Shown one piece after another: positions 1 through 45,774 of a stretch of DNA of 45,774 nucleotides. How positions within the stretch are numbered: position 1 is the first letter of the stretch; every line of letters starts with the position of its first letter. The notes beneath the pieces are model-generated. The model was not told the origin of the DNA. It searched no databases and saw only the letters and a program-made list of their open reading frames with translations. The position numbers and the translations under genes are program-made. Source of the DNA: a phage; the sequence record PZ349761.1; one strand, 5' to 3'.

Positions 1-480
1 CCATACAAGTTGATTTTGATTCTGGCTGGGATCGTTTTGCGCATACGCGTTATAAAAGTTATGCCGTGTGGATGAAATCACCCTCCGCAGGAATCGCGTA
101 CGTCTATAACGCAGAATTACGCAATGGTTACATAATAATATCTATATATATCAACCATTTAGTAATATTATTATTATTATTATTATATACGTGTATATAG
201 TGTAGATAGTGGATATTGGATATTGCGATAGTTTTCTATGATTTTTTCCTACACTTGTAGGAATGGTATTACATTGTAGGAATAAATAGGCATATATGGC
301 CCAATTCACCATGAAAGCTGGTGTACAAGCTGTACACGATTTTACATTGAGCTATATCTGGGGTTTGGAGCTGAAAAGCGTAAATAAATTGAATACAACC
401 ATAAATAACACTTGATAACATGTAACCTCAATGATATTATGCACCCATCTTAACGAGAGCAACCAATCAGGAGTATATCT
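1..480. repeat. AT-rich noncoding control region with (TTA)6 microsatellite (167-187), iteron-like short repeats (190-235), CCTACA-ct-TGTAGG palindrome (250-263) and ACGCGT-core palindromes (45-50, 95-100)
   Basis: No credible ORF; about 90 bp (115-200) is a direct repeat of 27207-27295. Confidence 0.6.
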
Positions 481-1002
481 ATGTCAAATCGCATTCAACC
501 AGTAAGCCTTGGTGATGTTATCCGCTACATGGCTAAGCAGGCACTTAAGGCCGACAACAGGACTTTTCATGTTCCAATAAATCTTATAGCTCGCCAGGTT
601 TACGGGCTAACGTCTGATGATATGGGCCGAATCAGCGCTGAAGATCTCGAGGCTGGCGGCAAATACAGTTTGGCAAAGTTGAAGGCTTCATATGTCTCTA
701 ACACAGTTGCCAGGATGTCAGAGATTCAGGAGGCGAACGTTCGGGCTAAGCTGTCAATCAAGGACGGCGACTTCGGTGATGATGTTGACGTTCGATGCGC
801 ATACATCACATTGGTTGATGGGGCAATACAGACAGGAAAGAGAGTTAAGGCCAATAATCAGGTTGCTGAGAATGCGGTGAGCGACTTCAAGGATAGAATC
901 CTTAAGCTAATGCCATCAGTTACTGATCTTGAAGGTGATGAGATTACAGGAGCCATCAAGGCAATCAAGATGTACCAGGAAATGATTAAGGAGGCAAAAT
1001 AA
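481..1002 (+). CDS. hypothetical protein (173 aa)
   Basis: Complete ORF directly after the control region; stop overlaps next start; no recognisable motif. Confidence 0.5.
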   Translation: MSNRIQPVSLGDVIRYMAKQALKADNRTFHVPINLIARQVYGLTSDDMGRISAEDLEAGGKYSLAKLKASYVSNTVARMSEIQEANVRAKLSIKDGDFGDDVDVRCAYITLVDGAIQTGKRVKANNQVAENAVSDFKDRILKLMPSVTDLEGDEITGAIKAIKMYQEMIKEAK

Positions 1003-1532
1003 TGGGGATGTTTGATTTTAACGAAGATAAGCTGACTAATGATGAGATTATGAAGATTTCCATGCGGGATGGACTTCCTCCGCTACGGGTTGCGATCAAT
1101 GCTAATGGATATCGGCAAACTCAACGCCTCTGGGGCAAGCCTGACGCGTCAGAGGTATACATAGATGAAGCGAAGGGCGTTCTGATTAAGCTGATCAGGA
1201 AAATGGCAATGAACGGAAATGGAGTATTGGGGGTGAGGTCTTTATACGAAACCGCACGAAAAGTTAAGCCATTTGAGGGTCGTAATGGAATCATGGTGCG
1301 CATTAAGGACGAGCTCATCCCAGCTCTAGAGGAAATGAATCTAGTTTGCCTCATTGGCGATAAAATTTATGTCCACCCGGCAATCATTGATGAGTATTGG
1401 CAGCCTAACTTCAAAACTTACGAAGGTGAACATGCTAGTAGACTACCATACCACTTGCGGTACAGCGAGGAAGAGGTTGAGGTGGCAATTGAGTTCTATA
1501 GGAAAGCTAAATCACTACTGAATGGTAAATAG
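1002..1532 (+). CDS. truncated paralogue of the 527-aa P-loop protein (N- and C-terminal segments only, ATPase core missing)
   Basis: N-terminus MFDFNEDKL..LPPLRVAINANGYRQ and C-terminal block G..RSLYE.ARKVKPFE..IKD..CLIGDK.Y..P match 42117-43700 (-) but the central ~370 aa with the Walker A motif are absent. Confidence 0.6.
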   Translation: MGMFDFNEDKLTNDEIMKISMRDGLPPLRVAINANGYRQTQRLWGKPDASEVYIDEAKGVLIKLIRKMAMNGNGVLGVRSLYETARKVKPFEGRNGIMVRIKDELIPALEEMNLVCLIGDKIYVHPAIIDEYWQPNFKTYEGEHASRLPYHLRYSEEEVEVAIEFYRKAKSLLNGK

Positions 1533-1546
1533 CACTTTTTGCCTAA
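1529..1546 (+). promoter_or_regulatory. conserved palindromic box (ATAGCACtttttGCCTAA) of promoter cassette
   Basis: TAG stop of 1002-1532 lies inside box; CATAAT at 1567-1572; CATCGAAACGAG at 1578-1589; ATG 1611. Confidence 0.6.
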
Positions 1547-1610
1547 CGCGGTAATGCCATGGATGGCATAATAGCCTCATCGAAACGAGATACGTAAATG
1601 AGGATTTAAA

Positions 1611-1829
1611 ATGAGCAAGGCAATCACACTGCAATGCCTTAAGACAAATAACCCAGAGTTCTTAAAAGGTCACAAATATGTAGCAACTCTGGTAGACGGT
1701 AAAACGTGGGCAGTTAAGGGGGGATTCCAGGATTACAAATTCCCACTCGAGCACATTCCTGGTGGAAATCTTGGTTTTGTTAGTAGCTGCCGCTCGGTTA
1801 AGTTCGTGTTTGAAGTGGTAATGAAATAG
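1611..1829 (+). CDS. hypothetical small protein (72 aa)
   Basis: ORF preceded by cassette promoter and RBS; stop TAG inside next box. Confidence 0.55.
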   Translation: MSKAITLQCLKTNNPEFLKGHKYVATLVDGKTWAVKGGFQDYKFPLEHIPGGNLGFVSSCRSVKFVFEVVMK

Positions 1830-1843
1830 CACGAATTGCTAAA
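1826..1843 (+). promoter_or_regulatory. conserved palindromic box ATAGCACgaattGCTAAA
   Basis: Overlaps TAG stop of 1611-1829; 22-nt spacer, TACGAT, CATCGACAACAACGAGG leader. Confidence 0.6.
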
Positions 1844-1893
1844 CAATGGATCGGGTAGTCGGCTACGATTACCCCATCGACAACAACGAGGAA

Positions 1894-2133
1894 ATGAAGA
1901 TGGAAAACAATTACGAAATGAAAACAGATCGCAAGCTCTTTAAAGACATGGAAGGCGACGACTGCTGGATTGACACGATGACAAATTTCGGAGATGTCAC
2001 TGTCGAGATTGTAATTGACGATGACTCTGGAACCTTTCCCGTGCAAGATGCGGATACCGTACGCGCAATGGGTGAGCACTTAATCAAGATGGCTGACTAC
2101 ATGGAGAGCCAGGGGAAATTAGCTGTAAATTAA
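1894..2133 (+). CDS. hypothetical small protein (MKMEN family, copy 1)
   Basis: Start moved from 1846 to in-frame ATG 1894 because 1846-1893 is occupied by the promoter cassette; N-terminus MKMEN and upstream ACAACGAGGAAATGAAGATGGAAAA duplicated at 2150-2180. Confidence 0.5.
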   Translation: MKMENNYEMKTDRKLFKDMEGDDCWIDTMTNFGDVTVEIVIDDDSGTFPVQDADTVRAMGEHLIKMADYMESQGKLAVN

Positions 2134-2165
2134 TCAAGATTCGCATTATCAATAACAACGAGGAA

Positions 2166-2375
2166 ATGAAGATGGAAAATATTCGTATTGAAGATGTTCA
2201 CTTTGACCAAGCTGAGGTCGGAATCACAAAAAGCGCTCGCGGAGACGTTGTATATCTGGACTTTAATCCGGATGACTACGGGGACGGCCAGATGCTGATG
2301 CACTACAGTCCTGATAAGGCGCGCAAATTGGCGGCAGCATTAATCCTGGCGGCGGACGAGGTGGAGAAGCAATGA
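2166..2375 (+). CDS. hypothetical small protein (MKMEN family, copy 2)
   Basis: Same leader and N-terminus as 1894 gene; tandem paralogue. Confidence 0.5.
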   Translation: MKMENIRIEDVHFDQAEVGITKSARGDVVYLDFNPDDYGDGQMLMHYSPDKARKLAAALILAADEVEKQ

Positions 2376-2632
2376 AACGTTTAATGAAATGCATGACCAT
2401 TATTGCGGCAATGATTGCTCTTACTGGTTGCGAGAAGGCACCAGAGGTTCAGATTCAGTCAGGTGAATTCAATGTGGAGCGTCTATTCACAGTGGATGGA
2501 TGTACCGCCTACAGATTCCGAGATAGCGATAGAGCCATCTACTACACAAATTGCAATGGCAGTACGCAGAGTGAGTACAGGCACGGCAGGGCCATGAAAC
2601 AAGAAACAGTTCAGACAGATCGCACGAATTGA
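2372..2632 (+). CDS. small lipoprotein (signal peptide with lipobox LTGC); possible superinfection-exclusion type protein
   Basis: N-terminus MKRLMKCMTIIAAMIALTGC is a classic lipoprotein signal; 4-nt overlap with upstream gene. Confidence 0.5.
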   Translation: MKRLMKCMTIIAAMIALTGCEKAPEVQIQSGEFNVERLFTVDGCTAYRFRDSDRAIYYTNCNGSTQSEYRHGRAMKQETVQTDRTN

Positions 2633-2815
2633 TAAAGGGGGATTCATCCTGACTGGTATAATCGCCAGCATCAACCACATGAATGGAAGTTAAGTGACGA
2701 TATACGAACATAAATTCAGTAGCAGGGGTATTGATATGCTCCTGCACTATGTAGACGAAAAATACGCAAAGCTCATGCTTAAGACGCATGGCGGCACAAT
2801 AACGAGGGTTGAGAT

Positions 2816-3145
2816 ATGAGTAAGTACGATCGTGAAATTATTGGAATTGATGGCACGGTAACAACAGTAGATGTTTATCGTGTTCTTGATGCGTTTGGCG
2901 TATCTGACCCGGCAACTCAGCACGCAATCAAGAAGCTATTGTGTCTTGGGCTTCGTGGCCACAAGGATTACCTTACCGACCTCAACGACTCGATTGATTC
3001 ATTACAGAAAGCTAAGGAGCTTTACGGGCAGAAGATGATTCATGAATCCGATAAAATCACTGATTCAATTTTAAATCCACCAAAAGAAGCGAGATTTAGT
3101 ACTGCTAATGGTTCAGAATTCACTTTCGGAAAGGTTAGAGTCTAA
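2816..3145 (+). CDS. hypothetical protein (109 aa)
   Basis: ORF with RBS GAGATATGAG context; stop TAA immediately followed by box. Confidence 0.55.
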   Translation: MSKYDREIIGIDGTVTTVDVYRVLDAFGVSDPATQHAIKKLLCLGLRGHKDYLTDLNDSIDSLQKAKELYGQKMIHESDKITDSILNPPKEARFSTANGSEFTFGKVRV

Positions 3146-3163
3146 ATAGCACGAATTGCTAAA
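3146..3163 (+). promoter_or_regulatory. conserved palindromic box ATAGCACgaattGCTAAA
   Basis: Directly after TAA stop; followed by terminator-like hairpin CCCGC-tcct-GCGGG-TTTT (3164-3180), TATAGT 3184-3189, leader CACCAATCGAGAGG. Confidence 0.6.
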
Positions 3164-3307
3164 CCCGCTCCTGCGGGTTTTGTTATAGTTAGTTCACACC
3201 AATCGAGAGGAAATGGAAATGAAGCAATACCCATCTAGCAATCACCATAACGGTCACATCATGCAGTTCTATCGCCACAATCTGAAGACGAAAGGAGTAT
3301 TTGGAAA

Positions 3308-3499
3308 ATGATTACAATTAACCTTTCAGAAGAAATGGCTGCTGACCTTATTGATTCACTAAGCCTGGTTAAAATTCGATACGGAACTTACCACATGAGC
3401 GAATCAGTAAAGGAAGTGGTAAAGCAAGTTAAGCAGCAGGTCGGAGCTGCCAAAATTGAATTGCAGAACACCCCGTGCGATTTTAATAAAGGTGAATAA
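3308..3499 (+). CDS. hypothetical small protein (MITINLS family, copy 1)
   Basis: ORF; N-terminus MITINLSEE shared with next gene. Confidence 0.5.
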
Positions 3500-3500
3500 G

Positions 3501-3728
3501 ATGATTACGATTAACCTGTCAGACAAGCAAGCGGCAGAACTCAAGTCCATGATGAACTCTTTCATGCCAACGCGCTGCGACGGTCAGCGTAATGTGGTAG
3601 ATGAGGTTAGAGACCAAATCAACAATCAGCAATTTGACGTATCAGACTTCGAGTCGTCACGGCAGTACGAAGCATTAAGCGTCAACGCTGCATACCTTAC
3701 TAACTGGGATAAGGCGACAAAGAAATGA
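3501..3728 (+). CDS. hypothetical small protein (MITINLS family, copy 2)
   Basis: In-frame ATG at 3501 right after stop of copy 1; N-terminus MITINLSDKQ. Confidence 0.5.
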   Translation: MITINLSDKQAAELKSMMNSFMPTRCDGQRNVVDEVRDQINNQQFDVSDFESSRQYEALSVNAAYLTNWDKATKK

Positions 3729-3898
3729 AGCTTGACAAAGAGGTATTAAGAGATAATTTCATAGCTCACGGAATTGATGATGAAGAGTTCCTAAATTGGT
3801 TCCTTGATAAAAAAGCCGATGAGCTTGGTTTGTACTGGTTCTCAACTGGCGCGACAATGTACGAGGCATGGATGGCAGCAATGGAGACTAAGAAATGA
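3725..3898 (+). CDS. hypothetical small protein (57 aa)
   Basis: Short ORF below track cutoff, read by eye; start overlaps upstream stop (ATGA); fits same-strand gene packing better than antisense ORF 3766-4035. Confidence 0.3.
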   Translation: MKLDKEVLRDNFIAHGIDDEEFLNWFLDKKADELGLYWFSTGATMYEAWMAAMETKK

Positions 3899-4032
3899 TT
3901 TACGTTCATACGTATTACACTGGCAAGTTTAACAGCGTTAAGCATGTACGTGTTCACGATACCTACGAGAGCGCAAAGGCTCAATGGTTGGTTCTTGGTG
4001 GTGATATTAATTATTATAAACTTGTTGAATAG
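3895..4032 (+). CDS. hypothetical small protein (45 aa)
   Basis: Short ORF with ATGA overlap; ends in TAG inside box at 4029. Confidence 0.3.
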   Translation: MIYVHTYYTGKFNSVKHVRVHDTYESAKAQWLVLGGDINYYKLVE

Positions 4033-4046
4033 CACTAATTGCTAAA
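4029..4046 (+). promoter_or_regulatory. conserved palindromic box ATAGCACtaattGCTAAA
   Basis: 22-nt spacer with hairpin GGGGTAA..TTACCCC, TATAGT 4067-4072, CATCGAAACGA 4078-4088, ATG 4103. Confidence 0.6.
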
Positions 4047-4102
4047 ACAGTACCGGGGTAATTTGTTATAGTTACCCCATCGAAACGAACGAGGAAGAAG
4101 AA

Positions 4103-4315
4103 ATGAAAATTGAAATTATCTACGTAGACTACAAGACAGAGACTGACATTCTCACACTGCGTGACTGTGGTTTCCAGGTTGGAGATGTAGTTGAAGTATC
4201 TGGCCTATACAAAGGAGGGGATCTTTCAATTCAAGCTATCCGTGAAACCGAGCTTGTGAATGTCGGGGATGAGATCAGTATTAGCGAGCATGAATACAAG
4301 GTGGTGGAAGAATGA
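4103..4315 (+). CDS. hypothetical small protein (70 aa)
   Basis: ORF with cassette promoter and RBS GAGGAAG. Confidence 0.5.
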   Translation: MKIEIIYVDYKTETDILTLRDCGFQVGDVVEVSGLYKGGDLSIQAIRETELVNVGDEISISEHEYKVVEE

Positions 4316-4491
4316 GATTTCAACAATCAGAGCCTAAACTCCAGATTAACCACTTCGACGGCTACGCAACATTCATCATTGCCCAGGCGTGCGGTATGCG
4401 AGACGAACCCCAGGTTCACACAATCCATATGACAGAAGAGCAGGCTCGAGAGTTGGCTTATGAAATTCTTGAGCAATTGAACCTAATTTAA
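4312..4491 (+). CDS. hypothetical small protein (59 aa)
   Basis: ATGA overlap with upstream gene; read by eye. Confidence 0.35.
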   Translation: MRFQQSEPKLQINHFDGYATFIIAQACGMRDEPQVHTIHMTEEQARELAYEILEQLNLI

Positions 4492-4542
4492 CGTGCCTAA
4501 AACGCATTCTAACGAACTATAATTTAAGTAAGGTGATTCATC

Positions 4543-4674
4543 ATGGTAGCGAAAGAAAGCCCCGCAGAGTGGTGTAAGCGAATGCAAGACGAAGCTAAAA
4601 CGGGCGAAGAGGCGATGGCTTACTACGAGCTTGCAAAAATTTGGATGGAACGGGAGAAAAAGAGAAATGACTAA
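4543..4674 (+). CDS. hypothetical small protein (43 aa)
   Basis: Short ORF with RBS AAGGTG upstream; read by eye. Confidence 0.3.
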   Translation: MVAKESPAEWCKRMQDEAKTGEEAMAYYELAKIWMEREKKRND

Positions 4675-4819
4675 CACTTGTGTATTTTTTTATGATGGTG
4701 AATTTATTGATGACTTAATCTACTTCAATGAAAAGTATGGCGACACATTCGAATGCGACGGTGACAATCTCGAGGTTCTAGCGACATTCAATAGGGGTGG
4801 CAAAAATGAGTTTCACTGA
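4667..4819 (+). CDS. hypothetical small protein (50 aa)
   Basis: In-frame ATG within track ORF 4631-4819, overlapping upstream stop. Confidence 0.4.
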   Translation: MTNTCVFFYDGEFIDDLIYFNEKYGDTFECDGDNLEVLATFNRGGKNEFH

Positions 4820-4949
4820 ATATGTTATCGCATGTGAACGACTGGTCTTTGATATGAAGACTTTTCACTGGTTCATAATTAAGGATTTAATAAAGCCTTA
4901 TAAGCAAGGCGTTACGCCAGAGACGTTTGTTGAGTCATTCTACAAATAG
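4806..4949 (+). CDS. hypothetical small protein (47 aa)
   Basis: Short ORF ending in TAG inside box at 4946. Confidence 0.3.
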   Translation: MSFTEYVIACERLVFDMKTFHWFIIKDLIKPYKQGVTPETFVESFYK

Positions 4950-4963
4950 CACTAAAAGCTAAA
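4946..4963 (+). promoter_or_regulatory. conserved box variant ATAGCACtaaaaGCTAAA
   Basis: 22-nt spacer, TATAAT 4984-4989, leader CTATCAATACAACGAGAGAG, ATG 5023. Confidence 0.55.
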
Positions 4964-5022
4964 CGCAGTCGCCACGGATGGCATATAATTACCCTATCAA
5001 TACAACGAGAGAGATAAAGCAA

Positions 5023-5220
5023 ATGAACAAAAAATCAAATAAAGTTACCAAAGTTAAATCACATATCGCAGAAAATAATTATGAGGAGCCTTTGGATTTA
5101 GGTTTCAATTCAAGAAAAGTGGTTGTTAACGGAATCATGGGTTTTCATTCTCGCTGCGTTATAGCTAAACCAGTTATTGGCTTTGAGTCTCGATGCGTCT
5201 TTGTTGGTGGGGTCTTATAA
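5023..5220 (+). CDS. hypothetical small protein (65 aa)
   Basis: In-frame ATG downstream of cassette inside track ORF 4978-5220. Confidence 0.45.
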   Translation: MNKKSNKVTKVKSHIAENNYEEPLDLGFNSRKVVVNGIMGFHSRCVIAKPVIGFESRCVFVGGVL

Positions 5221-5459
5221 TGTTCGGATTATCAGAAGCACACTTTAACGCAGTTAAACGTCAGGCTGCAAAGTTGAACGAAGAGTACAGCAAGTTATCG
5301 CCAAAGCAGCGTAAGGACGATAAGCAGGTCGCGGCATTGATTTCAAAGATGTGGGAGCCAGTTTTCACAATCATCAGTCGAGATCGCTTTGTTTGGACTA
5401 GCGGTTATCTTAAGGGTCGCGTTGGTCACGACGAGAATGGGAATAGCCTTTATGAGTGA
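5220..5459 (+). CDS. hypothetical protein (about 80 aa)
   Basis: ATG overlapping upstream TAA (TAATG) inside track ORF 5193-5459. Confidence 0.45.
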   Translation: MFGLSEAHFNAVKRQAAKLNEEYSKLSPKQRKDDKQVAALISKMWEPVFTIISRDRFVWTSGYLKGRVGHDENGNSLYE

Positions 5460-5516
5460 GTTAACAATCTGGTTTATCGCAGGTATGATTACTTGGGCTT
5501 ACTTTATGGTGGCAGC

Positions 5517-5741
5517 ATGAGAACATTGAGGCAGATTTTACACGGCTGCAAGAAGCATCACTACGTTTACTATCGTGATATTAAATGGTTCGAGGAGGCT
5601 CATTGCAAAGGTGGTTACAAGACGAAGTTGATATGTAAGAAATGCAGGCACGTGACCAACAGCAAGGTTGATATGATGATTTGCCGTAGCACTCTTGATT
5701 ATATGCGTTACGGGCTCATAAAACCGCCAGTTAAGCCTTAA
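5517..5741 (+). CDS. small Cys/His-rich protein, possible zinc-ribbon
   Basis: CKKHH..HCKGG..CKKCRH..C pattern; in-frame ATG inside track ORF 5493-5741. Confidence 0.4.
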   Translation: MRTLRQILHGCKKHHYVYYRDIKWFEEAHCKGGYKTKLICKKCRHVTNSKVDMMICRSTLDYMRYGLIKPPVKP

Positions 5742-5950
5742 TTGTTAAAAATAGCTTGCACCACTGACCGGAATTATCTAATATTAACCACGTAGACAAA
5801 CGAGCCATCCAAGATGGAACGGCGCACGGAGTGCAACTACTAAGTCCGTTGCTCATTAAGTAGCGCATGCGGCATTAAGACCTAGCGCAAATAGGCAGAT
5901 TAACCGGCTGTATCAGGCAGCCCCGGAGCCGTAACCGGGACTCATTCAAG

Positions 5951-6028
5951 GCTCCGCTAGCTCAATTGGACAGAAGCAACGACCTTCTAAGTCGCAGGTT
6001 ACTGGTTCGAATCCAGTGCGGAGCGCCA
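5951..6028 (+). tRNA. tRNA-Arg (anticodon UCU), CCA encoded
   Basis: Cloverleaf read by eye: 7-bp acceptor GCTCCGC/GCGGAGC, T8, anticodon loop CTTCTAA with TCT at 5986-5988, T-arm ACTGG-TTCGAAT-CCAGT, discriminator G, CCA 6026-6028. Confidence 0.8.
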
Positions 6029-6055
6029 AACTTAACCAATAATCCTGGGGGATTT

Positions 6056-6268
6056 ATGAAGAAAGTAACAATAATTGTAAAGGATATTGAAAGCGGCACA
6101 AGTCAGAAGTTCAATGCCACACTTGATCTAGAGCATAAATGCTTAAAAGGTGTAATTGGCGGTGTGTCTGTTAGCGCAGATATTAATGCATATCTTGAAA
6201 TGGACCGTAAGGTATCAGAATTTAGCAAGCAGAAAGCGAAAATTAAAAATGCAATTATGGGACGTTAA
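6056..6268 (+). CDS. hypothetical small protein (70 aa)
   Basis: In-frame ATG with RBS GGGGGA just after tRNA, inside track ORF 5966-6268. Confidence 0.45.
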   Translation: MKKVTIIVKDIESGTSQKFNATLDLEHKCLKGVIGGVSVSADINAYLEMDRKVSEFSKQKAKIKNAIMGR

Positions 6269-6437
6269 ACTTTCTATCAGATTAATGGGCCGCTCGTGCA
6301 AGAGCTGCACCCAAGATTATGTAGCGTCAGTTGCCGCAATCAGCGCTGAGGATGCGGTAGCGAAAGTAAAGGAGATGTCAGGCGCTGACCCTGACACTCA
6401 CAAATTCCTGGTAGCTTACGTTCGTGAGCGAAAGTAA
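6249..6437 (+). CDS. hypothetical small protein (62 aa)
   Basis: In-frame ATG inside track ORF 6156-6437. Confidence 0.4.
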   Translation: MQLWDVKLSIRLMGRSCKSCTQDYVASVAAISAEDAVAKVKEMSGADPDTHKFLVAYVRERK

Positions 6438-6481
6438 AAAGTGTTATACCCTCGTTAAGTTTCGTTTCTCTCGTTGTTTTT

Positions 6482-6505
6482 AGCCCTCGCTTGAGGGCTT
6501 TTTTT
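6482..6505 (+). terminator. rho-independent terminator
   Basis: AGCCCTC-gctt-GAGGGCT hairpin followed by T6. Confidence 0.7.
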
Positions 6506-6548
6506 CGTCTGTAATATGGTATAATCTGACATCAACAAAGGAGGATTT

Positions 6549-7055
6549 ATGAGCAAAGCGGCATTAAAGATGGGTGAGGGAAATTTCAAGGCGCTCTACA
6601 ACAAGAAGTATGGCGATATTGCTATGGTGGCAATTAACCGCAAGTACACGCCTGAGGAAGTTTTTGATTTCGCTGTTCGATACTTCTCATGGGCAGAGAG
6701 TGAGGCAATCAAAGCTACTGAGACAGCAGCATTCCAGGGCGTGGTTAGCGAAAGTCTGGTGCACAAGCCTCGAGTGTTCACATTAACTGGCCTGGCGCTC
6801 TTCATGGGTGTTAACATCAATAGATTCGCTAAATGGCGCACTGAGGCTGGGTACTCTGATGTGATGGAATTCATTGATAACGTAATCTACGAGCAGAAGT
6901 ATCAGCTTGGCGTTGCAGGTATTATCAACTCCACAATCGTTGGTAAAGAGCTAGGCATTGATAAGCCGCAGGAGATTAAGATTAGCAACAACTCCACAGC
7001 TAACGACGTTGATAGCATGAAGGAAGCTCTGGAATCTGTGATTAGTAAGCTATAA
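6549..7055 (+). CDS. putative terminase small subunit
   Basis: 168-aa gene immediately upstream of large terminase, first gene of late block after terminator and extended -10 TGgTATAAT; assignment by position and size only. Confidence 0.5.
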   Translation: MSKAALKMGEGNFKALYNKKYGDIAMVAINRKYTPEEVFDFAVRYFSWAESEAIKATETAAFQGVVSESLVHKPRVFTLTGLALFMGVNINRFAKWRTEAGYSDVMEFIDNVIYEQKYQLGVAGIINSTIVGKELGIDKPQEIKISNNSTANDVDSMKEALESVISKL

Positions 7056-7164
7056 CAATAAGAGGGTATAACATGGTTATTTGCACATTTCTTGGTTGGT
7101 GGATGATGACCAGGAATCTTAACGCAGGACTGCTATATATAGTTATTAATATGGGGGTTTCTCA

Positions 7165-8730
7165 ATGTCTTTAGTGTGGGAAGAAATGACCATTCAGGAA
7201 AAGATGGCTGTCAAAGCGATATCAGAGCATAGCTTCGAGGGTTTTCTGCGCTGCTGGTTCCAAATAACACAAGGTGAGCGATACATCCCTAACTGGCATC
7301 ACAAGTACTTGTGCAGAATCATTGACGAGATTATCGCAGGGGAACGCAAGGACACCATCATTAACATAGCTCCGGGCAGCGGAAAGACGGAAATCACATC
7401 AATTCACTTCCCTGTATACTCTATGTTGAAGCTGAAGAAGGTTCGAAACCTTAATATCTCTTTCGCCGACTCAAACGTAAAGCGCAACTCAAAACGAGTG
7501 CGTGACTTAATATCATCAAAGGAGTTCCAGGAACTCTGGCCTTGCAAGTTCGGGACAAATAAGGATGACGAGATTCAGATCGTTGACGACAGCGGAAAGG
7601 TTAGATTCGAGTCCATATCAGCATCAAAAGGAGGCAGGATTACTGGCACGCGTGGTGGTTATATCACCGACACATACAGCGGCGCGGTAATGCTGGATGA
7701 CTTCGATAAACCAGACGAGATGTTTTCATCCGTATACAGGGCAAAGAGTCACACGCTGCTTGGCAATACCATTCGCTCACGCCGCGCTAGCTCGGTAAAA
7801 GGGAAGGCAACTCCAATTATCCAGATTCAGCAGCGACTTCACGTCAATGACTCAACGTGGTTCATGCTTAGCGGTGGTATGGGCATTGATTTTGATTTGG
7901 TGAAGATACCAGCACTGGTTACTGAAGATTACGTTGATACATTACCTGACTGGATTAAACAGCAATTCATTGATGACGTATTATCAAGCGAAAATATCGA
8001 GCGTGACGGAGTGAAGTATTACAGCTACTTCCCAGGGAAAGAGTCCGTGCATGACCTGGTTGCGATGTGGGATAGTGACCCGTACACATTCCTTAGCCAG
8101 TATCAACAAGAACCTGTAGCATTGGGCGGAAATCTTATTAACGTAGACTGGTTCCAGCGTCTTAGTGATACATTCAGGCCTCCAGTTAAGTATGATTACA
8201 GATTCATCACATGCGATACCGCGATGACTACAAAGAGTTATAGTGACTTCTCTGTACTTCAGTTGTGGGGATACAAGGATGCTAAGATTTACCTGATAGA
8301 CCAGCTCAGAGGAAAATGGGAAGCGCCGGAGTTGGAGGCTGAACTACTGGACTTCGAGAAGAAATCAAGGGCAACCAGTCAATCAGATGGCATACTCCGA
8401 AAGATCATCATCGAGAAGAAAGCCTCTGGTATCGGCCTGATTCAATCGGCAGGTAGAGTTATGCGAACACCGATAGAGCCATACGTTCCGGATAACGACA
8501 AGCTGACTCGCGTAATGAGCGCATTGCCACAGATTAAGGCTGGTAATGTCGTTCTTCCAGAGTCTGCGCCGTGGCTAAACGGATTGCTTACTGAGGTTGC
8601 TGCTTTTACGGCAGATGATAGCCACAAACACGACGACCAGATTGACTGTCTAACAATGGCAGTAAACCTTGTACTTAACATTGCGGACGACCCAAAAGCG
8701 CGACTAATGCGCATAGCGGGAATTAAATAG
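7165..8730 (+). CDS. terminase large subunit
   Basis: 521 aa; P-loop-like APGSGKTE near N-terminus, acidic nuclease-type C-terminal half; canonical position before portal. Confidence 0.85.
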   Translation: MSLVWEEMTIQEKMAVKAISEHSFEGFLRCWFQITQGERYIPNWHHKYLCRIIDEIIAGERKDTIINIAPGSGKTEITSIHFPVYSMLKLKKVRNLNISFADSNVKRNSKRVRDLISSKEFQELWPCKFGTNKDDEIQIVDDSGKVRFESISASKGGRITGTRGGYITDTYSGAVMLDDFDKPDEMFSSVYRAKSHTLLGNTIRSRRASSVKGKATPIIQIQQRLHVNDSTWFMLSGGMGIDFDLVKIPALVTEDYVDTLPDWIKQQFIDDVLSSENIERDGVKYYSYFPGKESVHDLVAMWDSDPYTFLSQYQQEPVALGGNLINVDWFQRLSDTFRPPVKYDYRFITCDTAMTTKSYSDFSVLQLWGYKDAKIYLIDQLRGKWEAPELEAELLDFEKKSRATSQSDGILRKIIIEKKASGIGLIQSAGRVMRTPIEPYVPDNDKLTRVMSALPQIKAGNVVLPESAPWLNGLLTEVAAFTADDSHKHDDQIDCLTMAVNLVLNIADDPKARLMRIAGIK

Positions 8731-8744
8731 CACGAATTGCTAAA
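8727..8744 (+). promoter_or_regulatory. conserved palindromic box ATAGCACgaattGCTAAA
   Basis: TAG stop of terminase gene inside box; TATAGT 8765-8770; leader CACACCAACGAGAGG; ATG 8802. Confidence 0.6.
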
Positions 8745-8801
8745 CGCTAGAGCCACGGATGGCGTATAGTTACTTCACACCAACGAGAGGAGAAAAGACA
8801 A

Positions 8802-9176
8802 ATGAAAAACAAATCAAAGGCTTTATATCTTGGAAACACCTATGACGAGTGTTGTGAATTCACTCCGGGAAGAGAGTACGATTTTTACGATCTTGGTGAT
8901 GGATTTATTGGTCTTTGCGATGATAATGATACTGAACGTTGCATTAAAAACGGAACGTTCTACAAGTTTAAACTAATCAATGAGGATCATTTTGTAACTG
9001 AAACTGAGTGCGCATCCATGCAGCCTGGCGCCGATAAAAAACCCGAGTTTAGATATTACATCAATGGCGAAGTGGTTACTAAGGTAAAGTTCGACGATAC
9101 GCTATTATGCGTCAAGGACTTTGAATCTAGTGGGGTTGATACATCATCAATCAAGTTCGAAGTAAAATTCGAGTAA
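8802..9176 (+). CDS. hypothetical Cys-containing protein (124 aa), moron-like insert between terminase and portal
   Basis: Own cassette promoter upstream and own terminator downstream. Confidence 0.55.
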   Translation: MKNKSKALYLGNTYDECCEFTPGREYDFYDLGDGFIGLCDDNDTERCIKNGTFYKFKLINEDHFVTETECASMQPGADKKPEFRYYINGEVVTKVKFDDTLLCVKDFESSGVDTSSIKFEVKFE

Positions 9177-9197
9177 TCAAAAACCGTGTGATAAACT

Positions 9198-9219
9198 AGC
9201 CCCCACATGGGGCTTTTTT
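9198..9219 (+). terminator. rho-independent terminator
   Basis: AGCCCCC-acat-GGGGCT hairpin plus T5. Confidence 0.65.
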
Positions 9220-9232
9220 ATTGGAGAAAAAC

Positions 9233-10486
9233 ATGGTCAAGACAGACAGCTACGCCAATATCTTTCTAGGCGGCAGTGATGGTAGTGAGATTTACGGGAG
9301 CTTACAGAATCAGGAGCCTACAATCCTGGCTTCTCTTTATGCGAATAATGCGCTGGTACGTAGAATTATCGACACAATCCCTGAGACAGCATTAGCGGCA
9401 GGATTCCACATTGATGGTATTGATGATGAGCCAGCATTTTGGTCGCGATGGGATGACCTGGAAATGACGCAGAATATTAACGACGCTTGGTCGTGGGCCA
9501 GATTGTTCGGTGGAGCCGCAATTGTCGCTATCGTTAAGGACAATAGAGCACTAACAAGTCCGGTCAGGGAGGGTGCTGAACTTGAAACTGTTAGAGTTTA
9601 CGATCGCACGCAAGTAAAAGTACAAACTCGCGAGGAGAATCCACGTAACGCACGTTTTGGTAAGCCACTAACCTATCGCATCACCACAAATGAGAGCGAT
9701 ATGTTCTATGATGTGCACTACAGCCGAATTCACATCATTGACGGAGAGCGAATTCCTAACGTAATGCGTCGGCAAAATGATGGCTGGGGCCGTAGCGTTC
9801 TATCCAGTGACATTCTTGACTCAATTAAGGATTACACCAACTGTGAACGACTTGCTACGCAGTTACTGAAGCGCAAGCAGCAGGCGGTGTGGAAGGCGAA
9901 AGGTCTGGCTGAGTTATGTGATGATAGCGAAGGATTTGGTGCAGCTCGATTGAGACTTGCACAGGTTGACAACAATAGCGGCGTAGGCCAGGCGATTGGT
10001 ATCGATGCGGAATCTGAAGAATACAGCATTCTCAACTCCGATATTGGCGGGATCGATGCGTTCCTGGATAAGAAGTTCGATAGAATCGTTGCCCTGAGCG
10101 GTATCCATGAAATCATCCTGAAAAACAAGAACGTTGGTGGTGTGTCATCAAGCCAGAATACAGCCCTTGAGACATTCCATAAGCTAGTTGACCGCAAACG
10201 TAACTCTGAGTTGCTTCCTATTCTTGGGTTCTTAATCCCGTTCATCGTAAATGTAGAAGAGTGGTCAGTTGAGTTTTATCCTTTAGCTCAGGAATCAAGC
10301 AAGGATAAGGCTGAGATTCTGGAGAAGAACGTAAACAGCATTGCATCACTAATTGAATCTGGCGCTATGAATGCTAACGAGGCACGTGATACACTACGAG
10401 CCATCGCACCAGAGATTAAGATTGGTGATGGTGATATTGAAGCTCAACAACAAGAACCAGAAGAGGAGGTTGTAATTAATGAGTAA
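9233..10486 (+). CDS. portal protein
   Basis: About 417 aa directly after terminase; start set to ATG 9233 with RBS GGAG (track start 9221 is TTG). Confidence 0.7.
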   Translation: MVKTDSYANIFLGGSDGSEIYGSLQNQEPTILASLYANNALVRRIIDTIPETALAAGFHIDGIDDEPAFWSRWDDLEMTQNINDAWSWARLFGGAAIVAIVKDNRALTSPVREGAELETVRVYDRTQVKVQTREENPRNARFGKPLTYRITTNESDMFYDVHYSRIHIIDGERIPNVMRRQNDGWGRSVLSSDILDSIKDYTNCERLATQLLKRKQQAVWKAKGLAELCDDSEGFGAARLRLAQVDNNSGVGQAIGIDAESEEYSILNSDIGGIDAFLDKKFDRIVALSGIHEIILKNKNVGGVSSSQNTALETFHKLVDRKRNSELLPILGFLIPFIVNVEEWSVEFYPLAQESSKDKAEILEKNVNSIASLIESGAMNANEARDTLRAIAPEIKIGDGDIEAQQQEPEEEVVINE

Positions 10487-11567
10487 AATCCGCTATGACA
10501 GCGCAAAGTTTAAGGCAACAATCGACGAGAATGGATTCTTAGTCGACACGCCAGTAGTCGCACGTCTAGGCGTGCAGGTCTACTACATGGAGGACGGCCG
10601 CACTGTTCGAGAGTTTCGCCCAGCAGAGGAAGTTTTCAAGGATGAATCCCTCGCGAGCTACCAGGGTAAGCCAATGACTCTGGACCATGTTTTCGTTAAC
10701 TCAGAGAACGCCAAGGAGGTAGTGGTAGGTTCAGTTACTGGCAAGGCTGAACCATTGGGTAGCTCAGTGGTTGCTCCTATTGTTGTTTACGACAACACAG
10801 CCATTCAGGAAGCTATGGCAGGTAACGCTAAAGAGTTATCCGTTGGATACTCATCAGTTATTGATTACACCCCCGGCTGGGGCGACCCTGTTACTGGCGA
10901 GTACTTCCTCAAGTCTGAAAGTGAGCTATTCGACGTACCAGAAGGATGGCAGGAGTTCGACGCAATTCAGCGTGACATTAAAGTGAACCATCTGGCAATG
11001 GTGTATCGCGGTCGCGCAGGTATTGCCAAATTGAATATGGACGGTGAGCAGGAAAACCCGTATACTACTGACGTTGATATCAATAAAGAGGATAAACAGG
11101 AAATGACAGTTAAAATTAAACTCGACGGCGCGCAGGAATTTGAGGTCGCCCCGGAAATCGCCTCTCACATCGAAGCACTGAACGCAAAGGCTGACACCGC
11201 AATCGCAGAGCGCGATTCTCTGAAAGCTAAAGTTGATGCAATGCCTGCTGAAATCGAGGCCGCAGTTGCTAAAGCGAAAGCTGATGCTGATGCCCTGGCT
11301 GCTCTGGTTGCTGTTGCTGCTGAGGCTGGTGTAAAGGCTGATGGACTGGATGCTAAAGGCATTAAAGTAGCTTACGTTAAGGAAGTCTCAGGCCTGGATG
11401 TTTCCGAGAAGTCCGACGCGTACATCGACGCAGCGTTCGACATTGCCAAAGAATCTGATAAAATGGCTGAAGTACGTAAAGCGACTACCGCTTCCGACAA
11501 ATCTGACAGCGCCGATGAGCCTAAGAAATTAGACCCACGTGCTCGTTTAGCTAAAATTAAGAAATAA
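10479..11567 (+). CDS. putative prohead protease/scaffolding protein
   Basis: Globular N-terminal half then Ala/Lys/Glu-rich predicted coiled coil; between portal and capsid genes. Confidence 0.5.
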   Translation: MSKIRYDSAKFKATIDENGFLVDTPVVARLGVQVYYMEDGRTVREFRPAEEVFKDESLASYQGKPMTLDHVFVNSENAKEVVVGSVTGKAEPLGSSVVAPIVVYDNTAIQEAMAGNAKELSVGYSSVIDYTPGWGDPVTGEYFLKSESELFDVPEGWQEFDAIQRDIKVNHLAMVYRGRAGIAKLNMDGEQENPYTTDVDINKEDKQEMTVKIKLDGAQEFEVAPEIASHIEALNAKADTAIAERDSLKAKVDAMPAEIEAAVAKAKADADALAALVAVAAEAGVKADGLDAKGIKVAYVKEVSGLDVSEKSDAYIDAAFDIAKESDKMAEVRKATTASDKSDSADEPKKLDPRARLAKIKK

Positions 11568-11579
11568 GGAGTTATAAAC

Positions 11580-12101
11580 ATGGCAATTCGTTCCGTAGCA
11601 CTGGCTGGTATGGTTTCTGATACTTCTCTGTACAACATCGACGGCGCTTGCGTAGTTGGCGGCGCAGCAGCCATTCCGGTTGGCACTTTTGTTGGAGTTA
11701 CATCCGCTCAGCCTGTAGATGGTCACAAGGTTGTTGGGCTTCCTGCTGTGACTGGCACACCAGTTAAACCTTACGGTGTTGTTGTTAAATCTCATTATGA
11801 GACTCCAGATGGCACTGCTCGCGTAAATGAAGCGGTTAACGTGATGACACACGGTCGAATCTGGGTTCGTACAACTCTAGCGGCTGCGCCAGTTTTTGGT
11901 AGTAAGGTTTACGTAAACGCGAGTGGCGTTGTTGCTGCTGAGGCTGCTACCACTACCTGGGAAACTGGTTTTACATTTGCTGGTGGCTATGTGTCGGCTT
12001 ACGCTGGCGGCGCTGACCCAATTAAGCAAGGTGAAAGCGTTGATGGTGCAATGGTTGAGGTTCAGTTGATTCAATCAGCAGACTCAACTGTCGCTGCTTA
12101 A
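11580..12101 (+). CDS. capsid-associated structural protein (possible decoration protein)
   Basis: Gly/Ala/Val-rich 173-aa protein immediately upstream of major capsid gene. Confidence 0.4.
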   Translation: MAIRSVALAGMVSDTSLYNIDGACVVGGAAAIPVGTFVGVTSAQPVDGHKVVGLPAVTGTPVKPYGVVVKSHYETPDGTARVNEAVNVMTHGRIWVRTTLAAAPVFGSKVYVNASGVVAAEAATTTWETGFTFAGGYVSAYAGGADPIKQGESVDGAMVEVQLIQSADSTVAA

Positions 12102-12118
12102 TAATTAAGATATATAAA

Positions 12119-12140
12119 GCCTCCTTCGGGAGGTTTTTTT
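12119..12140 (+). terminator. rho-independent terminator
   Basis: CCTCC-ttcg-GGAGG hairpin plus T7. Confidence 0.7.
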
Positions 12141-12146
12141 ATACCA

Positions 12147-12174
12147 TTGCGTGGGCTAAAAACTAGTGTATAAT
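12147..12174 (+). promoter_or_regulatory. sigma70-like promoter (TTGCGT-N16-TATAAT) for major capsid gene
   Basis: -35-like 12147-12152 and consensus -10 12169-12174. Confidence 0.55.
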
Positions 12175-12212
12175 GAACCCGTAGACACCTAACTGAAAAG
12201 GAACAATAAAGA

Positions 12213-13154
12213 ATGGCCATTAAATTTGATGCAGAACAAGCAAAAATCACCGCTCACCTCGAGCAAATGGGCGTAGAGAGAGCGGATGCCGCTGGTATCT
12301 GGACCGTAAAGCAGCTTACCGCAGCACTTAATCGTGCTTACGAAAAAGAATACGCAGAAAACTCTGTTGTTAATATCTTCCCCGTAACCAATGAAATACC
12401 TGGTCATGCGAAGTATTTCGAATATCCAGAATTTGATGGTGTTGGCATTGCTCAGATTATCGCTGATTACTCTGACGACCTGCCGCTGGTTGATGCTTTC
12501 ATGACAGAGAAGCAAGGTAAAGTGTTCCGTTTCGGTAACGCATTCCTGATTTCCACTGATGAAATTAAAGCAGGTGCAGCTACCGGTCAGCCACTGTCAA
12601 CTCGCAAACAGGCACTTGCTTTCGAAGCGCACGACAACCTGTTGGACAAATTGGTTTGGTCTGGTTCCGCTCCGCACGGAATTCCTAGCGTATTCAACCA
12701 TCCTAACATCAACAACGTTGTTGCTGGTACGTGGAACTCCGCAGCTGCCGCCATGACCAATATCACAGCACTTATTGACGCAATCGAGACTTCGACTAAT
12801 GGCACTCACACCGCAACTGATATTTTGCTGCCTGCTTCCGCTCGCCGCCTGATGCAAGAGCTGGTTCCTAACACCTCCATCAGTTACGCGCAACTGTTCG
12901 CCACCAACAACTCTGGCATCAATCTGCGTTATCTTCAGTTCCTGGATAACTACGATGGCGCAGGCGGCAAGGCTGCCCTGGCTTTTGAGAAGGATCCGCT
13001 GAACGCTAGCATCGAGATTCCAGAAGCTACCAACGTACTTCCTGGTCAACCGAAAGATTTGCACTTTAAGTACCCGGTAACTTCTAAAGCGACAGGTTTG
13101 ATTTTATATCGTCCTCTGACGATGGCAGTAATGAAAGGCATTACCTACGAGTAA
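12213..13154 (+). CDS. major capsid protein
   Basis: 313 aa; insulated by terminators on both sides with a near-consensus promoter; position after scaffold. Confidence 0.7.
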   Translation: MAIKFDAEQAKITAHLEQMGVERADAAGIWTVKQLTAALNRAYEKEYAENSVVNIFPVTNEIPGHAKYFEYPEFDGVGIAQIIADYSDDLPLVDAFMTEKQGKVFRFGNAFLISTDEIKAGAATGQPLSTRKQALAFEAHDNLLDKLVWSGSAPHGIPSVFNHPNINNVVAGTWNSAAAAMTNITALIDAIETSTNGTHTATDILLPASARRLMQELVPNTSISYAQLFATNNSGINLRYLQFLDNYDGAGGKAALAFEKDPLNASIEIPEATNVLPGQPKDLHFKYPVTSKATGLILYRPLTMAVMKGITYE

Positions 13155-13160
13155 TAAATG

Positions 13161-13182
13161 GCCCTCTTCGGAGGGCTTTTTT
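13161..13182 (+). terminator. rho-independent terminator
   Basis: GCCCTC-ttcg-GAGGGC hairpin plus T6. Confidence 0.7.
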
Positions 13183-13246
13183 ACGTCTGTACCAAATGGA
13201 TTTGTTGAGTTATAATCACTCAATCAGATAAACAAAGGAGACAAAA

Positions 13247-13492
13247 ATGATTCGTTTAGAACACACTGGCGCTTGCCTTATCGTTTATAAGGGTGAGAAA
13301 TATCTGCCTGGTGACACTTTCGAGGTTGATGTAATTTGCGACGGACTCAAGCGTTTAATTGCAGAGGGTAAGCTAACCATTGAGGGTGACGCAAAAACAA
13401 CCAAACAGATCGCGCAAGAAATTGTTAGCAAGAAAAAGCGCAAAGAACCGAAAACCATCTCCGAAGCTGAGACTGGCAACGAGTACAAATAA
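13247..13492 (+). CDS. hypothetical head/connector-region protein (81 aa)
   Basis: ORF with RBS AAGGAG; between capsid and tail genes. Confidence 0.45.
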   Translation: MIRLEHTGACLIVYKGEKYLPGDTFEVDVICDGLKRLIAEGKLTIEGDAKTTKQIAQEIVSKKKRKEPKTISEAETGNEYK

Positions 13493-13518
13493 CAAACAGG
13501 GCGCTTCGGCGTCCTTTA

Positions 13519-13935
13519 TTGTATGGAGTTAATATGAATGATGCAATTTTGGCGTTTATGCGCTCACTTGTTCCTGCGCTCAAGGCAGTGGATGACGAAT
13601 CAATTAATGTGTGGATCGATTTGGCACGTCTCTACGTATGTGAGAGTAAGTTTGGTAATGATGCAGATCGCGCTGTGGGCCTTTATGCATTACACCTGAT
13701 GCTTTCTGATGGCGCTTTTAAGGGTGAGAATGAAGGCCTTGAGACATACAGCCGTAGAATGGCAAGTTATGCACTGAGCGGTGAATTCTCTATCACCTAT
13801 GATAACCAATCAGCAATCCAAGGTGATTTATCATCTTCCTCCTGGGGCCGTATGTACAAAGCACTTCTCCGCAAGAAAGGTGGCGGCTTTGGACTGATTA
13901 CTTCCGCTCGTGGCGGTGGGTGCGGTTGCCGATGA
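13519..13935 (+). CDS. putative head-tail connector/adaptor protein
   Basis: Position in head-tail joining block; no specific motif. Confidence 0.4.
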   Translation: MYGVNMNDAILAFMRSLVPALKAVDDESINVWIDLARLYVCESKFGNDADRAVGLYALHLMLSDGAFKGENEGLETYSRRMASYALSGEFSITYDNQSAIQGDLSSSSWGRMYKALLRKKGGGFGLITSARGGGCGCR

Positions 13936-14303
13936 ACTACAACGAAATTGAATCAATCACTCGCGCTGGAATTAACTTCTTTAGTGATGCCAATGGCGTC
14001 TACGAGATGAGCACTGGTGCTGGATATGTTAAAATCGTCAATGGCGTTGAAGTAGAAGTGCCAGCGCAAACATTCCAGCTAAAAGGCTTAGTGCGAGAAA
14101 TCAAGACGCGAGATATTGATGGCGAGTTTATCCAGTTTGGCGATAAGCGCGGAATCTTCACAGCACAGGCGGAAATTAAGCAGGGTTATCAGATTAAAGT
14201 TGATGGCGAGACTTTCGTTGTTGTTGACCCTCGGCCTGTAAAACCAACCGGCACAGTTGTTGGTTATAGACCGATTCTTCGTAGGGTGGCTACTTATGGC
14301 TAG
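13932..14303 (+). CDS. putative head-tail joining protein
   Basis: ATG overlapping upstream TGA (ATGA). Confidence 0.4.
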   Translation: MNYNEIESITRAGINFFSDANGVYEMSTGAGYVKIVNGVEVEVPAQTFQLKGLVREIKTRDIDGEFIQFGDKRGIFTAQAEIKQGYQIKVDGETFVVVDPRPVKPTGTVVGYRPILRRVATYG

Positions 14304-14733
14304 AAATATTGGAAGTGTCGCTACGTTTGAGAAATCTATTGCTGACTGGATTAACAGAGCAGATAAGGGATTTGAAATTGTAGTCGCCAACACGGTTACC
14401 AAGACAGCCAACGCAATTGTGGACCTTTCCCCTGTCGACACTGGTAGATTCAAGGCTAACTGGCAAATTACCGCAAACTCACCAGCCCAGCAGTCTCTGA
14501 ATGAGTACGATCAGACTGGCGGGCAGACAAAAACATATCTCGCCAGACAAGCCAGAGCAGTAGCCAATTCAAAAGCCACTAGTGTTATTTATATCACCAA
14601 CCGACTTGATTACGCAGCCGACCTTGAGTATGGAGCTTCAAATCAGGCTCCGTCTGGTGTTTTGGGCGTGGTGCAAGCGAGGCTTGGCAGGTATTTTCAA
14701 GAAGCAGTGGAGGAGGCTCGTCGTGCAATATGA
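14296..14733 (+). CDS. putative tail completion/neck protein
   Basis: ATG overlapping upstream stop; position only. Confidence 0.4.
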   Translation: MARNIGSVATFEKSIADWINRADKGFEIVVANTVTKTANAIVDLSPVDTGRFKANWQITANSPAQQSLNEYDQTGGQTKTYLARQARAVANSKATSVIYITNRLDYAADLEYGASNQAPSGVLGVVQARLGRYFQEAVEEARRAI

Positions 14734-15124
14734 ATTATCATTAGCAGCAAGGAAATTCGTCAACGATTTGTTGGTAAATGAATTTCCGGTCAGATATCCA
14801 GTTGCGTGGGAGAATGCTGCATTCACCCCTCCTGCGGATGGATCAATCTGGCTTAAGTACGACTACACGGAAGTTGATACTGTAACCTACGGATTAAGCA
14901 GGAAGTGCAAATACTACGTAGGCATGGTGCAGATTTCTGTTTTCTTCAGCCCTGGCACTGGAATTGATAGACCCAGACAAATCGCTAATCAATTGGCAGA
15001 ATCTATCGTTGATGGTACAATGCTTGACAGCGGGACCATTTATGAGTCTGGAGTTGTTAACCCGGTTATCAAATCCAAATCTGGGTGGTTTATCCCGGTT
15101 CGTTTTTATGTTCGTCTAGACTAA
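14723..15124 (+). CDS. putative tail terminator-type protein
   Basis: GTG start 9 nt after GGAGGA, overlapping upstream stop. Confidence 0.4.
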   Translation: MQYELSLAARKFVNDLLVNEFPVRYPVAWENAAFTPPADGSIWLKYDYTEVDTVTYGLSRKCKYYVGMVQISVFFSPGTGIDRPRQIANQLAESIVDGTMLDSGTIYESGVVNPVIKSKSGWFIPVRFYVRLD

Positions 15125-15139
15125 CAAAAGGAAAAATAC

Positions 15140-15796
15140 ATGGCTCATTTATCAAACGGCACTCAGGTGTTCGTAGAAGGCTCTCGCGGTGATGCGATTG
15201 ACGTAACTGCAATTTCTAACGCAGTTACCCCTGTTTTAACTGTATCTGACGCTTCTGGTTTGGTCGTTGGTGATTACCTGCTTTTCACCTCTTCTGCTTC
15301 AACGCTTCTGGCTGACAAGCAAGTTCGAGTGACTGCAATCACTGGTACGTCAGTAACTGTTGAAGGTATTGACACCTCCAGCACCACCAAGTTCCCGGCC
15401 GGTTTGACTGGTGAAGTCGTTAAGATCACCTCCTGGTTCGAAGTTCCGTGTGTTCGGGATGTTTCTACTGACGGCGGCGAACAGCAGTTCGTTAACTTCC
15501 AGTGTCTTTCTGATGACCGTGAACAGCAGATTCCGACTTATAAATCTGCGGTAACAAACACCTTTACCTTTGCTCATGAGTACACTAACCCGGTCTATCC
15601 GGTTCTGCGTAACTACGATGAGTCGGGCCAGGTTGTTGCGATTCGCCTGTTCGTACCTCGCGCCCAGGAAATGCGCTTGCAGTCCGGCACTATCGCTTTC
15701 AACGACACCCCTACCATTGGTGTTAACGAAATCGAAACGGTATCCATCGCGGTATCCATTCGTGGTCGACTGTCCTCTGTGGCAGCGGAAGTTTAA
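15140..15796 (+). CDS. major tail (tube) protein
   Basis: 218 aa directly upstream of chaperones and tape measure; followed by strong terminator. Confidence 0.6.
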   Translation: MAHLSNGTQVFVEGSRGDAIDVTAISNAVTPVLTVSDASGLVVGDYLLFTSSASTLLADKQVRVTAITGTSVTVEGIDTSSTTKFPAGLTGEVVKITSWFEVPCVRDVSTDGGEQQFVNFQCLSDDREQQIPTYKSAVTNTFTFAHEYTNPVYPVLRNYDESGQVVAIRLFVPRAQEMRLQSGTIAFNDTPTIGVNEIETVSIAVSIRGRLSSVAAEV

Positions 15797-15802
15797 AACA
15801 CA

Positions 15803-15824
15803 AACCCTCTCCGGAGGGTTTTTT
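15803..15824 (+). terminator. rho-independent terminator
   Basis: CCCTC-tccg-GAGGG hairpin plus T6. Confidence 0.7.
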
Positions 15825-15829
15825 ATTGC

Positions 15830-15847
15830 ATAGCACTTTTTGATAAA
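15830..15847 (+). promoter_or_regulatory. conserved box variant ATAGCACtttttGATAAA
   Basis: 22-nt spacer, TATAGT 15868-15873, CATCGAAACGA 15879-15889, ATG 15907. Confidence 0.55.
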
Positions 15848-15906
15848 GCGCTCATTCAACTTTGATGTATAGTTAACTCATCGAAACGAAATGAGAGATT
15901 AAAGAA

Positions 15907-16155
15907 ATGAATAACGTTAAAAACATCATCAAGATTGCTGCGGTTCTGTTTGCTTTTTATGCGGTAGTTCAGATTATAAACCCAACAGGTGAGGCTGATG
16001 CCAATAGCAAGGCAAACAAATATACTGTTGAATTTGCTAAGGCTGAGCGAGCATGTCAGGAGCTTGTAGGTGGCAAAGTTGACCAAATCATGAAATACGG
16101 CAAAGAGGTTTGTAAGGACTCGGCTGCTAAGATTGCAAAAGAAAACACTAAGTAA
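15907..16155 (+). CDS. small exported/membrane-anchored protein (82 aa), moron-like insert in tail gene cluster
   Basis: N-terminal hydrophobic segment IIKIAAVLFAFYAVVQII; own cassette promoter. Confidence 0.5.
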   Translation: MNNVKNIIKIAAVLFAFYAVVQIINPTGEADANSKANKYTVEFAKAERACQELVGGKVDQIMKYGKEVCKDSAAKIAKENTK

Positions 16156-16193
16156 TAGAATACATACTCACAAACAATAAGAGGATTAACAAA

Positions 16194-16508
16194 ATGGCAA
16201 AGTTCAAACTTTCACTGGCGGCACTCCCAGACTTTAAGCTACCAGTAAAATTTAAGCTGGCTAACGACCAGGATGTAGAGGTTATCTTTACAGTCAAGCA
16301 CAAGAAAACATCTGAGTTGCAGGGGCTGCTTAGCAAGGAAGACTTGAGCACAAAAGAGCTTATTATGGCAATTGCCTCTGATTGGGATCTGGAAGAAGAA
16401 TACAACGAAGATAACGTTAATGAGTTCTCAGACCTTTTCCCGGCCTCAACTGTTGCGCTGACAACTGCTTACATGCAAGCGCTTGCTGGTCAGCGAGTAA
16501 AAAACTAA
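16194..16508 (+). CDS. tail assembly chaperone (gpG-like)
   Basis: 104-aa acidic protein just upstream of tape measure; slippery heptamer A-AAA-AAC at its 3' end. Confidence 0.65.
   Translation: MAKFKLSLAALPDFKLPVKFKLANDQDVEVIFTVKHKKTSELQGLLSKEDLSTKELIMAIASDWDLEEEYNEDNVNEFSDLFPASTVALTTAYMQALAGQRVKN
16499..16505 (+). other. programmed -1 ribosomal frameshift slippery site A AAA AAC
   Basis: Heptamer sits in zero frame 2 codons before the G stop; -1 frame reads directly into ORF 16517-16828. Confidence 0.6.
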
Positions 16509-16516
16509 AACGAGCG

Positions 16517-16828
16517 GTGTATCTACAGTACCAGTCAGAGCCAACTGATGCCGAGCTGGAAGCTATTGGGATGCGCCGCTCTGATTACGAAGATGAAGAG
16601 CCTGAAGTTTTGCACTTCGACGACAACATGATGAAGGCGTGGGACATTTACTGTTCAATGGCTACACAATGGAGAGTCGGGGCTAACGGAGCTACAGGGT
16701 TAGATTACAACGTGCTAAATTTCCTCTTTAGAGTGTATAATGTTTCTGAAGAAGAATTGGTACTCAGCGATTTACGCATCCTTGAAGCTAAGGCTCTTGA
16801 GATGATGGATAACCTGAGAAAAAAATAA
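16517..16828 (+). CDS. tail assembly chaperone T-frame (probably made only as G-T fusion)
   Basis: ORF has no ATG (track start is GTG) and is in the -1 frame relative to G. Confidence 0.55.
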   Translation: MYLQYQSEPTDAELEAIGMRRSDYEDEEPEVLHFDDNMMKAWDIYCSMATQWRVGANGATGLDYNVLNFLFRVYNVSEEELVLSDLRILEAKALEMMDNLRKK

Positions 16829-16846
16829 CCCGCTTCGGCGGGTTTT
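16829..16846 (+). terminator. terminator-like hairpin
   Basis: CCCGC-ttcg-GCGGG plus T4. Confidence 0.5.
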
Positions 16847-16863
16847 CTATTGTGGAGGCTTAG

Positions 16864-19842
16864 ATGGCAACAAATGAATTAGCCGGAATCACACTAGCCG
16901 TAGATGTCTCGCAAGTAGACAGGGGAACGCAATCCCTGCAAAAGTTCAGACAGGCAAACCAGCAAGCCGCTTCAGGTATTAGTGAATTCGTCAACGCTGA
17001 GCAGGTTGCTAAAAACCAGGCGAGAGATACGGCTCGTGCACTTTCTGAGCAGCAAGCGTCACTAGCTAAATTGCAAACAGCTATCGACCCAACTGCTGCA
17101 AAGTTCCGCAAGCTGCAAGAGGCAGCAGTGGGTCTTGATAAGGCATTCGCGGCTGGCGTAGTTCCTGATGAGGAGTTTTTCCGCTTAGGCGAGGCGCTTG
17201 AAACTCAGAATGCAAAACTTGCTCGTTCACGCGCAGCTCTCACAGAAGAGGGAAGAGCGGCGGCGCAGGCTGCAAAAGATAAGGCAAGGGCAAAGGCCGA
17301 GGCGGATAGATTCATTGCATCACTTGAGCGTCAGGCTCAGGCTGCAACATTGACGCGCGAGGAGTACTTAAAATTACAGGCGGCCCAGCTTGGCGTTAGT
17401 TCTCAGGCAGCACCCATCATTGACAGAATCGCCGACGCATCACAGAAGGCAAACACCCAGTTAATTGCTCAGAGTAAGGCTTTTCAGAAATCAGGATTAA
17501 GCGCCGGGCAATACAAGAATGCCATATCTCAACTACCAGCGCAGATTACTGATATTGGCACGTCGCTTGCTGGCGGCATTCCGATTTGGCTTATTGCAAT
17601 TCAGCAAGGTGGGCAGATCAAGGATGCATTTGGCGGCATTGGTAACACCTTTAGATTCGCACTTGCAGCCTTAAACCCATTCAATGTAGCTGTTGGTGTT
17701 TTGGGTGGGGTACTTGTAGCTCTTGGTGTTGGTGCGGCTCAGGCTGAAAGTGAATTCAGGGCGTTAAACTCTGCTATTGCATTCTCCAACAACTCAACAA
17801 TTACATCAATCTCGCAAGTTAGAGAGTTGGTTAGCTCCGTCTCTGATGCAACGGGTGCCACCAGGGGGCTTGTGACTAGCATCGCAACAAGCCTTGTGGA
17901 ACAAGGAAACCTTACGCTAACGCAGATTGACAAGATTACTAAATCGACAGCAAGATGGGCGCAGTTGACAGGCAAGGACGCGAAGGAAATTACTGGTTAC
18001 TATAACCAGATTGCGAGCGACCCAATACAGGGATTGGTTGATTTGGATAAGCGCTTTAACTTCCTCACGCAGGGGCAGTTGACAACAATCGAAAACCTGA
18101 GAAAGACAAAGGGGGAAGTAGAGGCCGTTACCGCCGCGATAGATATTTTCAGCAAGTCACAGGAAGCTAACCTTAACGATATTGCGGCTCAATTGACACC
18201 ACTTGAGCTAGCCTGGAATGATTTCAGAAAGTACATCTCTGATATCTGGGATGCAATTAGTCGCAGAACAGTTGGGGCTCTAAACCTTTTCGTTGACGTT
18301 ATAGCTGGAACAATTGAACAGATTAGAGTCTTCCTTAATCAGGGTGATGTACTGATTGGTGAATTCGTAATTAGCGCAACTCAGGCATTGCAGAACATTC
18401 CTGGTCTTGATGGGGTTGGTGATGATGTTATCAAGGGCCAGCAGAAGATTATCGATGCCGCCAAGAAGCAAAACCTTGAGCTAGAGAAGTCTATCAGGGA
18501 GCGTGATGCCAGAATCAGAGAGGGAGAACTCGGTTACGTTACTCGCAGAGAGAATCAGAATACCAATGAGCAATCCGGTACTGATGAGGAATTCGCAAAA
18601 AGGAAGAAGGCACTTAAGGATGAGCTTGATGCGATCAAGAAAAACAGAGCTGAGGAAAAAGGAAGAGTTAAAGAGCAAAGGGACCTTACCATAGGATATG
18701 AATCTGGCGTGCTGGCACTTCAGGCTCAACTCAAGGTTCTTCAGGAAAACAGGGATATCGGTGCGGTAATAAGCAATGAGCGCAAGCAGTATCTTCAGGA
18801 AGAGGCTAAATTCAGGATCCTTGAGCAGAGGCAACTTGATGGCTCAATTACCAAAGAACAAGCAAGACTCCTCATTGAAAAGGATAAAGTTCTTGAGTTG
18901 GCCAAACAGAAGGCTGAGCTAGGCGATCAGATTGTTTTGCAGGAGCGCGCTAATAAGTTAGCTGAAGATAACCGCAAGAAGATTCTTCAGATTAACAATG
19001 AGGCTGCCAACATAGATATTGGTTCTGGATTATCATCTCGCGAGCAGCAAAGAGCTAAAGAGTTGCAGGCTCTTCAGTCCAATCAGGTTAACGCTGGCGG
19101 CTCTCTTGATGATGTTGATTTTCAGCAATTGCTGGAAGCAAGAAAGGAATACTACAAACAGGAGGATAATCTTAGGTCAGACTGGCAATCAGGCGTAACA
19201 TCCACTCTCGCCGACTTGACAGAGAAGTACACTGATTACAACCAGATTGCTAAGGACTTGACAGTTGCGGCATTCGATGGAATTACAGACCAGATTACAA
19301 ACCTTGTGACCACTGGTGAGACTAATTTCAGAGATTTCACGGCAAGCATCCTCAAAATGATTGCGAAGATTGCAACTCAGTTACTTTTGGTTAAGGCTAT
19401 AGAATCAACATTAACTAGCTTTGGCGGTGGAGGAGGTAATGCGTTTGCCTCTTTTGCTTCTGCTATAGGTTTCGCCGGTGGCGGCTATACTGGTGATGGC
19501 GGGAAGTATCAGCCAGCAGGAACTGTACACCGTGGTGAGTTTGTATTCACAAAAGAAGCAACAAGCCGCATTGGTGTTAAGAACCTTTACGCGCTAATGA
19601 AAGGTTATGCAAACGGCGGCGCTGTTGGTGGTCCTTCTGGTTATGCAAATGGCGGCTTGGTTTCTGGTGGCCCTAATGTTGATATTAGTGGTATCACTGT
19701 TAACGTAAACTCCGGGGTTGGTAGCGACCCAGAGCAAGCTAAGGCGTTGCAAAACGGAGTTAAGGCAATCGTAGCGGAAGAGATTGCTCAGTCCTTCCAG
19801 CAGGGTGGCAGAGCTTATCAGTATCTTCGAGGATTTAACTAA
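16864..19842 (+). CDS. tail tape measure protein
   Basis: 992 aa; long Ala/Gln/Glu-rich helical regions, hydrophobic central segment, Gly-rich C-terminus; follows G/T. Confidence 0.85.
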   Translation: MATNELAGITLAVDVSQVDRGTQSLQKFRQANQQAASGISEFVNAEQVAKNQARDTARALSEQQASLAKLQTAIDPTAAKFRKLQEAAVGLDKAFAAGVVPDEEFFRLGEALETQNAKLARSRAALTEEGRAAAQAAKDKARAKAEADRFIASLERQAQAATLTREEYLKLQAAQLGVSSQAAPIIDRIADASQKANTQLIAQSKAFQKSGLSAGQYKNAISQLPAQITDIGTSLAGGIPIWLIAIQQGGQIKDAFGGIGNTFRFALAALNPFNVAVGVLGGVLVALGVGAAQAESEFRALNSAIAFSNNSTITSISQVRELVSSVSDATGATRGLVTSIATSLVEQGNLTLTQIDKITKSTARWAQLTGKDAKEITGYYNQIASDPIQGLVDLDKRFNFLTQGQLTTIENLRKTKGEVEAVTAAIDIFSKSQEANLNDIAAQLTPLELAWNDFRKYISDIWDAISRRTVGALNLFVDVIAGTIEQIRVFLNQGDVLIGEFVISATQALQNIPGLDGVGDDVIKGQQKIIDAAKKQNLELEKSIRERDARIREGELGYVTRRENQNTNEQSGTDEEFAKRKKALKDELDAIKKNRAEEKGRVKEQRDLTIGYESGVLALQAQLKVLQENRDIGAVISNERKQYLQEEAKFRILEQRQLDGSITKEQARLLIEKDKVLELAKQKAELGDQIVLQERANKLAEDNRKKILQINNEAANIDIGSGLSSREQQRAKELQALQSNQVNAGGSLDDVDFQQLLEARKEYYKQEDNLRSDWQSGVTSTLADLTEKYTDYNQIAKDLTVAAFDGITDQITNLVTTGETNFRDFTASILKMIAKIATQLLLVKAIESTLTSFGGGGGNAFASFASAIGFAGGGYTGDGGKYQPAGTVHRGEFVFTKEATSRIGVKNLYALMKGYANGGAVGGPSGYANGGLVSGGPNVDISGITVNVNSGVGSDPEQAKALQNGVKAIVAEEIAQSFQQGGRAYQYLRGFN

Positions 19843-19872
19843 TTGACGGGGCTTCGGCCCCTAAGGATTTTT

Positions 19873-20223
19873 ATGGCTATTGATACTTTTAACTGGTGCA
19901 CGCAAATCCAGGGTGGATCAGCTTCATTCAGTAACACAAACAACGTGCGAATTGTTAGCTTCGGCAATGGTTACGAGCAGCGCGGTACGGGTGGCTATCG
20001 CAGCAACAAACGCAGTTACCATATGACCTACACCAATAAGGACTGGCGTGAGGTGATGGATTTTTGCTTCAACCACATCATCACTCCATTCTTCTGGACA
20101 ACTCCACAGGGTGATACATCAATGTTTGTTATCCAGCAGGACAGCATTAGTGTCACACCACTCAGTAAGGAAGTTCAGACTGTAAACATGCAATTCGTAG
20201 AAGTATTTAGCTCAATGAGTTAA
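19873..20223 (+). CDS. minor tail protein (gpM-like)
   Basis: About 116 aa directly after tape measure; start set to ATG 19873 (track start 19843 is TTG inside hairpin). Confidence 0.5.
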   Translation: MAIDTFNWCTQIQGGSASFSNTNNVRIVSFGNGYEQRGTGGYRSNKRSYHMTYTNKDWREVMDFCFNHIITPFFWTTPQGDTSMFVIQQDSISVTPLSKEVQTVNMQFVEVFSSMS

Positions 20224-20227
20224 ACTA

Positions 20228-20251
20228 AGCCCCATTAGGGGCTTTTTTTTT
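20228..20251 (+). terminator. rho-independent terminator
   Basis: AGCCCC-atta-GGGGCT hairpin plus T8. Confidence 0.65.
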
Positions 20252-20264
20252 ATTGGAGAAAATC

Positions 20265-21020
20265 ATGTTAAGTCCAAAGTTTGAAAATCAGTTGCAAAGC
20301 CTTTTCCCCGGAGAGATTGTTACTCTAATCCAGGTTGATGGAACCTCCTTTGGAAGTCTCGTTTACAACTTCCACAATGAGAACATTTCATACACGCCAG
20401 AAGAAATCATGCTAGCCCAAATGAATGGCGAGCCACTACCAGAGAAGACGATTACATTTCGCGGTGAAGAGTACGGGCCTCGACCATTTGGTATCTCGGG
20501 TATCAACATGACGTCTGACGGCAAGGCCAACAAAGTTACGCTAACAGTATCAAACGTAGACCAGCGCATTAGCGCATTGATCCGTACCTATAATGGATTG
20601 GTTAAGGCAAAGGTCACCATCTGGATTACTACGCGAGATAACATCAATGAAGACGGAAGCATTGCTGACGGGGACTATCGCAGATTCGTTTACTTCATTG
20701 AGCGACCAAAGCAGGTTGACTACAAAACGGCATCATTTGAGCTAAGCAGCCCTATGGATATGGATGGCATTTACATTCCAGCGAGACTTGTTCAGTCTGT
20801 TTGCTATTGGGCTTCCAGGGGGTGGTATCGTAGCGGGAATGGTTGCGACTATGCTGGCAATCGTTATTTTGACAAGGATGACAATCCAGTTGATGACCCC
20901 TCTTTAGACTTCTGCTCTGGAACAGTAAACAGCTGTAAGATTAGGTTTGGTGAGAATAATCAGCTTTCATTTGGCGGATGCGCGGCAGCAAGCCTTCAGG
21001 CCAAAGCCAATCAGAGTTAA
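20265..21020 (+). CDS. minor tail protein (gpL-like)
   Basis: About 251 aa; C-terminal Cys cluster C..C..C..C as in tail tip L proteins; ATG 20265 with RBS GGAG. Confidence 0.6.
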   Translation: MLSPKFENQLQSLFPGEIVTLIQVDGTSFGSLVYNFHNENISYTPEEIMLAQMNGEPLPEKTITFRGEEYGPRPFGISGINMTSDGKANKVTLTVSNVDQRISALIRTYNGLVKAKVTIWITTRDNINEDGSIADGDYRRFVYFIERPKQVDYKTASFELSSPMDMDGIYIPARLVQSVCYWASRGWYRSGNGCDYAGNRYFDKDDNPVDDPSLDFCSGTVNSCKIRFGENNQLSFGGCAAASLQAKANQS

Positions 21021-21029
21021 GGGGTATAT

Positions 21030-21788
21030 ATGTTAACACCAAAGGTTAAACTAGAGATCTTCCAGCATGCAAAAGAGGTTTACCCTCAGGAATGCTGCGG
21101 GGTTGTCACACAGAAGGGTAGGGCGCAGAAGTACCACAGAATCACAAATGCAAGCAAGGACCCAGAAAATGAGTTTGTGCTTGATTCAAACGAGTATGCA
21201 GATGTTCTCTTTGAATTGGCTCACAACGAGTCAATTGTTTATGTAGTTCACTCTCATACGGGTGATGGAGCGACAACGAGGCCTAGCCCAGCAGATATCT
21301 GTAGCTGTAATGAATGCGAGATTCCTTACGTTATTGTAAGCATCCCAGAGGGTGATATGCGAATTCTTGAGCCATCAACCATGCCTCTGATTGGTCGACC
21401 ATGGGGTCTTGGTAGCTTTGATTGCTGGGAGTTAGTGATGAGTTTCCACAAGAAATACGGCGTCAAACTGAATGACTACCGCGTCAATTACCAGTGGTGG
21501 GAGAAACGGTACAATGAAAATATCTATGACGACAATTGGGTTAAGGAAGGATTTGAGCCGGTAAAAAATTCAGACATTCCGATTGGCTCGATGATTATGA
21601 TGCAGGTGCAAAGTGAGGTGACAAACCACGCCGGAATATACATTGGCAACAACAGATTCATCCACCACCTCTATGGTAAAATGAGTTCTGTTGATATCTA
21701 CTCCGATTATTGGCGCGAGCGCACTGTGCGAATCGTTCGCCATAAGGATTTACCAGAGGATGTAATTTATGACCCAGAAACTGATTGA
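21030..21788 (+). CDS. tail assembly protein (gpK-like, MPN/JAMM plus NlpC/P60-type)
   Basis: N-terminal HSHTGDG..SP.D metalloprotease-like motif, later Cys and His; position after L. Confidence 0.65.
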   Translation: MLTPKVKLEIFQHAKEVYPQECCGVVTQKGRAQKYHRITNASKDPENEFVLDSNEYADVLFELAHNESIVYVVHSHTGDGATTRPSPADICSCNECEIPYVIVSIPEGDMRILEPSTMPLIGRPWGLGSFDCWELVMSFHKKYGVKLNDYRVNYQWWEKRYNENIYDDNWVKEGFEPVKNSDIPIGSMIMMQVQSEVTNHAGIYIGNNRFIHHLYGKMSSVDIYSDYWRERTVRIVRHKDLPEDVIYDPETD

Positions 21789-22341
21789 TATTAAGTTAGG
21801 ATTATCACTAGGCCGTAAATTTGGAAAGATTCACCAAATGGCAGTGAGTAGCGTGCCAGAGGCAATGCGAGCGCTGTGTTCACAGATTCCTGCTTTCAAG
21901 GAGTTCATGAATAGCCATGTCGGTCAGAACACAAAGTACGCCGTGTTCGTTGATGGCAAAAATGTGAACGAGCATAGAATCTCTGATTTTAGTGCCGTTC
22001 AGGAGATACGCATCTTACCAATCCCTCAAGGTCGCAAGTCCGGCGGGTTGTTTCAGACAATTTTAGGCGCCGCGCTTATCGTGGTTGGTTACTTCACTGG
22101 CCAGATTTATCTTGTTGGGGCTGGTATATCGCTAGCGGCTGGCGGCGTTGCGCAGCTACTTTCACCACAGGCAACAGGATTGAAGACTCAGAGCAACCAA
22201 ACAAGCAACAGGGCATCATACGCATTCGGCTCAGCCGTAAACACAGTGGCTGCTGGTTATCCAGTTTGTCTTCCGTATGGATATCGAACGGTTGGCGGTT
22301 CTGTGTTTAGTGCGGGTTCATATAGTGAAGACATTGCTTAA
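21769..22341 (+). CDS. tail assembly protein (gpI-like)
   Basis: 190 aa with hydrophobic Gly-rich segment; between K and J. Confidence 0.5.
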   Translation: MTQKLIDIKLGLSLGRKFGKIHQMAVSSVPEAMRALCSQIPAFKEFMNSHVGQNTKYAVFVDGKNVNEHRISDFSAVQEIRILPIPQGRKSGGLFQTILGAALIVVGYFTGQIYLVGAGISLAAGGVAQLLSPQATGLKTQSNQTSNRASYAFGSAVNTVAAGYPVCLPYGYRTVGGSVFSAGSYSEDIA

Positions 22342-22349
22342 ATATCATA

Positions 22350-22370
22350 CCCGCCTAGTGCGGGTTTTTT
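22350..22370 (+). terminator. rho-independent terminator
   Basis: CCCGC-ctagt-GCGGG hairpin plus T6. Confidence 0.7.
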
Positions 22371-22382
22371 ATTTAGTGTAGA

Positions 22383-25300
22383 ATGGCACAAATGATCAAA
22401 ACAAACATGAGGCTTTGTGATATGGCTGAAGATATTAAGATTTATGGTGCTAAGGGTGGTAGCCAGAAGCAGCATCAACCAGTGGAGCAGGAAGATAACC
22501 TCATTTCACTAAACAAGGTTAAGGTTCTTTTGGCTGTTGCTGATGGTGAGGTTGACCCCAATTTCTCAATGAAAGATTTATACCTTGCCGACGTTCCGGT
22601 GCAAAACCAGGATGGTAGCTACAACTACGAAGGTGTTCGCGCTGAGTTCCGTGCCGGCACGCAGTATCAGGATTATATCGCCGGGCTTGACGGTGCTAAC
22701 TCAGAGATTCAGGCATCCAGAGAAATCACGAACGATACCCCGTACATCATTGCGGTTAACAATACTCAGCTATCAGCGATTCGTGTAAAGCTATATTGGC
22801 CTAGACTGGTTAAGCAAGAAAGCAATGGAGACCTGAACGGAACAACTTGTGAGTACGCAATTGACCTGTCTGTTAATGGTGGAGCATATCAGGAATACAC
22901 TCGCGGAGTTGCTAACGGCAAGACAACTACAGGTTATGACCGCAGCATTCGCGTGAACCTTCCGGCTGAATTTGATAGCGCACTGGTTCGAATCCGCAAG
23001 ATTACACCCGATTCAACAAGCAGTACGCTGGTCAATGGTATGCAGATTACAACCTATCAGGAAGTAATCGACGCCAAATTCCGCTACCCGCTTACGGCTC
23101 TGGTCTATGTTGAGTTTGGTTCTGACTTGTTCCCTAACGGCATCCCGACAATCTCAATAAAGAAGCGTTGGAAGCTAATTCAGGTACCGACAAACTACGA
23201 CCCGGAGACAAGGACTTACAGCGGGACATGGAATGGCTTATTCAAGATGGCATGGTCGAATAACCCGGCATGGGTTCTCTATGACCTGGTGACAAACCGA
23301 CGCTATGGGCTTGACCAGCGAGAGTTGGGTGTAGAGATTGATAAATGGGGATTGTATGAAGCCGCGCAATTCTGTGACCAGATGGTTCCGGATGGTAAGG
23401 GTGGTTTAGAGCCGCGTTACCTTTGCGATATGGTTGTGCAAAACAAGGTTGAGGCCTACACGCTAATTCGTGATATCTGCTCAATCTTCCGTGGTCTGAC
23501 TTTCTATGACGGTGAAAATATTGGTATCGTGGTTGATAAGCCTCGCAACCCATCTTACATCTTCACCAATGATAACGTTGTAAACGGATTGTTCAGTCGA
23601 ACCTTTGCCAGTGATAAAAGCCTTTACACCACGGCAAACGTCCAGTTTGATGATGTAGAGAACAACTATCAACAGGATGTTGAGCCGGTATTTGAATTAG
23701 AGGCAACTCGTCGTTTTGGATTTAACCCTGTAGATTTAACTGCGATTGGATGCACTCGCAGAAGTGAAGCAAACAGACGTGGAAGATGGCTCCTGAAAAC
23801 AAACCTGAGAAGCGAAACTATCAGCTTCACTACAGGGTTGGAAGGTATGATTCCGATGATTGGCGAGGTAATTGCGGTCAATGACGCCGCATGGTCTAGC
23901 AACTATCAGTTAAACCTTTCCGGTCGTATTGAGTCAGTTCAGGGGTTGCAGGTTTTTACCCCTTTTAAAGTTGACGCAGCGCCTGGTGACAGAATTCTTC
24001 TGAACAAGCCAGACGGAAGTCCAGAGGCAAGAACTATTGCCAGCGTTTCGGAGGATGGAAGAACAATCAACCTTAACACTGCTTTTAGTTTTGTAGCTCA
24101 ACCTGACACTGTTTTCGCAATCGATAAGGATAATCTCGCGCTTCAACAGTATGTTGTGACCGGTATTCAAAAAGCAGATTCTGATGGCTCTGATTCATTC
24201 CAGTATACGATTACCGCAGTAGAGTATGACCCGAACAAGTATGACGAGATTGACTACGGCGTTAACATTGTTGACCGCCCGACTTCAATCGTGGAGCCTG
24301 ACAGATTGTCGCCGCCTGAGAACTTAACAGTGTCAAGCTACAGTAAGGTTGTTCAGGGATTGTCAGTTGAGACAATGGTTATCGGATGGGATAAAGCGCC
24401 ATACGCCAAAACCTACAATGTTCAGTGGAGGAAAGAAAATGGTAACTGGATTAACGTACCCAGAACAGCTAGCACAGAGGTTGATATCGAAGGTATTTAC
24501 GCAGGAATCTATGACGTTAGGGTTCGTAGCGTATCAGATACTGAAAACGTGTCTGCCTGGTCTGACATTGTAACGGTATCGCTAACTGGCAAGATTGGTA
24601 GGCCATCTGCACCTACGGTTGTCACGGCTTCAACTGATGAGGTATTTGGCATCCGTGTTAAGTGGGGTTTCCCTGATGGATCCGGTGACACTGCTTACAC
24701 TGAACTTCAGCAGGTTCCTGATAATGGTGACGGTACTTACAATCCTGATAACGCAAGTCTGTTGACCTTACTTCCGTACCCAGCTTATGAATACTGGCAC
24801 ACGCCGATTCAGTCAGGCAAGGTTATCTGGTATCGCGCAAGATTGATTGACAGAATCGGCAACACTTCTGACTGGTCTGATTTTGCTAGAGGCATGAGTA
24901 CTGACGATGCCAATATTATCAACGAATACATCAAGGTTGATATTGAGGGTTCGGAAGGATTTAAATACCTTGAGCAGAATGCGATTCAAAAGAATCAGGA
25001 CATTCAGAATCAGGCTGAGGCAATTATCGAGAACGCACTGGCTAACGATACTGACGTTCGTCGCATGACAAGGGAAAACGGCGCCAGAAAGGCTGAATAT
25101 GTTCAAGCAGTGAATCTGATAGCTGATGAAACTCAGGCGCGTGTAGAGGCACTAACGCAGCTTAAAGCGCAGATTGATGATGAGGTTGTGGCATCAATTA
25201 CTGAAGTTCAGACGGCGCTAGCTACAGAGGAGCAAGCAAGAACTACTGCCGACACTCAGCTATCAGCAAGGATTGGCGATAACGAGGCGGCGCTAAATCA

Positions 25301-25808
25301 GAAGTTAGACGCTTTTGCTAACGCTGAGTCAACTGGTGTGCAGTACGGCATCAGTTTGGGTCTTAACTATAATGGGCAGACATATTCATCTGGCATGAGC
25401 ATGGAGCTTGTTGGAGCTGGTGATAATGTTCGCAGTCAATTCATTTTTGACGCAAACAGATTCGCAATCAGTAACGGCATTGGTTCTGGATCCGGTCAGT
25501 GGAAACTCCCCTTCGTTGTCGAGAACGGAAACGTAATCATCCAAAGCGCAGTAATCGGCGATGGCTCAATTACTAACGCTAAGATTGGTAATATAATTTC
25601 ATCAAATGATTATGTAGCAGGCTCTCAGGGGTGGGCGATACTGAAAAGTGGTGCGTCAGAGTTCAATAACACAACTGTAAGGGGCAATCTTTACGCTAAC
25701 AATGGTAACTTTGCTTTTAACGGAACCAATAACACGGTTCAGATTAACAATAACGGAATCACTGTAAACTTACCGAACGGAGGAAGAGTGGTAGTTGGAG
25801 TGTGGTAA
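22383..25808 (+). CDS. central tail fibre / tail tip protein (gpJ-like)
   Basis: 1141 aa, largest tail gene after I; repetitive beta-rich middle region. Confidence 0.8.
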   Translation: MAQMIKTNMRLCDMAEDIKIYGAKGGSQKQHQPVEQEDNLISLNKVKVLLAVADGEVDPNFSMKDLYLADVPVQNQDGSYNYEGVRAEFRAGTQYQDYIAGLDGANSEIQASREITNDTPYIIAVNNTQLSAIRVKLYWPRLVKQESNGDLNGTTCEYAIDLSVNGGAYQEYTRGVANGKTTTGYDRSIRVNLPAEFDSALVRIRKITPDSTSSTLVNGMQITTYQEVIDAKFRYPLTALVYVEFGSDLFPNGIPTISIKKRWKLIQVPTNYDPETRTYSGTWNGLFKMAWSNNPAWVLYDLVTNRRYGLDQRELGVEIDKWGLYEAAQFCDQMVPDGKGGLEPRYLCDMVVQNKVEAYTLIRDICSIFRGLTFYDGENIGIVVDKPRNPSYIFTNDNVVNGLFSRTFASDKSLYTTANVQFDDVENNYQQDVEPVFELEATRRFGFNPVDLTAIGCTRRSEANRRGRWLLKTNLRSETISFTTGLEGMIPMIGEVIAVNDAAWSSNYQLNLSGRIESVQGLQVFTPFKVDAAPGDRILLNKPDGSPEARTIASVSEDGRTINLNTAFSFVAQPDTVFAIDKDNLALQQYVVTGIQKADSDGSDSFQYTITAVEYDPNKYDEIDYGVNIVDRPTSIVEPDRLSPPENLTVSSYSKVVQGLSVETMVIGWDKAPYAKTYNVQWRKENGNWINVPRTASTEVDIEGIYAGIYDVRVRSVSDTENVSAWSDIVTVSLTGKIGRPSAPTVVTASTDEVFGIRVKWGFPDGSGDTAYTELQQVPDNGDGTYNPDNASLLTLLPYPAYEYWHTPIQSGKVIWYRARLIDRIGNTSDWSDFARGMSTDDANIINEYIKVDIEGSEGFKYLEQNAIQKNQDIQNQAEAIIENALANDTDVRRMTRENGARKAEYVQAVNLIADETQARVEALTQLKAQIDDEVVASITEVQTALATEEQARTTADTQLSARIGDNEAALNQKLDAFANAESTGVQYGISLGLNYNGQTYSSGMSMELVGAGDNVRSQFIFDANRFAISNGIGSGSGQWKLPFVVENGNVIIQSAVIGDGSITNAKIGNIISSNDYVAGSQGWAILKSGASEFNNTTVRGNLYANNGNFAFNGTNNTVQINNNGITVNLPNGGRVVVGVW

Positions 25809-25812
25809 TAAA

Positions 25813-25840
25813 TAAAGCCCCTTAATTGGGGCTTTTCTTT
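25813..25840. terminator. bidirectional terminator between convergent J and RBP genes
   Basis: AGCCCC-ttaatt-GGGGCT hairpin, T-rich on both sides. Confidence 0.6.
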
Positions 25841-26802
25841 TAGTAGAAGTTTGGGATAAATGGAAGTGCCATTGATATGTTCGTGTCGAAAGGAAACTGA
25901 GCGCCTGTCTGAGTTGAGTAGTTACCTATTACAGATCCAGGAACAGCCCTAACGGAGCCTCCAGACATGCAAACACCCTTGTATCGTAAGTTGTTATACC
26001 CTCCGGTAACTCTAGTTGTAGCGCCGCACCTAAGCAGCGGGAAGAAACCACCATTTATTGACTGATATCCATTGCTTATTTGTATAAATCCACCAAGAAC
26101 GAATGGGCGGCGAACACTTGAAAAAACAATCTGACCAGAACTATTTGACATTGTGAGTCCAGGCCCGGCCGTTGGTGGTTCATTCCTGAATATCACCAGC
26201 TGAACATGGGTACTTGCCGCAACATCATCTGTACCTCCGTAGGTTATATCCCTGCACCATATTGTTGATCCATCTGATTCAAGTGATACGTTTGGATTAT
26301 CCCACTTGCCGAATGGTATTCCGCTAACTGGTAGCGATGCTGCACCGTTAACCTGTATGCCACCAACCCAGGCCGCAGACATTAGCCGCGAGTTGCTTGA
26401 TATAGCAAGGAAATCAGTTGAGTTCTCAACAAGTATTCCAGGACTTGATGAGGATGAAGCCGGTAGTATCTCAAAGCAATTACCAGCAAAGTCAATTATT
26501 CGACCATTAGCACCATTGAAGTTGCTGAGAGTTATCCTGCCAGTTCCGTCATTTACCTTTTGAAACCCGTTCATGTAATAAACTTCGGGTATAACATCGT
26601 AAGCGTCTACGTGTACGGCCTTTGTTGGTAGGCAGAAGACCGTAGAGCCAGGTGACATTGTCAATCCAAAATCCCAAAAACTCGCCGGGGTTGAAAGTCC
26701 ATTAGTATTTATCGAGCCAGTCACCGCAGGCGCCCTTAACCCTGCCGTAATCTCCATAGCTGGCCTTCCATCATTCAGGTCAATCAATATACCTTGTGGC
26801 AT
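25840..26802 (-). CDS. candidate receptor-binding protein (tail tip accessory)
   Basis: About 320 aa Gly/Ser/Asn-rich beta-type protein; ATG overlaps stop of upstream lipoprotein gene (TAATG); position next to J. Confidence 0.45.
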   Translation of the reverse strand: MPQGILIDLNDGRPAMEITAGLRAPAVTGSINTNGLSTPASFWDFGLTMSPGSTVFCLPTKAVHVDAYDVIPEVYYMNGFQKVNDGTGRITLSNFNGANGRIIDFAGNCFEILPASSSSSPGILVENSTDFLAISSNSRLMSAAWVGGIQVNGAASLPVSGIPFGKWDNPNVSLESDGSTIWCRDITYGGTDDVAASTHVQLVIFRNEPPTAGPGLTMSNSSGQIVFSSVRRPFVLGGFIQISNGYQSINGGFFPLLRCGATTRVTGGYNNLRYKGVCMSGGSVRAVPGSVIGNYSTQTGAQFPFDTNISMALPFIPNFY

Positions 26803-27047
26803 TATTTCCACTCCTTACTTCCGTGATCAGCTACTGAGCCACCATAACCGCCGCCAGCCTTGCTTTCAATGCCAGCGTAGCGAATATCAACCTCACCAGC
26901 CGGAACAACTACACCGCCTTTCCACTTAGCTACGCACACGCCGTTTGCTTGTGTTGCACACCACCCATCAGGTCGAGGACCAGAAGAACAACCTACTGTC
27001 ATGATTACTGCTGCGGCGATGATTGAAAGTTTGATTAGGTTAGTCAT
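26802..27047 (-). CDS. small lipoprotein, candidate superinfection-exclusion protein
   Basis: [22 protein letters not shown] signal peptide with lipobox; start set to ATG 27047 downstream of minus-strand cassette. Confidence 0.55.
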
Positions 27048-27095
27048 TTTGTATTCCTCATTAAGTTGTTTCGTTTCGATGGAGTAATAGTACAA

Positions 27096-27593
27096 CCGTC
27101 TAGCCTGAATGTCTTTAGCTATTCGTGCTAATGTTTACGCGTAACCGATGTAACTCGATGTATACAATCTCATCCGCGGAAAATGATATACGCACTGTTA
27201 CGCCAACTTACGCATTTGTTACATTAAAATATCTATATATATCAACCTTTTACTCTTATTATTATTATTATATATATTACTGTGTATATCATGTAACTAC
27301 TTCTATAGAGTGTTCCGGTTATAATTTTAATATCATGTGATTTTATACAGTATTGCACGGCAGCTATACCAATGCACCATCAGCAATAAATGATATACAC
27401 GATATACACGCCGGTTACATTGAGCTATAGATGGGCTGAGATGCCAAAAAACGTAACTAATGGCAATGCCTACACGGAATTACAAGGATTTACGCGTAAA
27501 CTTAAATCAACGATTGGCAAAACCAATTGGACTGGCTACGGTGCTGAATATATAGTTACCTCATCGAAATCAAAAAACCAGAGAGATACATAA
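27096..27593. repeat. second AT-rich repeat-laden control region: (TTA)5 at about 27256-27271, TTTACGCGTAAA palindromes (27134-27144, 27489-27500), GATATACAC direct repeat (27400-27418)
   Basis: 27207-27295 is a roughly 85 percent identical direct repeat of 115-200; track ORFs here look spurious. Confidence 0.6.
27114..27132 (-). promoter_or_regulatory. conserved box variant (minus strand reads ATTAGCACgaataGCTAAA)
   Basis: Downstream on minus strand: TACTAT, CCATCGAAACGAAAC (27071-27082), ATG 27047. Confidence 0.55.
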
Positions 27594-27788
27594 ATGACCT
27601 ACTACATTATCAAAGAGAAAAACAACGCACTGTTCGGCGACTGCTACTTTGGAGGTGAAGCCGGTTACACTACAGATAAAAATGAGGCAGACCGATTCGA
27701 AACTAAAGAAGATGCCAAATCTTTACTGATCGGATACTTTACAGAGGAAGAGTTGAAGTCTATTAAGATTGTTAAGGTTAAGGAGTGA
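27594..27788 (+). CDS. hypothetical small protein (64 aa)
   Basis: ORF preceded by TTGGAC-N18-TATAGT and leader CCTCATCGAAATC. Confidence 0.45.
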   Translation: MTYYIIKEKNNALFGDCYFGGEAGYTTDKNEADRFETKEDAKSLLIGYFTEEELKSIKIVKVKE

Positions 27789-27791
27789 AAT

Positions 27792-27953
27792 ATGAAGATC
27801 AAGGTTTTTATAAATAGAGAAGAGATGGAGCAACTAGGTGCGAACACTGATGTTGAAGTTGCTAAAGTAATAACCTATGACCTAAAAAATAGTGATTGCT
27901 ATGACGAGTTTCCATATCCTGATTTTCAAGTTATTGTTAATGTAGAGGATTGA
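27792..27953 (+). CDS. hypothetical small protein (53 aa)
   Basis: Short ORF with RBS AAGGAG; read by eye. Confidence 0.35.
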   Translation: MKIKVFINREEMEQLGANTDVEVAKVITYDLKNSDCYDEFPYPDFQVIVNVED

Positions 27954-27956
27954 GTA

Positions 27957-28922
27957 ATGACATTTAAAGTCTACACGCGAGAAGAGTTAAGCAACGAGGC
28001 TTACCACTCAGAGACTGACCACATCTCAGGCTCCTCACTTGTCGAGATTATTCAGGGTTCACCAGCTAAGTGGAAATTCAAACAGCGCAATAGCGACAGC
28101 AAGGCTCTTAAGTTTGGAACGCTGAGTCACACGTACATCCTAGAAGGTGACATGTTTGACAAAGAATACCTTCGAGCCACAGACATTGACGCGATTGAAG
28201 GCTTAATTACAAGCCAGACTGGATTATCAGCAGCACTTAAAAAAGTTGGTGTGTCCGGCACATCCGGGAAGGGCTATAGCGAACTCGTAGAGATGATGTA
28301 TCGCTCAGGAGAGGATTGGCCTGTTAAGTGGCTAATTGAGCAGCAAGAGAGCTCTCAGGCGCTCGTGGAGGGTAAGGAGCTAGTTAGTGCAGCTGACTAT
28401 GACAAAGTTGTGGCTATGCGTGAGGTTCTTTGCAATATTCCGGCATACAATGCAATCGTGAATAGTGAGACGGCGCAGAAAGAGCTATCAATCTTCGGTG
28501 AGATTCTCTGTGTCGGCGTGAAGATTCGAATAGACCACGTTGATGTTGTTGATGGAGTAGTTCGGATCACAGATTACAAAACGACAGCAGACGCAAGCCC
28601 TGAAGGATTCGGAAAGTCTGCATTCAATCACGGATACCTTGCAAAAATGGCATTACAGCGTGATCTGTTTGTGAAGGCGTTCAACGAAAAGCGCAAGGTT
28701 GTTGTAGGATTGCTGGCGCAGGAGAAGGTTGAGCCATACCTCCCAATGCTTTATACATTGACGGACGAACAGCTAAGAATTGGTCGCCTTCAGTATCTTG
28801 AGGCTCTTGCCACATACAAGAAGTGTAAGGAGCTAGATAGCTGGCCAGGTTATTCGAATGGCATTACAGAGCAAGAGCTATTAGTTCCTGAGTGGGCTAT
28901 TAAACAATACAGAGAGATATAA
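27957..28922 (+). CDS. putative PD-(D/E)XK-type recombination nuclease
   Basis: IRIDHVD...VRITDYKTT resembles the RecB-like D..D/E.K core; sits in a module with Erf and SSB. Confidence 0.5.
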   Translation: MTFKVYTREELSNEAYHSETDHISGSSLVEIIQGSPAKWKFKQRNSDSKALKFGTLSHTYILEGDMFDKEYLRATDIDAIEGLITSQTGLSAALKKVGVSGTSGKGYSELVEMMYRSGEDWPVKWLIEQQESSQALVEGKELVSAADYDKVVAMREVLCNIPAYNAIVNSETAQKELSIFGEILCVGVKIRIDHVDVVDGVVRITDYKTTADASPEGFGKSAFNHGYLAKMALQRDLFVKAFNEKRKVVVGLLAQEKVEPYLPMLYTLTDEQLRIGRLQYLEALATYKKCKELDSWPGYSNGITEQELLVPEWAIKQYREI

Positions 28923-28923
28923 A

Positions 28924-29388
28924 ATGAACAAAGATAGCTGGCAGACTCCTTTAGAGTTATTCAAACAACTAGATGATAAATACAATTTTGAGGTTGACGT
29001 ATGCGCCAGTCCAGACAATGCTCTTTGTGAATATTTTTGGACTGAAGATGATGACTGCCTACAACAGGACTGGGGTGATGGCAACGGTTTCGTCTGGTGT
29101 AATCCTCCATATAGCAATCCATTGCCATTTGTCGAAAAGTGCCAAGAATATGGTTATGCAGTCATGCTATTGAATCAGGACACATCAACAAAATGGGCTA
29201 AGGTAGTCTTTGAGAAAGCTTCAAAGGTTATACTTTTATCAGATAGGGTTAGGTTTATAAATCCATTAACATTGGAGGTTGGAAAGTCAAACCCTAAATG
29301 TCAGATGATTGTGGTTTTCGACAAGCTCAGTAACCCTGGTGTTGATATGCGCTGGTGCTCAATAAAGGATATTCATAAGCACATATAA
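28924..29388 (+). CDS. dam: DNA N6-adenine methyltransferase (phage Dam-type)
   Basis: Catalytic motif IV NPPY present as WCNPPYS; small single-domain size typical of phage Dam. Confidence 0.75.
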   Translation: MNKDSWQTPLELFKQLDDKYNFEVDVCASPDNALCEYFWTEDDDCLQQDWGDGNGFVWCNPPYSNPLPFVEKCQEYGYAVMLLNQDTSTKWAKVVFEKASKVILLSDRVRFINPLTLEVGKSNPKCQMIVVFDKLSNPGVDMRWCSIKDIHKHI

Positions 29389-29406
29389 ATAGCACGAATT
29401 GCTAAA
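29389..29406 (+). promoter_or_regulatory. conserved palindromic box ATAGCACgaattGCTAAA
   Basis: Directly after TAA stop of dam; hairpin GGGGTA..TACCCC, TATGAT 29427-29432, leader CCATAAACAACGAACGAGG, ATG 29462. Confidence 0.6.
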
Positions 29407-29461
29407 GACAAAATTAAAAGGTGGGGTATGATTACCCCATAAACAACGAACGAGGTTAAAG

Positions 29462-30112
29462 ATGCAAATTTCAGAGTCATGCAAATCAATTTTAAACGCG
29501 CTACACACTGCCAAATCGCTATTTGCGAAGGCTGAAAAGTCAAAGCAGAACTCGCACCTTAAGAATAAATACGCTACCTTAGAAGACGTTTTGGCGGCTG
29601 TTGAGCCAGGGCTTGATGAGTGCGGCCTGGTAATGTTCCAGAGCGTTCTTGATGATGAACAAACTAATCGTATGAAGGTTGAGACAAAACTGTTCCACGC
29701 AGAATCTGGAGAATGGGTTAGCTTCTTAATGATAGTCCCAATCAGCAAGAATGATGCACAAGGTTACGGCTCAGCTTTAACATACGCTCGACGTTACGGT
29801 ATTACGGCAGCTTTAGGACTTAGCCAGGCTGATGATGATGGTAATCTTGCAACTAAGGGTGTTAAGGACTTTAAACGAGAGCTTGAGAAGTGCAGCACGC
29901 TCGATGATCTTCGTAACATATGGAAAGAGGCTAAGCAATCACTCGACGCGGCAGGATGGAAGGTTTTCGAACCACATATCATCGAGCGCAAAGCAGAGAT
30001 TGAAGCAAATGCAATGACAGGTTTTAACCCGGCAACACCAAAGAAAGTTGCAGAAAAAAGTAGTGCTGAAGAAAAAGTTGAAGTAGAATCTCAACAAATC
30101 GACACATTCTAA
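29462..30112 (+). CDS. erf: Erf-like single-strand annealing protein
   Basis: N-terminal region with ...KYATLEDVL.AVEP.L.ECGL... pattern; adjacent to SSB and nuclease. Confidence 0.55.
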   Translation: MQISESCKSILNALHTAKSLFAKAEKSKQNSHLKNKYATLEDVLAAVEPGLDECGLVMFQSVLDDEQTNRMKVETKLFHAESGEWVSFLMIVPISKNDAQGYGSALTYARRYGITAALGLSQADDDGNLATKGVKDFKRELEKCSTLDDLRNIWKEAKQSLDAAGWKVFEPHIIERKAEIEANAMTGFNPATPKKVAEKSSAEEKVEVESQQIDTF

Positions 30113-30152
30113 ATTAAACGTGGCTTCAGCCCCAATAAAAGAGAGATAAAGC

Positions 30153-30581
30153 ATGCACGTAATTACTGGTCAGATTCGCCGCGCTCCATTCACTAAAGAA
30201 GGTCAAAACGCAAATGGTAACTGGAAAATGTTTGCAGTTGATTTGAGCGAGCGATACAAGGATAAAGATGGGCAATCACAGTACACAAACTATCGAGCAG
30301 TCTTCTTCGCTAAAGAGTCAATGCTAGATTGGTACAATGAGGCATTTCAAGAAGGTAAAGTTGTTAGCGTTAGCGCAGAGACTCTTTCTGTTGATGTTAG
30401 GGATAAAGATGGCAAGACTTACGTTACTGTCAACATGAACAATCCTAGACTTGAGTTTAGTCAGCGCGGTGAAGGTGGCGTGCAGCAGCAGAATCAACAG
30501 AAGCCACAACAACAGCAACAACAACAGCAACAGCAACAACCGAAGCAACAACAGAACTTTGAGGATGACATCCCGTTCTGA
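30153..30581 (+). CDS. ssb: single-stranded DNA-binding protein
   Basis: OB-fold-sized N-domain, Gln/Pro-rich linker and acidic C-terminal tail ending DDIPF. Confidence 0.85.
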   Translation: MHVITGQIRRAPFTKEGQNANGNWKMFAVDLSERYKDKDGQSQYTNYRAVFFAKESMLDWYNEAFQEGKVVSVSAETLSVDVRDKDGKTYVTVNMNNPRLEFSQRGEGGVQQQNQQKPQQQQQQQQQQQPKQQQNFEDDIPF

Positions 30582-30592
30582 TATAAAAGATA

Positions 30593-30615
30593 AGGCCCCT
30601 TTCGGGGCCTTTTTT
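30593..30615. terminator. bidirectional rho-independent terminator between SSB and tail fibre genes
   Basis: AGGCCCC-tttc-GGGGCCT hairpin plus T6. Confidence 0.7.
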
Positions 30616-30616
30616 A

Positions 30617-33199
30617 TTAACCTATTTTAGTGTAAGTCCATTGGTATGTTGCAGCTCCCTTGGCAGTTATCCCGACAGCTCTTCCACTTACATCCATTGA
30701 AGTGAAAGCGCCAGTTTTTGTAATTGTTATTGATGATGTGGAACCATCAAAAAGTACGTCAGCAATTACACTATAGTTAGGTCCAGCACCAGTAACCCAG
30801 GTCGAAACCTTGTATAAACCAGCGTTGTTTGGCAACTCAAAAAGACCAGTTGAAACATTCGCCTGAACAGCCATCGCGCCCTTTCCGGTGTACACACCGT
30901 CAGTTTTAAGACCTAATGATGAATATGTTTGCTTATAGCCACCAATGATGGCACCACCCATAGGTTCAGTAAACCAGTTCACATTACCCTGACTAACAAC
31001 AGATATCGCTGGAGACCCCCCTTTAGCTGACTGAAACCTACCGCTTAAAATGTCAATTCTAGATGCTGAATCCTGGGCGTAGATAGTTACAGGATACCCA
31101 CCAGAACCAGTGTAAACCAAGCCGTTATCATTAATGTCATCTTCAGACGAGTCAATGATTACATGGGAAGTTCCAGACGCCTTGATGAACGAAACAACAC
31201 CGCTAGAACCAGCACCTGTTGTTCTAACTTCATTCTTCCATGATGTTAGGCCTGAAATTCTGCCATTTGAGTTATTAAACCTAATCAGGCAACAATCTTG
31301 CGATCCGTTGGTGTCAATAATGTTACCTTCAACGTCCATCCCTAGTATGTTTACGCTATGGCTGTTGATGAAGTTAATCCCAGCACCACCGTAAGAACCA
31401 GATGTTGATGATATATTACTGGCATCCATTGCGCAGTTAATCATTGTAACGCTCATTACCGAACCAAATTCATAAGGTGAAATGCAATCTGATGCGTAAC
31501 AAGTCTCAAGCAATATTGTCGTTCCCGTCGCCTTTATGAATCCAGTCCTGCAATTCCTGGCCCAAACATTCTGTAGCTTAGTCTGGTATGTTCCAGTGGT
31601 GTCCGTGTAGCAACCCCATGCTCCATGGACTGTGCAATCTTTGATACATGAATTTTCTAGCCCTGTTGCAGAACCAACATTAGAAACGAAGTTAAATGCT
31701 ATCTTTTGATCATTCCCTGATGCTGAGGTAGGTGTAGTGCCTGGGTTATAAAAAATGTAAAGTCCCTCAATAAACACTTGATACATTCTTATGTTTTGCG
31801 CATCACCCTGAACCAGGGCGAATAGGTTTATGTTCCCATCAACTGAGATAAATGTTTGCGCCCTGTTAATTTGGTTTGTTCCCTCGCCAATAATTCTTGT
31901 ACTGTTGCCAATCCTCACCGTCCTGTTAATGAACATAAAACCTTTTGGTATGTATACAGTTTTACCGGTATTAACTGCCGCCTGAAGCGCAACTGCGTCA
32001 AGTGACTCGTTAAGGTTTGATGCAAATGGATAAACAAACCGCGCATCCTCAATTGTCGAGAATTTAGATGAAAGAGGAACTAAAGTACCATTGTTTGTAG
32101 CACCAAAATCCATGACGTTAACAAAGTCACCAAGTTTACTATCCTTACTCCTTTCTACAAATGAGGCCAATGTAGATTTGTAATTCATCGAACTGAATTG
32201 TGATTGAGCCTCTATCTTTGAATAAACATCTGATCTTGGGTAAACCTCTGATTTTGAATAAACATCAAGCAAACCCCTAGCTCTTTCAGCAGTAGCGCCG
32301 CCAACCGACTTCCCGCCTTCAACCATAATGTATTCGCGTAAGTAGAAGTTTCTTGATCCTTTAGCGCCCGCCATCCTGAGGTGAGTAGCCCTATATGATG
32401 AATCAGAATTCAATGCCGGATATATATCAATCTCATAAGAGCCTTGAGCTCCACTTGTGCCCCTAACACATATAAAAAGCGTAGCGTTGGCTGTAGTGTA
32501 TGTCGCAGCTAGTGATGCTGGAACGTTTGTCATGTTAGATACTACAACTCGATAATTACCACCACTTTTAAATTCAACTTGCTGCCAATCCAATGATGGC
32601 ATAGCTATTGTCGATGTGCTTGCGATACCCTCATTGGCTAGAGTAACCAAAGTTGCAGCATCACCAGCGTTGGCAATGACATTAACTGTGTTGTTGTATG
32701 CCTCCTGCGCACTACTTGCGCTTGATTCAGCCTGAGCCTTGCTTGTAGCGGCAGCTTGCTGGCTGGCAGATGCAGCCGATTCGCTTGAAGCCGCATTTGT
32801 TTCGCTTGCCTTCGCCTCATCAACTAATCGTTGTAACTTATCGAAATCAAAATCACCAGATTCAGCCAACTCAACAAGTGACGCAACCTCAGTTTCACGT
32901 GACTGATAGTAACGAAGAGTTTCCGCAACATCCTGAGCTAGCCCCTGAACGGTAATTCCATCATGCGCAAGGATAGCGTAACCAGTTCCAGCAGGAACAG
33001 TTTCGGAGTTAGGGTTGTAAACATTAATCTGCGTATCGCTGATAATTTCTGAGATGGTGTAAATCTGTACTGGTTCAGTTTTAAATACAATGGTTGCACC
33101 TACGCGAATCAGTGTAAGAGGTGCTTTCCATGTTGTCCCGACGCCAGTCACCTCACCACTTGCTGCTAGAGAAGCTGTTCCTGAGTCATAAATTGCCAT
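30617..33199 (-). CDS. lateral tail fibre / tailspike with predicted right-handed beta-helix
   Basis: About 860 aa; Ala/Ser-rich N-terminal linker, long Gly/Asn/Thr/Ser-rich repetitive region; start set to ATG 33199 with RBS GGAG (track start is GTG 33229). Confidence 0.65.
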   Translation of the reverse strand: MAIYDSGTASLAASGEVTGVGTTWKAPLTLIRVGATIVFKTEPVQIYTISEIISDTQINVYNPNSETVPAGTGYAILAHDGITVQGLAQDVAETLRYYQSRETEVASLVELAESGDFDFDKLQRLVDEAKASETNAASSESAASASQQAAATSKAQAESSASSAQEAYNNTVNVIANAGDAATLVTLANEGIASTSTIAMPSLDWQQVEFKSGGNYRVVVSNMTNVPASLAATYTTANATLFICVRGTSGAQGSYEIDIYPALNSDSSYRATHLRMAGAKGSRNFYLREYIMVEGGKSVGGATAERARGLLDVYSKSEVYPRSDVYSKIEAQSQFSSMNYKSTLASFVERSKDSKLGDFVNVMDFGATNNGTLVPLSSKFSTIEDARFVYPFASNLNESLDAVALQAAVNTGKTVYIPKGFMFINRTVRIGNSTRIIGEGTNQINRAQTFISVDGNINLFALVQGDAQNIRMYQVFIEGLYIFYNPGTTPTSASGNDQKIAFNFVSNVGSATGLENSCIKDCTVHGAWGCYTDTTGTYQTKLQNVWARNCRTGFIKATGTTILLETCYASDCISPYEFGSVMSVTMINCAMDASNISSTSGSYGGAGINFINSHSVNILGMDVEGNIIDTNGSQDCCLIRFNNSNGRISGLTSWKNEVRTTGAGSSGVVSFIKASGTSHVIIDSSEDDINDNGLVYTGSGGYPVTIYAQDSASRIDILSGRFQSAKGGSPAISVVSQGNVNWFTEPMGGAIIGGYKQTYSSLGLKTDGVYTGKGAMAVQANVSTGLFELPNNAGLYKVSTWVTGAGPNYSVIADVLFDGSTSSITITKTGAFTSMDVSGRAVGITAKGAATYQWTYTKIG

Positions 33200-33222
33200 T
33201 GTGTAGAGTCTCCATTTGTAAA

Positions 33223-33240
33223 ATAGCACGAATTGCTAAA
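33223..33240 (+). promoter_or_regulatory. conserved palindromic box ATAGCACgaattGCTAAA with no plus-strand gene downstream
   Basis: Lies about 24 nt upstream of the minus-strand tail fibre ATG and lacks the downstream -10 and leader. Confidence 0.5.
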
Positions 33241-33264
33241 GTGGATTGTAGCATCTTTGAGTCA

Positions 33265-33287
33265 TAAAAAAACCTCCCGAAGGAGGT
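33265..33287 (-). terminator. rho-independent terminator of the minus-strand primase operon
   Basis: Minus strand reads CCTCC-ttcg-GGAGG followed by T7. Confidence 0.65.
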
Positions 33288-34213
33288 TAGTCTAGTAATT
33301 CGCTCGCCTTGTATATTCGCTTTCTTATTCCTGATTTGAAGTGGTTATCATTATTTGGCATTACAACATCAAGATTGCGATCGTCAGCAACGGCGAGTAA
33401 ATCAAAATCGCTGCGAGTACAAGCGATGCGTAACTTGTAGTTTCTAAGCGCGTAAGCAACCATTTCCATGTTGTAACTGGAGTGGCAAACAAGCACACAG
33501 CGGTTCCCAGTAGCAATGTGAACGCGATAGCCATCAATGAAATTATCGACCAGATAAGCGTACTCATCATCCTTAAAGGAACCAATAACAGAAACAGACT
33601 GGCGAGTATAATCTTTTGCAGCATAACTAACATCTCCCTCTTCATTGATAAACATTACGTTGCACATCTCTTCTGATATGCCGTCACTATAAGCCATAAA
33701 GCACGGAACTGCGTGGATTAATTCACCTGATTTCGTCCTGCCAACATCAAAACCGAACTCGCTATAGATACCCTCGTATGTACTGAGAGGAGTTGATTCT
33801 ACTCTTTCCGTCCTTTCCATTATCTCTAAGCATCTTTCGTGATCAATCTGAGCGCCCATTTTGTATGGTGATGTTCTTGAAGCTCTTTTGTTTGCTTTTG
33901 ATATAACCTCTACTGGAACGAGATTCAGCCAATCACCAAGCGTATCTATTGTTTCACTATAACTCATTCCAGAACACTTCATTACCCAACCAACACCAGA
34001 ATCATTTCCACACTGGTTGCATATTGCTGCGCCATTTCCCTTTTCTTGACCTAACTCATCAGTGAAGCGAAACCTATCCTTGCCAAAGCAGTAAGGGCAC
34101 GGACCATGCTTCTTGTTGAGATTCTCCTTTGTCCATCCCAGGTGCGACGAGTAGAAAGCACTCCACATTCCCTTCATTTTTGCTATCACTTCATTTTTAT
34201 CATGGTGACTCAT
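33287..34213 (-). CDS. putative DNA primase (zinc-binding plus Toprim-like)
   Basis: CPYCFGKDRFRF...CNQCG zinc-ribbon-like N-terminus; start set to ATG 34213 with RBS GGAGG; adjacent to helicase. Confidence 0.5.
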   Translation of the reverse strand: MSHHDKNEVIAKMKGMWSAFYSSHLGWTKENLNKKHGPCPYCFGKDRFRFTDELGQEKGNGAAICNQCGNDSGVGWVMKCSGMSYSETIDTLGDWLNLVPVEVISKANKRASRTSPYKMGAQIDHERCLEIMERTERVESTPLSTYEGIYSEFGFDVGRTKSGELIHAVPCFMAYSDGISEEMCNVMFINEEGDVSYAAKDYTRQSVSVIGSFKDDEYAYLVDNFIDGYRVHIATGNRCVLVCHSSYNMEMVAYALRNYKLRIACTRSDFDLLAVADDRNLDVVMPNNDNHFKSGIRKRIYKASELLD

Positions 34214-34268
34214 AGTTACCTCCGCAAACAATAAAGGCACTATACATAATGCACAGTGCCATTGTTTA

Positions 34269-34748
34269 TCAAATCGTGCTGTTTTTCTCTTTCTTCTTCT
34301 GGTTCTCTAATTTAATTTTGCGCCAGGAGCGACATTCAGGCTTTGTGGCTAGTTCAGCCTCAGTAACTACGCGCAGCATGTGACGTTTTTTGCAACGAAG
34401 CGTCAATGGCTTTCCGTTACCGTCGAATTGCAGGTCTGGCCTGCAGAATGTAGCGCGAAAACCTTCTCCATTTCGCTTATAGTAGTTGTGCGAAAGTTGA
34501 GCTCCACGTGCAGAAATCATACCACGCTTAAACCATTCCTCTACAGCCTGTGGCGTTACCTTTAACTGCTTCGCTATATTCGCCTTTGTGCCGAAGAAAT
34601 CAAGAACCATCTCCAGCCGTGCTCGTAAGCCAGCCCTTACTTCATCTTTTAATACGTAGTAGCCTGAAGGTCGTTTACGTTGTTTTTTGTCTTTGGTGCG
34701 GACGGTTCCGTTATTACCGTTAATTGTTCGTTTGTCGACTGAACTCAT
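34269..34748 (-). CDS. putative HTH DNA-binding protein (transcriptional regulator candidate)
   Basis: Basic N-terminus, helix-turn-helix-like IAKQLKVTPQAVEEWFKRG; first gene of minus operon at a divergent control region. Confidence 0.5.
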   Translation of the reverse strand: MSSVDKRTINGNNGTVRTKDKKQRKRPSGYYVLKDEVRAGLRARLEMVLDFFGTKANIAKQLKVTPQAVEEWFKRGMISARGAQLSHNYYKRNGEGFRATFCRPDLQFDGNGKPLTLRCKKRHMLRVVTEAELATKPECRSWRKIKLENQKKKEKNSTI

Positions 34749-34760
34749 TTGATCACCTCA

Positions 34761-34778
34761 ATAGCATTTTTTGTTAAA
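34761..34778 (+). promoter_or_regulatory. conserved box variant ATAGCATtttttGTTAAA in divergent control region
   Basis: Between divergent HTH gene and helicase gene; leader CTCAATTAAACGC; ATG 34850. Confidence 0.5.
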
Positions 34779-34849
34779 AGTCATCCTTATTTGATGGTAG
34801 TATTGTACTCAATTAAACGCTACAAGACAATTTTTATAGGAATTTAGAT

Positions 34850-36844
34850 ATGTTGCCTATCGAGAAGCTGGTTGCCAACTTCGATAAAGAAAGAATCAAA
34901 CAGATTCAGAAAGACTATCAGTTTGGAGAGATAACCCCTTACGAATTCCAGTGCGTGACATTTGATGCAATCGGAAAGGCTATTGGCAAGTACGAGGCAC
35001 CATTTATCGCAGACCTTTCAGTATCTGCGGGTAAGACAATCATCCTGGCTATGATTGGTAAGCGCATGGAGCAGCTTGGGCTTCCTTATATGGTTCTTTC
35101 TCGCCAGTCAGAGATAATTAGCCAGAACTCAGAAGAGCTTCGTAATTTCGGCATCCGTAATAGCGTCTATTGCGCTGGCCTTAACGTCAAATCAGTTTAC
35201 TACCCAACTATAGTGGCCAGTGAGGGTACGGCAGCCAACGGCTTGTTTAAGGGGCTTGGTGACTATGTTCCGGCAGTTATCGCTATAGATGAGTGTCACA
35301 TGGTCGATCACATGGATATCGTGGAGGCTGAAGAGAATGAAGAAACATTTGAGCAAATGAGCACAAAGAAAGGCGATATGGTTTTTAAGGATGGCGTAAA
35401 CACAGGATTGCTTGGTACTGGTCGTGCGCAGTACACGCTAATTATCACCGAGATGAAACGTCGTTGTCGTGAGAAGTACGGGCGTGAGCTTCGTATATTC
35501 GGTCTTACTGGCAGCCCGTATCGTAACAACGATCATATCGTCGTTAGCAACCCAAACATCCGTGGATTCTGGCGCAAAACAGTGATTCAGGTGCCAACAA
35601 ATTATCTGGTTGATTTGGGCTTCGTGGTTCCTACTGTTTATGGTGAAGTTGGTGACCTGGGTTATGACCTTAGTGAGTTTGCGCCAGACGGAAGCGATGG
35701 CGTTAAAGACTTCAGCAAGAAAGAAATGGATGCAATGGCTGCAAAGATTCACGACAACCAATCAATGACCCAAAAGATAATGGGTTTTGTTGTGAAAATA
35801 CTCGAGACTCGTAACGCTGCATTGGTAACATGCGCTGGCAAACTCCATTGTGATGAGGCTGCTGCGGCACTACCAGATGGATACCCTTACGCCATCATCA
35901 CAGACTCTACGAGAGAGAGGAAGCGCAGGGAGATTCTGGCTGATTGCCAGACAGGTAAGTACAAAATAATATTCCAGATTGGTTGTCTTACTACGGGCGT
36001 AAACCAGCCGCTGTGGGATACTAGCGTCATACTACGCAAGATTGGCAGCCTAACGCTTATGATTCAGCTTCTTGGTAGGGGGATGCGCAAACTTAAGAGA
36101 TCTCATATTGATGCTGGTTTTCATAAAGAAGATCACCTTGTGCTGGATTTTGCTGGCGCACTTGATGATATGGCTGAGCTTTACTTTGACCCAATTATTG
36201 AAGAGATTCAGGCTGAGAAGTTTAAATCCTCAAGAAAAGGTGGCGATGAGGTTCGTCAGTGTCCGCAATGTGGATATGAAAATTCCCCATTCGCTCGTCG
36301 ATGTAGCAATAAGATTGATGGCGTTAGATGCGATTACTTTTTCCAGTTCACAACATGTGAGGATATCACGGACCCTCAGACGAAAGCTATTATTAAAAAG
36401 GGTTGTGGCGCTCGCAATGACATAGCAGCAAAGGTTTGCAGGGAATGCGGCGAGATGCTTAAAGACCCAAATGCTAACCTGACTGGCAAAATGTATCGTC
36501 GTGGTGATTACCTTCGTGTTTATGATTTTCAAGTTGGGTTAAGTAAGAATCAGACAGGAATTGTAGTTAAGTACAATATAATGGCTCATAACGGAGAGAG
36601 ATTTAACGCTTGGGAGTTCTTTAATCCAGAATCAGACCATCGAGTTTGCAGTGTGCTCTGGAAGAACTTTTGCTTAGCTCATATTGAGAATCGCACGGAA
36701 GCGGCACGAATTGGCAGGCTTAAAAATGCCAGAATGATTATGACTAACGTAGATAAGTTCCGTGCGCCAGTTCAGGTTACGCATCGCCGGAATGCAAAAG
36801 GAAAGGACGTGATAGCGTTTAAGAATTTTGGAGAATTATTATGA
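34850..36844 (+). CDS. SF2 DNA helicase with C-terminal zinc ribbon
   Basis: Walker A SAGKT, DECH box (AIDECHM), Cys pairs CPQCGY..C..C near C-terminus. Confidence 0.8.
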   Translation: MLPIEKLVANFDKERIKQIQKDYQFGEITPYEFQCVTFDAIGKAIGKYEAPFIADLSVSAGKTIILAMIGKRMEQLGLPYMVLSRQSEIISQNSEELRNFGIRNSVYCAGLNVKSVYYPTIVASEGTAANGLFKGLGDYVPAVIAIDECHMVDHMDIVEAEENEETFEQMSTKKGDMVFKDGVNTGLLGTGRAQYTLIITEMKRRCREKYGRELRIFGLTGSPYRNNDHIVVSNPNIRGFWRKTVIQVPTNYLVDLGFVVPTVYGEVGDLGYDLSEFAPDGSDGVKDFSKKEMDAMAAKIHDNQSMTQKIMGFVVKILETRNAALVTCAGKLHCDEAAAALPDGYPYAIITDSTRERKRREILADCQTGKYKIIFQIGCLTTGVNQPLWDTSVILRKIGSLTLMIQLLGRGMRKLKRSHIDAGFHKEDHLVLDFAGALDDMAELYFDPIIEEIQAEKFKSSRKGGDEVRQCPQCGYENSPFARRCSNKIDGVRCDYFFQFTTCEDITDPQTKAIIKKGCGARNDIAAKVCRECGEMLKDPNANLTGKMYRRGDYLRVYDFQVGLSKNQTGIVVKYNIMAHNGERFNAWEFFNPESDHRVCSVLWKNFCLAHIENRTEAARIGRLKNARMIMTNVDKFRAPVQVTHRRNAKGKDVIAFKNFGELL

Positions 36845-37260
36845 AGATTACAGATAAAGAAGATTACATTGAGTTTTACCCTGGTCCGGTTAAGTCATGC
36901 CCTAAAGAGGATGACGAACAAATCTTTTGCTCTGATTGGGTTAAGTATAACTACCCAGATATGGTATTTTTCCATTGCGTGAATGAGGGAAAGAAAACCA
37001 TTGGTCAAGCAAGAAAAGACCAGGCTAAGGGGCTTCTAAAAGGCGTATCAGACTGTATGTTTCTTATTCCTGAATCACTTCGAGGTAAGTATCCTTTCGG
37101 AGCTATAGAGCTAAAGAGGGCTGGCAAAACTCAAGCAAGTCCAGTCAGCGAAGAACAGAAGGCATTCCTGAAAAGTGTAATGGAATCAGGCGGTTTCTCG
37201 GCAGTCGCCTACGGACGCGAGGGTTTTCTGGCAGCATTTAAAGAAATGATTTCAAAATAG
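36841..37260 (+). CDS. VRR-NUC-type nuclease domain protein
   Basis: D..E.K pattern (SDCMF..GAIELKRAGK); ATGA overlap with helicase. Confidence 0.55.
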   Translation: MKITDKEDYIEFYPGPVKSCPKEDDEQIFCSDWVKYNYPDMVFFHCVNEGKKTIGQARKDQAKGLLKGVSDCMFLIPESLRGKYPFGAIELKRAGKTQASPVSEEQKAFLKSVMESGGFSAVAYGREGFLAAFKEMISK

Positions 37261-37274
37261 CACGAATTGCTAAA
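37257..37274 (+). promoter_or_regulatory. conserved palindromic box ATAGCACgaattGCTAAA
   Basis: TAG stop inside box; TATTAT 37295-37300; CATCGAAACGA 37306-37316; ATG 37339. Confidence 0.6.
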
Positions 37275-37338
37275 GACGAATCGGTGAGGTGGTGTATTAT
37301 CACTTCATCGAAACGAAACAGAAAGAGAGAGAAACAAA

Positions 37339-37542
37339 ATGGCTACTATCTACACTGGAAAATTCTACGAATCACGCAAAACTGGTTATATGTATGAACT
37401 GGCAATAACAACAAGCGTTGGATATATACTGATTGATGTTGATGATAAGTCTTACGCATTCGAAGTTAGTCCAACCTACAAAGATGATTTAGAAACTGTT
37501 AAAAACGCATTTGGCGAAAAATTTGATGAGGTGTCAGAATGA
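37339..37542 (+). CDS. hypothetical small protein (67 aa)
   Basis: ORF with cassette promoter. Confidence 0.45.
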   Translation: MATIYTGKFYESRKTGYMYELAITTSVGYILIDVDDKSYAFEVSPTYKDDLETVKNAFGEKFDEVSE

Positions 37543-37697
37543 GAGAGGCAATCGTAAACTGGAAAACTGGAGAGGATTCAAAATTCCTCTTCAATACATT
37601 CACGCAATACATTGACAAGTTTGTTTTCGTAATTGATGGTGGATGTGAGGTTGTTGTGCCTATTAAGCTAATTGATGGATTGGGGGTTACGGAGTAA
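37539..37697 (+). CDS. hypothetical small protein (52 aa)
   Basis: ATGA overlap; read by eye. Confidence 0.35.
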   Translation: MREAIVNWKTGEDSKFLFNTFTQYIDKFVFVIDGGCEVVVPIKLIDGLGVTE

Positions 37698-37918
37698 TGA
37701 AAAAATTAACTTTTGATAAGCAATGGGAGCTATTTCAGGCAATGGCAGCTCAGGAGTTGACTAAGGCTGGATATAAACATGATGTTTGGGATTTGGCGTG
37801 GTGCCTTGATTATAGTTTTGAAGAAGACTACCTGAACACTGATATTGAAACATGGCGCGACCGCATGGTTGCTGATATCGAAGAAATGAAGAAAGATTGC
37901 CAGGAGGATTTCTTATGA
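37697..37918 (+). CDS. hypothetical small protein (73 aa)
   Basis: ORF overlapping upstream stop (TAATG). Confidence 0.45.
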   Translation: MKKLTFDKQWELFQAMAAQELTKAGYKHDVWDLAWCLDYSFEEDYLNTDIETWRDRMVADIEEMKKDCQEDFL

Positions 37919-38115
37919 TTAATAATAGACCGTTCGTTGTTACGTTTAAGCCAAGAAACAACACCCCACGGATGGATATTGATGAGTACCTTCTGAAACG
38001 AGGAAATAGCTATTTTGTTCTTGAAATTTCCGCAGACTCAGATAGGTATATAGTCAAAAACGATGCGGGTATTGTTGTTAGTGTTTCAAAATTGGATGTG
38101 GAGATTGTGAGATGA
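37915..38115 (+). CDS. hypothetical small protein (66 aa)
   Basis: In-frame ATG with ATGA overlap inside track ORF 37897-38115. Confidence 0.45.
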   Translation: MINNRPFVVTFKPRNNTPRMDIDEYLLKRGNSYFVLEISADSDRYIVKNDAGIVVSVSKLDVEIVR

Positions 38116-38306
38116 TTAATGCAACTTGTGTAAAAGCAAATGGTTCCTTTACTCTACTTGAAGATTACGAAATTATCTTTAATTCAGATGGTGCAATAAC
38201 AGTATTAAGCGATGATGGATGCTATTGGTTCGTTAGTTATCAAGGTGATGGGTATTACGGGTGTAGAGATTCGAATGGAAAAGAAGTTAGCTTCTTAGTT
38301 GAATAG
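38112..38306 (+). CDS. hypothetical small protein (64 aa)
   Basis: ATGA overlap; stop TAG in box. Confidence 0.45.
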   Translation: MINATCVKANGSFTLLEDYEIIFNSDGAITVLSDDGCYWFVSYQGDGYYGCRDSNGKEVSFLVE

Positions 38307-38320
38307 CACTTTTTGTTAAA
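38303..38320 (+). promoter_or_regulatory. conserved box variant ATAGCACtttttGTTAAA
   Basis: TAG stop inside box; AT-rich -10 about 38341-38347; ATG 38377. Confidence 0.5.
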
Positions 38321-38376
38321 ACTCAAATCCACGTATGGATTATATTAAGCACATCAACAACACATAGGATTAAGAG

Positions 38377-38502
38377 ATGAAAATTGTAGACAGAGAGATG
38401 TTTGAGATCGCACAGATATACGCAAATGATGCTGTAAAAACTGGCTCTTATTATTGCTGGATGTGCGCTAAAGAATACCTGAAAATGGCCTACGGCTTAT
38501 GA
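38377..38502 (+). CDS. hypothetical micro-protein (41 aa)
   Basis: Short ORF with RBS AAGAG; stop overlaps next ATG. Confidence 0.3.
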   Translation: MKIVDREMFEIAQIYANDAVKTGSYYCWMCAKEYLKMAYGL

Positions 38503-38747
38503 TAGTTGAAACTGGGCGAGCAGCAGTATGGGCGCATTGTGGAGAGGCTGGATTGCAGGATGACATTAAGCAGATATCACGATTCTTTGACATAAAAGAT
38601 ATCAGCGTTGTTTTCAATGGTAAATTCTCATACATGGATGAGCGACCAAGAAAATACGTAAGAGTTAAGCCAGGTGTCAGGATTGATGTTAATGAATTCC
38701 TTAAATCTGAGGGATTCAAGTTTAAGATAACGAAGCCTAAGGATTAA
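38499..38747 (+). CDS. hypothetical small protein (82 aa)
   Basis: ORF from track. Confidence 0.45.
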   Translation: MIVETGRAAVWAHCGEAGLQDDIKQISRFFDIKDISVVFNGKFSYMDERPRKYVRVKPGVRIDVNEFLKSEGFKFKITKPKD

Positions 38748-38749
38748 GT

Positions 38750-39001
38750 ATGTTGGGTTTAGATTTTCAGCCAGAGCATTACGATTTAGTATATGGACAA
38801 AGTGGATCTAAGTTTAGAACGATACCTATTGCTGACTGGTTCCCTCCTGACTATGTTGATGTGAATGCAAAAACTAAAGACGGCAAGTGGGTGCAGATTT
38901 ACTACTCCCCAGCATGCGGAAGCCTTTGCATGGCTGACCTTGATCAGAAATTAGCAATTAGTGCGGAAGTGATAGACTACTGGTTGAAAGAAGTTGAATG
39001 A
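38750..39001 (+). CDS. hypothetical small protein (83 aa)
   Basis: ORF from track. Confidence 0.45.
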   Translation: MLGLDFQPEHYDLVYGQSGSKFRTIPIADWFPPDYVDVNAKTKDGKWVQIYYSPACGSLCMADLDQKLAISAEVIDYWLKEVE

Positions 39002-39084
39002 CGAGCCTAATACTAGTAGCATCGTTACCACTGTTTAGCTTTACCATCTTATACTTTATCGTAATGAATTAAGGAACTTCTATA

Positions 39085-40215
39085 ATGGCAACCGCAAAAA
39101 TCACCAACGAACAATTGCGCGAAGAGTTAGCAAATGGCATGACCAACAAGGCAATCGCAGAGAAGTACGGAATGAACATTCGCAACGTTGAATTGCGTCG
39201 CAGTAAATTAGCTAAACAAGGCGAAGGGCATGGTCGCGATGTAAGCAACTTAATCCCTCAGGGCTATGCAGTTAAAGGCGTCTCCAGCTTAATTGGTGCT
39301 GATGGCGAGATTAAGCAACAGTGGGTTAAATCAGATATCGACAAGGAGAAGCAAGAAGAGATGATGCTTCAGGCAATTCAGGCCCTAACTGATGAGTTGC
39401 CGCGTGAGAAAGTTAAAGCCTTAAGGGTTGGTTTGTTTGAGGACACTTTAAGCCTTTACCCCGTATTCGACCTTCACATTGGCGCAATGGCTCATCATGC
39501 TGAGTGCGGAGAGAATTATAGCACCGAAATCGCTGAACGAGTCCTTAATGACTACTTTGATTATGCGGTTGCAAAAGCCCCTAACTCAAAGAGGGCTGTA
39601 TTGCTGATTGGTGGTGACTTCCTTCACTCTGACGGAATGGAAGCTGTAACTCCAACGAGTAGACATATTCTTGACCAAGATAGCCGCTATCACAAACTTG
39701 TTTACGTAGCAGTGCGAGCAACTCGCCGAGCAATTAGTAGAATGCTTGATAAGCACGCCGAGGTTGAAGTTCAGATTATCCCAGGAAATCACGATCTCTC
39801 AGGTATGATTTGGCTTCGTGCTGCAATGGCAGCTTTCTATATGGATGAGCCTCGAGTTAGTGTTGATACGTCCCCAGCTGCGCTTCACGTAACGCAATTT
39901 GGGAAGACGCTGCTTGGTTACTGCCATGGGCACGAACTCAAAAAGCCTGATACACGACTATCAGCACTGGCTCGTGACCATCGAAAAGCATTTGGTGAAT
40001 CAGAGTATGTTTACACCCATTCAGGCCACTACCACCATCAAACTATTACGGAAGGAAATCTGGGTATTGATGAATCACACGGCCAGCTTGGAGCGAAAGA
40101 TGCGTACAGTGCTAACGGAGGTTATCGCTCTTACCGACAGGCTTCGGTGATAATTTATAGTCCTGAGTTTGGTGAGATTGGACGATTTACTTGCCGACCT
40201 GAAATGTTTAGTTAA
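39085..40215 (+). CDS. calcineurin-like metallophosphoesterase with N-terminal HTH-like domain
   Basis: Ordered motifs DLHIG, GGDFLHSDG, PGNHDL, CHGHE, HSGHYHH match the metallophosphatase signature; N-terminus has helix-turn-helix-like NKAIAEKYGMNIRNV. Confidence 0.6.
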   Translation: MATAKITNEQLREELANGMTNKAIAEKYGMNIRNVELRRSKLAKQGEGHGRDVSNLIPQGYAVKGVSSLIGADGEIKQQWVKSDIDKEKQEEMMLQAIQALTDELPREKVKALRVGLFEDTLSLYPVFDLHIGAMAHHAECGENYSTEIAERVLNDYFDYAVAKAPNSKRAVLLIGGDFLHSDGMEAVTPTSRHILDQDSRYHKLVYVAVRATRRAISRMLDKHAEVEVQIIPGNHDLSGMIWLRAAMAAFYMDEPRVSVDTSPAALHVTQFGKTLLGYCHGHELKKPDTRLSALARDHRKAFGESEYVYTHSGHYHHQTITEGNLGIDESHGQLGAKDAYSANGGYRSYRQASVIIYSPEFGEIGRFTCRPEMFS

Positions 40216-40232
40216 TAGCACTTTTTGCCTAA
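40215..40232 (+). promoter_or_regulatory. conserved box variant ATAGCACtttttGCCTAA
   Basis: Directly after TAA stop; hairpin ATGCCGCA-gaaa-TGCGGCAT, CATAAT 40253-40258, CATCGAAACGAG 40264-40275, ATG 40300. Confidence 0.6.
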
Positions 40233-40299
40233 CGCATGCCGCAGAAATGCGGCATAATTACCACATCGAAACGAGATGAACTAAACGAGGAAACACAAA

Positions 40300-40476
40300 A
40301 TGACTAAAATGATTTATTGCACCAAGAACAACTCCAAGACACTGCCATTTACAGTTAACCAACCGTACAATGCAGAGTACCAGGGTGACGGATACTACAA
40401 GATTTACGGCGACGATATGACGTGGATTTTAGCGCCGATTGATGGTTCGCTGGTTGAATTTATTATCGCAGACTAG
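40300..40476 (+). CDS. hypothetical small protein (58 aa)
   Basis: Short ORF with cassette promoter and RBS ACGAGG; read by eye. Confidence 0.4.
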   Translation: MTKMIYCTKNNSKTLPFTVNQPYNAEYQGDGYYKIYGDDMTWILAPIDGSLVEFIIAD

Positions 40477-40502
40477 CGCATCTAAAACATAGCTTTACAA
40501 GT

Positions 40503-40528
40503 GGGGGGCCTTTTGGCTCCCCTTTTTT
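40503..40528 (+). terminator. rho-independent terminator
   Basis: G-rich/C-rich hairpin followed by T6. Confidence 0.55.
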
Positions 40529-40580
40529 GTGCTTCTTTTCCGAGCAGGGCTGCTGTATCATTCTTTTACTAACTTAAACA

Positions 40581-40823
40581 TTGACAGATAGACAAATGGA
40601 GGATCACATGAGGGAAGTAATCAACGCCGCTACGGCGTCAACTGGAGGGGCAGCGGTAACTGGAGCGGCAACTGGTCAGATGACTATAGCAATAATCAGC
40701 CTTATCGCTTTAATCATTTTTGGTGCGTGGGGTGCTTACTGGAAGTTTAAGGATAGCCAGGCGATTCGGCGCGCTCTTGAATCAGGAGACTTAAAAACAG
40801 CAATCAAGATAAGGAGTAAGTAA
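40581..40823 (+). CDS. holin (pinholin-like, two predicted TMDs)
   Basis: 80 aa; weakly hydrophobic Gly/Ala-rich segment then strongly hydrophobic MTIAIISLIALIIFGAWGAY, charged C-terminus; immediately upstream of endolysin. Confidence 0.55.
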   Translation: MTDRQMEDHMREVINAATASTGGAAVTGAATGQMTIAIISLIALIIFGAWGAYWKFKDSQAIRRALESGDLKTAIKIRSK

Positions 40824-41309
40824 ATGAAGCAGAAGCTGCTAATTAGCGCGGCTACGGCTGCGGCAATATACATCGCAGCGCCGCTTATTGAGCTCGTTGA
40901 GGGTGTGGAGAACAAGCCTTACATGGACATTGCCGGAATCCCTACAGTTTGTTCTGGTATTACTGGTCCTGACGTTGTTTGGGGTAAGACTTACAGCAAT
41001 AGTGAGTGCCGTAACCTGCTGGAGAAACACATCCAGATTCATGCTAAGTATGTTCAGGATGCAGTTACCTACCCAATTGCACCACAGACAAGAGCTGCAT
41101 TAATCAGCTTTAGCTATAACGTTGGCGGCAATGCAATGAGGAAGTCTACCGCTGTAAGGCTAATCAACCAGGGTAAAGTTGAGAAGGGTTGCAACGCTCT
41201 CGGGATGTGGAACAAAGCAAGAGTTAACGGAAAGCTGAAGGTAGTTAAAGGCTTGGTGAATCGCAGGAATGAGGAGATTAAGTTATGTTTAAGTGGATTG
41301 CAGCGTTAG
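40824..41309 (+). CDS. GH24 lysozyme endolysin with N-terminal signal-anchor-release (SAR)-like segment
   Basis: Catalytic triad spacing E-x8-D-x5-T in EGVENKPYMDIAGIPT; N-terminus LLISAATAAAIYIAAPL is Ala/Gly-rich and weakly hydrophobic. Confidence 0.7.
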   Translation: MKQKLLISAATAAAIYIAAPLIELVEGVENKPYMDIAGIPTVCSGITGPDVVWGKTYSNSECRNLLEKHIQIHAKYVQDAVTYPIAPQTRAALISFSYNVGGNAMRKSTAVRLINQGKVEKGCNALGMWNKARVNGKLKVVKGLVNRRNEEIKLCLSGLQR

Positions 41310-41674
41310 TAGTGTGCGTAGCTTTATCTGGATGTTCGGCAACTGATGCACTGACTGGATTGATTGGAAGCAAGCCGGAAGTTACAGCTCAGGTCGGGGC
41401 TGAGAACAACAAGGTTGGCGTTGGGTTAACGAATAAGGTCGATTCCAGCAGCTCCAGTGAAGCCACGGTTAAAGATTCTAAAGTTGGGTCACTTGATAGC
41501 TCAAGCGGGAAAAAGACTGCTGACAACTCTATTAAGGCATCTACAATCACTGCCGAAAAGATTGAGATTACCAACAACGACTCATCCGCGCCTCCATGGA
41601 TTGTAATGGGAGCTATGGGGTTGCTGTTTTTTGTTCCACTTACCGCAATCTTAAGACGCAAAAAAGCCTCCTAA
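41285..41674 (+). CDS. unimolecular spanin (N-terminal lipoprotein signal plus C-terminal TMD)
   Basis: Lipobox LSGC after signal peptide; C-terminal WIVMGAMGLLFFVPLTAIL then RRKKAS; last gene of lysis cassette. Confidence 0.65.
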   Translation: MFKWIAALVVCVALSGCSATDALTGLIGSKPEVTAQVGAENNKVGVGLTNKVDSSSSSEATVKDSKVGSLDSSSGKKTADNSIKASTITAEKIEITNNDSSAPPWIVMGAMGLLFFVPLTAILRRKKAS

Positions 41675-41690
41675 TGGAGGCTATATTTTT
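41661..41690. terminator. bidirectional terminator between lysis cassette and minus-strand genes
   Basis: GCCTCC-taat-GGAGGC hairpin flanked by A-run and T-run. Confidence 0.65.
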
Positions 41691-42024
41691 AGCTAAATAA
41701 CTCGTCGTCAGTCATTGTTCCTATATTCATCATCTCTTTTATGTACTTGCTTTGATACCCGTTAAGCGCCTCGAAGTTAAACTCAAATGGCCTCTTCAAG
41801 CTACCATTGCTAGCAAACTCACCGCACTTACCATCAATGTATCCCATGCTAAGCATCTTCGCGCAGAACTCCTTTGAAGCCGCGCTGCAAAACTCCCTAT
41901 GCGATAATCCTGCCGCCTTACTGAATCTCTGAGAGTCCTTATGCTGGTAGATGAATCGCGCCAAATGCTGTCGCGTGAAAAAGCTGTAAGATTCGCAGAA
42001 CCGGTACAAGTCAAGGATGAACAT
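41689..42024 (-). CDS. hypothetical protein (111 aa)
   Basis: ORF from track with ATG start. Confidence 0.45.
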   Translation of the reverse strand: MFILDLYRFCESYSFFTRQHLARFIYQHKDSQRFSKAAGLSHREFCSAASKEFCAKMLSMGYIDGKCGEFASNGSLKRPFEFNFEALNGYQSKYIKEMMNIGTMTDDELFS

Positions 42025-42116
42025 AATTAACTCCTGAGCACTGCCAAAACAAATAGAAGCATCGAAATTGTTACAACAAAACCAAGTATTATCAGTAGTA
42101 TCGATTCAATCATAAA

Positions 42117-43700
42117 TCACCCCAGCAATCTCGGATTAATGTAAACTTTATCACCAATCAGGCACGTATAGTTTTTCTCATCAAGCATTGGCAGTAAGTG
42201 ATCTTTAATCTTCGTCATCACTCCAGCCTGAGCCTCGAACGGCTTAACCTTTCGCGCCGCTTCATACAGTGAACGAATACCAACTACGCCTTTACCGTTC
42301 TTACCTTGCTTGATTAGTATATCAATCAACTTGTTCATCTCGGCATTGTCTCCAGCGTGACCGGCGGCGTTAGCGGATGACAGGTAAGTCTTGCTAAGTT
42401 CCTGGAAGATAATGACGGCTTCTTGCATCGTATCTAACTCAATTTCTCTCGACTTCTGCGGACTACCACCGTTAGGGTTGAACCAGTTACGCACAGTGTG
42501 AAGTACCGCTGCAATCCTTATTGCCTGTTTATCAAACTTACCCAAAGCGCCGCGCAACATTGTGTGTGAATACTTTCCTCCGTCAGCAAGGTGAGGCTCC
42601 ATCTCCTGGCGTGCTCGGTTGAGATATTTCATTGCAGAGTTACTCACTGTCAGCTTAACATCTTGCTCATTCATTATTTCGTGAACCAAGCGGAAGTAGT
42701 CAGCCTTCAGGCCACCATCAATTGGCTCGTATGTTGAATCTCCATTCTCATCAACAAAAACACGCTCACCCAGGAATGACTTCTCGCGTACAAGCAGAAA
42801 ACGTTCCGACACGCCGATTCCACGAGCGCCCGCGTTCATGATCGCATTTATTGTTTCATCCTGCGCAATTACCGAGATGCAACCCATAGCAACGAAGCTC
42901 ATGTTGTTCTCTGCGTTTGCACGCGCGATAGATACGTTACCCGCATCCCATGCCTTCAGTACAAGCTCGCTGTTCGTTTTCTTTGAGCCATCACCATAGG
43001 TCATGCCCAGAAGTGAGTTCACGCTCGTTGCCTCGTCAGAGATAACAGCGAAGTTTCCCTGGCGATTGTTGATTCTGGCTAGACCTTCAGGTGTTGTATC
43101 GGACACGGGGAATACTATGTCACAAAGTTTCTCTAGCTTTTCCTCAAGTTCCTCTTTCTCCTCAAAAAGTGAGGCCATCTCTGATGGTGACTTTTCCTGC
43201 TTCATCTCCTTGGATAATGCAGATAGTTTAGCCATTATTTTCTTGCGCTCGCGCTTTCGCACTTCATTAAGCCGCTCAGTCTCAGCGATCATTGGAGCAA
43301 TAGAAAGTGAGTTGATTGCTGATTTACCAGTCGATGGCGGCTGGCTTGTTACGACGTACAGCGAGGTTGGTTGCTGAGTCCCGTGATATTCAACAGTAAA
43401 TCGTCCAAGCATGGCGGCAGAAATACACCCCAGAAAGTGCATGTATGCGGATGACTCTGGAAACTGGACCGAACGAGCAATATTGGCTGAAAGTTTGCCA
43501 ACAACATCAATATCATTACCGAGTGAGATTACTGGATACTTGTCATTTGCCGCATCAATCTCGACAGGAGCTTTCCAGAATGATTGAGACTGACGATAGC
43601 CATTAGCATTAATAGCCACTCGCAGGGGTGGGAGGTTGTCTGCGGCAGCAATTGCCATAACCTGTTCAACAGATAGTTTATCTTCGTTGAAATCAAACAT
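42117..43700 (-). CDS. P-loop NTPase of unknown function (full-length paralogue of 1002-1532)
   Basis: Walker A-like PPSTGKS; N- and C-terminal segments shared with the 176-aa protein at 1002-1532. Confidence 0.6.
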   Translation of the reverse strand: MFDFNEDKLSVEQVMAIAAADNLPPLRVAINANGYRQSQSFWKAPVEIDAANDKYPVISLGNDIDVVGKLSANIARSVQFPESSAYMHFLGCISAAMLGRFTVEYHGTQQPTSLYVVTSQPPSTGKSAINSLSIAPMIAETERLNEVRKRERKKIMAKLSALSKEMKQEKSPSEMASLFEEKEELEEKLEKLCDIVFPVSDTTPEGLARINNRQGNFAVISDEATSVNSLLGMTYGDGSKKTNSELVLKAWDAGNVSIARANAENNMSFVAMGCISVIAQDETINAIMNAGARGIGVSERFLLVREKSFLGERVFVDENGDSTYEPIDGGLKADYFRLVHEIMNEQDVKLTVSNSAMKYLNRARQEMEPHLADGGKYSHTMLRGALGKFDKQAIRIAAVLHTVRNWFNPNGGSPQKSREIELDTMQEAVIIFQELSKTYLSSANAAGHAGDNAEMNKLIDILIKQGKNGKGVVGIRSLYEAARKVKPFEAQAGVMTKIKDHLLPMLDEKNYTCLIGDKVYINPRLLG

Positions 43701-43756
43701 TACTTCTCTCCGTGTTGTTTCTGAGCGGCCATTATAACAACGACCGCTTATAAAGC

Positions 43757-43774
43757 ATTATCAATTTGTGCTAT
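43757..43774 (-). promoter_or_regulatory. conserved box variant (minus strand reads ATAGCACaaattGATAAT)
   Basis: Follows TAA stop of upstream micro-ORF; about 20-nt spacer then TATAAT (plus 43731-43736); ATG of P-loop gene at 43700. Confidence 0.5.
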
Positions 43775-43890
43775 TAATTGTTCTTAATCCACTTTAAACA
43801 CATCCACAATGCAGCCCCATAGAATGCAATCTTAAGAACTTCAGCTAAGACAAGGATAATAAAGTATCCACCACCAAGTAAATCAATCAT
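43774..43890 (-). CDS. hydrophobic micro-protein (38 aa, single predicted TMD)
   Basis: Short ORF with ATGA overlap to upstream gene; read by eye. Confidence 0.3.
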   Translation of the reverse strand: MIDLLGGGYFIILVLAEVLKIAFYGAALWMCLKWIKNN

Positions 43891-44126
43891 TTTTTAATCT
43901 CCATTTCCACAATTTCATAACTTATGTAATTATTTATCATTCCAATAAGTGATTTTGGGTATGTCTTCATATGCTTCTTGGCGGAATCTTCATCAAGATG
44001 TGCTGATATGTTGTGAAAATTGTATTCATAATCCATGCCAATTAGTATGTATATCTTATCGTGAGCATTAATGAAGTTATTTGATTTTATTTCCCCAAGC
44101 GACCAGTCCTTTCCTTTTCTAATCAT
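43887..44126 (-). CDS. hypothetical small protein (79 aa)
   Basis: ORF from track. Confidence 0.45.
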   Translation of the reverse strand: MIRKGKDWSLGEIKSNNFINAHDKIYILIGMDYEYNFHNISAHLDEDSAKKHMKTYPKSLIGMINNYISYEIVEMEIKK

Positions 44127-44476
44127 TTGTATTGAGCCTCAAAGCGATAGTCGCCGCAAACTGTAACAAAGCCAACATCTTCGTCGCGATATAGCTGCCA
44201 TGCGCTGCCATCTTTATCGTAAATGTACCCAGCGCGCTTACCAAGTCCAGCATGGAGATCTACTTGATATCTCTTCCCTTCAGTGAAGTATTTACGAATG
44301 GATGAGCGATGATTAACCTTTGTGCAGTAAATGGTCTTGGTCTTGATATATTTGCCGCGCTCTTCCAGATTAATCCATTTACCATATTTCTTGATTTGCT
44401 CTACGCTATCTTTTACTCTGGCTTTGTATAATACGTTTTCGTTGCTGATCCAGTTTTTGGTAATCGTAGTGGTCAT
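44123..44476 (-). CDS. hypothetical protein (117 aa)
   Basis: ORF preceded on minus strand by cassette (leader CTCATAGAAACGAAAC). Confidence 0.5.
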   Translation of the reverse strand: MTTTITKNWISNENVLYKARVKDSVEQIKKYGKWINLEERGKYIKTKTIYCTKVNHRSSIRKYFTEGKRYQVDLHAGLGKRAGYIYDKDGSAWQLYRDEDVGFVTVCGDYRFEAQYK

Positions 44477-44538
44477 TTTGCTTTCCTTTGTGTGTTTCGT
44501 TTCTATGAGCTGAATATACAGTAGAAGCCCAGAAGGGC

Positions 44539-44557
44539 TTTAGCAATTAGTGCTATT
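44539..44557 (-). promoter_or_regulatory. conserved palindromic box (minus strand reads AATAGCACtaattGCTAAA)
   Basis: Upstream ORF 44540-44791 reads through the box and stops at the TAA of GCTAAA; hairpin AAGCCC-ttct-GGGCTT follows. Confidence 0.55.
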
Positions 44558-44791
44558 TATTGCCTTTCGCCCAAGTGGTGTTATCGCTACCTTATACCAA
44601 GTTCCAATTTCTGGATTATTTACATTATATGCCAGATCTACATAGCCTAGCCGAAATAGTTTTGGTATACACCTGGATGAATTGCCTGAGTCTCGAATCC
44701 TGCCTCGATTAAAGTCATAGCTTATTTGATGAATCTCTCCATTATGAATGCGGTGGAGGGTTTTTATTGCGGATTCAGAAATTTTAATCAT
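44540..44791 (-). CDS. hypothetical small protein (83 aa)
   Basis: ORF from track; C-terminal 5 codons encoded by the box. Confidence 0.45.
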   Translation of the reverse strand: MIKISESAIKTLHRIHNGEIHQISYDFNRGRIRDSGNSSRCIPKLFRLGYVDLAYNVNNPEIGTWYKVAITPLGRKAINSTNC

Positions 44792-44958
44792 TTACTTTCA
44801 CCGTTAATATTATTTGCTTTTTCTATCGCCTTGAGCATAATTTCATGACTCTCAAGCAAGTCTTCGCGGAACCAATCACCGCAAGGCCAACCCTTACCGC
44901 TGTAGGCGCTTATGACCTCAAGATCGAAATAATTTATCTCAGATGGCAGTAGCATCAT
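44788..44958 (-). CDS. hypothetical small protein (56 aa)
   Basis: Short ORF with overlapping start/stop on both sides; read by eye. Confidence 0.35.
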   Translation of the reverse strand: MMLLPSEINYFDLEVISAYSGKGWPCGDWFREDLLESHEIMLKAIEKANNINGESK

Positions 44959-45194
44959 TTCACCTCGTCAAAAGTTGCAATCCCAGGAATAAACATCCCA
45001 ACCTTCCAGCCTGCAATGGCAATCCATCCAGAATCGTGCTTATGCGGTCGCTCAGCGCCATTAATAACCCACTCGTTCGGGATTACCTTGCCGTTAATGA
45101 TTAGCGGCTCAGCGTCGTATACAGAGCCTTTTACGAATGGTGTAAGAACCTTTTTGTCGGTGCTTGTAATAACGTTAGTGCAGCGAATTTTCAT
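44955..45194 (-). CDS. hypothetical small protein (79 aa)
   Basis: ORF from track. Confidence 0.45.
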   Translation of the reverse strand: MKIRCTNVITSTDKKVLTPFVKGSVYDAEPLIINGKVIPNEWVINGAERPHKHDSGWIAIAGWKVGMFIPGIATFDEVK

Positions 45195-45364
45195 TCTACC
45201 ACCTCAAACTCACCATGGTGAATAACAAGCGGCTTAGATGTGCCATCCATTATTACAACCCTTCCATCTCCGCAATCCATGAGCACATCGTGAACTTCGC
45301 CAATCTCAATGCCGTAATAATCTGGCGTGTAAATCGTGTCAAACTTAACAATCTTAATTTTCAT
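45191..45364 (-). CDS. hypothetical small protein (57 aa)
   Basis: ATGA overlap; RBS GAGG; read by eye. Confidence 0.35.
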   Translation of the reverse strand: MKIKIVKFDTIYTPDYYGIEIGEVHDVLMDCGDGRVVIMDGTSKPLVIHHGEFEVVE

Positions 45365-45374
45365 TTCTCAATCC

Positions 45375-45554
45375 TCAAATAAATGGCAGACATTCGGCGC
45401 AGCCAAGTCCATCGCAGCACAGGAATTCATCTTCTGACTGGAGTTGCTTGGCTAAGTCTATATCCAACTTTCCGCGCAACACAAAGTTAGTGTAATCTTC
45501 GTTAAGCCCAATCAGTGCGCATTCGTGGCGTAACTCATCTTTATCAATCTTCAT
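45375..45554 (-). CDS. small Cys-rich protein (59 aa)
   Basis: ORF directly downstream of minus-strand cassette; CCDGLGCAEC cluster. Confidence 0.4.
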   Translation of the reverse strand: MKIDKDELRHECALIGLNEDYTNFVLRGKLDIDLAKQLQSEDEFLCCDGLGCAECLPFI

Positions 45555-45607
45555 ATCTATCTCCTCGTTTTGATGAGTTAACTATATCCTCCATGACCAC
45601 TAATGTC

Positions 45608-45625
45608 TTTAGCAAAAAGTGCTAT
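45608..45625 (-). promoter_or_regulatory. conserved palindromic box (minus strand reads ATAGCACtttttGCTAAA)
   Basis: Minus strand downstream: TATAGT, CATCAAAACGAGGAG, ATG 45554. Confidence 0.55.
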
Positions 45626-45774
45626 TCGTTAGATTTATGTATTGTTGCAGATATTGCAATGATTCTCATGACTATTGCACATATAGCAATATTGCTTCAG
45701 ATGCAATGATGTTTTTGATTGTTGCGAAAAGTGAAATGAAGTTGGGAGTGAGCGAATGAAAGATGGATGGACTA

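What the first reader, a model, noticed from the sequence alone, without database searches (positions are those of the whole stretch)
42117..43700. P-loop NTPase of unknown function expressed from a cassette promoter
The 527-aa protein carries a Walker A-like PPSTGKS motif but no motif I can assign to helicase, terminase or primase families, and is the full-length partner of the mini-paralogue. It is driven by a minus-strand box at 43757-43774 and is directly followed by a 27-aa hydrophobic micro-ORF at about 42027-42113.
Basis: partly seen in the sequence, partly recalled or inferred. Interest (0 to 1): 0.5.

Follow-up and report, generated by a model that had tools for sequence, protein, structure and literature searches.

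The report
T1-type phage MCM-like helicase gene
This gene encodes the DUF3987-family, MCM-like ring ATPase found in over 900 sequenced, mostly T1-like phage genomes and already labelled "DNA helicase" in many of them, so the finding is real but ordinary.

Summary
There is a 527-aa ORF at 42117-43700 (minus strand) with QPPSTGKS at residues 120-127, and it has a short paralogue at 1002-1532. An 18-nt box lies 74 nt upstream of the ATG, and a 28-codon hydrophobic micro-ORF starts 3 nt after the stop.

DUF3987 was predicted to be a phage replicative helicase in 2016, and one member was shown to be an ATP-dependent 5'-3' helicase in 2025. The genome has a primase and an SSB but no polymerase and no other ring helicase. 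The gene is therefore most likely the fork helicase.

The box is the already described T1-like 21-nt direct repeat. It sits too far upstream to be a -35 element.

Side observations:
- The fast-evolving, ATPase-less mini-paralogue.
- A covarying hairpin that holds the -10 hexamer.

The parts
42117..43700 (-). CDS of the 527-aa DUF3987 / MCM-like AAA+ helicase (orthologue of T1 gp09 and Rtp gp67)
43560..43700 (-). N-terminal small three-helix domain (aa 1-47), the first of the two segments shared with the mini-paralogue
   Evidence: Model helices 11-21, 25-33 and 36-41. 62% identity to the mini-paralogue. W42 invariant.
43320..43343 (-). Walker A-like P-loop QPPSTGKS (aa 120-127)
   Evidence: Translation checked. 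K126 invariant even in the set at 23-40% identity.
43128..43319 (-). About 64-residue helical hairpin (coiled-coil-like) that continues the P-loop helix (aa 128-191). Covered by the DUF3987 Pfam match; an insertion of this kind in MCM is not known to me.
   Evidence: Model helices 126-166 and 172-191. Weak coiled-coil matches. The Pfam match runs unbroken across it.
43032..43052 (-). Walker B strand FAVISDE (aa 217-223)
   Evidence: Model strand 217-221. S221 and E223 invariant. D222 is Ala in 4 of 32 homologues.
42891..42938 (-). Beta-hairpin before the sensor-1 strand (aa 255-270) carrying invariant R260. Candidate DNA-contacting pore loop.
   Evidence: Model strands 255-258 and 267-270. R260 invariant. 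Assignment as a pre-sensor-1 hairpin is by position in the AAA+ fold, which is inference.
42798..42809 (-). SERF motif (aa 298-301) with invariant R300 just before strand 301-305. Candidate arginine finger; from memory, compare SRFD of MCM.
   Evidence: The MCM 'SRFD' is visible in the real MCM sequences.
42120..42350 (-). C-terminal helix plus winged-helix domain (aa 451-527), the second segment shared with the mini-paralogue
43757..43774 (-). T1-like direct-repeat box ATAGCACAAATTGATAAT. It starts 74 nt upstream of the ATG and overlaps the stop codon of the preceding 38-aa ORF.
   Evidence: 15 copies against 0.07 expected. Same 74-nt distance in Rtp, SU57 and JulesPiccard, and present upstream of the gene in T145P1. 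70-77 nt in 36 of 80 IMG/VR loci. Described for TLS, T1 and Rtp in PMC11447400.
43724..43748 (-). Hairpin AGCGGTCGTTG-TTA-TAATGGCCGCT that encloses the -10-like hexamer TATAAT (43731-43736, preceded by TGT). The hexamer lies exactly 20 nt after the box.
   Evidence: Hairpins with different stem sequences sit at the same place in all 18 relatives.
42027..42113 (-). 28-codon hydrophobic micro-ORF. It starts 3 nt after the helicase stop, and its last codons carry the AGGAG for the next gene.
   Evidence: Kept as an ORF in JulesPiccard (1 aa different), OzMSK and L021 (27 codons, diverged, still hydrophobic). Absent in Rtp, SU57 and most relatives.
41689..42024 (-). 111-aa gp10-like gene (PHROG 2794, unknown function). 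In most relatives it is the gene directly coupled to the helicase stop codon.
   Evidence: It starts about 0-4 nt from the helicase stop in about 70 of 80 loci. 57% identical to SECphi27 gp10.
41665..41682 (.). Bidirectional intrinsic-terminator hairpin that ends the leftward helicase operon (followed by TTTTTT on the minus strand) and the rightward lysis genes
1002..1532 (+). Mini-paralogue (176 aa, PHROG 7327): helicase N-terminal three-helix domain plus winged helix plus a new 47-aa tail, with no ATPase core. Transcribed divergently, about 3.1 kb from the helicase start across the window junction.
   Evidence: (model pLDDT 80.5). A copy covering at least 80% of it is present in 113 of 781 matching phage records. 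329 clusters match at E<=0.001, and the 120 listed are all 169-182 aa. Same divergent arrangement in 6 loci.

Best explanation
The gene encodes the T1 gp09 / Rtp gp67-type DUF3987 protein. This is an AAA+ ATPase whose core folds like MCM. It is preceded by small helical N-terminal domains and followed by a winged helix.

It most likely assembles into a ring (hexamer). The inferred catalytic residues are K126 and S127 (P-loop), D222 and E223 (Walker B), and R300 supplied by the neighbouring subunit. A beta-hairpin carrying R260 would pull DNA through the central channel, so the protein would act as the phage's own fork helicase. It would work with the phage primase (33287-34240) and SSB (30153-30581) and with a host DNA polymerase, since the phage encodes none.

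The gene is the first in a unit of three tightly spaced genes, probably translationally coupled: helicase, micro-ORF, gp10-like protein. This unit ends at the terminator at 41665-41682. It is preceded by one of the phage's repeated intergenic cassettes, made of the box, 20 nt, a TATAAT hexamer and a conserved leader. The cassette probably provides or boosts transcription.

Shown here: family membership, fold, conserved catalytic residues, gene inventory and cassette anatomy.
Inferred: ring assembly, helicase activity and polarity in this phage, its role at the fork, and promoter activity.
For: Family:
- Pfam DUF3987, 143.9 bits against a cut-off of 27.
- PHROG 2373 'DNA helicase', E 3e-259 over the full length.
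- Orthology to Rtp gp67 / T1 gp09.

Fold:
- AF2 model with pLDDT 89.7 and pTM 0.87.
- The 50 Foldseek PDB hits shown are all MCM2-7 subunits, best E 4.6e-6.
- The C-terminus matches ORC2, Cdc6 and kleisin winged helices.

Active site:
- K126, S221, E223, R260, Q280, G296, R300, E306 and K388 are invariant across homologues at 23-40% identity.

Literature:
- DUF3987 was linked to MCM by HHsearch at 98% probability and predicted to be a phage replicative helicase with a C-terminal wHTH (PMC4889955).
- The PriCT-DUF3987 protein AgaPH unwinds DNA 5'-3' with ATP or dATP, and Walker A or Walker B mutants are dead (PMC11724360).

Context:
- Every ORF of 300 aa or more in the window is accounted for.
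- The genome has a primase, an SSB, an SF2 helicase next to a VRR-NUC nuclease, RecE-like and Erf recombination genes, and terminase subunits.
- It has no DNA polymerase and no DnaB-type helicase.
- The TLS paper says the same of T1 and TLS.

Distribution:
- The gene is in 925 phage records, 908 of them at full length.
Against: - No experiment exists for any T1-like member.
- No DUF3987 structure is in the PDB; sequence and profile searches gave nothing better than E 0.1.
- My own profile-profile comparison with an MCM core profile was not significant (0.14% and 1.2% probability). The MCM link here therefore rests on a predicted fold plus the published HHsearch result.
- The MCM N-terminal OB/zinc domain is absent.
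- No helix-2 insert is visible in the predicted secondary structure.
- The first Walker A glycine is Gln.
- The primase is 8 kb away, not adjacent as in many DUF3987 systems.
- The phage also has an SF2 helicase (34850-36844), which earlier T1/TLS papers treated as 'the' replication helicase.
- The gene lies in the leftward arm among small genes of unknown function rather than next to the primase and SF2 helicase genes.
Confidence: 0.75

Rival explanations
1. It is a real DNA motor, but an accessory one rather than the fork helicase. It could act in recombination-dependent replication, replication restart or concatemer processing, or strip host proteins from DNA. In this reading the SF2 helicase or host DnaB drives the fork.
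For: - The phage encodes a second helicase (SF2, 664 aa), which the T1/TLS literature names as the replication helicase.
- The DUF3987 gene sits in the leftward arm among small genes of unknown function, 8 kb from the primase.
- T1-like phages rely strongly on recombination genes (RecE-like and Erf).
Against: - The SF2 helicase is followed directly by a VRR-NUC nuclease gene, with overlapping stop and start codons. From general knowledge, that pairing is typical of branch-processing enzymes, not fork helicases.
- The DUF3987 protein's closest structural matches are ring-shaped fork helicases.
- The gene is present at full length in 908 phage records.
- Elsewhere DUF3987 replaces DnaB, MCM or RepA domains in primase fusions (PMC5862659).
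Confidence: 0.15
2. It is an AAA+ initiator, loader or remodeller, like ORC/Cdc6 or DnaC. It would bind a phage origin through its winged helix and recruit a host helicase, without unwinding DNA itself.
For: - The C-terminal winged helix matches those of ORC2 and Cdc6 best.
- The gene lies about 2 kb from the AT-rich non-coding region between the two divergent gene arms, a candidate control or origin region.
Against: - It has a hairpin with an invariant Arg at the position of the pore loop of ring translocases.
- The one DUF3987 protein that has been tested is a helicase.
Confidence: 0.07
3. It is a packaging ATPase or a primase, the other roles the first reader considered.
For: None beyond the P-loop.
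Against: - Separate terminase small and large subunits are at 6549-7055 and 7165-8730.
- A separate Toprim / zinc-ribbon primase is at 33287-34240.
- The fold is AAA+, not terminase or primase.
Confidence: 0.01

Closest known systems
T1 gp09 / Rtp gp67 and the 'DNA helicase' of other Drexlerviridae phages (PHROG 2373)
   Same: - Orthologues with the same length (about 510-530 aa).
- Same place in the genome: between the leftward run of small genes and the gp10-like gene, next to the lysis cassette.
- 99.2% identical to the vB_Ec-G8 protein.
   Different: Nothing of substance. Local differences are the inserted micro-ORF (absent in Rtp) and the presence of the mini-paralogue (absent in Rtp).
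AgaPH, the PriCT-DUF3987 helicase of a pAgo-carrying mobile element (PMC11724360)
   Same: - DUF3987 ATPase domain with Walker A and B motifs.
- A small C-terminal domain.
- Oligomeric.
- It is the only family member with shown ATP-dependent 5'-3' unwinding.
   Different: - AgaPH has an N-terminal PriCT domain and is encoded next to, and binds, an AEP primase-polymerase.
- The phage protein has no detectable PriCT domain.
- Its partner primase is of the DnaG/T7 type and lies 8 kb away.
- I could not compare the two sequences directly.
MCM helicases (archaeal MCM, eukaryotic MCM2-7; superfamily 6)
   Same: - P-loop of the xxPxxxKS kind.
- Arg in an S(E)RF motif before strand 5, like SRFD of MCM.
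- A hairpin before sensor 1.
- A C-terminal winged helix.
   Different: - No N-terminal OB-fold or zinc domain.
- No helix-2 insert seen in the predicted secondary structure.
- A 64-residue helical hairpin after the P-loop helix that I do not know from MCM.
- No Pfam MCM hit, and no significant profile match in my test.
- The one tested DUF3987 member moves 5'-3', whereas from general knowledge MCM moves 3'-5'.
Cch (DUF927) of SCCmec and the SaPI5 primase-helicase, MCM-like helicases of mobile elements
T1-like 21-nt direct repeat aaATAGCACnnnTTGnTAAAA (TLS paper, PMC11447400)
   Same: - The box at 43757-43774 fits the consensus.
- It points in the direction of transcription.
- It lies 74 nt before the start codon, against 'about 76' reported for TLS.
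   Different: - This copy has AAA as the middle triplet and ends TAAT instead of TAAA(A).
- The function of the repeat is unknown in every phage that carries it.

Membership tests
Pfam DUF3987 (PF13148) | Match to the family HMM above the gathering score | tested here: met
   143.9 bits against a cut-off of 27, E 9.8e-42. Residues 81-433 cover profile positions 3-352 of 364.
Pfam DUF3987 (PF13148) | [quoted passage not shown] | tested here: met
   QPPSTGKS, with K126 invariant. FAVISDE, with E223 invariant and D222 replaced by Ala in 4 of 32 homologues.
Pfam DUF3987 (PF13148) | [quoted passage not shown] 2016) | tested here: met
   [not shown]
Pfam DUF3987 (PF13148) | Fusion to, or adjacency with, a primase (frequent in the family, not obligatory) | tested here: not met
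   The only primase is at 33287-34240, about 8 kb away with the lysis genes in between.
Pfam DUF3987 (PF13148) | ATP-dependent DNA unwinding | not testable with these tools
   Shown only for AgaPH (PMC11724360).
MCM / superfamily 6 AAA+ helicases | AAA+ core closest in fold to MCM | tested here: met
   [not shown]
MCM / superfamily 6 AAA+ helicases | Sequence-profile similarity to the MCM family (PF00493) | tested here: not met
   No Pfam MCM hit. hhalign of A1 and A5 against a 3-sequence MCM core profile gave 0.14% and 1.2% probability; only the P-loops aligned. My profiles were shallow. Published HHsearch gave 98% for another DUF3987 protein.
MCM / superfamily 6 AAA+ helicases | N-terminal OB-fold domain with zinc motif | tested here: not met
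   Residues 1-97 of the model are helical. The only strands before the core are the short hairpin 101-111. No Cys/His cluster is present.
MCM / superfamily 6 AAA+ helicases | Arginine finger (SRF motif), pre-sensor-1 hairpin and helix-2 insert | tested here: inconclusive
   SERF with invariant R300 lies before strand 301-305. A hairpin at 255-270 carries invariant R260. Helix 204-214 shows no insert. These were assigned from secondary structure, without a residue-level superposition.
MCM / superfamily 6 AAA+ helicases | Hexameric ring with DNA in the channel | not testable with these tools
   No multimer prediction or experiment was available.
DnaB-type (SF4) or viral SF3 helicases | RecA-type DnaB_C domain, or SF3 core as the best fold match | tested here: not met
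   [not shown]
T1-like direct-repeat cassette | Match to aaATAGCACnnnTTGnTAAAA, in the direction of transcription, about 76 nt before a start codon | tested here: met
   0 mismatches to ATAGCACNNNTTGNTAA. Minus strand, as is the gene. 74 nt before the ATG.
Sigma-70 promoter | -35 and -10 hexamers 16-19 nt apart | tested here: not met
   TATAAT with TGT in front is present, but the TTGATA of the box is 22 nt away. The scan called no promoter here. An extended -10 promoter without a -35 element remains possible.

The most novel reading that the evidence does not exclude
The ATPase-less mini-paralogue (1002-1532) may work on or against the helicase.

It keeps exactly the two end modules of the helicase, the N-terminal three-helix domain and the winged helix. 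It adds a new 47-aa tail and is transcribed divergently across the non-coding region between the two gene arms. It evolves much faster than the matching parts of the helicase.

It could occupy the DNA site or protein partner that those modules bind. That would make it a loader or regulator of helicase assembly, or a decoy for a host defence that senses the helicase.

Separately, the -10-like hexamer in front of the helicase sits in a hairpin that is kept by compensatory changes across genera. The cassette may therefore be controlled through nucleic-acid structure rather than acting as a plain promoter.
Probability: 0.2. Interest if true: 0.55.

Novelty: already known. Interest (0 to 1): 0.2.

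Why it matters
For genome annotation, it settles what this gene is. It is the T1-type DUF3987 helicase, not an orphan NTPase.

More generally, T1-like phages seem to run replication forks in E. coli with an MCM-like AAA+ ring, a T7-type primase and a host polymerase. That combination has never been reconstituted. DUF3987 still has no solved structure and only one biochemical study, so an abundant, easily grown coliphage would be a convenient model. This point was already made in the 2016 survey of viral replication proteins, so it is not new here.

The side observations are the parts that could lead to new biology:
- the ATPase-less, fast-evolving paralogue;
- the hairpin-embedded -10 hexamer in the repeated cassette;
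- the repeated insertion of small membrane-protein genes at one junction.

Tried and rejected
- NCBIfam and PADLOC scans of the protein gave nothing useful. NCBIfam had no hit. PADLOC gave only a coiled-coil match to JetC at E 0.012.
- PDB sequence searches, with the single sequence and with the profile, found no relative. The best hits were coiled-coil noise.
- hhalign against an MCM core profile was not significant. I built that profile from real MCM chains recovered. The local alignment stops at the P-loop, probably because of the 64-residue insertion after it and because my profiles were shallow.
- MAFFT plus RNAalifold on the helicase upstream regions found no consensus pairs, because the stems are out of register in the alignment. 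Folding each sequence separately showed the hairpin in every sequence.
- Terminase and primase roles are rejected because both are encoded elsewhere.
- Pseudogene status for the mini-paralogue is rejected. 329 clusters match it at E<=0.001, the 120 listed are all 169-182 aa, and it has its own PHROG.
- Concerted evolution between the mini-paralogue and its own helicase is rejected. A mini-paralogue is no closer to its own genome's helicase than to others.
- Literature searches found nothing on T1 genes 1 and 2, essentiality screens, Drexlerviridae transcription start sites, or defence-escape mutations in this helicase.
- The Rtp genome paper is not held in the library. The supplement of the 2016 survey is not held either.
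- The exact protein sequences are not in the protein collection. The nearest cluster is 99% identical.
Full report
**What the window is.**
- The region 41600-44200 is 92% identical to Veterinaerplatzvirus T145P1 and about 88% identical to phage Rtp and other members of Drexlerviridae, subfamily Braunvirinae.
- In T145P1 the end of the window (45604-45774) is followed 129 nt later by the start of the window (129-297). The window is therefore one complete, circularly permuted T1-like phage genome. Its two ends are neighbours on the circular map.

**Check of the observation.** All parts are confirmed except one codon count.
- The ORF listing gives 42117..43700 on the minus strand: 527 aa, ATG start. 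A GGAG lies 8-11 nt upstream.
- QPPSTGKS is residues 120-127.
- The short paralogue is the 176-aa ORF at 1002-1532. A tblastn of the 527-aa protein against the window hits it twice. Helicase residues 1-51 match at 62% identity (E 3e-16). Residues 458-526 match at 57% identity (E 5e-22). Nothing matches in between.
- The box ATAGCACAAATTGATAAT is at 43757-43774 on the minus strand. The degenerate pattern ATAGCACNNNTTGNTAA occurs 15 times at up to 1 mismatch, against 0.07 expected.
- The micro-ORF at 42027-42113 exists, has 28 codons rather than 27, and is strongly hydrophobic.

**What the protein is: family.**
- It matches Pfam DUF3987 over residues 81-433 with 143.9 bits (cut-off 27).
- It matches PHROG 2373, labelled "DNA helicase", end to end with E 3e-259.
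- In the Rtp record the corresponding gene is rtp67, "DNA helicase, similar to gp09 of phage T1". In other records it is "putative ATPase", "DUF3987 domain-containing protein", "helicase" or "hypothetical protein".
- A tblastn finds it in 925 phage records, 908 of them at full length. The best is 99.2% identical (vB_Ec-G8, "DNA helicase").
- A profile search of 1.84 billion cluster representatives finds 6136 relatives at E <= 0.001. These include proteins of 750-970 aa in which the domain forms the C-terminal half.

**What the protein is: fold.**
- An AlphaFold2 model built on 32 homologues is confident (pLDDT 89.7, pTM 0.87).
- In Foldseek against the PDB, the 50 hits shown are all MCM2-7 subunits (best E 4.6e-6).
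- Below them come RavA (11.9), BchI (10.5), the SCCmec helicase Cch (9.7), ComM (9.4), BrxL (8.8) and the SaPI5 primase-helicase (8.3).
- The last 75 residues match winged-helix domains of ORC2, Cdc6, kleisins and Stn1.

**Reading the secondary structure as an AAA+ fold (inference).**
- Strand 115-119 leads into the P-loop.
- The P-loop helix is drawn out into a 64-residue helical hairpin (126-166 and 172-191).
- Strand 217-221 carries Walker B (ISDE).
- A beta-hairpin at 255-270 precedes strand 273-279, whose end (Q280) is where sensor 1 sits.
- SERF (298-301) precedes strand 301-305, which is where arginine fingers sit.
- A helical lid follows, then the winged helix.
- Across homologues at only 23-40% identity, the invariant residues are K126, S221, E223, R260, Q280, G296, R300, E306 and K388. 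This fits an active, oligomerising ATPase.

**How far the MCM link goes.**
- No solved structure has detectable sequence similarity, either with the single sequence or with the profile.
- I recovered real MCM core sequences, built a small profile and compared it with two profiles of this family. The results were not significant: 0.14% and 1.2% probability, and only the P-loops aligned, QPPSTGKS with GDPGTAKS.
- The N-terminal OB/zinc domain of MCM is absent. No helix-2 insert is visible.
- The protein is therefore not a member of the MCM family proper. It is a DUF3987 protein with an MCM-like motor.
- This agrees with Kazlauskas et al. 2016. They linked DUF3987 to MCM at 98% HHsearch probability, noted the C-terminal wHTH, and predicted that these proteins are replicative helicases of phages (PMC4889955).
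- It also agrees with Kazlauskas et al. 2018 (PMC5862659).
- In 2025 a PriCT-DUF3987 protein, AgaPH, was shown to be oligomeric and to unwind 5'-tailed and forked DNA with ATP or dATP. Walker A and B mutants were inactive (PMC11724360).

**Why a fork helicase is the most likely role.**
- All ORFs of 300 aa or more in the window are identified:
  - Structural and packaging: terminase large subunit, portal, protease, major head protein, tape measure, central fibre J, a tail fibre.
  - A membrane protein.
  - DNA metabolism: RecE-like exonuclease, a DnaG/T7-type primase with zinc ribbon, an SF2 helicase, a DNA repair exonuclease, and this protein.
- Smaller replication and recombination genes are an SSB, Erf, a methyltransferase and a VRR-NUC nuclease.
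- There is no DNA polymerase and no DnaB-type helicase. The TLS paper states the same for T1 and TLS.
- The SF2 helicase gene overlaps the start of a VRR-NUC nuclease gene. From general knowledge, that suggests branch processing.
- The DUF3987 protein is thus the only candidate ring helicase.
- This is an argument from inventory and fold. No T1-like member has been tested, and I found no genetic data in the library.

**Transcription unit.**
- Downstream, the micro-ORF starts 3 nt after the helicase stop.
- Its last codons hold the AGGAG for the 111-aa gp10-like gene (41689-42024), whose ATG lies 2 nt after the micro-ORF stop.
- That gene is followed by a bidirectional terminator at 41665-41682.
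- In about 70 of 80 IMG/VR relatives, the gp10-like gene (MFLLDLYRFCES...) starts about 0-4 nt from the helicase stop. The conserved pair is therefore helicase plus gp10-like protein, whose function is unknown.
- The micro-ORF is an insertion found in a minority of relatives:
  - JulesPiccard differs by one residue.
  - OzMSK and L021 have diverged 27-codon versions that are still open and hydrophobic.
  - Rtp lacks it.
  - SU57 has a 171-aa gene there instead.
  - L015 and L017 carry an unrelated hydrophobic micro-ORF at the same junction.
- It is likely a real small membrane protein, but an accessory one.

**The box and the "cassette promoter".**
- The box is the 21-nt direct repeat aaATAGCACnnnTTGnTAAAA described for TLS. 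The authors say similar repeats occur in T1 and Rtp. It points in the direction of transcription, lies about 76 nt before start codons, and has unknown function (PMC11447400).
- Here it begins 74 nt before the ATG. The same 74 nt holds in Rtp, SU57 and JulesPiccard. The box is also upstream of the gene in T145P1. It is 70-77 nt away in 36 of 80 IMG/VR loci. OzMSK lacks it.
- In 12 of the 15 copies in the window, a TAnnnT hexamer follows exactly 20 nt after the box, and in two more it is offset by 1 nt. Here it is TATAAT preceded by TGT. A conserved leader of the type CATCGAAACGA follows.
- The unit is thus a real, repeated cassette.
- The TTG(C/A)TA inside the box is 22-23 nt from the hexamer, too far for a -35 element. 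The consensus scan called no promoter here.
- No terminator separates the gene from the upstream genes. Promoter activity is therefore plausible but unproven. I found no transcription start data.

**Hairpin around the hexamer.**
- In front of the helicase gene, the hexamer lies in the loop region of a hairpin (43724-43748).
- All 18 diverse relatives have a hairpin at the same place with different stem sequences, for example GTTGCCC/GGGCAAC, GGTGCGG/CCGCATC, GGTTCCGG/CCGGAACC and GCGTCG/CGGCGC.
- That is covariation, so the structure itself is under selection, in DNA or in read-through RNA.
- About half of the other cassettes in the window show the same arrangement.

**The mini-paralogue.**
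- Its model (pLDDT 80.5) repeats the three N-terminal helices and the helix plus winged helix of the helicase. It adds a less confident 47-residue tail.
- 329 clusters match it at E <= 0.001. The 120 listed are all 169-182 aa, and it has its own PHROG (7327).
- Only 113 of 781 matching phage records hold a copy covering at least 80% of it. Rtp has none. In T145P1 most of that segment is replaced by other sequence.
- Where present, it lies 2.5-4 kb upstream of the helicase and is transcribed divergently.
- Mini-paralogues differ from each other far more than the matching helicase segments do: 62-98% against 83-100% identity in the N-terminal part, and 27-90% against 92-100% in the winged helix. 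They are no closer to their own genome's helicase than to others.
- It is an old, fast-evolving accessory derivative. What it does is open.

**Verdict.**
- The finding is real.
- Its central question, "what is this NTPase?", has a known answer. It is a member of an already annotated and already discussed family, in a well-sampled phage group.
- I rate it already known, with low interest.
- The mini-paralogue and the hairpin-embedded hexamer are the parts worth a separate look.

Noticed in passing
window 1002-1532 (+): The ATPase-less paralogue of the helicase (N-terminal three-helix domain, winged helix and a new 47-aa tail) evolves much faster than the matching helicase segments. It is present in only about 1 in 7 of the phage records that match it. 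It overlaps the stop of a DUF7174 gene (481-1002) by 1 nt.
   Followed up: partly
window 43724-43748 (-), and the same position in L007-L086: The -10-like hexamer in front of the helicase gene sits in a hairpin that is kept by compensatory changes in all 18 diverse relatives examined. About half of the other box cassettes in the window have a hairpin over or next to the hexamer, and two have a terminator-like hairpin between the box and the hexamer.
   Followed up: partly
window: 15 box sites, for example 1826, 3146, 4029, 8727, 29389, 37257, 44556, 45625: The repeated cassette has three conserved parts: the box, a TAnnnT hexamer exactly 20 nt later, and a leader of the type CATCGAAACGA. In at least seven of the ten sites inspected the box begins at or right after the stop codon of the preceding gene (TAA-ATAGCAC). 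A Cro-like regulator gene (34269-34748) is a candidate binder but was not tested.
   Followed up: partly
window 33223-33240 (+): This is an orphan box copy. It lies on the plus strand between two minus-strand genes (tail fibre and primase). It has no hexamer at +20 and is followed by a terminator-like hairpin.
   Followed up: no
window 41689-42024 (-): The gp10-like protein (PHROG 2794, no Pfam or PDB match) is the gene directly coupled to the helicase stop in about 70 of 80 relatives. It is a conserved partner of unknown function.
   Followed up: partly
window 42027-42113 (-) and 43774-43890 (-): The helicase gene is flanked by two small hydrophobic ORFs of 28 and 38 aa. The junction between the helicase and the gp10-like gene has received unrelated hydrophobic micro-ORFs in different lineages, and a 171-aa gene in SU57.
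   Followed up: partly
window 45626-45774 joined to 1-480: A non-coding region of about 630 nt lies between the two divergent gene arms. It is AT-rich with (ATT)n runs and several inverted repeats. It also has a TTGTAGGAAT direct repeat and a run of ATTGCA-like motifs at 45640-45710. It is a candidate control or origin region.
   Followed up: no
window 44123-44476 (-): The 117-aa protein (T1 gp07 type, PHROG 2684) is 40% identical to SECphi27 gp13, which is 128 aa long. A 128-aa SECphi27 protein of unknown function was reported as the trigger of Mokosh type I. Whether it is the same gene was not established.
   Followed up: no
window 34850-36844 (+) and 36841-37260 (+): The SF2 helicase with zinc ribbons overlaps the start of a VRR-NUC nuclease gene. 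It looks like a branch-processing pair rather than a fork helicase.
   Followed up: no
window 5951-6028 (+): A single tRNA-Arg (anticodon TCT), as reported for other T1-like phages.
   Followed up: no

Follow-up and report, generated by a model that had tools for sequence, protein, structure and literature searches.

We found that eight genes for small proteins at the right end of a phage genome (record PZ349761.1; the window, that is, the entire 45,774-nt stretch analyzed) are real genes under purifying selection, divide into core genes and swappable cargo, keep a layout that extends from T1 to Bas11, and are set off by 17-nt boxes with promoter-like geometry. We assign a probability of about 60% to the explanation that these are box-promoter units of early accessory genes, which would be driven by the host polymerase and would act in host takeover, counter-defense, or support of replication. 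Judged from its sequence, the window is a T1-like lytic coliphage (Drexlerviridae, Braunvirinae-type), and the DNA of the region is 88–92% identical to that of Veterinaerplatzvirus, SU57, Msk, BEK, and DTL. T1-like coliphages are common in the laboratory and in therapy, and we know of no assigned function for ~40 small genes at the ends of their genomes.

RESULTS

Eight small ORFs are packed into box-headed units

The ORF listing yields eight minus-strand ORFs of 38–117 aa that span positions 43774–45554 (Table 1), in agreement with the original prediction of at least seven tightly packed small genes. At five of the junctions, neighboring genes overlap by 4 nt (ATGA); the other two are gaps, one of 10 nt and one of 63 nt, the latter with a box and a putative promoter. 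A Shine-Dalgarno-like motif is visible in the sequence upstream of all eight. The genes had been described as an operon, but the boxes define two units within the cluster, followed by a third with the helicase. We propose that the P1 unit would comprise o59, o57, o79a, o56, and o83, the P2 unit o117, o79b, and o38, and the P3 unit the DUF3987 helicase, with the ATGA overlaps coupling translation of the genes inside each unit. The cluster as a whole would be the small-gene region of the right arm, transcribed leftward from the non-coding gap between two divergent arms.

The absence of a known function, also predicted, was borne out: searches of Pfam, NCBIfam, PADLOC, and PDB sequences with all eight ORFs returned no significant family, and six of the eight fall into PHROGs of unknown function. 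In these same searches and the PHROGs, no ORF of the cluster matched a known anti-defense or host-takeover family, and an exact-sequence cluster look-up returned no names. Three of the products (o59, o57, and o56) are acidic, with pI 4.3–4.8.

Table 1. Features of the small-gene cluster and its flanks (positions in the window)
Feature	Position	Strand	Description
box 1	45609..45625	-	ATAGCACTTTTTGCTAA; exact match to 17-nt core; heads putative promoter module P1
P1 -10-like hexamer TATAGT	45581..45586	-	22 nt below box 1
P1 leader	45565..45575	-	CATCAAAACGA; conserved; followed by GGAG and ATG at 45554
o59	45375..45554	-	59 aa; acidic (pI 4.3); C-terminus ...LCCDGLGCAECLPFI; phrog_9053
o57	45191..45364	-	57 aa; acidic, probably beta-rich; sporadic accessory; phrog_14327 (weak match)
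o79a	44955..45194	-	79 aa; phrog_4448
o56	44788..44958	-	56 aa; acidic; core gene; phrog_4548
o83	44540..44791	-	83 aa; basic (pI 9.75); rare accessory gene, variable slot
box 2	44540..44556	-	ATAGCACTAATTGCTAA; exact match to 17-nt core; heads putative promoter module P2
P2 -10-like hexamer TATATT	44513..44518	-	21 nt below box 2
o117	44123..44476	-	117 aa; basic (pI 9.5), all-beta; core gene; phrog_2684
o79b	43887..44126	-	79 aa; sporadic accessory; no PHROG
o38	43774..43890	-	38 aa; single-pass hydrophobic peptide
box 3	43758..43774	-	ATAGCACAAATTGATAA; one mismatch to core; heads putative helicase promoter module P3
DUF3987 helicase/ATPase	42117..43700	-	527 aa; downstream context; T1 gp9 homolog

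The ORFs are conserved and under purifying selection

Every one of the eight ORFs has homologs in relatives, with dN/dS below 1 in each case (0.01–0.46 over the set). The deficit of nonsynonymous substitutions is strong in five ORFs, moderate in two, and not significant in o79b (binomial). Among the core genes, o56 (dN/dS 0.01–0.23; binomial P = 1e-12) and o59 (0.07–0.21; P = 1.5e-5; present in 99 phage records) show clear selection, and o79a is the best-conserved gene of the cluster, with 90–96% amino acid identity across subfamilies. Together with the annotation of these ORFs as hypothetical genes in many GenBank relatives, this conservation upholds the earlier claim that they encode real small proteins.

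We considered that several ORFs, in particular o79b, o38, o83, and o57, might be untranslated, with frames that are open by chance in the spacer DNA of a mosaic region, since these four are short (38–83 aa) and patchy (o38 occurs in 8 phage records; o83 occurs in 7, and 5.8 billion proteins yielded just 4 clusters close to it) and have no PHROG or a weak match only. Moreover, the substitution pattern of o79b does not depart significantly from neutral (dN/dS 0.27–0.41; binomial P = 0.06–0.15), the weakest coding evidence of the eight, and neither BEK3 nor the RefSeq DTL record annotates its o83 homolog. However, the frames stay open and keep their lengths in every relative that possesses the DNA, each of the four has a Shine-Dalgarno-like motif and an ATGA-coupled start, and a deficit of nonsynonymous substitutions is found in o38 (dN/dS 0.12–0.14; P = 0.0006–0.002), o83 (0.19–0.46; binomial P = 0.005 vs BEK3), and o57 (0.20–0.33; binomial P = 0.013–0.03). 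Genomes of the T1-like family also have almost no unused DNA, which counts against chance frames. We regard this alternative as very unlikely. The o79b gene is found in SU57, Msk/OzMSK, and T145P1, and is an annotated CDS in SU57 and OzMSK.

The layout is shared from T1 to Bas11, but the cargo varies

A box ahead of the small genes, a second ahead of the 117-aa gene, and a third ahead of the helicase occur in this order in all 16 relatives examined, including T1 and Bas11. A box lies ahead of the o59 homolog in every relative that has o59, and after the o56/o83 genes in 14 of 14 Braunvirinae- and Rogunavirinae-type relatives. The position, orientation, and layout seen here are those of T1 (ST1–ST7, upstream of the ST9 helicase), Rtp, Rogue1, SU57, DTL, and OzMSK, in which the counterparts are all annotated as hypothetical. 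In Rtp, rtp74, rtp73, and rtp72 correspond to o59, o79a, and o56 (GenBank notes), while T1 shares only ST7 and ST9 with the window at a detectable sequence level, ST7 being the counterpart of o117 (39% identity). The helicase (Pfam DUF3987, E = 9.8e-42) is 98–99% identical in close Braunvirinae-type relatives, 83–95% in more distant ones, 68% in Bas11 (gp46), and 58% in T1 (ST9).

Within this layout, o59, o79a, o56, and o117 form the core, and o57, o83, o79b, and o38 are swappable cargo, mosaic among relatives and varying from phage to phage. Of the 16 relatives, only Veterinaerplatzvirus T145P1 has the full cargo set, with o57 in a divergent 63-aa form (31% identity) that is also found in one other relative (L011). 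The occupant of the o83 slot is a Dcm methylase in Sd1 and Bas11; in CJ19 it is a 669-nt hypothetical gene close to a methylase in size, and in other phages the slot is taken by other small ORFs.

The minus-strand order in Bas11 (JohannLBurckhardt) is gp55, box, gp54–gp50, Dcm, gp48 (the o117 homolog), gp47, and gp46 (the helicase), with the box inside the 76 nt that separate gene 54 from its upstream neighbor. The CapRelSJ46 toxin-antitoxin defense has Gp54 as its second trigger (Zhang et al., Nature 2024, PMC11578894; PDB 9axb), and gene 54 is non-essential (PMC11578894). Escape mutations just upstream of the gene reduce Gp54 levels, and uninfected MG1655 makes Gp54-Flag from the native promoter region on pBR322, as seen by immunoblot, with plasmid read-through possible; the close Gp54 homologs of SECphi27, Bas5, Bas8, and Bas10 do not activate CapRelSJ46 (PMC11578894).

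Boxes head rigid promoter-like modules

The two boxes that had been predicted at 45608 and 44539 are both present, although these positions mark their 3' edges and are off by one base (Table 1). The box is an inverted repeat, TAGCA-N5-TGCTA, and is the first element of a module with a rigid order: the 17-nt box, 21–22 nt, TAnnnT, a CATCGAAACGA-like leader, and ATG. Across the window, a relaxed box pattern occurs 42 times, compared to 15.9 +/- 3.9 in shuffled sequences. TAnnnT lies 20–23 nt downstream in 16 of 20 box sites (≤2 mismatches), and at exactly 21 nt in 13 of them; alignment of 18 promoter modules in the window gave the leader consensus taccyCATCGAAACGA. Counted from the start of the box, the ATG follows after 67–89 nt in these modules; for boxes 1, 2, and 3, all co-oriented with the downstream gene, the figures are 71, 80, and 74 nt. 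At P1, a promoter scan returned AAGACA-17-TATAGT, ending at 45581, and at P3 box 3 is followed by TATAAT at 43731–43736 and then the leader. This hexamer spacing and conserved leader bear out the idea that the boxes belong to promoter-like modules.

Boxes also supply their own TAG or TAA as stop codons of upstream genes. The stop codon of o38 shares one base, the first, with box 3, and o83 ends in N-S-T-N-C-stop, its last five codons and stop lying inside box 2. Such box-encoded codons had been noted as a feature of one ORF; they are there, but not in o83 alone, since in relatives that lack o83 it is o56 that ends with a box-encoded ...KARNSTNC. Tails of this sort are a general consequence of genes abutting boxes.

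The box corresponds to a published element, the 21-nt direct repeat (aaATAGCACnnnTTGnTAAAA) of TLS, T1, Rtp, and Rogue1, which runs in the direction of transcription ~76 nt upstream of start codons and was proposed by the TLS authors to be a stoperator, an enhancer, or an UP-like element (PMC11447400). The repeat and the boxes of the window are alike in sequence, in co-orientation with genes, and in distance to the start codon (~76 vs 71–80 nt). In contrast, the fixed 21-nt spacing to the -10 hexamer, the conserved leader, and the box-derived stops, all seen here, are not part of the published account.

The box is not a canonical -35 element, because the spacing of its TTGCTA to the -10 hexamer (22–23 nt) is too long, and because it is palindromic it could be the site of a regulator rather than a polymerase contact. 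We considered that the boxes might be operators or stoperators for a dimeric phage regulator, or punctuation associated with terminators, such that the cluster would be one gated long transcript. The half-sites of the inverted repeat are one helical turn apart, the TLS authors' stoperator or enhancer proposal is of this kind, boxes lie on both sides of a Cro-like HTH gene (34269–34748), and a perfect box at 33223–33239 has no -10 element. GC hairpins also occur in many of the spacers between box and -10 hexamer, including a predicted AGCCC-TTCT-GGGCT in the P2 spacer, at the position of which the SU57 record has an ARNold terminator annotation. However, the P2 hairpin is unconvincing as an intrinsic terminator, with no U-tract and a fold no better than those of shuffled sequences (z-score -1.59). 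Furthermore, the fixed distances from box to hexamer and ATG and the conserved leader are the geometry of a promoter, the center of the box, ~42 nt upstream of the inferred start, is in the position of an activator site rather than a roadblock, and in Bas11 the region upstream of gene 54 is active without phage and mutations there lower expression (PMC11578894). We consider it unlikely that the boxes act as operators or terminator punctuation of one long transcript, but a regulator or terminator role and a promoter role are not mutually exclusive. We infer that the box modules are promoters headed by a family-specific element; transcription would start ~7 nt below the -10 hexamers, near 45574, 44506, and 43724.

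The o117 gene lies next to the helicase unit, and its product may share a fold with Gp54

A homolog of o117 (ST7 in T1, gp48 in Bas11) lies directly upstream of the DUF3987 helicase unit in each of the 16 relatives. This constant position, the strong evolutionary constraint on o117, its basic composition, and its predicted small barrels of the SH3/Sm-like class, whose members frequently bind nucleic acids, led us to consider that the P2 unit, and perhaps the whole cluster, is a replication module that encodes helicase accessory, loader, or origin factors. However, o117 shows no similarity to a known loader, primase, or initiator, and the cluster freely accepts HNH endonucleases, methylases, and unrelated small ORFs between its genes. 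Moreover, Bas11 is viable after large deletions that cover gene 54 and nearby genes (PMC11578894). We find a replication module somewhat unlikely. In our preferred explanation, of box-headed units of early accessory genes, the role of o117, a basic and probably two-barrel protein invariably encoded ahead of the helicase, would be to assist replication or the handling of nucleic acids.

The conserved C-terminal part of o117 (~residues 44–117) is modeled as a small barrel of the Gp54 type. Residues 47–113 are predicted to form six strands, the first of them followed by a long loop. This agrees with how the Gp54 barrel has been described, as a small beta-barrel of six strands in which a prominent loop joins strands 1 and 2. 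Stand-alone phage proteins of 62–75 aa also have the o117 domain. We rejected homology between o117 and Gp54 at the sequence level, as hhalign gave a probability of 0.6% for the o117 family against Gp54 and a search with the o117 profile recovered no Gp54-like proteins; a PDB profile search with the o117 family found nothing. No window ORF is a sequence homolog of Bas11 Gp54 (tblastn and phmmer searches of the window and its ORFs gave no match better than E ~0.4), and homologs of Gp54 turn up in 215 phage records apart from this one, for the most part those of larger Drexlerviridae. The two proteins differ as well, in that o117 is the two-domain product of a core gene and Gp54 a 66-aa, non-essential stand-alone protein. 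The name DUF2693, given in GenBank to the o117 homolog of UDF157lw, was not supported, as o117, 35 homologs, and the UDF157lw protein gave no such Pfam match at E <= 10.

Features of o59, o83, and o38

The prediction of a 59-aa Cys-rich protein was correct, and its cysteines are kept in relatives: o59 has five invariant Cys, a single one near the N-terminus (C12) and four in a C-terminal CCxGxGCxxC (CCx4Cx2C), followed by an [IL]P[FW] tip. The protein ends in ...CAECLPFI; [IL]P[FW] is invariant in 12 relatives, with Phe terminal in only 3. We propose that o59 would be a Cys4 knuckle protein that probably binds metal. The name Fer2_BFD, carried in GenBank by the UDF157lw o59 homolog, found no Pfam match with o59 (E <= 1) or with the UDF157lw protein (E <= 10); that domain has two Cys pairs ~30 residues apart, with CxC as the N-terminal pair, where o59 has its single Cys.

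Tips like those of single-stranded DNA-binding protein (SSB) are seen in the syntenic CJ19 protein (...FDDGIPF) and in T1 ST6 (...DDYIPW), and the window's own SSB ends in FEDDIPF; the CJ19 and ST6 proteins are better look-alikes than o59. In a reading that we think highly doubtful, o59, like these relatives and Bas11 gp50, would carry an SSB-like [IL]PF tip on its Cys4 knuckle, and the tip would compete for the pockets of host repair or replication enzymes that bind the SSB tail. The o59 tail has Cys residues where the SSB tip has an acidic run (reference ...DDDIPF), and homology of o59 to the Bas11 gp50/T1 ST6 family is statistically unsupported and no more than a lead (hhalign probability 2–3%; blastp E = 0.018 with a tiny database).

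For o83, a winged-helix or MarR-like DNA-binding protein is a weak lead from sequence: there was no Pfam match to such a fold, the NCBIfam BilQ match had E = 0.052 (cutoff 125 bits), and PDB searches by sequence and profile found nothing. The 38-aa peptide with a single transmembrane segment was found as predicted, with one hydrophobic stretch (Kyte-Doolittle 19-residue maximum 2.15), and o38 would be a small inner-membrane peptide. We rejected a role for it as a holin or lysis-cassette peptide, since it sits in the helicase-proximal unit, away from the lysis genes; in relatives, the holin, endolysin, and spanin genes form an oppositely oriented plus-strand block beyond the helicase unit.

DISCUSSION

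A cluster of small genes is by itself expected at such a genome position, and this one is the ordinary variable "early" region of the T1-like family. The original prediction had called these probably early genes, and early expression is plausible: host sigma-70 RNA polymerase would recognize the modules unaided by phage factors, and this would imply that the small genes are expressed early. A literature search turned up no transcriptome or transcription start site map of T1-like phages, and no data on the transcripts, timing, or proteins of this phage or of close relatives; a PNAS daunorubicin paper and a KanT1 SH3 paper were about other genes. In the scheme of early accessory genes that we favor, the small proteins would bind host or phage proteins, and those of the variable slots would serve host takeover or counter-defense.

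The cluster is reminiscent of known counter-defense arrays (T7 0.3/Ocr, the T4 and T5 pre-early genes, and anti-CRISPR operons), which also consist of short, packed genes with fast turnover near a genome end. Putative strong promoters are a further point of likeness, as are the acidity of several products and the methyltransferase that takes up the same slot in relatives. The cluster differs in showing no homology to characterized inhibitors and in having no Aca-like regulator inside, and such a function is suggested by context only. We also weighed a stronger form of this idea, in which the whole cluster would be a counter-defense island built largely on one scaffold, the Gp54-type barrel modeled in the C-terminal domain of o117 and perhaps present, unrecognizably diverged, in o79a and o57. 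We think this highly doubtful; if it were true, the barrel would be a fast-evolving binding module directed against host proteins and recognized in turn by sensors such as CapRel, and, throughout the Drexlerviridae, core proteins like o117 would be general triggers or inhibitors of immunity that are hard to lose.

What is new here is modest: the possible fold link between o117 and Gp54, which comes from modeling, and the rigid promoter module. For T1-like phages, the finding means that the cluster is genuine, has a conserved layout, and is apparently organized by box promoters of the family. It is syntenic with the only region of T1-like phages that has a small protein with a demonstrated role in immunity, the CapRel trigger Gp54. 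Thus, its core and cargo genes make up a short list of candidates for screens of host takeover and counter-defense.

Two box-headed units of small genes at the right end of the window

The cluster is the mosaic small-gene region that T1-like phages typically carry in the right arm. The region and its flanks have 88-92% DNA identity to Veterinaerplatzvirus T145P1, SU57, Msk/OzMSK, BEK and DTL, T1-like coliphages of the Drexlerviridae that are mostly Braunvirinae. The 45.8-kb window follows T1 gene order, with a plus-strand arm (small genes, terminase, structural genes) and then a right-end minus-strand block that runs toward a bidirectional terminator at 41665-41682 and whose outer portion is the cluster.

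The original prediction called for at least seven tightly overlapping minus-strand genes of 38-117 aa, and the ORF listing and the sequence gave eight, which we name by length in aa (table). Neighboring ORFs share 4-nt ATGA overlaps at five of the seven junctions; the o59/o57 junction has a 10-nt gap and the o83/o117 junction a 63-nt gap with a 17-nt box inside. A GGAG, GAGG or AAGG motif lies 6-13 nt upstream of all eight starts. The two boxes that had been placed at 45608 and 44539 are those of the promoter-like modules P1 and P2, one base away, and a third box (P3) overlaps the o38 stop codon and precedes the next gene, which encodes a 527-aa DUF3987 helicase/ATPase. Thus, the description was correct throughout and its interpretation correct in outline: the translationally coupled small genes stand, but in place of one minus-strand operon there are two box-headed units, followed by a helicase unit.

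Small ORFs and promoter-like modules of the cluster
Feature	Coordinates	Strand	Length	Module elements
o59	45375-45554	-	59 aa	
o57	45191-45364	-	57 aa	
o79a	44955-45194	-	79 aa	
o56	44788-44958	-	56 aa	
o83	44540-44791	-	83 aa	
o117	44123-44476	-	117 aa	
o79b	43887-44126	-	79 aa	
o38	43774-43890	-	38 aa	
P1	box 45609-45625	-		spacer 22 nt; -10 hexamer TATAGT 45581-45586; then CATCAAAACGA, GGAG
P2	box 44540-44556	-		spacer 21 nt; -10 hexamer TATATT 44513-44518; then CATAGAAACGA
P3	box 43758-43774	-		spacer 21 nt; -10 hexamer TATAAT 43731-43736

Three side observations concern related genomes and the two genome ends. MG065688.1, recorded as 'Campylobacter phage A110b' (44.2 kb), has 89% identity to the coliphage region, and one Pseudomonas-labelled record matches too; both host labels look doubtful and may reflect contaminating T1-like phages. 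At the opposite genome end, a 176-aa ORF at 1002-1532 (+), without a Pfam match, resembles the N-terminal residues 3-42 and the C-terminal residues 456-524 (40% identity for the latter) of the DUF3987 helicase by tblastn with Bas11 gp46, and appears to be a shortened paralogue without the ATPase core. Upstream of the P1 box, the non-coding DNA at 45626-45774 (-) is dense in short ATTGCA/TGCAAT repeats and has the 13-mer AAACATCATTGCA in common with the equivalent Bas11 region (L017 40368-40600); this repeat-rich DNA between the divergent arms may be a regulatory or packaging-related element.

The ORFs are conserved genes

We took the homologous region from 16 relatives and compared it by tblastn. 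We found o79a, o56, o117 and o59 in nearly all relatives of Braunvirinae and Rogunavirinae type, with o117 homologues also in T1 (ST7, 39% identity) and Bas11 (gp48, 41% identity), and a patchy distribution of o57, o83, o79b and o38. Homologues occur in 99 phage database records for o59, 8 for o38 and 7 for o83. Nei-Gojobori counts gave dN/dS of 0.01-0.23 for o56, o79a, o117 and o59, 0.12-0.14 for o38, 0.20-0.33 for o57, 0.19-0.46 for o83 and 0.27-0.41 for o79b; by binomial test, o59, o79a, o56, o117 and o38 showed a very strong nonsynonymous deficit and o57 and o83 a moderate one, and that of o79b was not significant. Wherever relatives have the DNA, the frames are open and of unchanged length, and GenBank annotators of these relatives called most of the eight as CDSs. 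Since the ORFs recur in relatives with dN/dS below 1 and open frames, the conservation analysis proposed with the original prediction finds them conserved, and the genes are real.

A 33-aa ORF at 44960-45061 (-) overlaps o79a in an alternative frame. Two metagenomic o79a homologues (P0168, P0169) switch to this frame after residue ~39; they are frameshifted genes or assembly errors and no evidence for the ORF.

Boxes encode protein tails, and the o83 slot exchanges cargo

Throughout the window, boxes abut the preceding genes; for several of these genes the stop codon is either the TAG within the box or a TAA that touches the first base of the box. o83 reads through the P2 box in the third frame, so that its last five codons (N-S-T-N-C), as predicted, are box-encoded, as is its stop, the box-terminal TAA. 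In 8 of the 16 relatives (L001, L002, L006, L008-L012), which lack o83, the o56 homologue directly abuts the box and ends ...KARNSTNC. o83 and these o56 homologues share their last five residues because both read the same box in the same frame; therefore, the tail is a by-product of a gene packed against a conserved DNA element.

Cargo is exchanged at the o83 slot. Depending on the relative, this slot contains a Dcm methyltransferase (Sd1, Bas11), a hypothetical gene that at 669 nt is about as large as a methylase gene (CJ19), or other small ORFs (SU57, OzMSK, CEB_EC3a); HNH endonuclease genes are inserted at other cluster positions in DTL and T1.

The box heads an extended promoter-like module

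TLS has 21 copies of a 21-nt direct repeat, aaATAGCACnnnTTGnTAAAA, that was noted also for T1, Rtp and Rogue1; the box is this repeat, for which roles as stoperator, enhancer site or UP-like element have all been proposed (PMC11447400). A relaxed box pattern occurs 42 times in the window, compared to 15.9 +/- 3.9 in shuffles, and 20 sites have at most two mismatches. When these 20 are aligned on the box, a TAnnnT hexamer follows 20-23 nt downstream in 16 (exactly 21 nt in 13), and most continue with taccyCATCGAAACGA and then an SD, the ATG lying 67-89 nt from the box start. At 22-23 nt from the -10 hexamer, the box TTGCTA does not qualify as a normal -35 element. The box forms an inverted repeat (TAGCA-N5-TGCTA); if TAnnnT is the -10, we infer that the box center lies ~42 nt upstream of the start. 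All 16 relatives, T1 and Bas11 included, have the arrangement of box, small genes, box, o117 homologue, box and helicase.

Window-wide, the box opens a longer conserved module of ~60 nt (for example at 4029-4110, 8727-8805, 15830-15910 and 37257-37340) that consists of box, exactly 21 nt that often form a GC hairpin, TAnnnT and taccyCATCGAAACGA, whereas the published TLS account is limited to the 21-nt repeat (PMC11447400). Since the module is conserved, the same ~12-nt leader would start most phage mRNAs.

Two further loci bear on the box. A perfect copy, ATAGCACGAATTGCTAA, at 33223-33239 (+) has minus-strand genes on both sides and overlaps the GTG start of an 870-aa ORF (30617-33229); no -10 hexamer or leader follows this copy, which is either an orphan or oriented antisense. 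A 159-aa protein at 34269-34748 (-) with a Cro-like HTH (Pfam P22_Cro, E = 3e-6, under the cutoff) is flanked by box variants at 34266-34282 (-) and 34761-34777 (+), matches by position the Bas11 'putative transcriptional regulator' adjoining the primase, and is a candidate binder of the palindromic box.

The cluster is syntenic with the Bas11 gene 54 region

Gene 54 of Bas11 (MZ501085.1; 39780-39980, minus strand) encodes Gp54, a trigger of CapRelSJ46 defence. The Bas11 order is gp55, box, gp54-gp53-gp52-gp51-gp50, Dcm, gp48, gp47, gp46 and gp45, in which gp48 is the o117 homologue (E = 6e-24) and gp46 the helicase (68% identity to the 527-aa protein); thus, the cluster is the counterpart of the gene 54 region. 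Gene 54 is preceded by a gap of 76 nt that includes a box. Gp54 levels are lowered by escape mutations 'immediately upstream' of the gene, and in uninfected MG1655 a pBR322 construct with the 'native promoter' produced Gp54-Flag (PMC11578894); plasmid read-through is a possible source of this protein. By analogy, Bas11 offers the best available, indirect support that host polymerase alone may use such box modules, as early expression requires.

Products of the cluster

As for function, none of the eight proteins had a significant match in Pfam, NCBIfam, PADLOC or PDB-sequence, and six fall in unknown-function PHROGs (9053, 14327, 4448, 4548, 26489, 2684). A search of 5.8 billion proteins gave only close relatives as homologues of o117, o79a and o83, on phage-sized contigs (mostly 43-52 kb, up to ~58 kb). 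Among 1.84 billion cluster representatives, a profile search recovered only 25 clusters for the o117 family, whose conserved part is approximately residues 44-117, with a few stand-alone 75-82-aa proteins among the matches. AlphaFold2 models o117 as an all-beta protein of 11 strands (36-sequence alignment, pLDDT 81), and in BFVD the domain matches stand-alone 62-75-aa proteins of other siphophages; the o117 family showed no sequence similarity to Gp54. In phage UDF157lw the o59 and o117 homologues carry the names 'Fer2_BFD domain' and 'DUF2693'; Pfam reproduced neither name, even at E <= 10.

The predicted 59-aa Cys-rich protein is o59, which is acidic (pI 4.3) and ends in LCCDGLGCAECLPFI. Twelve relatives keep its five Cys (C12 plus CCxGxGCxxC) and the [IL]P[FW] after them without change, and the simplest reading of the sequence would be a four-Cys metal-binding knuckle. 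o59 is at most a possible SSB-tail mimic; in most of its homologues Phe is not the final residue. The SSB of the window, 30153-30581 (+), contains a long poly-Q linker, and its terminal FEDDIPF resembles the tip of E. coli SSB.

Bas11 gp50 ends in CGCEFDPACKRCFPF, and its clear homologues T1 ST6 (L016) and a CJ19 protein (L014) end DDYIPW and FDDGIPF, endings similar to the SSB C-terminal tip. The latter two, acidic proteins of 69-71 aa within syntenic small-gene clusters, are possible SSB-tail mimics by sequence; we found no description of such proteins in the literature searched. Homology of o59 to this family was not supported (hhalign probability 2-3%).

The basic o83 has a C-terminal half that looks like a winged helix, the sole support being an NCBIfam BilQ match (E = 0.052); PDB searches with o83 found nothing. 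The expected 38-aa single-TMD peptide is o38, which has one hydrophobic span (Kyte-Doolittle maximum 2.15) and is encoded far from the lysis genes, and o57 and o56 are small acidic proteins.

Discussion

Such features are already annotated as hypothetical proteins in more than 100 genomes. The new points are modest: a possible, model-based fold link between o117 and Gp54, the layout of the complete promoter module and the protein tails that boxes encode. We infer when the cluster is expressed, what the box does and what every protein does. Most likely, host RNA polymerase transcribes the cluster early from the family's box-type promoters, and the genes would encode small binding proteins. Those that are exchangeable plausibly act in host takeover or counter-defence. 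The core protein o117, a putative Gp54-type barrel fixed beside the helicase, plausibly works with nucleic acids or the replication machinery.
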